The notes under the pieces are model-generated. The model was not told the origin of the DNA. It ran no database searches and saw nothing but the letters and a program-made list of their open reading frames with translations. A stretch of 37,026 nt of DNA, taken from assembly GCA_030605785.1 (NCBI GenBank), contig JAUWHS010000089.1, forward strand, positions 1 to 37,026, given 5' to 3'. Positions within the stretch are counted from its first letter, which is position 1; the number at the start of each line of letters is the position of its first letter. Positions 1-37,026 of this stretch are shown one piece after another. The position numbers and the translations under genes were made by a program. Source of the stretch: a bacterium (GTDB lineage Bacteria; Babelota; Babeliae; Babelales; JAUWHS01).

Positions 1-1
1 C

Positions 2-1210
2 GGTCCGTTTATTGAAAAATCGCATGCAAGAAAAGTGTATAATTTTTTAATTAGAACTTTTAAATTAAAACTTTGCAAACAAAAAATCGATCAGGGTTGT
101 CTTTACTATCACATGGGAATTTGTTCCGGAAATTGCAGAAAAGATTTTGATCAAAATAAATACTTAGAAAAATTAGAACTCGCGAAAAAATCGTTAAAAC
201 AGGGACATAATAAATTTTTAAAATATCTTGAGACAGAAATTGAAAAACACAATCAAAAATTAGAATTTGAAAAATCAAAAGAATTAAATGAATATCTATT
301 TGCGTTTAAAAGTGTTTTTACATCTCTTGAAACAGATGTCGCGAAAAACAGATTAACCGATTTAACAACCAAAGATATTTGGATTTTAAACAATTATTGT
401 TTGAACAATAATTGTTTAAATAAAAATGAAAAAACGCTGTTTTTATTTAGGGAAAAAGAAACGTCATTAAAAAAACAATATGTTTTTTATCCCCCCAAGA
501 ACCCTCTTGAATACTTTCAAAGCTATTATCAAACTCATACAAGCCCAACAACAATTCTTGTTAATTTTGAAATTGAAAGCGAACAAAAAAATTTACTGGA
601 ACAATTTTTACAAAAATGGCATCACAAAATTGATGTTAAAATTATAAAACCTGAAACTGGTTATTTTTTTAATTTAATTAAATTAGCGCAAATAAAAGCC
701 GAACAAGAAATCAAAAAAGAAAAAACTTTAAGCAAATCTTTGCAACAATTTTTAAAATTATCCCACGAAGTTCACACAATTGATTGTTTTGATATTTCTC
801 ATAAACAAGGAATGTTTATGGTTGGTTCATGCGTTAGATTTAAAGATGGTCAACCGGATAAAAACAACTTCAGACGTTTTAAAATTAAAACAGTCGCGAC
901 ACAAAATGATTACGCTTGCTTAAAAGAGATAGTTAAAAGACGTTTTATCAATAGGTTAAATGAAAAGCCGGATTTAATTTTAATTGATGGTGGAAAAGGG
1001 CAGCTTAACGCTGTTAAAGATTTACTTCCTGAAATTGAATTTGCGGCTCTTGCAAAACAAGAAGAAACCATTTTTTCAGATAAATTACCAAATGGGAAAA
1101 AACTAAATTTAAAAACTTTTGTCGGACAAACTTTAATTGCGTTGCGCGATTACACTCATCATTTCGCGATTAGTTATCATAAAAAATTGGAACACATAAA
1201 CAATAAATAA
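2..1210 (+). CDS. uvrC: Excinuclease ABC subunit C, 5'-truncated by the window edge; ends right after the endonuclease core with no (HhH)2 tail
   Basis: The frame is open from base 2 (GPFIEKSHARKVYNF...). It has the UvrC Cys-rich segment QGCLYYHMGICSGNC and a UVR-like helix (LEKLELAKKSLK...EFEKSKELNEY). The endonuclease core is IDCFDISH...FRRFKIK...DLILIDGGKGQLN...HHFAISYH. Stop at 1208-1210. Confidence 0.85.
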   Translation, partial: GPFIEKSHARKVYNFLIRTFKLKLCKQKIDQGCLYYHMGICSGNCRKDFDQNKYLEKLELAKKSLKQGHNKFLKYLETEIEKHNQKLEFEKSKELNEYLFAFKSVFTSLETDVAKNRLTDLTTKDIWILNNYCLNNNCLNKNEKTLFLFREKETSLKKQYVFYPPKNPLEYFQSYYQTHTSPTTILVNFEIESEQKNLLEQFLQKWHHKIDVKIIKPETGYFFNLIKLAQIKAEQEIKKEKTLSKSLQQFLKLSHEVHTIDCFDISHKQGMFMVGSCVRFKDGQPDKNNFRRFKIKTVATQNDYACLKEIVKRRFINRLNEKPDLILIDGGKGQLNAVKDLLPEIEFAALAKQEETIFSDKLPNGKKLNLKTFVGQTLIALRDYTHHFAISYHKKLEHINNK

Positions 1211-1215
1211 TTATT

Positions 1216-1557
1216 TTATGCTTTTGCATAAACAACTCTTCCTTCTCTCTTAATTTTATATACAAGAGTAGTTAAATCGTTGACTCTATCTGTAAATTCA
1301 TCTTTTGTATAAACAATAATATCTTTAGCAACATCAAAATTCCACAAAGCCCGATGTCCATCAACAAGCATTTTATGTCGGTTTTTTTCCGCCTTATCAA
1401 CAACAATAAAAAAATCCAAATCGCTATCCTCGGTTGGATTTCCCCACGCATAAGAACCAAAAAGATAAATTTCTAGCGGATCATAAACTTCAACAAGTTT
1501 ATTTTTCATTTCTTCAATAGTTTTTTTATCAATCATAAAAGACTTTCGTTTTTTCAA
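1216..1557 (-). CDS. Small Pol-beta-superfamily nucleotidyltransferase (MNT-like), 113 aa
   Basis: Carries the motif LFGSYAWGNPTEDSDLDFFIVV (GS-x9-11-D-x-D). Size is typical of minimal nucleotidyltransferases. Confidence 0.75.
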   Translation of the reverse strand: MKKRKSFMIDKKTIEEMKNKLVEVYDPLEIYLFGSYAWGNPTEDSDLDFFIVVDKAEKNRHKMLVDGHRALWNFDVAKDIIVYTKDEFTDRVNDLTTLVYKIKREGRVVYAKA

Positions 1558-1596
1558 TTTTTTTAATTTTGTATAACAAGAAACTTAAAAATAACA

Positions 1597-2637
1597 TCAA
1601 GAAGTTTTATCATCAAATGCATGTAAATATCTTATTCTTTGTTTCAATGTTGGATGAACACCTAAAAAAGGCAAACTAAGATTTTTCTTCAACCATTCAT
1701 AAAAGGCCATCAATCTGTTATTGCTTTTATCAGAACCATCAGACAAATTTTCAAGATATTGAATCATTTGATCTTCATTATCCAAAACTTCAACAGCAGA
1801 TAAATCAGCCCGCTTTTCACTAAGACGTAAAAACCAACTGTTAAAAAAAGCAAAAGCTCCAGGGAAAACAACAGAGAATGAACCGGTTTTATGACATTCA
1901 TCAAAAAAGCAACTACACTCATCAATCCTTTGCGCAAAACCAAAGCTAATAATCCTTAATAAAAAGTTTTGAACAGATAAAGCAAATTTATCATATAAGG
2001 AAAAATTACAAGAAGCTAAATCTGACGATAATGCAAAAAGAGAAAAGGCCTTACCACTGAACAACGTATTTCCAATATCATTATTAAAAAGTAAACTAAT
2101 AAAACCTGAAAACAAAATAAAATTTAACGCTATTTTAATTGGAATATGATTATATTTTAAATGAGAAAGCTCATGAGCAATTATACATTCAAGATCATTT
2201 TTATTTCTATTTTTTAACGTATCTAAACCAAAACAAATAATTCCTATTGTTTTATTCGTCTTTGGAATAACCCCACCATACGCAAAAGTATTTAAAGTTG
2301 AATCACTCAGCAATCCACCCGTAAACTTTTTAGCTAACTTTTTGATGTTACTGCCAACGTGGATAAAAATTAATGGTTTTGTAATCTCAAGCTTTTCACA
2401 AATGCCACCAACTAGACCGTGCAATTCAGGATGATTCTGTTCTGTCGCAATAAACATGCCGTCAGTCAAATATGGCAAAATTGTATGTCTTTGCGTTAAC
2501 TCAGAAATATCATCTATAATTTTTTGAATACTATCAAAATCAATAGATGAATCACTAATATCGTTTTCGTCAGCTATTAATATAGAAAAACTAAAGAAAA
2601 TATAAAAAAGAAAACATAAATATTTATTTAAAAACAT
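1597..2637 (-). CDS. M48-family (HtpX/Ste24-like) zinc metallopeptidase with N-terminal signal/anchor
   Basis: HEXXH motif in IIAHELSHLKYNH. Hydrophobic N-terminus MFLNKYLCFLFYIFFSFSILIA and internal hydrophobic helices after the motif. Confidence 0.7.
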   Translation of the reverse strand: MFLNKYLCFLFYIFFSFSILIADENDISDSSIDFDSIQKIIDDISELTQRHTILPYLTDGMFIATEQNHPELHGLVGGICEKLEITKPLIFIHVGSNIKKLAKKFTGGLLSDSTLNTFAYGGVIPKTNKTIGIICFGLDTLKNRNKNDLECIIAHELSHLKYNHIPIKIALNFILFSGFISLLFNNDIGNTLFSGKAFSLFALSSDLASCNFSLYDKFALSVQNFLLRIISFGFAQRIDECSCFFDECHKTGSFSVVFPGAFAFFNSWFLRLSEKRADLSAVEVLDNEDQMIQYLENLSDGSDKSNNRLMAFYEWLKKNLSLPFLGVHPTLKQRIRYLHAFDDKTS

Positions 2638-2674
2638 CTATAAATCCTAAATTTACAAAATCCTAATTAACATT

Positions 2675-2720
2675 AAAAACAACAGGCTCTGGAATTAAAA
2701 TTCCAGAGCCTGTTGTTTTT
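2675..2720 (-). terminator. Rho-independent terminator (symmetric, bidirectional-looking) after the NfeD-SPFH operon
   Basis: Perfect 14-bp stem aacaggctctggaa (2681-2694) / ttccagagcctgtt (2701-2714) with a 6-nt loop. Flanked by aaaaac upstream and gttttt downstream, so a T-run follows on either strand. Confidence 0.8.
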
Positions 2721-2733
2721 ATCAAGAATCTAT

Positions 2734-3699
2734 TTATTTAGTTTGATTAAATAATTCTTTAATTGTTGCTAATGATCCCATAAGTCCACTTGCCTCATAA
2801 GGCATTAAAATTAATTTACCCGTTTTATCTTTTGTTATTTCAGGTAACGCCTTAATGTAATTAAGAGCGACAAGATATGGTAATGGATCCGTACCGGGAA
2901 CAGCCTTTTGAACAACTTGAATAGCTTTTGATTCAGCATCAGCAACCAAAATTCTAGCTTCCGCTTCACCTTGAGCTTTAGTAATTCTTGCTAATTTTAC
3001 ACCTTCAGCGTTCAAAACAGCGGCCGCTTTTTCACCTTCAGCTTCTAAAATTAAAGCGCGTCTATCACGTTCAGCTCTCATTTGTTTTTCCATTGCTACA
3101 CGAATATCGTTTGGAGGATTAACCTCTTGCAGTTCAACACGGTTAACCTTGACACCCCATTTATCTGTCGCGTCATCAAGAATAATTCTTAATTTTTCGT
3201 TAATTTGATCACGAGAACTTAAACTTTCATCTAAATCCATAGAACCAATAACATTACGCAATGTAGTTTGCGTAAGCTTTTCTATTGCTTGCGGTAAATT
3301 TGAAACTTCATAAACAGCGGCTATTGGATCTGTTATTTGGTAATAAAGCAACGCGTTAATTTCCATTGAAACATTGTCTTTTGTAATAACATTTTGCTTA
3401 GGAAAATCATAAACAGATTCACGTAAATCAATTTTTACAACGTTTTCCGTGTAACGATAGTGATAACCTTTACCTCTTGGATCTTCTTTTACAAAAGTCC
3501 AAAGAGAATTTCTTGGGCTATCAACAAACGGAATAACAAAATTAAGTCCGGATTTTAAAACTTTACTAAACTTACCTAAGCGTTCAATGAGAATTACTTC
3601 CGCTTGCTTTACTAAATAAGTGGCTTTAATTAAAACAACTAAAACAAAGAGAAACAAAAAGATAAAAAAAGGAAAAAACATATTTGTAAATGTGATCAT
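2734..3699 (-). CDS. SPFH/band-7 (stomatin/prohibitin-like) membrane protein
   Basis: N-terminal TM helix, then VKQAEVILIERLGKF...NVITKDNV...INALLYYQITDP...RNVIGSMDLDE...WGVKVNRVELQEV. Ends in an Ala/Glu-rich coiled coil, the typical SPFH layout. Confidence 0.9.
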   Translation of the reverse strand: MITFTNMFFPFFIFLFLFVLVVLIKATYLVKQAEVILIERLGKFSKVLKSGLNFVIPFVDSPRNSLWTFVKEDPRGKGYHYRYTENVVKIDLRESVYDFPKQNVITKDNVSMEINALLYYQITDPIAAVYEVSNLPQAIEKLTQTTLRNVIGSMDLDESLSSRDQINEKLRIILDDATDKWGVKVNRVELQEVNPPNDIRVAMEKQMRAERDRRALILEAEGEKAAAVLNAEGVKLARITKAQGEAEARILVADAESKAIQVVQKAVPGTDPLPYLVALNYIKALPEITKDKTGKLILMPYEASGLMGSLATIKELFNQTK

Positions 3700-3714
3700 A
3701 ATAAAACTCCTAAA

Positions 3715-4167
3715 TTATAATTTGCGAACAATTAACTTATTACCCACAACACGGAGAACTTTAATAACTTCATCCGTTTGCAAAATCATATTATCTTGCG
3801 AAATCGCAGACCAAATTTCGCCGCCAATTTTTACTTGGCCTTTTTTATTGGGTTCAACAATTTTAACAACAACGCCTTTTCTACCGGTAAGAGCGTCAGT
3901 ATTTGTATCTTCTGTAACCGCGTTTTTTATTTTTGACGCAAAAAAATATTTCAAAATAGTAAACGCTAAAATTGAACTAATTAAAGCGGTCCAACATTGA
4001 ACAACAAACGAAGCCTCAAAAAAAGCGGTAACCGCGGAAATAAAAAATCCAACTGAAAATGCTATAAAAATAAATAGCCCGGGAGTACCAAGCTCAGCGA
4101 AAAGAAATAATATAGCCAAGGTTAGCCAAAAATAAGGAACTATTGCCGGCTCAACTATCCAAAACAT
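3715..4167 (-). CDS. NfeD-family membrane protein (partner of the SPFH protein)
   Basis: Three N-terminal hydrophobic helices plus a C-terminal OB-like segment GRKGVVVKIVEPNKKGQVKIGGEIWSAIS...IKVLRVVGNKLIV. Lies 15 nt upstream of the SPFH gene, the classic nfeD-SPFH operon. Confidence 0.85.
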   Translation of the reverse strand: MFWIVEPAIVPYFWLTLAILFLFAELGTPGLFIFIAFSVGFFISAVTAFFEASFVVQCWTALISSILAFTILKYFFASKIKNAVTEDTNTDALTGRKGVVVKIVEPNKKGQVKIGGEIWSAISQDNMILQTDEVIKVLRVVGNKLIVRKL

Positions 4168-4222
4168 TATGTACCCTTATTTTAAAAAATTCATAAAATA
4201 AACCTACGACAAAAAATAGATA

Positions 4223-4909
4223 CTAAACAAACGGATTATGCCCTAAAAAACACAAACTTTCAACAAGGGGATCTACTAAATTTTGCCACTTATCTTCTTG
4301 GTCTATTCCAACCTCTATTCCAATAGCGGGAGCCGTTATTCCGACCAGCGGCTTAAAAGGAATACCATAAGGGCCATAAAAATCAAATTGTTTTTGATAG
4401 TCTGATTGAGATAAAATCTCTTTCATTCTTTTACCAAAAAATACAGTTGTACCAATATTCGCAAAATGAGCCTGATGAATTGGTACAAATAGTAACTCAT
4501 CAATCGTTCTTTTGGCCAAATCAACAATTGGATCATAAACCAAATGATAAATATAAATTTTGGGTTTTACGCTTGACTCACGGTAAATATGTAAACTGCA
4601 ATAAAAAGTAACTTGTAATCTATTCGCGAAAGACGCGTTTTGAAGATCAATTATTTCTTCTCCGGGAAAGCGCGTAAGAACCGAACGAACCCCATATTTT
4701 TCATTTAACGCGTCTTTTAATTTTTCCGCAAACTTAAATGTTTCCCCTCGTTCATAACTTTCAACTAAACGACGTCCTACATTTTTCGCGTGACCGGCAG
4801 GATCAATCATCACTAGTGATTGATTCTGAATAGCATTAAATGAGGATAATCTTGTAAATACCAATAAAAATAGAAAATAAATGTTTTTTCTGTACATTAT
4901 TATCTTCAA
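4223..4909 (-). CDS. Probable N-acetylmuramoyl-L-alanine amidase (divergent Amidase_3-like), secreted
   Basis: Signal peptide. MIDPAGHAKNVGRR resembles DPGHGG, ERGETFKFAEKLKDAL resembles E-x-D-LA-L, and FANRL...FYCSLHIY resembles the ANxxxADLFxSIHxN block. Family call rests on remembered motifs only. Confidence 0.5.
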   Translation of the reverse strand: MKIIMYRKNIYFLFLLVFTRLSSFNAIQNQSLVMIDPAGHAKNVGRRLVESYERGETFKFAEKLKDALNEKYGVRSVLTRFPGEEIIDLQNASFANRLQVTFYCSLHIYRESSVKPKIYIYHLVYDPIVDLAKRTIDELLFVPIHQAHFANIGTTVFFGKRMKEILSQSDYQKQFDFYGPYGIPFKPLVGITAPAIGIEVGIDQEDKWQNLVDPLVESLCFLGHNPFV

Positions 4910-4989
4910 AGCCCAATAATTAAATTATTTAATTCGATTGTTCGTAAAAATACATTTATAACCATTTATCAAAGTTTTATCAAAATAAA

Positions 4990-5994
4990 ATGAAAAATAT
5001 TTTAACCTTAGCTAATTTAGTCACGACTTTAAGAATTATACTTTCTCCGATATTCATTATCATGGCAATTTGGGGTGGAAACTATCTTATTGGAGCTACG
5101 GTAATTCTAACAGTCGCGGCAATAACCGATTTTTTTGACGGGAAAATAGCCCGTAGTTACAAAACAGTTTCAAAACTTGGAACTTTTTTAGATCCCTTGG
5201 CGGATAAAATTTTATTATCTTCAGTCTTTATTTCTTTTGCAATTCTAAAAATAATACCCTTCTGGCCGGTAATTTTAATAACATTTCGAGAATTTTTAAT
5301 AACATTTCTAAGAATTACAGAATTTTTAAAAGGAAAACAATTAAATACTTTGTATATAGGAAAATTAAAAACAGGAATACAATTCGCGTCGATATATCTA
5401 ATCCTTTTATACATGTTAGTTTCAACTTTTATAAATAATCCAATGCTAACTCAAATATCTTTTAATTGCGCAATAACAGCTTTTTATATTGCCGCGCTAA
5501 TTACAGTTTATTCCGGATTAGTTTACCTCAAACAAAGTAATAAACTTTATGAATTTATTTCTACCTTTAGTTACATTGGTTACTTTCCCATTAGTCCCGG
5601 AACATTCGCAAGCTTTATAACTTGCGCAGCTTTGTTTTTTATGCCTGAAATATCCATTTCATCCGGTTCTTTTTTATTAACTTTAATGTTTATCTTAGGG
5701 GTATTCACATCCGGAAAATTCGCGAAGAAATCTCATATAGACGATCCATCTTGCGTTGTAATAGATGAAGTTTGTGGAATGTTTTTGGTTTTATTTTTCG
5801 CGCCCAAAACAATTTACTCTTACATTTTAGCGTTTGCTTTATTCCGTTTTTTCGATATCACAAAAATTCCATTTATTGGAAAAGTAGAAAAAAAATTCAA
5901 CTCCGGTTTTGGAATTATGTTTGATGATATTTTGGCCGCGATTTTTTCAATAATTATAATTTTAAGTATTAAATTTTTATATTTTTATATTTAA
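4990..5994 (+). CDS. Fusion protein: CDP-alcohol phosphatidyltransferase (PgsA-like) N-terminal half + phosphatidylglycerophosphatase A (PgpA) C-terminal half
   Basis: Exact CDP-OH-P motif DFFDGKIARSYKTVSKLGTFLDPLADK (D-x2-DG-x2-AR-x8-G-x3-D-x3-D). PgpA motifs follow in the same ORF: ISPGTFASF, DDPSCVVIDEVCGMF, FRFFDITKIP, GFGIMFDDILAAIFS. Confidence 0.85.
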   Translation: MKNILTLANLVTTLRIILSPIFIIMAIWGGNYLIGATVILTVAAITDFFDGKIARSYKTVSKLGTFLDPLADKILLSSVFISFAILKIIPFWPVILITFREFLITFLRITEFLKGKQLNTLYIGKLKTGIQFASIYLILLYMLVSTFINNPMLTQISFNCAITAFYIAALITVYSGLVYLKQSNKLYEFISTFSYIGYFPISPGTFASFITCAALFFMPEISISSGSFLLTLMFILGVFTSGKFAKKSHIDDPSCVVIDEVCGMFLVLFFAPKTIYSYILAFALFRFFDITKIPFIGKVEKKFNSGFGIMFDDILAAIFSIIIILSIKFLYFYI

Positions 5995-6016
5995 AATCTT
6001 AAAAATAAAGTTCCTA

Positions 6017-6045
6017 TTGGCTGCTAACAGCAAAAATGGTATCAT
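6017..6045 (+). promoter_or_regulatory. Putative sigma70-type promoter for alaS
   Basis: TTGGCT (6017-6022), 17-nt spacer, TATCAT (6040-6045) with TG one base upstream (extended -10, tgGTATCAT). About 47 nt upstream of the alaS ATG. Confidence 0.4.
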
Positions 6046-6092
6046 GATCCTGTTTTATATAAGCTATATTTAATTTTATCCAGGGATAAAAA

Positions 6093-8684
6093 ATGAATTC
6101 TCTTCAAATTCGCGCAAAGTTTTTAAATTTTTTCAAAAACAATGGTCATACAATTGTTCCCAGTTCATCTTTAATTCCGGTACAAGATCCAACACTTCTG
6201 TTTACAAACGCCGGTATGAATCAATTTAAAGATGTTTTTTTAGGAAAAGAAAAAAGAACATACAAAAAAGCAACCTCTATTCAAAAATGCGTCAGAGCCG
6301 GTGGAAAACATAATGACCTGGATCAAGTGGGTTTTACAAATAAGCATTTAACATTTTTCGAAATGATGGGGAATTTTTCTTTTGGTGATTATTTCAAAGA
6401 AGAAGCAATAAAATATGCCTGGGAATTTTTAACAAAAGAAATGAAACTGCCTGAAGATAAATTAGTTATTTCTGTTTTTACAACAGATGATGAATCGTAT
6501 GAAATATGGAATAAACAAATTGGAATTTCTCCTGAAAAAATTTACCGCTTAGGTGAAAAAGAAAACTTTTGGCAAATGGGGGATACCGGACCATGTGGAC
6601 CATGCGCGGAAATTCATATGGATCTTGGCAAAGATAAAAGCTGTAAAAATAAAAATTGTGACCCTTCCTGCGACTGCAAACGCTTTGTTGAAATCTGGAA
6701 TCTTGTTTTTATGCAATACAACAAACAAGAAGACGGTGAATTAAAACCATTAAAACAAAAAGGCGTTGATACAGGAATGGGTTTTGAACGTCTTTGTATG
6801 GTTGTACAAAACAAATCATCTCTTTTTGAAATTGACACATTCCAAGATTTAATAAAAAAAATCGAAGAACTAACCAAAAAAACTTACGCAAAAAGCGCAA
6901 ATAAAACTAAAGCCGCCTTCAATGTTCTCGCGGATCATGTAAGAGCATGCTCACTACTTATTGCTGATGGCTGTATGCCTTCAAACGAAGGCCGTGGTTA
7001 TGTTTTAAGAAAAATCATTCGACGAGCAGCTCTTTTTGCTCAAAAACTTTCAGATAATAAAAAACTTTTTCCGGCTCTTTCAACAGAGCTTGTAAAAATA
7101 ATGGGATCAATTTATCCGGAACTTGAAACGAACAAAGAACTTATTTTTAAAGTTTTAACATCTGAAATTGAACGCTTTTCAGAAAATTTAATTCAGGGTC
7201 AAAATATTTTTCTAAAATATTTTGATATCAATAAAAAAGAAGGAGTTAATGCACTGACAGGGCAACAGGCATTCAAACTTTACGATACTTATGGCTTTCC
7301 ATTAGAGCTAACAATACTCATGGCAAAAGAACAAGGTTTTGATGTTGATACAGACGGGTTTGAAATGGAAATGAAAAAACAACAAAAACAATCCGGTAAA
7401 AAAATACAAAAAGAGGAAGAAAATAAATTGGAAAAAAAAATACCCGAAAATATAAAAAATAAGTTTACCGGCCATGACGAACTAGAAAACAAAAGTAAAG
7501 TTATTTTTACTCTTCCTGAAAACCAAGATCTTTGGATAATAACAGAACAAACACCTTTTTATGTTGAATCCGGTGGACAGATTAGTGATTCAGGATGGAT
7601 AACAATTAATGAAAAAACGTATCCAATTATTCAATTTTATAAAAATAATAAAGTTATTGCTGTAAAAATAAAAACTGAAGCTGATGATAAAATTAAAGTT
7701 GGTGATATCGCGCGCAGCGTTGTTGATTATTACGCGCGACTAAACACAATGAAAAATCATACAGCAACACATATGCTACAAGCGGCATTGATTCAAATTG
7801 TTGGCAAACAAATAAAACAGGCCGGCTCATTTGTAAACGATAAAGTTTTGCGTTTTGACATAACACATCATGAAGCTTTAACAAAAGAACAAATTAACCA
7901 AATTGAAAAACTGGTAAACGACAAAATTCAGGAAAATCTCGAATTAAAAATATTTAATACAACACTTGAAAAAGCAAAAGAGGCCGGGGCAATGGCATTT
8001 TTTGGAGAAAAATATAATCCGGAAAATGTCCGTGTAATTCAAATTCCAGGTTTTTCAACAGAACTTTGTGGAGGAACACATGTTAAGAGAACCGGAGATA
8101 TTGGATGTTTTAAACTTTTAAGTGACATGGCGCTTGCTTCCGGTGTACGAAGACTAACAGGAACAACGGGATCTGAAGCAATTAGAATTTTCCAGGAAAA
8201 TTTTGACACAAACAAAAAATTATCTGAAAAATTCAAAGTAAAACAACAAAAAATAATTGAAGCGGTAGAAAAACAACAAGAAAACTTTGAAAACTCATTA
8301 AAAGAAATCAAACAACTAAAAAAACAACTTCTTAAAACCCAAATTCCACAATGGGCAACACAAATAGAACAAATTAACGATTTACCATTTTTATTTTTGG
8401 AACTCCCGGACTTAAACAACGTTGAATTAAAGCAAATCGCAACAGAGATCGAAAAAACAAAACCGGCCTTTTTCTTTTTAATTTCAGGAAAAGATAAAAT
8501 AAATTTCGTTTGTTATTTAAGTAAAAACTTTGAAAAGAAAATAAATCTCAACGATCTTTCTAATTTTTTAAAAAAAGAATTGCGATTAAAAGGCGGAGGA
8601 AGCGAAACCTTAATTCAAGGTGGTGGAGAAAAAACAAAAAACATTAAAGCTCAAATCGTTAATTGGGTAAAAAATCTAAAATGA
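6093..8684 (+). CDS. alaS: Alanine--tRNA ligase
   Basis: Class II AlaRS motifs: FTNAGMNQFK, RAGGKHNDLDQVG, FFEMMGNFSFGDYFK, DTGPCGPCAEIH, VDTGMGFERL. Also the editing-domain HTATHML...CGGTHV and a C-terminal DHHA1-like GGGSETLIQGGG. Confidence 0.97.
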   Translation: MNSLQIRAKFLNFFKNNGHTIVPSSSLIPVQDPTLLFTNAGMNQFKDVFLGKEKRTYKKATSIQKCVRAGGKHNDLDQVGFTNKHLTFFEMMGNFSFGDYFKEEAIKYAWEFLTKEMKLPEDKLVISVFTTDDESYEIWNKQIGISPEKIYRLGEKENFWQMGDTGPCGPCAEIHMDLGKDKSCKNKNCDPSCDCKRFVEIWNLVFMQYNKQEDGELKPLKQKGVDTGMGFERLCMVVQNKSSLFEIDTFQDLIKKIEELTKKTYAKSANKTKAAFNVLADHVRACSLLIADGCMPSNEGRGYVLRKIIRRAALFAQKLSDNKKLFPALSTELVKIMGSIYPELETNKELIFKVLTSEIERFSENLIQGQNIFLKYFDINKKEGVNALTGQQAFKLYDTYGFPLELTILMAKEQGFDVDTDGFEMEMKKQQKQSGKKIQKEEENKLEKKIPENIKNKFTGHDELENKSKVIFTLPENQDLWIITEQTPFYVESGGQISDSGWITINEKTYPIIQFYKNNKVIAVKIKTEADDKIKVGDIARSVVDYYARLNTMKNHTATHMLQAALIQIVGKQIKQAGSFVNDKVLRFDITHHEALTKEQINQIEKLVNDKIQENLELKIFNTTLEKAKEAGAMAFFGEKYNPENVRVIQIPGFSTELCGGTHVKRTGDIGCFKLLSDMALASGVRRLTGTTGSEAIRIFQENFDTNKKLSEKFKVKQQKIIEAVEKQQENFENSLKEIKQLKKQLLKTQIPQWATQIEQINDLPFLFLELPDLNNVELKQIATEIEKTKPAFFFLISGKDKINFVCYLSKNFEKKINLNDLSNFLKKELRLKGGGSETLIQGGGEKTKNIKAQIVNWVKNLK

Positions 8685-9199
8685 AAACGAAAATTTTAAT
8701 AGGCGTAATAGTTCTTGCTATAACATTAGTTACAATTGACATCTATTTTACAAATCATATTTTCTCATCAAAAGATAAAGCTAAAAATATTGAATACACT
8801 TTGGCAATAGTCAAACCTGACGCGGTTCAATCAAAAAAGACCGGAAAAATTATAGATAGAATTGAAAATGAAAATTTTGAAATAATAAAAATAAAAAAAT
8901 TAAGATTAACACCAAAACAAGCAGAAAGTTTTTATTCCGTTCATAAAAATAAACCATTTTTTAAAAACTTAGTAAATTACATGACTTCCGGATCAATTGT
9001 TGTGATGGTTTTACAAAAAGAAAACGCTATCGAAGAGTGGCGTAAATTAATGGGCTCAACGAACCCGGAAGAAGCTGAAGAAAATAGCTTGAGAAATCTT
9101 TTTGGAACAGATATAGAAAAAAACGCGGTTCATGGTTCTGATTCACCACAAACCTCAAAAAAAGAAATTTATTTTTTCTTTCCTAGTTTTATAAAATAG
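8681..9199 (+). CDS. ndk: Nucleoside diphosphate kinase with an extra N-terminal transmembrane/signal-anchor segment
   Basis: TLAIVKPDAV, FYSVHKNKPFF, GSIVVMVL and the active-site NAVHGSDS. I prefer the ATG at 8681, which overlaps the alaS stop as ATGA, over the track's GTG at 8663. The N-terminus is MKTKILIGVIVLAITLVTIDIYF. Confidence 0.9.
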   Translation: MKTKILIGVIVLAITLVTIDIYFTNHIFSSKDKAKNIEYTLAIVKPDAVQSKKTGKIIDRIENENFEIIKIKKLRLTPKQAESFYSVHKNKPFFKNLVNYMTSGSIVVMVLQKENAIEEWRKLMGSTNPEEAEENSLRNLFGTDIEKNAVHGSDSPQTSKKEIYFFFPSFIK

Positions 9200-9264
9200 T
9201 ACAAAAATCTTTTTTTAAATCTCTTAATAACGCACAAAAAGAAGTTTCTAAAGAAATTAAATCT

Positions 9265-9783
9265 TTATTCAATTATGTCGGATAAATTAGATAATTCGCA
9301 GTTTTTTTTGCCACCATGCGATCTAATAATTTTTGCTATTTTTAAACGTAATTTAGCCGTTTCATAATTATTATCAATTGAAAGAACAAAATCCAACGGC
9401 GTTGCTCCAACTTTATTTTTAACGTTTACATCAATTCCATAAAACAAACACAACTTTACACACCATTCTTCACACAAAAAAGCTGCCATGTGTAACAAAG
9501 TGTTTCCTTTGCTATTTACCAAATCCCTATTATTCGAAACAAATAATTTTAAAAATTTTCGAAAAAGGATAGGAAAAAATAATAGCTTTGCATCACCATT
9601 TATTACAAATGCTTCAAACGGTATACCTTCAAATTCTTTTCTTGTTAAATCAAACTCTTCATCTGTCAAAGATCGCTGATTGTCGTTTAACATAAAAACA
9701 ATCTCTTCTTTATCAACAGGGAAAATATTTATTGGAAATAAAACTGAGATAAAAAACAAAAATAAAATAAAAAAGATCTTCAT
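9265..9783 (-). CDS. Small secreted ankyrin-repeat protein
   Basis: Signal peptide MKIFFILFLFFISVLFPINIF. ANK consensus in GNTLLHMAAFLCEEWCVKLCLFYGIDVNVKNKVGATPLDFVL. Confidence 0.75.
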   Translation of the reverse strand: MKIFFILFLFFISVLFPINIFPVDKEEIVFMLNDNQRSLTDEEFDLTRKEFEGIPFEAFVINGDAKLLFFPILFRKFLKLFVSNNRDLVNSKGNTLLHMAAFLCEEWCVKLCLFYGIDVNVKNKVGATPLDFVLSIDNNYETAKLRLKIAKIIRSHGGKKNCELSNLSDIIE

Positions 9784-9927
9784 AATCTCCCCCTTTATTT
9801 ATTTTTTCTTTTTTTAGAAAATAGCAAAAGAAAGTTCCATATTACAATAAATATTTACAATTAATTGATTAGTTGGGTACTTACTCTTTAAATTTGTAGA
9901 TATTCATCAATCTAAAAGGAGAGAAAT

Positions 9928-11268
9928 ATGAAAATAAAATGTTTTATTTTGTTGGCTTTTTTGTTTACCAGCACAAATGCGTCAAACAAAATTGTCGGTT
10001 TAGAGAATTTGGGCAATACATGTTTTATGAATTCAACTCTGCAATGTTTATTTAGCCTGGATGAACTCAATAATTTAATTACCCAAAATATAAATAAATA
10101 CAAAAAAAACTCAATTTCGAAAGAATATATTGACCTGATAAATAATTATAAAGAAAACCAAACAGATTTTTTTGAACCTCAATCTTTTTGCAATACAACT
10201 AGGGAAAAATTTGATTTAAACAAGCAAATAGATGAAAACAGATTTCAACAAGAAGACGCGCATGAATTTTTAATGCAATTATTATCACATCTAACAGATG
10301 AAGATCTTAAAAAGAATAATGAAGAATTAAAAAATGAATTAAAAAATTTAATTTACACAACTTTAAGTAGCCAAATGACACAAAATGATGTTAGTTGGGA
10401 TGGCCTAAGTGAAATGACAACAAATCTTTCAGTAGAAATAACAGGCAACCAATTATCAGGCTGTTTAGATTCTTTTTTTGCAAAAGAAACTCTTGAAGGT
10501 GGAATACAAAAACAATACAAAGTCTCAGATTTACCCAAATATTTAATAATTCAGTTAAAACGATTTAATCCAGATTTAACAAAAAACACAACTGATATTA
10601 CTTTCCCGATTTCAAACTTAAATTTGAAAAATTATCTATCAGAAGATATAAAAAATGAAAACGCAAATTATAATCTTATTGGAATTATCGCTCAATCAGG
10701 AGGGGATTTAGCAACCGGTCATTATATTGCCTACACAAAACGAAATAAGGTGTGGTATCAATTTGATGATGAAAAAATAAAAAAATTAGATTGTGCTCCT
10801 TCAGGCAATATTAAAGAGGACGACGATTACACTTACATGCCCTACATTCTTTTTTATGAAAAAACAATAACCAAACATATTCCGGAACAACCGGTTACGA
10901 TGCAAATTGATAAACCGATTCATACTTTTCCAAACACTTCCTCAGATGAAATGAAAATCTTTTTAAAAAGCATAAATCGTACTGGTAATCAAAAAAAACT
11001 AACTTATAAAATAAATCTACTTAAATTTTTTATTAAAGAATTCGGAATTCCTGAGGAACTAAAAACATTTAGTTGGAGTTGGGCGAGTTGGTTTTGGCAA
11101 TGGTTTGGTTATCCTGCTCCAAACCCATGGCAAGAAATAATAACTGAAAATGATGTCGACACTAAAATAAACAAATCAAATGTAGATAATTTTTTAGATA
11201 CCGTTCAACAATTTAAGCAATATTTAATAGACAATGATCAATATCCGGAAAATGATAGCCCTGAATAA
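9928..11268 (+). CDS. Eukaryote-like ubiquitin-specific protease (USP/UCH, peptidase C19) with signal peptide and Trp-rich C-terminal extension
   Basis: Cys box GLENLGNTCFMNSTLQCL (Cys codon 10021-10023), QQEDAHEFL, LIIQLKRF, and His box GHYIAYTKRNKVWYQFDDEKI. RBS aaaaggagagaaat lies before the ATG. Confidence 0.85.
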   Translation: MKIKCFILLAFLFTSTNASNKIVGLENLGNTCFMNSTLQCLFSLDELNNLITQNINKYKKNSISKEYIDLINNYKENQTDFFEPQSFCNTTREKFDLNKQIDENRFQQEDAHEFLMQLLSHLTDEDLKKNNEELKNELKNLIYTTLSSQMTQNDVSWDGLSEMTTNLSVEITGNQLSGCLDSFFAKETLEGGIQKQYKVSDLPKYLIIQLKRFNPDLTKNTTDITFPISNLNLKNYLSEDIKNENANYNLIGIIAQSGGDLATGHYIAYTKRNKVWYQFDDEKIKKLDCAPSGNIKEDDDYTYMPYILFYEKTITKHIPEQPVTMQIDKPIHTFPNTSSDEMKIFLKSINRTGNQKKLTYKINLLKFFIKEFGIPEELKTFSWSWASWFWQWFGYPAPNPWQEIITENDVDTKINKSNVDNFLDTVQQFKQYLIDNDQYPENDSPE

Positions 11269-11295
11269 TAATATTTAATTTTATATAAAACAATT

Positions 11296-11328
11296 AAAGC
11301 CCGACATCGCAATGCTCAACCGGGCTTT
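11296..11328. terminator. Hairpin between the convergent USP and clpB genes (probable bidirectional terminator)
   Basis: aaagcccg (11296-11303) pairs with cgggcttt (11321-11328). A/T runs flank both sides. The loop is long (17 nt), so only moderate confidence. Confidence 0.45.
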
Positions 11329-11332
11329 AATT

Positions 11333-13894
11333 TTAACTTATAACAATCTTTTTATTTATTAATCTTACAGAAAATTTTTTCTTATCAGGATTTTTCAACA
11401 TTTCAACAGCTAACGGATTTGTAACATAATGTTGGATTGTTCTTTTTAGCGGTCTTGCGCCAAATTCTTTGTCATAACCAAGTTCCGCCAACTTTTTAAC
11501 TACATCATCAGTAATTGAAAGTTCAATATCTTGCTCTTTAATTCTTTTTATCAAATTACTAATTTGAATTTTCGCGATTTTTACAACATCAGATTGTGTT
11601 AAAGATTTGAAATAAACTATTTCATCAATACGATTCAAAAATTCCGGTCTAAAATGTTTAAACAATAAATTATTAATATCTTCTTTTACTTTTTCAGTTA
11701 TATCACCGGCTTTTAAAATTAAATCTGAACCTAAATTTGATGTCATAATAATTATGCAATTTCTAAAAGAAACGGTTCTTCCCTGAGAGTCGGTCAACGT
11801 TCCTTCATCTAAAATCTGTAAAAACAGATTAAAAACTTCAGGATGCGCTTTTTCAATTTCATCAAAAAGAACAACACTATACGGATGTTTACGAACCTGT
11901 TCTGTAAGTTGGCCACCTTCTTCATAACCAATGTATCCCGGAGGAGCGCCAATTAATCTAGCGACTGCATGTTTTTCCATGTATTCGGACATATCAATTC
12001 TTATCATTCTATGTTCATCATTAAAAAGATAATCTGCCAAAGTTTTTGCGACTTCAGTTTTTCCGACTCCGGTAGGACCTAAAAATAAAAAGGAACCTAT
12101 TGGTTTATTTGGATCCGATATACCGGCTCGATGAACACGAATAGTGTCCGCGATTTTTGTAATTGCTTCGTCTTGACCGATAACCCTTTGATGTAAAACT
12201 TTTTCCATTTCAATTAATTTTTGACTTTCATCCGCTTTTAACTTTTCAACAGGAATTTTAAGCCAACGTGATAAAACCGCCGCGATATCATTTTCATCAA
12301 CTTCTTCTTTAATTAAATGATCCCCATTAATTTTTTTTAATTTTGCTTGCTCTTGCTCTATCTTCTTTTCAACTTCAACTAATTTTCCGTATTTAATCAT
12401 AGAAGCTTTGGAAAAATCACCCTCTCGTTCCGCTCTATCATATTCAACTTTTAACGCGTCACGTTCTTCTTTTAGTTTTTGAATCTTTTCTAACGGCTGC
12501 CGTTCTGATTTCCACTTTTGAGTTAGTTGTCGATCTTGCTCTTTAAAATTTTCTAATTCTTTACTCAAAACTTCCAATCGTTTTTTAGATTGTTCGTCTT
12601 TTTCTTTTTCGAGAGCCACTTTTTCAATTTCCAGTTGCCTTATTTTTCTTTCAAGTTTATCCATTTCTTCCGGTCTTGAATCAATTGCCATTTTTACCAT
12701 TGACGCGGCTTCATCAATCAAATCAATCGCTTTATCGGGAAGATAACGATCAGGAATTAGCTTTGCGGATAAATTTGCGGCCTTGACTAAAGCTTGATCT
12801 TTTATTCTAATTCCATGATGAAGTTCATAACGCTCTTTTATTCCTCGTAAAATTGAAATTGTATCTTCAATGGACGGTTCTTCAATTAAAACTTTTTGAA
12901 ATCTTCGTTCAAGAGCTGCGTCTTTTTCAATATACTTTTTATATTCCATCAAAGTTGTAGCGCCAACACAATGCAAAAGCCCTCTTGCGAGCGCCGGTTT
13001 TAATAAATTAGACGCATCCATTCCACCATCTGACGCTCCGGCGCCAACTAGCATATGAAGCTCATCAATAAATAAAATTACAGACTCGGATTCCTTTTCA
13101 ATGGCTTTTAGGATTGCTTTTAAACGTTCTTCAAATTCACCTCTAAACTTTGTACCCGCAATTAACGCTCCCAAATCGAGAGACAAAATTCTACGATTAC
13201 GCAAACTTTCAGGAACATCATCATTTACGATTCGTTGCGCGATCCCTTCAACAATTGCCGTTTTACCAACTCCGGGATCACCAACCAAAACAGGATTGTT
13301 TTTTGTTCTGCGAGATAGAATTTGAATAACTCTGCGAATTTCAACATCTCGACCAATTACCGGATCTAATTTTCCTTCTCGCGCCAGTTTTGTTAAATCC
13401 TGACAATATTTTTCTAAAACTTGGTATTGGTTTTCAGCTCCTTGATCTTTCACAGTCTCCCCCTGCCTTAAAGAATTCACCCAATCTAAAACTTTTTGAT
13501 ATTCAAAATTATTTTGTTTAAAAAAATCTAATATTGATGTTGGTAAATTAGTTGTTTTTGCAAACGCGAGCATACAAACATCAACACTTATAAATTCATC
13601 ATTTAAATTTTTTGCGATTTGATCACACTCAGATAAAAATTGCTGTAAAAAATAATCAGGCGCCGGTTGAGCTCCTTGAATCGTTGGAATTTTAGATAAT
13701 TCTTGTCCAACTAACTCACTTAGCTTATTTGTGTCTATTCCTAAAGACGCAAAACCGGACAAACAAAAATTGTTTTGCAACGCGACGGCCAAAATATGTA
13801 TTGGTTGAATAACGGAATGTTTATTTTGTTGGGCTAAAGAAAAGGCTTCTTGCAATAATTGCATAAAAGCGTGTGTGAAATTTTGTTCATTCAT
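11333..13894 (-). CDS. clpB: ATP-dependent chaperone/disaggregase ClpB
   Basis: Two AAA+ modules ([13 protein letters not shown] and [12 protein letters not shown] Walker A). Long M-domain coiled coil between them ([20 protein letters not shown]...). ClpB-type N-domain. Confidence 0.96.
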
Positions 13895-13915
13895 AACAAA
13901 ACCCCCGATTATAAA

Positions 13916-14977
13916 TTACGATACCTTATAAAAACTATTCTTTGGAATAGCAATATAACTTAAATTTCTAGATTTTCCCCAGGCTGTTAAAAAATCTTTT
14001 AAATGATACGCTTTTAAAGTTTTTTTGCTGCTAGAAAAAGCGGGATCAACACAAATCACAGCTTTTTTTTTCTTACTCCAACCAATAACAACAACAAAAT
14101 GTCCATTGTCATATGGCTTTCTTCCTCCACGCAATTTTCCACGAATACTAACAGCAACCGGAATTTTTCTTTTTAAATAATCATATAACTCATCAAAATT
14201 ATTTAGTCTTTGCGCTCTGCAAAAAACATTCCCTTTTGATGAATCAAAAACTTGCGCGGCATTTAAAATCCAATTTCCATAAATATCCAAATAACTGTTG
14301 TCATGAACTAAATTTGCAAAATTAGAAACAAATGATGTAAGTCCGCCAATTTTAGGCAACAAACGTTGAGGATTTAAATGATAATCTAAAATCATACTTA
14401 ATGATGTTGGTGAACAAATATCTCTAAACCGAGAATGTCCAACAACCATTTGTGATTGTCTGGGAAAACCTTTTATATAAGTTGTTGGTTTTTCCAGGCT
14501 TGATTTAGCTTCGCAAAATTTAGTCATATCACAAGTATCAACAAACAACGCTTTTAGATTTCTTAAGTCAGCCCCATTTTGAGCTATAACTTTTATTCTA
14601 AAAGCGTTACTTTTTTTTCCTCTGGTCAAAACCATTCGAACATGCTTTGCCTGAACAACAGGAATACGAGAATTGACAAAAGTTTGTTGTGTTTTAACAT
14701 CCCATTGCGCAAGCTTGCACCAGGGAGACCACTTATTATGCTTAATACTCACCAAAAAAGAAAATGATCCCTTTTTTGGTCTCAATGCATTCCAAGATAA
14801 AATCAATTCAGTAAATGGATTTTTTTGTGAACTAATCCAAATATAATTATTTGAAATTTTACCGTCATCATCGGTAAAATCATTAGTCGTTAAAAATTTA
14901 GATGTTACATGTGAAAAATTCGCGAATGAATTCTGATAAAAAAATATAAAAATAAGAAATAAAAATGTTTTTTTCAT
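13916..14977 (-). CDS. Secreted protein with C-terminal papain-like C39-like (Peptidase_C39_2-type) cysteine peptidase domain
   Basis: Signal peptide MKKTFLFLIFIFFYQNSFA. Candidate catalytic Cys in QMVVGHSRFRDICSPTSLSMILDY. Later IPVAVSI...DNGHFVVVIGW...ICVDPAF matches the Cys...His...Asp layout of that family. Confidence 0.6.
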   Translation of the reverse strand: MKKTFLFLIFIFFYQNSFANFSHVTSKFLTTNDFTDDDGKISNNYIWISSQKNPFTELILSWNALRPKKGSFSFLVSIKHNKWSPWCKLAQWDVKTQQTFVNSRIPVVQAKHVRMVLTRGKKSNAFRIKVIAQNGADLRNLKALFVDTCDMTKFCEAKSSLEKPTTYIKGFPRQSQMVVGHSRFRDICSPTSLSMILDYHLNPQRLLPKIGGLTSFVSNFANLVHDNSYLDIYGNWILNAAQVFDSSKGNVFCRAQRLNNFDELYDYLKRKIPVAVSIRGKLRGGRKPYDNGHFVVVIGWSKKKKAVICVDPAFSSSKKTLKAYHLKDFLTAWGKSRNLSYIAIPKNSFYKVS

Positions 14978-15028
14978 AACTCCCCCTCAATCCCCTCAAA
15001 TCTTCATTAATTGCTTACCGATGTTATG

Positions 15029-16471
15029 TTATTTACCAACACAAAAAGTATTAAAAACAGTATCTAATACTTTCTCTGTCACATTTTTACCCGTTAGTTC
15101 AGATAAATTTTCAAGCATCTCTTTTATGTGATAAGCAATTAATTCGTATTGTAGCCCATCAGACATGCATTTTACAACGAAATTCATCATTTGTTCCAAT
15201 TGAACAATTAAATTAAACTGTCTTTGATTCAATAAAAAAGGAGAGTTCAAGTTTTCAAATATGCGCTGAACTTTACATTGCATTATTTTTTCTAAATCTT
15301 TTATTCCGGTTTTATCTTTAGCCGCAACTTTTATGTAATCAGCTTTTTGTTGAATCTTATTAAAAAATTTATCTATATCAATTTCTGATTTATCAATTTT
15401 ATTAAAAACTAATATAACTTTATCTTTGTATTGCTTAATAATCTTACTATAAATTTTCAATTTGTCTGCATCCGCATGTTTCAAAAGAGACACATCAAAA
15501 ACAAATAACACAATGTCTGATTTTCCAGCTTCTTGCCAACTTCGCTCAATGCCCTGTATTTCAATTTCATCTCTAGTTTGTCTTAAACCGGCAGTATCAG
15601 TTAACGACCAAAAATTTCCATTTTTATACAAAGTTGATTCAACACTATCTCTAGTTGTACCTTCAATATCGGTTACAATCGCTCTATCTTTATTTAAAAG
15701 AGCGTTAAACAAAGTTGATTTACCCACATTTACATCACCAATTATCGCTATTTTAATTCCTTGGCGAATTTGCTGTTGAGCGCTAAAATCTTTTTTTATT
15801 TGTTTTAAGTTGCGCGAAAATAAATTGATTTTATTTTTGACTGAATTTTGTAAATCAATATCATTTTGCTCTTCTTCCAGAAATTCAAAACTTGCTTCAG
15901 TAATAGCCAGAAGCTCAATTAATTCTTGTTCTATATTTTTAAAAAAACTAGATAAAGTTCCTTTTAGTTGAGACATAGATTTTTTTAGAGCCAATTCCGT
16001 TTGCGCGCCAATAATTTCATTTATTGATTCAGCTTGAATGAGATCAATTTTATTGTTTAAAAAAGCGCGCTTTGTAAACTCACCCCTTTGAGCAAGTCTC
16101 GCGCCATTTTTAATTGCAAGTTCAATTATTTTTTCAATTATAAAAGGATTGTTATGGCAATTAATTTCAACTGTATCTTGTCCTGTAAAAGTTTTCGGAT
16201 CACGCATTAACAAAAATAAAACTTCATCAAGCGTTTCCGTTTTGTTCTTTTTTTTATCATGAAAAGATATAAAACCATGATGAATGGTATGAGTTGGTAA
16301 ATCTGACAGTTTTTTACCCGAAGATAATTTTGCGATTTTATCCGCGATTAAAATTGAATCTTGACCACAAAGACGCAAAATCGCTATCGCGCCACTTCCA
16401 ACGGGAGTGCAGCGAGCAATTATAGTTTCCTCATCACTACTTAAATGTTTTAATTTATTTATTCGCGTCAT
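15029..16471 (-). CDS. mnmE: tRNA modification GTPase MnmE
   Basis: G domain IAIIGDVNVGKSTLFNAL, DTAGLR and FNKID. C-terminal signature FCVGK at the very end. Overlaps the jag stop by 17 nt. Confidence 0.95.
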   Translation of the reverse strand: MTRINKLKHLSSDEETIIARCTPVGSGAIAILRLCGQDSILIADKIAKLSSGKKLSDLPTHTIHHGFISFHDKKKNKTETLDEVLFLLMRDPKTFTGQDTVEINCHNNPFIIEKIIELAIKNGARLAQRGEFTKRAFLNNKIDLIQAESINEIIGAQTELALKKSMSQLKGTLSSFFKNIEQELIELLAITEASFEFLEEEQNDIDLQNSVKNKINLFSRNLKQIKKDFSAQQQIRQGIKIAIIGDVNVGKSTLFNALLNKDRAIVTDIEGTTRDSVESTLYKNGNFWSLTDTAGLRQTRDEIEIQGIERSWQEAGKSDIVLFVFDVSLLKHADADKLKIYSKIIKQYKDKVILVFNKIDKSEIDIDKFFNKIQQKADYIKVAAKDKTGIKDLEKIMQCKVQRIFENLNSPFLLNQRQFNLIVQLEQMMNFVVKCMSDGLQYELIAYHIKEMLENLSELTGKNVTEKVLDTVFNTFCVGK

Positions 16472-17063
16472 TTTTTGTTAGTGGAGAATTAATAATTACA
16501 TGAAAATTATCGAATTTTTTCTTATGTTTTTTCTTTAAGATGTGCATCAATAAATAAGACAAACTTATAAAGAAACTTTTTTCATCATCTTTAGAATCAA
16601 AGATATTTTTTTGAAAATTAATATTAAGTATTTTTTTATTGATATTAGAATCAAACGGAACCTTAATATTCATAATTTTTATGGAATTCTCAAAATCAAA
16701 AAGAATCTCACTTGATAAATCTTTATCCCATCCAAAGCTTTGAGGTTTTACAGATCTTGCGGGTTTTGAATCCGGTTTTTCAATGTTTTTTGTATTTAAA
16801 TTTTGATATTGTTTTTTACTTACTTCTGTTTTTTTATTAAAAACCGTCTTTTTGTATTCTCTCGAAGTTTTTTGTTTTTCAATTATTTTTCTTGGTTTAT
16901 AAGAAATAGAAATAATGGCATCTCTACCCCAAAATCCAAAAATCCCCCTTTTCCCCTCATCAATAATTTTTATTGAAAAACTTTCGGGTCTTCCCGCAAC
17001 AATCCAAGCTTTTTCTATGGCGTTAAAAACAGTTGAACCTTTTTCAAAAACTGAATTCATCAA
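16455..17063 (-). CDS. jag: Jag/KhpB-like RNA-binding protein (Jag_N domain clear, C-terminal part divergent)
   Basis: Jag_N-like N-terminus GSTVFNAIEKAWIVAGRPESFSIKIIDEGKRGIFGF. Conserved position directly upstream of mnmE. Confidence 0.6.
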   Translation of the reverse strand: MMNSVFEKGSTVFNAIEKAWIVAGRPESFSIKIIDEGKRGIFGFWGRDAIISISYKPRKIIEKQKTSREYKKTVFNKKTEVSKKQYQNLNTKNIEKPDSKPARSVKPQSFGWDKDLSSEILFDFENSIKIMNIKVPFDSNINKKILNINFQKNIFDSKDDEKSFFISLSYLLMHILKKKHKKKFDNFHVIINSPLTKNDANK

Positions 17064-17258
17064 TTAAAATCCTTCTATCAATTAAAATCCATTACATATA
17101 AATGAAATTACATTATCAGAATCATAAAATAAACAATAATCTTAAAATGCTAAACACGAGATCATGTAATAGACTTTATATTTAGAAATCCTGATTTATT
17201 CACAAAATCTAACAAAACTAGCAAAAACCGCAATAAGAACCTAAAAACTACAAAAAAA

Positions 17259-17333
17259 TGGAGCGGGAAACGGGATTCGAACCCGCGACCCTTGCCTTGG
17301 CAAGGCAATGCTCTACCACTGAGCTATTCCCGC
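17259..17333 (-). tRNA. tRNA-Gly (anticodon GCC), CCA encoded
   Basis: Reverse complement is GCGGGAATAGCTCAGTGGTAGAGCATTGCCTTGCCAAGGCAAGGGTCGCGGGTTCGAATCCCGTTTCCCGCTCCA. It folds as a cloverleaf with 7-bp acceptor, D arm GCTC/GAGC, anticodon stem TTGCC/GGCAA with loop TTGCCAA, T loop TTCGAAT and discriminator U. Confidence 0.95.
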
Positions 17334-17490
17334 ATTTGAATCAAATATGCTAAAAATTAACTTTAAATAGTATAAATGTCAATTCAAAAATTTCCATATC
17401 ATTATTACAAAAGTAGTAATTATCTCTTTTACATCAATCAATCTTGTGCTAGGTTAAACAAAGGCTCTAAAAATATAATTATCAAGGCTA

Positions 17491-19266
17491 ATGGGGAATC
17501 TCATGTATATTAAAAAATCATTTTTTAGTTTATTTTCTATATTTACGCTTATTTCTTTTAATTCTCTTTATTCTAGTTCTACTTTTGCAACAAAAACCCT
17601 TGATTTATTTTCCGGCGGTGGAATCTCAACATTGTTCGCCGCAAAGTTCACTCTTTTTCTAGGAACAATTCTATTTGTAACTGTGGCGATAGGTAAAATT
17701 TTAAAAATTATCTTCAAGTTACCTGTTGTCGCCGGACAAATAATAGGGGGAATAATATTAGGCCCGACACTTTTAAACATTCAAAATTTAAAAATTTTTG
17801 ATGAACCATTAAACATGATAGATTTTACAACAAACAAAATATACTCTTTGGCTTCAACAGATATTTTTATGTTTTTTCTTATTTTATCCTCTTCAACCAT
17901 AACGGTTGCGTATTTACTTTGGATCGCGGGACATGAAACAGACATTCAAGATATGGCAAAAGTTGGAATGGTTTCTACCCTTGCCGGTTTTTTAGCCGCT
18001 TTTACACCAATAGTAATGATATCAGCAACTACTTACTATTTTTTTGGTAGTCAATATAACCTAGCGTCAAGTTTAGGACTCAGTGTCGTTTTTGCCGCGA
18101 CAAGTGTTTCAATACCGGTCGCAATGTTAGTTTCACAACAGAAAATGCATTTCAAATTTGCCAAAGCTACAATGGGAGCCGCGATAATTGATGATATTTT
18201 GGCAATAATAATATTTTCAATTTTTACAATAACGCTTCAAAGCGGAATTCTCGGCAAAGGTTATTGTGTAACAAAATTTGGTCACCAAAGCTCCATAATA
18301 TCCTCACTTTTATATATGATATTATCTTTTGCCATTATGTTTGTTGTAGGAAAATTTGTAATTAAAACCGGTGGAAATTGGTTAAGAAAAAGACATCTGT
18401 CTCACTTAATTCCCGCATTCGCAATCGCAATGATGCTCATTTATTTTTCATTAGCAGAAATTTTAGGTGGATTAGCCGGAATTACAGGAGCATATTTCGC
18501 GGGACTTTTTCATCGAATGGGAGATGAAAAGCACAACGCCGAAAAAGTAATTTCTCCCTATGTAAACGTTTTACTTCTTCCATTATTTCTCGGATCAATT
18601 GGAATGCAGGTTCATCTTAACGAATTAACTGTTTATAGCTGGTTAGCAGTATTCGCGATTCTTTTTGTCGCGATAATATCAAAAATGTTTGGATGTTATC
18701 TCTCAACTTTTATTTATAATTTTATAAGACGTGGTAATGAAAAAAAACATTGGACCAATCTGGAAAGTTATTTATTTGGATCATCAATGGTCGCGCGAGG
18801 AGAAGTTGGATTAGTATTGGCAACGATCTTAAAAGGAACTCAATTAATAAATTCTCAACAATATGTTATTTGCGTAACAGTTATAGTTTTAACAACAATT
18901 GTTACACCAATAATGCTGTCTTTTGGATTTCATCATCTTGATAAGGTGTTAAAAATGAAAGCGGCCAAAGAATTACGCGCAATAAAAATTGGTCCGTTTA
19001 AATATCTTTCCCCGCGCCAAGTGTTTGCAATGATGACAACAATTCATCTTCCTTCACCAATAAAATCGGTTGTTCAATTATCTGAAGCTAAAAAAGTTTT
19101 AACCCTAAGCAATAATTTAAAAGCAATATTAAAACCTGAAGAAGGTATTTTTATAGAAGGAAACGAAAAACAAATAAATGATTTATTATCAGCTCTCAAA
19201 ATTGCTCTCGATCAAGATGTAAATCTAATTCCAGCTCATTTGCCACAAACTGAAACTGAAATCTAA
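17491..19266 (+). CDS. Cation:proton antiporter (CPA2/Kef-NapA type) with ~110-aa C-terminal soluble extension
   Basis: About 12 hydrophobic helices with Na+/H+ exchanger-like segments (LPVVAGQIIGGIILGP, GHETD, AAIIDDILAIIIF, GAYFAGL, ARGEVGLVLA). Start could instead be the ATG at 17503. Confidence 0.8.
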   Translation: MGNLMYIKKSFFSLFSIFTLISFNSLYSSSTFATKTLDLFSGGGISTLFAAKFTLFLGTILFVTVAIGKILKIIFKLPVVAGQIIGGIILGPTLLNIQNLKIFDEPLNMIDFTTNKIYSLASTDIFMFFLILSSSTITVAYLLWIAGHETDIQDMAKVGMVSTLAGFLAAFTPIVMISATTYYFFGSQYNLASSLGLSVVFAATSVSIPVAMLVSQQKMHFKFAKATMGAAIIDDILAIIIFSIFTITLQSGILGKGYCVTKFGHQSSIISSLLYMILSFAIMFVVGKFVIKTGGNWLRKRHLSHLIPAFAIAMMLIYFSLAEILGGLAGITGAYFAGLFHRMGDEKHNAEKVISPYVNVLLLPLFLGSIGMQVHLNELTVYSWLAVFAILFVAIISKMFGCYLSTFIYNFIRRGNEKKHWTNLESYLFGSSMVARGEVGLVLATILKGTQLINSQQYVICVTVIVLTTIVTPIMLSFGFHHLDKVLKMKAAKELRAIKIGPFKYLSPRQVFAMMTTIHLPSPIKSVVQLSEAKKVLTLSNNLKAILKPEEGIFIEGNEKQINDLLSALKIALDQDVNLIPAHLPQTETEI

Positions 19267-19353
19267 AGGCAAACAAATTAGATAATTCATTTAAGCTTTT
19301 ATTCGCCCACAAAATGGGTTCAAACAAACAGAATTAACTGTCCAAATTATATA

Positions 19354-19818
19354 TTAAAAATCTAAGCCATGACTCAAAAATTCTACAGCTTCTCCTTCCA
19401 TCTTTCTAGCCTCTTCTATCCAACGTTCTTCATTAATTTCTTTTATTTTTTCCAAACAGTCACAACAATAACCAAGAAGATGGGTTATTTTGATTACATC
19501 TGAAGGCTGCATTGAATATTTTTTCGTTAAATCATCAAAACCTGATAAAAACATATCAATATTCAAATAAATTTCAGACAGTTCCTGGTTTGAAAGTTTT
19601 TCTAAATCTTGTTTTTCAATTAACAATCTATCTAAAAGACCTTTACGACCTTCAAAAAAAGCTTTTATTTCAAACGGTTTTTGTGCATTTTTTTGAGACG
19701 GAACTGTTTCTTCATAAATATCATTAGTTATCAATTCTGCATCCGGACTCGCAAAAGAATTGTTTAAACAAAAAGACCAACAACAAAAAAGCGTGACAAA
19801 AAATAAACTCTTCTTCAT
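19354..19818 (-). CDS. Hypothetical secreted protein (154 aa)
   Basis: I use the internal start MKKSLFFVTLFCCWSFCLNNSFA because a strong RBS (aaaggggggaatcaaaATG) precedes it. No recognisable domain. Confidence 0.5.
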   Translation of the reverse strand: MKKSLFFVTLFCCWSFCLNNSFASPDAELITNDIYEETVPSQKNAQKPFEIKAFFEGRKGLLDRLLIEKQDLEKLSNQELSEIYLNIDMFLSGFDDLTKKYSMQPSDVIKITHLLGYCCDCLEKIKEINEERWIEEARKMEGEAVEFLSHGLDF

Positions 19819-19971
19819 TTTGATTCCCCCCTTTAATTTAAATCCCCAATTAAACCTAATCAAAACTTAGCAAAACAAAACACACAAAATAAACAATTTG
19901 TTAAAATTTACTTTTAGTTTTTAAAACACATAAAAACAATAGATGGGCGTTCAAATAGAAATTTAAGAATA

Positions 19972-20004
19972 TCAAAAAAAAGCCGCGCAAACTAATGCGC
20001 GGCT
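19972..20004 (-). terminator. Rho-independent terminator of groESL
   Basis: GC-rich 9-bp stem agccgcgca (19981-19989) / tgcgcggct (19996-20004). On the minus strand it is followed by an 8-nt T run (plus-strand A run 19974-19981). Confidence 0.85.
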
Positions 20005-20026
20005 AAACTTAAAATTAGTTTCTTGT

Positions 20027-21971
<1,945 letters not shown>

Positions 21972-22045
21972 GAAAAATCCTCCTTGATTTATATAAATGA
22001 ACTAACAAAAAATTTAAAACAACATACTTACTGAATAATTTGACA

Positions 22046-22073
22046 ATTATAAGTTAAAAAAAGAAAAAATCAA
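22046..22073 (-). promoter_or_regulatory. Putative sigma70 promoter for groES-groEL
   Basis: On the minus strand: TTGATT (22073-22068), 16-nt spacer, TATAAT (22051-22046). About 75 nt upstream of the groES ATG. No CIRCE inverted repeat seen in the leader. Confidence 0.4.
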
Positions 22074-22276
22074 CCAAGACCTACAGAAGCGCGCTAAGAT
22101 TTTTTAATTAAAGAAACAAAGGTTTAAAAATAAAAAAAGAAAGTCTGTGACTTTTCGTAAAAATTAATGTTTTTTTATTTATCATCCCCAAATACAAGTT
22201 TTTTTGTTCTCTTGACTCCAAACGGCAAAAAAAAGCACAATTAACTTTGTATAATCAAAAACTAAAAGGAGAAAAA

Positions 22277-24664
22277 ATGAAAAATAAACTAGTTATGATC
22301 TTTCTATTTTTATCAATAAATTTATTTCAAAATAAAATAGAAGCAGCAGAATTAACACAAGAAGAAAAAGAAAACAAATTACTTTTATTTCCATTCAATC
22401 TTGAACGAGCAAGATTACAAGCAACCCAGGAAGATCAAATCAAAAAGCTAAAAAAAGCAATAGTAACACTAAAACCTCTCTCAATTCCGGAAGAATTAAA
22501 AGAAACGGTTGTTAAAGGAAGTTTGATTAAATGGACATACGATACTAAACCTTGGGAAAATATAGAATCGACAGATAATATCAATGAAGAAAATGTTGAA
22601 ACTCTACTACAAGCTTCTCACCAATATTCAATTCCCAAAATTGCAGTCTTTTTTCAAAAACAAATACCAACTGAAGATCAATTTAAAGATAAAAATGACA
22701 AACTTTGCCCTTTAATTTTATCAACCGTAAAAGGTTGGTACATACCATCTTTAATACTTTTAAACAACACTAAAAACAAAGAATTTAAAATCTTTAACCT
22801 AGATATAAGCGCGCAAAATAAACTTGGCCAAACTGCTTTAAATCTTGGAATAGAAGAAGGGGATTTAAATAATAAAAATATAGTCAAAACCATCAAACTT
22901 CTAATAAATAATATTAAACCTATTAGCTTAAGAACCAAAAACAATGAAGGTAATACCGCCTTGCATTCAGCAATTAAAAGACTTGCGGGAGAATTTCCAA
23001 ATGCGCCCGAATTAAAAAAAGAGGGAATTAAAAACTTACTGGAAATAATTGAAATCTTAAAAATAAAAGGTGGTGATCGGTTATTAAAAGAGAAAAATAT
23101 AAAAGAAGAAACTCCATTTCAAATTTATAACGCGAAACAAGAAGAAATAGGAAAAAAATTAACTCCGGAACAAATAACAAAATTAAAAGAAATTTTAAAA
23201 CCGGAACTAGAAGAAATTATTGAGCCTAAAACTCCCGAAACAAAAACTCCCGAAACAAAAACAGTGGAAACAAAAACAGTGGAAACTGAAGCCCCTGGAA
23301 TAATTAAAACATTTCCGATTACAGAGCAGGAAACACTAAATAAATTTATCGAAGGAATCGCGAAAGCAAAAAAAGAAAGTAGTAACGCGAATAAAATCAA
23401 TATTATAAAGATGTTAGTACAGCAAACCGGTATACCTGAAGAGTTTCAGGGAGCCAAACTTGAAAAAGAAAATTGGGAAAACATAACCGATATTGATGGC
23501 ATAATTCAAAATGCGTTAGAGTTTTTATTATATATAAAACTGGAAAAATTAGATGATTATTTGAGCGCTAATTTCAAATGGAGTGATTGGTTAAAAGGTT
23601 CAATCATTACTCCATTAATTGAAGAAGGTAAATTAAATCTCAATGGCGCGCGACCAATTAATATAGACATCAAACTAAAAAGGAAAGAAAATGAAATTTT
23701 TGATGTATTAATAAAAATTAATCAAATAACTCCAATCAAAAACTTATCTGTAATTCATCAAAATAAATTTAAAAGAGTTCCGGATGCAATTTCAGATTTA
23801 AAAGAAATAGAAATATTAGATTTTTCAAAAAACAATATAAAAGAACTTCCTACTACAATCGCGAATTTAGAAAAGCTTCAAACTTTAAATCTTTCTAACA
23901 ATAAAAAACTGAATAAGATACCTAAAGAAATAATTGAATGGGGAAAACAGGAAGGACACTCTTTAAATATTAAAGATACAAAATTCATAGAGCTCCAAGA
24001 AAAAACCGAAAAAATAATTAAAGAGGCTATAAAAGCAATTGAAGAAGCTGAAAAAATAGGAGCTGATGTAAGTTCAGCAAAAGGCCAATTAAACGGGGAA
24101 GAAGGAGCTTTAAAGAAATTTAAAGATGGTGAATTCGCAGACGCTGAAATCTTGGCAAACACAGCTAAAGATAGCGCCTTAAAAGCGATAAAAGCCAAAC
24201 AAAAAGAGATAAAAGGAAAAGAGGAAGAAAAAGTTATCGAAAAAATAGAAATCCCGGAAAAACCCACTCCTGAAATAGCGCCAATAAAAGAAACAGAAAT
24301 AAAAAAAGAAATTGAAAAAGAAAAAACAAAGATAAAAGATAAAAAAGATAAGGAACCTATAAAAGAGGAACCTGAATGGAAACTCACAATTAAAGAACTC
24401 GAAGAAAGAGCAACCGCCGAAAAAATATTAAAAATAAACCAAAAAGAAAAAGAGGCTTTAATTGAATGGGCAAAAACTGAAATAAACAAACTTCCAAAAG
24501 ATAAAAGAACCGCAATAAGAAATTCTGTTAGAATTAGCGTTAGAAAAAGACGTGATATTGAATTTAAAAAAGCAATTGCGGAAACAATTTTCGCGACAAG
24601 TTTAATGTTCAAACAACTATATCATTCAAACCAAATTGACATTTTAAAAGAAGCGACTGAATAG
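22277..24664 (+). CDS. Secreted chimeric ankyrin-repeat + leucine-rich-repeat + Lys/Glu-rich coiled-coil protein
   Basis: I take the start at MKNKLVMIFLFLSINLF (RBS aaaaggagaaaaa). ANK: GQTALNLGIEEGD...NNEGNTALHSAIK. LRR: VPDAISDLKEIEILDFSKNNIKELPTTIANLEKLQTLNLSNNKKLNKIP. Also a KTPET/KTVET tandem repeat and a long K/E-rich C-terminal region. Confidence 0.8.
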   Translation: MKNKLVMIFLFLSINLFQNKIEAAELTQEEKENKLLLFPFNLERARLQATQEDQIKKLKKAIVTLKPLSIPEELKETVVKGSLIKWTYDTKPWENIESTDNINEENVETLLQASHQYSIPKIAVFFQKQIPTEDQFKDKNDKLCPLILSTVKGWYIPSLILLNNTKNKEFKIFNLDISAQNKLGQTALNLGIEEGDLNNKNIVKTIKLLINNIKPISLRTKNNEGNTALHSAIKRLAGEFPNAPELKKEGIKNLLEIIEILKIKGGDRLLKEKNIKEETPFQIYNAKQEEIGKKLTPEQITKLKEILKPELEEIIEPKTPETKTPETKTVETKTVETEAPGIIKTFPITEQETLNKFIEGIAKAKKESSNANKINIIKMLVQQTGIPEEFQGAKLEKENWENITDIDGIIQNALEFLLYIKLEKLDDYLSANFKWSDWLKGSIITPLIEEGKLNLNGARPINIDIKLKRKENEIFDVLIKINQITPIKNLSVIHQNKFKRVPDAISDLKEIEILDFSKNNIKELPTTIANLEKLQTLNLSNNKKLNKIPKEIIEWGKQEGHSLNIKDTKFIELQEKTEKIIKEAIKAIEEAEKIGADVSSAKGQLNGEEGALKKFKDGEFADAEILANTAKDSALKAIKAKQKEIKGKEEEKVIEKIEIPEKPTPEIAPIKETEIKKEIEKEKTKIKDKKDKEPIKEEPEWKLTIKELEERATAEKILKINQKEKEALIEWAKTEINKLPKDKRTAIRNSVRISVRKRRDIEFKKAIAETIFATSLMFKQLYHSNQIDILKEATE
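23228..23287 (+). repeat. In-frame 15-bp tandem repeat x4 (aaaactcccgaaaca x2, aaaacagtggaaaca/t x2) encoding KTPET-KTPET-KTVET-KTVET
   Basis: Read directly in the sequence. Copies 1 and 2 are identical, and copies 3 and 4 differ only in their last two bases (ca vs ct). Confidence 0.9.
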
Positions 24665-24673
24665 AAATAATTG

Positions 24674-24719
24674 AAAAAAAAATTAGCCTTTACCTAAATT
24701 GGTGAAGGCTAATTTTTTT
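24674..24719. terminator. Bidirectional rho-independent terminator shared by the convergent ANK-LRR gene and paralog A
   Basis: Stem ttagcctttacc (24683-24694) / ggtgaaggctaa (24701-24712) with one G-U pair. An A9 run lies upstream and a T7 run downstream. The T run overlaps the stop codon of the minus-strand gene. Confidence 0.8.
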
Positions 24720-27474
24720 AACTGACTTTTATGTCTCTATAATAAACATAAACATCCCAAGAACCAATTCCAACATATTCAAAGTTTTTAACCGGATAAG
24801 GATCTTGCCAATCTAAAATCTTTTTATCATCCTCATAAACAACAATATGTCCCTCATCTACACTGATTTTATATTTTCTAAATTTAAAACTTTGCCCTAA
24901 TTTTTTTAAAGTATCGGGATCTAAAACATCTGTTTTTTCCGGCGCGTCTGAATATTTATATTCCGCGACAGTCGTACCCAAACTTTTTGTTCTTATTACA
25001 GATGCTGTTCCTTTCCAACCACGAATTACAATTTCATAAATAGGTGTATTGCTATTTCTGACATCTGTTCGTTTTGGACTAAAACAAATATTTATATCAT
25101 TAAGAGTCTTTGCTTGAAATGAAATAGTCTTTTTTTGTTTTGAGGAATCTAACTTGATCCAAAAATATTCTCCATAAAGAGGAGGAATTGCTACGCCTTC
25201 TTCCGTTTTGTTGAATTTTTCAATCAAGCCCTGAGCAATTTGATTAGCGTTAAAATACCATTGTTCTTTTTGTTTTATTCCTTTTTCATCCGAGATATCA
25301 AATAGATATGGATTATCTTTCATATTGATTAATAATTTTAATAATTTTGTAGAATATTCATCATCCTGTTTTTTTCCAAATCTAGCATCATAAACAATAT
25401 CAAGGGCTCCAACTACTTTTTTTTGAATATTAGAACCCTCAAAAACTTTCGGATGCGTAGCCAAATCCGCAATTAATCGGTATGCCGCAAGAATTAAGCC
25501 CGGATCTTGTTGTAAATCTATTTTTGTTAAAACATCCTTAACTTTTTTTTGATTTATAACCGCTTGTTCCGGCGCGCCTACCTGCGCAAAAGAAGTTTTA
25601 CCAATACCTCCAACAAACGCGTAAGTCCCCGGCCCTTGAAAACCTAAACGTCTAATCCCTTTATCTTCCGCTTTTGCGGATAACATACTCCCAATTCCCT
25701 TGAAAACTTCACCGCCAACTCTCGCGAGAATCGCGCCTGGCCCCCTTCCCGTTCCGGCCCAAGCCATATCTTCTGAAATTCTAGTTGCCATTTGACCAAC
25801 AGCCTGCCCCATAAATGCGCCTCGTTGCATTGCCTCTTTTTGATGTGTTGGTTCCGGACCTTTTGTTTTTATAAATTTTGGAGTTCCATCAGATTCTATA
25901 TCTAACATTAAAAAATATTTCATATTTTTTTCTTCGACCTTTAAAAGAACATAATTTCTTTTAAAGATTAAATCTTTTATTCCAACGTTTGGTCTGTCCT
26001 GAAATAATTCATATAAAAAAGGACTTATAACAGTAAACGAATCCGGATACCTAAATGCTTGTTCTGTTTTTTGATAATATTCCTGATTTAAATCCATAAT
26101 CAGATCTACAGCCGGACCTATTTTTATATTTTTACAAAATATAGCCCCTTCTGTTTTAGTACCAAAACTTTCCGGTAAGCCAATAGCAATTTGGTTTGAA
26201 ATTTTTAATGGTTCAGGATCTTTCCATACAAACAGCGTGTTTTTACCAGGATTGCCTTTTCCAAATAAAATAAAACCATTATTAATTGATATCCAATAAC
26301 GATTAAATTTTTCCGGATCACTTAAAACAATTTGTTGATTCGCCGTAGACAAAACAGACGCGACAGCTTCACCTCTTCTTTTTAAAATTGTTCTTGAATT
26401 CGCGTCCGCCCCAATTAAAAATTCATATTCAAAATTAGCGCCAAAAGCAACTGTCAAACCGTTTTCACCTTTTGTTTCAAAAGAAAAACAACCTTGACCG
26501 GGAACACGCAATGGTGTTTGTAAAATTTCACAATTATTTTTTTTTGTTTTAACGGCAATTTCTTTTGACTCAAAATATGGTCGCCAGTCTTCTTGCGAAA
26601 CCATCGCGGGACTTAACTGAATATCTGAATATTGAACCGATAAAAGATTCGCGCCAAGCCCGACTCTATTTATTTTTAAACTTGCGTCATCATCAAAAAA
26701 AGACATAAAAACATTTTGACCCGCGAAACCTTGACCAACCAAAACTAGCCCATCATTAATACTAACCCAATAAGATTGAGGAATTCCCGGTTTTACCGCG
26801 GCAAATTTATTTTTTGTCGCTAAAACTTTATAAACAATTTCACTTTCTTTTATTTGCGGATTTCTTTTTAAAATGTAAGATTCCGTATTTTTATTTGCCC
26901 CTATAACAATTTTCCATAAAAATTTTGGCGCAATTTCATCAGAAAAAACAATAACTATCTCTCCTGACTCACTACTTATATCATCTTTCGCCGGATTTGC
27001 CTGAAATGAAATAGTTCCATTATTTATTTGACTTAAAGATTCATCAAGCCATGCATATCCTCCACTAACGGAAATAGATGAACCTGAAATAAGACCCTTA
27101 AGCTTTCTTTTACTAAAACCTTCAATTCTTATTTTTGATTTTTTAATTACAGGATCAAGATTTAAATCTTGTGTTTGATTCGAAGCAACAATTATTTTAT
27201 TTTCATATTTTTTTGTTTTTTGGTTTATATTTAAAAACTTTTTACCACTAATTTTTAAATCATTTGAGGTGTTATTTCTAATTCTTTCTAAAAATGCTAA
27301 ACCAAAATCTCTCAAGGTTTTTTCTCGCATTTTTTTTACACTCTTTACCTTAGTTGTTTCTGTTTTTTCTATTCTTGTAGCATGCGCAATAGTTGGTTTA
27401 ATTTCCTTTGAAAAAATAACAGAAAAATTAATCAACAAATTAAAAATAAATAAAATAAAATGAAAAAACTTCAT
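24718..27474 (-). CDS. Large secreted protein, paralog A (918 aa): three FAMeT-like (Methyltransf_FA-type) beta-sandwich repeats plus a central Gly-rich/helical region
   Basis: Signal peptide MKFFHFILFIFNLLINFSVIFS. Repeat signatures: FLWKIVIGANKNTESYILKR...YWVSINDGLVLVGQG...NRVGLG; FEYEFLIGADANSRTILKRRG...YWISINNGFILFGKG...FVWKDPEP; IYEIVIRGWKGTASVIRTK...ILDWQDPYPVKNFEYVGIGSW. Colinear with the 984-aa paralog. Confidence 0.8.
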   Translation of the reverse strand: MKFFHFILFIFNLLINFSVIFSKEIKPTIAHATRIEKTETTKVKSVKKMREKTLRDFGLAFLERIRNNTSNDLKISGKKFLNINQKTKKYENKIIVASNQTQDLNLDPVIKKSKIRIEGFSKRKLKGLISGSSISVSGGYAWLDESLSQINNGTISFQANPAKDDISSESGEIVIVFSDEIAPKFLWKIVIGANKNTESYILKRNPQIKESEIVYKVLATKNKFAAVKPGIPQSYWVSINDGLVLVGQGFAGQNVFMSFFDDDASLKINRVGLGANLLSVQYSDIQLSPAMVSQEDWRPYFESKEIAVKTKKNNCEILQTPLRVPGQGCFSFETKGENGLTVAFGANFEYEFLIGADANSRTILKRRGEAVASVLSTANQQIVLSDPEKFNRYWISINNGFILFGKGNPGKNTLFVWKDPEPLKISNQIAIGLPESFGTKTEGAIFCKNIKIGPAVDLIMDLNQEYYQKTEQAFRYPDSFTVISPFLYELFQDRPNVGIKDLIFKRNYVLLKVEEKNMKYFLMLDIESDGTPKFIKTKGPEPTHQKEAMQRGAFMGQAVGQMATRISEDMAWAGTGRGPGAILARVGGEVFKGIGSMLSAKAEDKGIRRLGFQGPGTYAFVGGIGKTSFAQVGAPEQAVINQKKVKDVLTKIDLQQDPGLILAAYRLIADLATHPKVFEGSNIQKKVVGALDIVYDARFGKKQDDEYSTKLLKLLINMKDNPYLFDISDEKGIKQKEQWYFNANQIAQGLIEKFNKTEEGVAIPPLYGEYFWIKLDSSKQKKTISFQAKTLNDINICFSPKRTDVRNSNTPIYEIVIRGWKGTASVIRTKSLGTTVAEYKYSDAPEKTDVLDPDTLKKLGQSFKFRKYKISVDEGHIVVYEDDKKILDWQDPYPVKNFEYVGIGSWDVYVYYRDIKVS

Positions 27475-27624
27475 ACTGGAAATCCCCTTTTTAATTTTTC
27501 AATTTCTTATTTTAGTTAAAACATGAAATTGTTGTTTATGTTTTCAATATTCTCAAGTAATTATAATTGGGTTTATCTTTATAAGTCTTTCTTGATATAA
27601 AATTTGACAAGCCCATAAAATGGG

Positions 27625-27672
27625 CGAAGGTAATTAGCCTCGGGTGAAGGTACTTTGTGCCGTAACCCGTGG
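27625..27672. repeat. Left arm of imperfect inverted repeat
   Basis: cgaaggtaattagcctcgggtgaAGGTACTTTGTGCcgtaacccgtgg. The reverse complement of the right arm is cgaaggtggttagcctcgggtgaGCTACGTAGTAGcgtaacccgtgg. Confidence 0.85.
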
Positions 27673-27841
27673 TACATAAAAACCAAATAATATTCGCCCC
27701 ATTTTATGTGGGCGGGGGAATTAATAAAATTTACAAATTCCCTCACCCCATTTCTCCTTCGCTAAAGCTTCGTAGAATCAATCCGCCGAAGTTTTAACGA
27801 AGGCTGAAAAACGGGGTGAAACTTGTACTATAACTAACTCT

Positions 27842-27888
27842 CCACGGGTTACGCTACTACGTAGCTCACCCGAGGCTAACCACCTTCG
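27842..27888. repeat. Right arm of imperfect inverted repeat
   Basis: ccacgggttacgctactacgtagctcacccgaggctaaccaccttcg. Pairs with 27625-27672 except for 2 mismatches and a ~12-13-nt central block. Confidence 0.85.
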
Positions 27889-28045
27889 TCCCTCGACTAG
27901 CTCGGGACTCGAGGCTTCGGGACTGGTCAAACAACTTAAAAAGTCAACATACAATTTCAAACATATTTCCAAAAGTCACAACTTGAGTTTTTATAAATAA
28001 AACAAAATAAGAGTCATTTTTTCAAGTGACATAATATTTTAACAT

Positions 28046-28085
28046 AAAACAAAGCCAGCTCATTTAAAAGAACCGGCTTTGTTTT
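28046..28085 (-). terminator. Probable terminator hairpin after paralog B
   Basis: aaaacaaagcc (28046-28056) pairs with ggctttgtttt (28075-28085). AT-rich outer stem with A/T runs on both sides, 44 nt past the stop of the 984-aa gene. Confidence 0.45.
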
Positions 28086-28128
28086 TATAAAGAAACTAAT
28101 TAAAATATCATTTTGCCTATTAACACAT

Positions 28129-37026: not shown

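Follow-up and report, generated by a model that had tools for sequence, protein, structure and literature searches.

A probable exported USP-family deubiquitinase on a Dependentiae chromosome, with a helical module shared by a neighbouring ankyrin/LRR protein

What does a gene for a deubiquitinase of the eukaryotic USP type do on a bacterial chromosome, and could its product be active and leave the cell? The gene lies in the stretch of DNA analysed here (the window, 37,026 nucleotides in full) and is a 446-aa, ATG-initiated open reading frame (ORF; Table 1). Judged by its gene content, the window is part of the chromosome of a cold-seep Dependentiae (TM6/Babeliales) bacterium: it carries bacterial housekeeping genes together with Ank/LRR proteins, and its AlaS is 50–58% identical to that of Babeliales/Dependentiae metagenome-assembled genomes (MAGs) and 72% identical to that of the assembly L083. 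AlaS was used for taxonomy because GroEL, which we also tried, is 65–71% identical to proteins from many phyla and was uninformative. In our view, the gene product is probably a USP-family (peptidase C19) deubiquitinase that is exported and catalytically competent, made by an obligate intracellular, protist-parasitising member of the Dependentiae. The start codon is unambiguous, because an in-frame stop lies four codons upstream, an AGGAG motif precedes the ATG, and M34, the first in-frame Met after it, falls past the catalytic Cys32. In a sigma-70 and terminator scan around the gene, sites were no commoner than in shuffled sequences and none fell in the intergenic region; metatranscriptomes from the same sample and study held no contigs from this organism across a 16-kb stretch, groEL and clpB included.

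Table 1 Features of the USP locus and of the related module copies, with positions in the window
Feature	Position	Strand	Basis
USP-family deubiquitinase gene	9928..11268	+	ORF; Pfam UCH E 1.7e-48; full-length orthologs L001/L002 (69%), L083 (49%)
Shine-Dalgarno AGGAG	9917..9921	+	6 nt 5' of the USP ATG; sequence reading
Predicted leader, residues 1-18: n-region MKIK, h-region CFILLAFLF, c-region TSTNA	9928..9981	+	Rule-based; SPase I cut predicted after Ala18
USP catalytic domain (thumb, fingers, palm), residues 23-310	9994..10857	+	Pfam envelope; AF2; Foldseek
Catalytic Cys32 codon; oxyanion Asn27 five residues before	10021..10023	+	N27 and C32 invariant in 60/60 USPs
Gln256, at the position of the near-universal first His in the His box	10693..10695	+	His in 57/60 USPs
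Catalytic His265 codon, then gatekeeper Tyr266; Asp280/Asp281 at 10765-10770	10720..10722	+	Alignment
C-terminal helical module, residues ~331-437 (FPxT ... GIPEELK ... PWQxI ... INxxNVDxxL ... QF)	10918..11238	+	Kept in three orthologs
Trp-rich patch FSWSWASWFWQWFGYPAPNPWQ, residues 381-402	11068..11133	+	Variable insert between two conserved module motifs
Divergent 172-aa leader-bearing ankyrin-repeat protein	9265..9783	-	Pfam Ank 24.4 bits vs cutoff 21.1; hydrophobic N-terminus
Module copy 1 in the Ank/LRR protein (ORF 22247..24664)	22421..22630	+	hmmsearch domain E 1.1e-3; blastp, IPEELK identical
Module copy 2 in the Ank/LRR protein (ORF 22247..24664)	23300..23476	+	hmmsearch domain E 6.5e-6; tblastn E 8.8e-7

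The first-pass annotation had called the gene from short sequence boxes, and each box that it quoted is found at the residue given: Cys32 in VGLENLGNTCFMNSTLQCL, QQEDAHEFL, LIIQLKRF and His265 in GHYIAYTKRNKVWYQFDDEKI. The call also passed the profile check, as Pfam PF00443 (UCH) matched over its whole length (profile positions 1–254 of 254) at 165.8 bits against a cutoff of 23.9, and a PDB sequence search with the protein retrieved 94 USP chains at E ≤ 1e-3. The AF2 model of the domain, with pLDDT mostly above 90 over residues 21–312 and fingers strands predicted at residues 144–170 and 194–211, matched USP2, USP12, USP46, USP4 and USP14 in Foldseek (E 2e-22, TM 0.75–0.79); a thumb–palm–fingers fold resembling that of USP2/12/46 is predicted. 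Residue conservation was scored over an alignment of 60 USPs, in all of which His265, Tyr266 and Asp281 are also invariant, and position 280, aligned with the third member of the USP2 triad, is Asn or Asp. Alignment and model together show a complete USP domain, with a putative triad of Cys32/His265/Asp280, the oxyanion residue Asn27, the gatekeeper Tyr266 and a predicted fingers subdomain. Although the boxes are present, describing all of them as canonical was a slight overstatement, because the first, non-catalytic His of the His box is replaced by Gln256 and the zinc ribbon is absent: the consensus of the 60 USPs contains CxxC twice, whereas the fingers here lack these pairs, and Cys occurs in the protein only at positions 5, 32, 40, 88, 179 and 289. 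A zinc ribbon is common among USPs but does not define them, and several active members have lost it.

These departures bear on which modifier the enzyme would cleave. Cleavage of a ubiquitin-like modifier (NEDD8, SUMO or a protist-specific Ubl) in place of ubiquitin would be in keeping with the compact, zinc-free fingers, the replacement of His256 by Gln and the presence of USP18 among the fold matches. Within the family, USP18 acts on ISG15 and USPL1 on SUMO. In addition, the bacterial enzymes TssM and SnUSP2 show cross-reactivity towards probes for NEDD8 or ISG15 (PMC10719079, PMC10643670). We nevertheless regard such a specificity as unlikely, given that the ubiquitin-specific USP2/12/46/4/8 are the best matches in both sequence and fold, that Glu187, conserved in 57 of the 60 USPs, is kept here too, and that the characterised bacterial USPs all act on ubiquitin (PMC10719079, PMC10643670).

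With the start codon fixed, the leader (MKIKCFILLAFLFTSTNA) is unavoidably part of the protein. Assessed by n-, h- and c-regions and by the −3/−1 rule, the Sec-type signal peptide reported in the first-pass annotation is present and is kept in the three orthologs, in which the −3/−1 residues are T/A, I/A and I/A. The leader (KD 3.18) has the predicted form of a cleavable Sec signal, and is not a membrane anchor, because its h-region of 9–11 residues is too short. The accompanying view that such a peptide is unusual did not hold: USPs of Babeliales loci (L166–L171, L185, L190, L191, L198 and L163) have, as their standard layout, a leader of ~20 aa directly before the Cys box, secreted C19 ubiquitin C-terminal hydrolases were described in Babela massiliensis, for which a type II secretion system (T2SS) is the only secretion system (Pagnier et al. 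2015, PMC4378268), and Burkholderia TssM is a T2SS-secreted, and therefore Sec-dependent, USP (Hermanns et al. 2023, PMC10719079). The bacterial USP loci in our survey were found by a profile-derived pattern, single-protein patterns having matched none. Not one of 79 giant-virus USPs has a hydrophobic leader, and the survey shows the export leader to be a bacterial addition, with viral and eukaryotic USPs lacking one.

The 37-kb window contains no secretion genes (type II included), and the proposed outer-membrane route is therefore taken from the literature on other Dependentiae: T2SS components are found in all TM6 genomes compared (PMC4776705), and Chromulinavorax, which has signal peptides on 44% of its coding sequences, sheds vesicles (PMC6561590). 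A Sec leader by itself delivers only to the periplasm, the sequence has no readable outer-membrane translocation signal, and comparable leaders are carried by about half of the large ORFs in the window. These points would suit a protein whose export ends at the periplasm or bacterial surface, where its substrate is bacterial or something other than ubiquitin, and which is not a host-directed effector. We find this decidedly improbable, because the bacterial periplasm has no known substrate ending in Gly-Gly, the leader–USP architecture recurs only in host-associated lineages, and Ank and LRR proteins with leaders, of a kind that typically interacts with hosts, are encoded nearby. One of them, the divergent ankyrin neighbour that had been described earlier, bears out that description and is separated from the USP gene by 144 bp.

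Comparison with related genomes bears on both catalysis and provenance. Full-length USP orthologs occur in two other assemblies and the gene order alaS–ndk–Ank–USP–clpB is kept in L001/L002 and L083, with orthologs of the Ank neighbour in L001 (73%) and L083 (33%); the USP gene thus resides stably on the chromosome in three related genomes. At 69% and 49% identity, the USP orthologs diverge more than ClpB (94% and 89%) or AlaS (87% and 72%), yet their catalytic residues are invariant, and the gene therefore appears, from these comparisons, to evolve like an effector. A catalytically dead, ubiquitin-binding decoy (pseudo-DUB), to which Gln256 in the His box might point, is very hard to reconcile with this pattern and has little to recommend it: Cys32, His265, Asp280/281, Asn27 and Tyr266 are invariant in orthologs down to 49% identity, and Gln256 itself is present in all three orthologs and in other Babeliales USPs (L167, L168, L171 and L180) that retain the triad.

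USPs are abundant in giant-virus MAGs, and leaderless USPs in several MAGs of unlikely phyla resemble eukaryotic or giant-virus contamination, which raises the question of whether such DNA was mis-assembled or mis-binned into the bacterial contig here. That explanation is refuted, and we attach a negligible probability to it. Contamination is excluded because the orthologs in two other assemblies occupy the same position; housekeeping genes stand on both sides in three independent assemblies, a single, independent 6,086-bp contig of run X1 covers alaS to clpB at an even depth of about 17–21x, the GC and GC3 of the USP gene equal those of neighbouring genes, and a bacterial Shine-Dalgarno sequence precedes the ATG of a leader-bearing protein, whereas viral USPs are leaderless. 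We give next to no credence to a deconjugating role within a bacterial operon for ubiquitin-like conjugation or anti-phage defence: E1/E2/Ubl/DUB operons with DUB-like proteases do exist (PMC11601603, PMC10097602, 10.1101/2023.09.04.556158), so that the earlier statement that bacteria have no ubiquitin system is outdated, but Pfam annotation of all large ORFs found no E1, E2 or Ubl gene in the window, PADLOC had no hits among the USP, Ank and C39-like proteins, and the USP has an export leader whereas those systems are cytoplasmic.

The family distribution makes the eukaryote-to-bacterium transfer proposed in the first-pass annotation plausible, but neither recent nor traceable, because GC3 equals that of neighbouring genes, bootstrap support is 0–4%, and eukaryotic and giant-virus USPs are equally close. 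These bootstrap values refer to the deep placement of the USP clade in a neighbour-joining tree of sequences that are ~25–30% identical, so that deep branches are beyond its resolution; the protein fell outside the USP12/46 clade (100% bootstrap), and its clade was equidistant from eukaryotic, giant-virus and other bacterial USPs. Read from these sequences, the origin of the gene is ancient and its source lineage untraceable in the tree.

Set beside known systems, the protein combines familiar parts. The Babela C19 hydrolases, which are known from annotation only, share with it the phylum Dependentiae, the C19 family, the predicted signal peptide and the presumed T2SS route (PMC4378268), whereas the labelled Babeliales USPs are only about 25–27% identical to it, form no supported grouping with it and lack its C-terminal module. 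SnUSP1–3 of Simkania negevensis, active DUBs on ubiquitin probes and chains (Boll et al. 2023, PMC10643670), likewise have a complete USP domain with all active-site residues and an aromatic gatekeeper; they are, however, large proteins with internal hydrophobic regions, from a Chlamydiota host with other secretion systems, whereas the protein described here is small and has a short cleavable-type leader immediately before the domain. TssM, also a USP-type bacterial effector with a T2SS route, lacks the whole fingers subdomain (it has a Littlefinger loop instead) and has an Ig-like N-terminal domain, in contrast to the predicted fingers strands here and a model that superposes on full USP domains. 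The best matches overall are the eukaryotic USP2, USP12/USP46, USP4, USP8 and USP14 (E about 1e-19, TM 0.75–0.79), which have the same box order but only 25–28% identity; compared with such minimal USPs, the bacterial protein lacks the zinc ribbon and the regions for WD-repeat partners, and adds the leader and an unrelated C-terminal module. Giant-virus (Nucleocytoviricota) USPs, of about 330–350 aa, consist of the USP domain alone and are 25–31% identical, as close as any eukaryotic USP, and none of the 79 carries the C-terminal module.

Taken together, sequence and model support the core of the earlier reading, in which a host-manipulating bacterium encodes a deubiquitinase of the USP fold that carries a Sec-type leader and lies beside an ankyrin protein with a leader of its own. 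As an exported, host-directed deubiquitinase, the precursor would cross the inner membrane through Sec and be cut after Ala18, and it might then leave by a type II system, which the literature describes as common in TM6 genomes, or be shed in vesicles of the outer membrane. Once inside the host, the enzyme would cleave the bond after Gly76 of ubiquitin on the parasite surface, the vacuole or host proteins, and this removal would blunt ubiquitin-dependent autophagy and degradation. The C-terminal module and its Trp-rich interfacial insert may dock the protein to a membrane or a host partner.

Secreted USPs were noted in Dependentiae in 2015, and therefore the only new element here is this C-terminal helical module, which is common to the USP and a neighbouring effector-like protein. 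On the evidence of sequence comparison and modelling, the C-terminal extension is an autonomous helical module of ~100 aa with no known relatives in Pfam, PDB-fold or database searches. Among 13,930 ORFs, an hmmsearch with the module profile matched only the Ank/LRR ORF of the window, which holds two copies; an ortholog of that protein (P0122) has a single module, the equivalent of copy 2, directly after its signal peptide. The module modelled alone in AF2 is all-helical (pLDDT 76) and receives no fold assignment, because its best fold match had E 3.4 and TM below 0.36. Pfam searches up to E 10 with the USP module and both Ank/LRR copies gave only sub-threshold noise, and a word-indexed search with module alignment A3 gave zero matches, missing a known ortholog too. 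P0121, the only non-ortholog match to the C-terminus in an exhaustive search, was rejected as a D/G/T-rich repeat protein whose only matching segment is 'PWEEIIT', hit five times. A likeness of the INEENVETLLQASHQY segment to the C-terminal part of BTB domains was also dropped, as neither Pfam nor the fold search supported it. In the large LRR protein, the central region matched no protease domain in Pfam or PDB.

The Trp-rich patch noticed in the first-pass annotation is present within the module, with a Wimley–White interfacial score of −12.4 kcal/mol per 15 residues (next-best segment, −4.3). L083 and Ank/LRR copy 1 have a shortened patch, and Ank/LRR copy 2 and P0122 have none. The suggested targeting role of the C-terminal extension is compatible with a shared, autonomous module. 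More tentatively, the module could be an undescribed effector domain of a marine Dependentiae clade, borne on USP, Ank/LRR and LRR scaffolds at either end of the protein, that guides Sec-exported effectors either through the outer membrane or to a membrane of the host or vacuole, with the Trp insert as a membrane-interface anchor in the USP; we think this possible, but doubtful as a whole. It is a candidate targeting domain for the effectors of a lineage that is seemingly limited to Sec and T2SS.

Our literature search found no biochemically characterised deubiquitinase from Dependentiae. The USP, with a core of about 290 aa, offers a convenient entry to the handling of host ubiquitin by this widespread and nearly uncultured group, and should express easily because it is small and has neither a zinc ribbon nor transmembrane segments. 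It also adds to the case made for Simkania (PMC10643670) that USP-type DUBs are recurrent in protist-associated bacteria and no rarity; in our survey, such bacteria with USPs included Babeliales, Amoebophilaceae/Cardinium, Chlamydiota, Holosporales and Oligoflexales.

The open reading frame encodes a real and correctly identified ubiquitin-specific protease (USP, peptidase C19), as the first-pass annotation had proposed from motifs that were each found at the residue numbers it gave. The Pfam UCH/USP profile PF00443 matched residues 23–310 along its whole length (1–254 of 254; E = 1.7e-48, 165.8 bits, cutoff 23.9 bits), and all 94 distinct PDB sequences recovered at E ≤ 1e-3 were USPs, led by USP2, USP46 and USP12 at ~1e-19. 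In a 60-sequence USP alignment, the proposed catalytic residues Cys32 and His265 were invariant, as were Asn27, Asp110, Tyr266 and Asp281; position 280, which aligned with the third triad residue of USP2 (HMMER), was Asn or Asp in 60 of 60. The AlphaFold2 model reached pLDDT >90 across nearly all of residues 21–312, with beta strands at 144–170 and 194–211 that are those expected of the fingers subdomain, and its Foldseek matches were USP2, USP12, USP46, USP4 and USP14 (E ~2e-22; target-normalised TM-scores 0.75–0.79). The description of every USP box as canonical needs qualifying: the catalytic residues are kept, but Gln256 replaces the first His of the His box (His in 57 of the 60) and the zinc-ribbon CxxC is absent, the only Cys residues of the whole protein being at 5, 32, 40, 88, 179 and 289. 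Gln256 is common to all three orthologs (the window protein and those of two sister assemblies) and to the Babeliales USPs L167, L168, L171 and L180. It may be a derived character shared by this clade and other Babeliales USPs, though the tree does not unite them.

The hydrophobic N terminus is necessarily part of any functional product, because a stop codon lies 4 codons 5′ of the ATG, AGGAG lies 6 bases before it and the next in-frame Met (residue 34) is past the catalytic Cys. Rule-based analysis agrees with the Sec-type signal peptide annotated earlier: a basic n-region (MKIK) precedes an h-region that, at 9–11 residues, is not long enough to anchor the protein in a membrane, and the −3/−1 positions hold small residues, giving a predicted cut after Ala18. 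The −3/−1 rule is satisfied in the three orthologs (T-N-A↓S, I-S-A↓S and I-N-A↓L). This leader is not the unusual feature that it had been taken for, being the local norm in Babeliales loci: the Cys box starts at residue 24–30, right after a ~20-aa hydrophobic leader, in L166–L171, L185, L190, L191, L198 and L163, which are Babeliales loci or bacterial contigs resembling them.

The gene is a resident of its chromosome and not a contaminant. Its GC (0.286) and GC3 (0.220) are those of its neighbours (GC3 0.20–0.23) in a window of ~31.6% GC, and an independently assembled Logan contig of sequencing run X1 covers alaS to clpB at even depth. Among 5.8 billion clustered proteins the sole close homolog was P0002 (69% identity, full length), the contigs of which (L001/L002) have the order alaS-ndk-(three small genes, two with Ank matches)-USP-clpB. 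A third full-length ortholog (460 aa, 49–51% identity) lies in L083, a locus of the other sister assembly, in the order alaS-ndk-ORF-Ank-USP-clpB. AlaS shared 50–58% identity with MAGs labelled Babeliales/Dependentiae and 72% with L083, and the window DNA was present in cold-seep and marine-sediment metagenomes; the window therefore comes from the chromosome of a Candidatus Dependentiae (TM6) bacterium living in marine sediment. GroEL did not place it taxonomically. Housekeeping and related genes (uvrC, alaS, ndk, clpB, mnmE, jag, groEL, tRNA-Gly and membrane-lipid genes) are interspersed with leader-bearing Ank, LRR, peptidase and uncharacterised proteins.

The divergent neighbour had been called a secreted ankyrin protein. 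Its match exceeds the Pfam Ank threshold, it is divergently transcribed and it has a long hydrophobic N terminus, but there is no clear −3/−1 site. Both sister genomes encode an ortholog, and an Ank protein is the immediate divergent upstream gene of the USP in 3/3 genomes; ndk and the USP are separated by 1 small Ank-type gene in the window, 2–3 in L001 and 2 in L083. Identities to the nearer and farther sister genomes were 69% and 49% for the USP and 73% and 33% for the Ank protein, against 87% and 72% for AlaS and 94% and 89% for ClpB. Despite this faster divergence, the catalytic residues, leader and C-terminal motifs of the USP are kept in the three orthologs, which is the pattern expected of a host-interaction protein.

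Only the small clade-specific C-terminal module is new. The extension with a Trp-rich patch is present as annotated: beyond a low-confidence linker (residues 313–330; AlphaFold2), residues ~331–437 are conserved across the three orthologs (67% and 41% identity) and predicted to be helical. Folded alone from a four-sequence alignment, the module gave pLDDT 76, pTM 0.66 and six or seven helices, with the Trp patch its least confident part. It had no Pfam match, no PDB fold match (best E 3.4) and, when 1.84 billion representatives were scanned exhaustively with HMMER, no relative beyond P0002. P0121, a D/G/T-rich repeat protein, was rejected as a spurious repeat match. A profile of the three C termini searched against 13,930 ORFs (window and fetched loci) found exactly one other ORF, a leader-bearing Ank/LRR protein of the window that matched twice (domain E 6.5e-6 and 1.1e-3; full-sequence E 2e-7) with the motifs in the same order: FPxT, KINxxK, GIPEE[LF], PW[EQ]NI, IN.xNV.xLL and Q[FY]. 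Its sister-genome ortholog, P0122, consists of signal peptide, module and LRR, lacking the Ank region and first module copy, and is syntenic, adjoining groES/groEL and a Methyltransf_FA protein. Given these three arrangements, the module behaves as an autonomous domain that different scaffolds carry at one terminus or the other. GIPEELK and PWQxI flank the Trp-rich patch, which is shorter in L083 and in copy 1 of the Ank/LRR protein and missing from copy 2 and P0122. With −12.4 kcal/mol per 15 residues on the Wimley–White scale (−4.3 for the next USP segment), it is by a wide margin the part of the USP most prone to lie at an interface. It is reasonable to suppose that this insert may lie at a membrane interface and that the module may act as a targeting or adaptor element.

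Coordinates of the features discussed, all in the window
Feature	Position	Strand	Product or extent
Small nucleotidyltransferase (NTP_transf_2)	1216–1557	−	
Logan contig of X1	6429–12514		alaS to clpB
NDK	8663–9199	+	
Divergent Ank protein	9265–9783	−	
USP	9928–11268	+	446 aa (ORF reading)
Gln256 codon of USP	10693–10695	+	
Peptidase_C39_2 protein	13916–14977	−	353 aa
Ank/LRR protein with two module copies	22247–24664		
Methyltransf_FA protein, first paralog	24718–27474	−	918 aa
Methyltransf_FA protein, second paralog	28129–31083	−	984 aa
LRR protein	32957–36100	+	1047 aa
Centre of LRR protein	~33602–35050	+	~480 aa

Transfer from eukaryote to bacterium, also proposed earlier, is plausible. Since USPs occur throughout eukaryotes but only sporadically among host-associated bacteria, the sensible direction of transfer is from a eukaryote or eukaryotic virus. 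In neighbour-joining trees of the catalytic domain (295–310 columns, 200 bootstraps), the three orthologs formed a clade at 100%, the USP12/46 clade excluded the window USP at 100% and every deeper grouping had 0–4% support. Viral USPs are equally close: giant-virus MAGs hold hundreds of USP genes (25–31% identical), and the mean corrected distances of the window USP to eukaryotic, giant-virus and labelled Babeliales sequences were 1.57, 1.56 and 1.75. The acquisition is old, and its donor cannot be named. A hydrophobic leader was found in 0 of 79 giant-virus USPs, and the leader was acquired in bacteria. The earlier premise that bacteria lack a ubiquitin system no longer holds, as E1/E2/Ubl/DUB operons exist (PMC11601603, PMC10097602, 10.1101/2023.09.04.556158); in the window, Pfam annotation found no genes of such operons and PADLOC gave no match for the USP or its neighbours.

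The window USP is not very unusual. The Cys-box pattern, run against 185,579 species with a single genome for each, yielded 85 confirmed USP loci, concentrated in Babeliales, Amoebophilaceae/Cardinium, Chlamydiota (Parachlamydiaceae, Waddliaceae, Simkaniaceae and Rhabdochlamydia), Holosporales and Oligoflexales. Predicted USPs are known in Amoebophilus (PMC8831229), and Simkania SnUSP1–3 are characterised and active (PMC10643670). TssM, another characterised bacterial USP, is T2SS-secreted and fingerless (PMC10719079), whereas the window USP has predicted fingers strands. The window USP adds one more protein to a type that Dependentiae were known to possess, since secreted C19 hydrolases were reported for Babela massiliensis in 2015 (PMC4378268); we found no paper that characterises a Dependentiae DUB. 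In the Bacteroidota endosymbiont USPs L183, L196, L201, L202, L203 and L227 (Cardinium/Amoebophilaceae/Cytophagales), the leader ends in a lipobox-like sequence (..GGSC, ..LEGC, ..CSGC or ..GQGC) followed by a linker; these proteins may be lipoprotein-anchored, an export solution differing from that of Dependentiae. Leaderless USPs of ~340–360 aa, mostly on short contigs (L170, L172, L174, L176, L179, L181, L188, L194, L207 and L211) of MAGs labelled Patescibacteria, Poribacteria, Balneola, Dehalococcoidales and others, cluster tightly (six at 100% bootstrap) and resemble giant-virus USPs. These contigs are probably of viral or eukaryotic origin and were placed in bacterial MAGs by mis-binning, which would inflate apparent counts of bacterial USPs. 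P0005, among the nearer homologs (31% identity), lies with zf-MYND, WD40, Ank and Peptidase_S74 genes (L164/L165), a context that could fit either Dependentiae or a giant virus.

Drawing on the enzyme family and on the Dependentiae, TssM and Simkania literature, we infer an export route, substrate and cellular role. All cultured Dependentiae are obligate intracellular parasites of protists (PMC4378268, PMC6561590); every TM6 genome compared has T2SS components, including two gspD copies (PMC4776705), and Chromulinavorax has signal peptides on 44% of CDS and 78% of Ank proteins (PMC6561590). Most likely, the precursor would be exported by Sec and cleaved after Ala18, and the mature enzyme, leaving the cell through the type II system or in vesicles, would strip ubiquitin from the parasite surface, the vacuole or host proteins through a Cys32–His265–Asp280 triad, with the C-terminal module supplying localisation.

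Other genes of the window also carry leaders or hydrophobic segments. The NDK has an N-terminal hydrophobic segment, MKTKILIGVIVLAITLVTIDIYF, before a complete NDK domain, kept in the L001 and L083 orthologs, which suggests a membrane-anchored or exported enzyme in a parasite dependent on host nucleotides. Directly downstream of clpB, the leader-bearing Peptidase_C39_2 protein would be another exported cysteine-peptidase-like protein. The small nucleotidyltransferase matches the PADLOC candidate system PDC-S09, and in L001 a HEPN + NTase pair (10152–10863) adjoins clpB; since positions differ between related genomes, these represent a mobile toxin–antitoxin-like pair. Two leader-bearing paralogs contain three Methyltransf_FA (PF12248) stretches each, and the adjacency of the first to the LRR gene is conserved in the sister genome (L326). 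In the 1047-aa LRR protein, two LRR blocks surround a centre that had no match in Pfam and PDB sequence searches and that contains 'LMGHGS ... FFYDTCFGGG', reminiscent of the His/Cys dyad of clan-CD cysteine proteases.

Follow-up and report, generated by a model that had tools for sequence, protein, structure and literature searches.

A compact block of unusual DNA separates two large paralogous genes in the 37,026-nucleotide stretch analyzed here (the window), and the question it raises is what kind of element it represents. An earlier reading of the same DNA (the original prediction) had proposed an independent noncoding RNA, a structured 5' leader or riboswitch for the gene downstream, or a nested palindromic mobile element. 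The setting of the island is as follows, with L003 and L004 denoting the corresponding loci of the two nearest relatives.

24718 to 27474, minus strand: paralog A, 918 aa, with Methyltransf_FA/DM9 domains, downstream of the island.
27512 to 27602, no strand assigned: AT-rich flank on the gene-A side, within a ~474-bp stretch that is missing from the L003 spacer.
27932 to 27985, no strand assigned: AT-rich flank on the gene-B side, part of the stretch missing from L003.
27986 to 28025, minus strand: promoter-like block CTTGAAAA...CTTATTTTGTTTTATTTATAAAA, upstream of the insertion, common to L003 and, more loosely, L004.
28046 to 28085, bidirectional: intrinsic terminator hairpin after paralog B, conserved in L003.
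28129 to 31083, minus strand: paralog B, 984 aa, with Methyltransf_FA/DM9 domains, upstream of the island.

Both paralogs are encoded on the minus strand, B followed by A. The bidirectional terminator precedes the island, and the ATG of paralog A (27474) lies 131 nt downstream of it, in agreement with the ~130 nt first estimated. The block at 27986-28025 is a putative promoter, judged from its sequence. The Rfam Thr_leader model also fell at 28046-28085, where only its terminator part matches. The GC content was 0.475 at 27611-27930 and 0.60 at 27841-27930 in comparison to 0.316 for the whole window, close to the 48%, 60%, and 30% counted by hand, and the other intergenic regions of the window ranged from 0.16 to 0.30. 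The predicted complementary arms (27625-27672 and 27842-27888) were recovered by a repeat search as segments of 26 nt at 88% and 25 nt at 80% and by blastn as an alignment of 82% over 51 nt. Six of the seven small helices listed in the original prediction are exact complements, and the remaining one, 27695-27701 with 27709-27714, pairs with a one-base bulge. The minimum free energies were -159.4 kcal/mol for the minus strand and -145.3 kcal/mol for the plus strand, with z-scores of -11.8 and -12.3, respectively, and none of 100 shuffled sequences was as stable. The minus-strand fold contains 11 G.U pairs versus 3 on the plus strand, and the two "mismatches" of the long arms become G.U pairs on the gene-sense strand.

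Known RNA families did not account for the island, in keeping with the original failure to recognize RNase P, tmRNA, SRP, 6S, or a riboswitch. An Rfam scan of the window gave no match at the gathering score and, within the island, only chance-level matches up to E ≤ 10; the units at related loci (described below) likewise yielded no Rfam matches. Weak symmetric matches to Acido-Lenti-1 (~12 bits) were not reproduced on the units of the Lentisphaeria metagenome-assembled genome (MAG) UBA2565 and were set aside. Resemblances to RNase P, SRP, attC, and CIRCE were ruled out by inspection together with the Rfam result, and ARAGORN reported only a tRNA-Gly in the window and no tmRNA. A limited literature search, by sequence and on palindromic repeats in Dependentiae, returned nothing relevant.

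Closer comparison of the two halves shows that the island is a convergent pair of copies of a single modular unit. The elements of each copy are, in order, hp1, a hairpin of variable sequence; a linker of ~12 nt whose last three bases are an invariant TAG; a second hairpin (hp2); a variable linker of 22-25 nt; and a third hairpin (hp3). The copies were scored with the covariance model R2, which was built without window sequences; units were aligned without those of the window (alignment A6) or with them (A4), and a further alignment, A2, includes the first window unit.

27603 to 27680, plus strand: unit 1 (hp1, linker, hp2), matched by leave-out model R2 with 60.9 bits, E = 5.5e-16; in A2 and A4.
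27611-27625, plus strand: unit 1 hp1, GCCCAT-AAA-ATGGGC.
27635-27637, plus strand: the invariant TAG of unit 1, preceded by linker GAAGGTAAT.
27638-27672, plus strand: unit 1 hp2, CCTCGGGT-GAA-GGTAC-TTT-GTGCC-GTA-ACCCGTGG.
27673 to 27714, plus strand: unit 1 tail, with a variable linker of 22 nt that is rich in A/U (27673-27694), and then hp3.
27695-27714, plus strand: unit 1 hp3, CGCCCCA-TTTTA-TGTGGGCG.
27716 to 27742, no strand assigned: central spacer hairpin GGGAATT-N13-AATTCCC, an exact complement at the junction of the convergent units.
27744 to 27818, minus strand: unit 2 tail in the hp3 position, CACCCC...GGGGTG enclosing CCTTCG/CGAAGG and CTTCG/CGAAG.
27819-27841, minus strand: unit 2 linker of 23 nt, which places the tail relative to hp2 as in the rest of the family.
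27834 to 27931, minus strand: unit 2 (hp1, linker, hp2), matched by leave-out R2 with 37.4 bits, E = 7.9e-9; in A4.
27842-27875, minus strand (read 27875-27842): unit 2 hp2, CCTCGGGT-GA-GCTAC-GTA-GTAGC-GTA-ACCCGTGG.
27876-27878, minus strand (read 27878-27876): the TAG of unit 2, preceded by linker GAAGGTGGT.
27888-27923, minus strand (read 27923-27888): unit 2 hp1, GTCCC...GGGAC enclosing CCTCGA/TCGAGG.

Unit 2 thus reads on the minus strand, the sense strand of both flanking genes. The hp2 core is an imperfect palindrome of 33-36 nt with the general form CCUCGGGU-GA(A)-[variable stem-loop]-GUA-ACCCGUGG, in which CCUCGGGU and ACCCGUGG form an outer stem of 8 bp with a conserved U.U mismatch; inside this stem lie a GA(A)/GUA internal loop and an inner stem-loop that varies freely. 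A k-turn reading of this loop was considered and rejected. The mismatched stem was found in both window units and in 12 other units, and the core exists in a long form with the inserted stem-loop and a short form that lacks it. TAG directly 5' of hp2 is invariant in 12 of 12 units of A2, and the base before it varies (G in 4, A in 3, T in 6, and C in 1 of the A4 units). The 22-25-nt linker keeps its length and varies in sequence; such a linker followed by a GC-rich hairpin also occurs in six UBA2565 units and in L013a, and the linker of the L010 unit is longer (33 nt).

What had been taken as long-range arms are the hp2 and linker modules of the two units, which are inverted relative to each other. 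These arms and the extreme folding energy arise because the units are inverted copies, which will pair with each other on any one strand. The two-strand symmetry and the long-range helix therefore follow from the tail-to-tail arrangement and provide no evidence for a single folded RNA. The mini-hairpins that had been proposed at the arm centers (ggtac-ttt-gtgcc and gctac-tac-gtagc) are indeed present; rather than being peculiar to these arms, they correspond to the variable inner stem-loop of the core palindrome, which covaries in other genomes as well. In place of the four-way junction predicted from them, two independent local hairpins, each belonging to one unit, are the better reading.

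Units of this type are dispersed in other genomes. A scan of a genome collection for the 21 conserved hp2 bases detected 8 loci versus ~1.3 expected by chance, located on six contigs of one Lentisphaeria MAG, one Dependentiae contig, and one Bacteroides MAG; the Dependentiae contig belongs to the MAG that also supplies the syntenic locus L004. All scan matches share the hp1-linker-TAG-hp2-linker-hp3 layout, and identical 21-nt cores were found in MAGs assigned to three phyla. In UBA2565, 8 units, two of which are truncated, are spread over 6 contigs; a single 17-kb contig of GCA_043818275.1 contains two sites, and the L013 contig has 3 units at 2 sites. The 37-kb window itself contains one site. 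The 15 units that were mapped are all located between open reading frames, often 4-30 nt from a gene end. The four doublets (window, L013, L009, and the L010 short form) are all convergent with hairpin-forming spacers of differing sequence, and the unit also occurs elsewhere as singlets and tandems. The original prediction had held that many dispersed copies would mark the island as a repeat element, and such copies are present in relatives. R2 matched the window exactly twice, at the two units, and gave no further match in the window and none in L003 or L004.

The unit alignments show covariation in the hairpins. In A6, changes on both sides of the helix were seen for all six hp1 pairs, two of the four pairs in the hp2 inner stem, and one pair in the hp2 outer stem; 87.6% of cells were paired, compared with 34-52% when the partners were slid, and the covariation score was reached by none of 500 shuffles. 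In A4, the hp1 and inner-stem figures were the same as in A6 and the outer stem was without covariation.

Several other searches were negative. The CGAAGGTRRTTAGCCTCGGGTGA arm pattern had no matches in genome contigs, and its 21-nt version gave a single chance match in metagenome contigs (L005), inside an apparent Rho gene. Viral contigs contained no match to the 21-nt arm version or to the hp2 pattern, BLAST against phages and plasmids gave no match, and a search with LRR paralogs for more sequence of the same genome returned only unrelated LRR proteins.

The corresponding site is empty in the nearest relatives. The gene order DeoC-SLOG-B-A-...-GroES-GroEL is kept in L003, where paralog A is 75% identical and the B-A spacer is 229 nt, and in L004, where A is 45% identical and the spacer is 130 nt; the island is absent from both. 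In the alignment against L003, a ~474-bp gap is bordered on each side by conserved spacer sequence. The missing stretch exceeds the two units by ~145 bp, a difference made up of the AT-rich flanks. The flank at 27512-27602 is partly complementary to 27936-27984, forming inverted pairs in a fold of 27480-28020, and the family covariance model found no match in it. By this comparison of sequences the island is lineage-specific, apparently having arrived in the B-A spacer of the window's lineage only. A 5-bp TAAAA can be read at both insert edges as a target-site duplication, a candidate that we discarded as meaningless in DNA so rich in A and T; Y1 transposition makes no target-site duplications. 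The proposals of an independent noncoding RNA, which lacks syntenic conservation, and of a leader or riboswitch for paralog A, which is missing from the L003 and L004 spacers, are not supported as stated. The proposal of a nested palindromic mobile element was essentially right, given the dispersed inverted units, their association with Y1 transposases, and the absence in the two closest relatives.

The transposase association was found on several contigs. L013:566-1009 encodes a Y1_Tnp protein (Pfam E = 4.8e-26; 78 bits to the NCBIfam IS200 model) whose gene lies 172 nt from the L013 doublet. This gene is bordered by nested inverted hairpin arrays with hairpins different from the family core, and it is tied to the exact core by adjacency only. 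Y1 homologs of the L013 protein are encoded by L018 (763-1209), L019 (596-1042), and L021 (1057-1500), and each of these three genes lies between inverted units with the family architecture. The motif corresponding to TAG in these flanks is TAA or TAG, and the L019 sequence TAGCCACGGGTTTCAACCCGTGG is identical to the L009 short unit. In the Bacteroides MAG, the units adjoin a Y1 transposase gene. Each contig examined has one transposase gene, set amid housekeeping genes, and the neighbors common to L018 and L019 (KdsA-like and SNF2) suggest vertical inheritance. The window has no Y1_Tnp gene.

On the basis of these results we consider it likely that the island is a REPIN-like element made of two convergent copies of a REP-type unit, at 27603-27931. 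The units would each span ~110-190 nt, inverted tail to tail. By analogy with REP systems, TAG plus the adjacent hairpin is the predicted single-stranded DNA recognition and cleavage site of a Y1 HUH transposase (IS200-like, RAYT-type) encoded elsewhere, and such an enzyme would mobilize or maintain the doublets in the window's own genome. Insertion of the element would have separated the conserved promoter-like block from the paralog A ribosome-binding site; if transcribed, the element would place very stable stem-loops in the paralog A 5' leader. Enterobacterial REPs alter mRNA stability, termination, or translation, and by analogy any of these may change for the paralog A mRNA.

The closest known systems are the REP/BIME sequences and REPINs that accompany RAYT (TnpA_REP) Y1 transposases in E. 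coli and Pseudomonas (PMC3116915, PMC3337134, PMC3479197, PMC5581495). As in those families, the units are extragenic, GC-rich, imperfect palindromes that form long-hairpin inverted doublets, vary by presence or absence at orthologous sites, and lie in inverted orientation around Y1 HUH transposase genes. REPINs are inverted doublets with hairpin-forming spacers of differing sequence (PMC3337134), and the E. coli REP bound by TnpA_REP is an imperfect hairpin that contains an internal mismatch and has a motif at its 5' foot (PMC3479197); hp2 similarly has an invariant trinucleotide in this position and a mismatch within its stem. The differences are that the foot is NTAG here and GTAG in E. coli, that the core may carry an inserted variable stem-loop, and that the unit is bipartite, its extra covarying 5' hairpin ~12 nt upstream not being a described REP feature. 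The window element is also larger (329 bp, with 169 nt between cores) than Pseudomonas REPINs (~90-150 bp), as are the family doublets in general (90-170 nt between cores). The element resides in a member of the Dependentiae (TM6), and the NCBIfam scores of the associated transposases are IS200-like. REP-RAYT systems are described as lineage-specific, and identical 21-nt cores shared by three phyla are atypical of them. Rickettsia palindromic elements (RPEs) are alike by description, being palindromic GC-richer repeats in AT-rich intracellular genomes, and palindromic elements of reduced AT-rich genomes were the comparison drawn in the original prediction. RPEs are ~100-150 bp and often lie in-frame in coding genes, and we know of no transposase partner for them.

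Of the alternative explanations, the one that survives best, though we regard it as unlikely, holds that the units are primarily RNA modules in which hp2 is a protein-binding RNA element and spread by transposase is secondary or ancient; they could serve as cis stabilizers, terminators, or translation regulators, or as small RNAs with a functional 22-25-nt linker. The hp2 sequence is kept across phyla, its GA(A)/GUA loop may resemble a sarcin-ricin or loop-E motif, and the linker is conserved in length and not in sequence. Covariation of hp1 and the inner stem fits an RNA, but is expected equally for a single-stranded DNA substrate of a Y1 enzyme. Where orientation could be judged, most units are co-oriented with a neighboring gene, several directly after the stop codon; one unit of every doublet is nevertheless always antisense. 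The G.U pairs of the window favor the gene-sense strand (11 versus 3), whereas the asymmetry of G.U versus A.C across the family helices is weak (7 versus 3). A strong intrinsic terminator comes after the Dependentiae L010 unit, an arrangement like that of a small-RNA gene, and this terminator together with the window's G.U bias leaves room for a role at the RNA level. Against a primary role of this kind, the units flank transposase genes as REPs flank RAYTs, and the island is absent at the site in the two nearest relatives. A related idea, which we find quite improbable, is that hp2 could be a conserved RNA or single-stranded DNA protein-binding module and the 22-25-nt linker a guide- or seed-like locus-specific segment; the units would then be a new class of modular regulatory or guide elements using a RAYT-like enzyme.

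We think it very unlikely that the island derives from an active IS200/IS605 element as a miniature form of the MITE or PATE type, rather than being a REPIN serviced by a single-copy domesticated RAYT. NCBIfam does place the L013 protein in an IS200/IS605 transposase model, and its catalytic region (W-x-x-E-Y-F-A-E-T-V-S) looks like IS200 by eye. IS200/IS605 ends and PATEs have subterminal imperfect hairpins that a Y1 enzyme recognizes as single-stranded DNA, as predicted for the units, and they likewise include small non-coding derivatives. The JGI name "RayT" for P0139 is presumably a label for the whole Y1 family, so it has no power to discriminate a RAYT from an insertion sequence. On the active strand, the hairpins at IS200/IS605 ends are directly oriented, and insertion occurs beside a fixed tetra- or pentanucleotide. 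In contrast, the units studied here are inverted, both around transposase genes and within doublets, and a fixed target is not definable from the single insertion. The single transposase gene per contig and the L018/L019 neighbors that suggest vertical inheritance also argue against an active insertion sequence.

That the island is one ~320-nt structured noncoding RNA or riboswitch-like 5' leader of paralog A with a long multi-branched fold is scarcely credible and is largely refuted by synteny, the orthologous spacers of both nearest relatives being without it. The inverted unit duplication accounts for the long-range pairing behind the extreme z-scores, and each half alone matches a repeat family known as single units elsewhere; the absence of an Rfam match also counts against this reading, which would otherwise draw on the GC enrichment in an AT-rich genome, the location between the promoter-like block and the start of A, and the arm "mismatches" that become G.U on the gene-sense strand. 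Least credible of all is an inverton, with the arms serving as recombinase targets and paralog A controlled by inversion of the ~170-bp segment that they enclose: inverted repeats do surround a short segment upstream of a putative effector gene, and in an independent assembly of the same sequence two contigs end within the island, at 27739 and 27850, but these break points are not at both arm edges, no recombinase gene was found nearby, and the unit occurs elsewhere as singlets and tandems. The breaks in these Logan contigs are uninformative as evidence of repeats or inversion and fit low coverage, because the contigs, just 3.5-4.5 kb long, have other ends within ordinary, unique coding sequence. 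Identical sequence is present in the read set SRR14876856.

The REPIN-like reading has several implications. A structured GC-rich island in an AT-rich genome is a typical candidate in RNA screens, and here it is a repeat doublet, making it a case of a false positive. We know of no description of REP/REPIN-type elements in Dependentiae, within our limited literature search, and the finding would extend them to this phylum of intracellular parasites with small genomes. It also defines a bipartite type of unit associated with an IS200-like Y1 clade and composed of an accessory hairpin and a TAG-footed core, in which an inserted stem-loop may be present or absent. Paralog A is a putative eukaryote-like effector, and its expression may have been changed by the insertion, which separates its start from the promoter-like block. 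Finally, a 21-nt core in three phyla sits awkwardly with the view of REPIN-RAYT systems as strictly lineage-specific and vertically inherited, and this cross-phylum core could be used to study their horizontal movement or deep conservation.

GC content was 47.5% across 27611-27930 and 60% across 27841-27930, against 31.6% for the window overall and 16-30% for its other intergenic regions, which bears out the GC-rich island (27605-27930) described in the original prediction. Its inverted arms were also recovered (27625-27672 is complementary to 27842-27888), and six of the seven small helices proposed are exact complements position for position, the remaining one pairing with a one-base bulge. 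The island folds far beyond shuffled controls on either strand (-159.4 and -145.3 kcal/mol; z = -11.8 and -12.3 versus shuffled sequence). Both flanking paralogs lie on the minus strand (A, 24718-27474; B, 28129-31083) and have Methyltransf_FA/DM9 domains. In that reading direction the island comes after the terminator of upstream paralog B (28046-28085) and stops 131 nt short of the paralog A start codon, as had been claimed.

Each arm is a 34-35-nt imperfect palindrome, CCTCGGGTGA, a 5-bp stem with a 3-nt loop, and GTAACCCGTGG. A pattern that fixed 21 conserved bases and let the middle vary was scanned over 185,579 species-representative genomes and matched 8 loci, compared with about 1.3 expected by chance by our own arithmetic. 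Six are on contigs of the MAG 'Lentisphaeria bacterium UBA2565', one is on a contig of the Dependentiae MAG GCA_043818275.1, which also supplied L004 (a relative's contig with the orthologous A-B locus), and one is on a contig from a MAG labelled 'uncultured Bacteroides sp.'. All matches are built alike:

hp1: variable hairpin
hp1-hp2 linker: ~12 nt, the last three always TAG
hp2: palindrome whose internal loop is GA(A)/GUA and whose inner stem-loop varies
hp2-hp3 linker: 22-25 nt in most units, different in sequence in every copy
hp3: GC-rich hairpin

A covariance model spanning hp1 to hp2 identified 14 clear units and one short-form doublet whose hp2 is without the inner stem. A second model, trained on non-window units only, matched the window at two places, with no further match there and none in L003 or L004, the contigs of the nearest relatives:

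27603-27680, plus strand: unit 1, 60.9 bits, E = 5.5e-16
27931-27834, minus strand: unit 2, 37.4 bits, E = 7.9e-9

The island consists of two copies of a dispersed unit in inverted orientation. The complementary arms are reassigned to two convergent units, as their linker-plus-hp2 modules; the supposed compensatory mini-hairpins become the variable inner stem-loops of hp2, and the helices between the arms, which do pair, become hp3 hairpins and a junction hairpin. Every unit that was mapped lies in intergenic DNA, often 4-30 nt from a gene end. The doublets (window, L013, L009, and L010) are convergent in 4/4 cases, and each doublet unit most closely resembles its own partner, as expected if it is the doublet that evolves: the window units have TTTGAC[A/C]AG...CGAAGGT[AA/GG]TTAG in common and the L013 units TTAATAGTAG. 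At 3525-3699 of L007, a Lentisphaeria MAG locus, two units stand in direct tandem, the hp1 of the second replacing the hp3 of the first.

On L013, the Bacteroides MAG contig, an ORF 172 nt from the doublet encodes a Y1_Tnp protein (Pfam E = 4.8e-26; NCBIfam IS200/IS605, 78 bits). Small hairpins in nested inverted arrays lie on both sides of this gene. The arrays (436-543 and 1002-1110) comprise three hairpins with the string CGTAG and are a second repeat type, distinct from the CCUCGGGU core 70 nt further out:

GGCGC-GTA-GCGCC
CCCCATCCGC...GCGGAGGGTGGGG
GGGTC-GTA-GACCC

The window contains no second site of the island's own repeat and no Y1_Tnp gene. The L013 transposase has 12 homologs besides itself in the protein collection, and seven homolog contigs were fetched. 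On L018, L019, and L021, units with the same architecture as the family lie to either side of the transposase gene, inverted relative to each other: hp1 leads into a linker of ~12 nt with TAA or TAG at its end, and a CCNCGGG...CCCGNGG hairpin follows. RAYTs and their REPs are described as arranged in this way. TAGCCACGGGTTTCAACCCGTGG in L019 is identical to the L009 short unit. Inverted hairpin-rich repeats of different sequence also surround the transposases of L014-L016. The associated Y1 enzymes may be domesticated RAYTs or active IS200-type transposases. The JGI name 'RayT' does not decide between these, because it is apparently a label for the whole Y1 family. The L018 and L019 transposases are similar to each other, and L018 (763-2261) and L019 (596-2079), from different metagenomes, keep the same order of Y1 transposase, DAHP_synth_1 (KdsA-like), and SNF2 helicase, which is what a single-copy RAYT passed down vertically, not a mobile IS, would be expected to show.

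The structure of the unit is under constraint. In an alignment excluding the window units, both-side changes occurred at 6/6 pairs of hp1 and 2/4 pairs of the hp2 inner stem; 87.6% of cells paired, versus 34-52% with partners slid, and no shuffle reached the covariation score, in alignments fitted to the model, which favours structure. The hp2 outer stem was near-invariant (one C-G to U-A change). Adding the window units left the hp1 and inner-stem figures unchanged and the outer stem without covariation. This constraint does not point to RNA specifically, because a single-stranded-DNA substrate predicts hairpin covariation equally. The units may nevertheless have an RNA-level role. G.U pairs number 11 on the gene-sense fold of the window versus 3 on the other strand, and family helices contain 7 G.U versus 3 A.C, a strand asymmetry that is only suggestive. 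A strong terminator follows the L010 unit, and window unit 2 would lie inside the paralog A leader if a conserved promoter-like block is used. At 3196-3265 of L010, from GCA_043818275.1, the single long-form unit gives way to an A-rich linker of 33 nt, after which comes a bidirectional intrinsic terminator that is strong (GCGCCCGCCCCTCGA...TCGGGGCGGGCGC, T run); taken together they look like a free-standing small-RNA gene. The island matched no known RNA family: Rfam 15 gave only chance-level matches within it at E <= 10 and one gathering-score match in the window, and ARAGORN found no tmRNA in the window:

17259-17333, minus strand: tRNA-Gly(GCC), the sole Rfam/ARAGORN RNA gene in the window

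Phage and plasmid collections held no DNA similar to the island.

The window encodes AlaS, ClpB, MnmE, GroEL, ankyrin and LRR proteins, and the two DM9 paralogs, which are ringed by eukaryote-like repeat proteins, fitting an effector-rich region of an intracellular bacterium:

22247-24664: ankyrin plus LRR protein
32957-36100: 1047-aa LRR protein that scores with models of the Xanthomonas effectors XopAC/XopAE/XopL
9265-9783: small ankyrin protein

In each DM9 paralog, otherwise ~31% GC, a coding stretch of 200-250 nt reaches 46-56% GC (25551-25800; 29251-29450), presumably the same protein segment in both. Homologs of paralog A are few and come from unclassified MAGs and 'Candidatus Babeliales', which places the source among the Dependentiae (TM6); only two relatives were present in a 5.8-billion-protein collection. 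Their contigs keep the order DeoC-SLOG-B-A-...-GroES-GroEL, with A 75% identical and a B-A spacer of 229 nt in L003, and A 45% identical and a spacer of 130 nt in L004. The island is missing from both spacers. The window and L003 spacers align well through the terminator and promoter-like block (CTTGAAAA...TTTATTTATAAAA), a ~474-bp window stretch (about 27512-27985) has no counterpart, and alignment resumes just before the ribosome-binding site. Since the island is missing at the orthologous site and the flanking spacer aligns with L003, the island appears to be a lineage-specific insertion, with the promoter-like block on one side of it and the start of paralog A on the other; two independent losses would be less parsimonious. 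Together with dispersal in other MAGs, this largely upholds the nested palindromic mobile element that was among the options first offered. The block CTTGAAAA-N9/10-(C)TTATTTTGTTTT(T)ATTTA is conserved across the three genomes, in which A proteins are only 45-75% identical, and is probably a promoter or operator of A in Dependentiae:

Window 27986-28025, minus strand: conserved block
L003 about 1000-1044: conserved block
L004 about 9930-9975: conserved block

Within the inserted stretch, the AT-rich flanks (~145 bp) have no counterpart in L003 and no match to the repeat-family model; they may form an outer portion of the element peculiar to this lineage. These flanks (27512-27602 and 27932-27985) are mutually complementary (e.g. 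27524-27547 with 27936-27959). An independent assembly (Logan, SRR14876856) has identical sequence, but two contigs break off within the island, L001 starting at 27739 and L002 ending at 27850, so that 27740-27849 is missing from the assembly; this probably reflects low coverage, and population heterogeneity or excision may be another cause.

Three published accounts agree with these observations. REPINs consist of two inverted REPs whose spacer differs between copies yet forms hairpins (PMC3337134). In the E. coli REP to which TnpA_REP binds, an imperfect hairpin carries a conserved tetranucleotide at its 5' foot, and binding requires the hairpin's internal mismatch (PMC3479197). RAYT groups are spread over many bacterial classes (PMC5581495). 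The present family is unusual in its bipartite unit, optional inserted stem-loop, large spacing, and occurrence of the same core in three phyla. We consider it likely that the island represents a REPIN-like doublet, its REP-type repeat being associated with Y1 transposases. The island is real and statistically extreme, yet its best explanation is ordinary in kind; such a doublet is newly seen in a Dependentiae genome.
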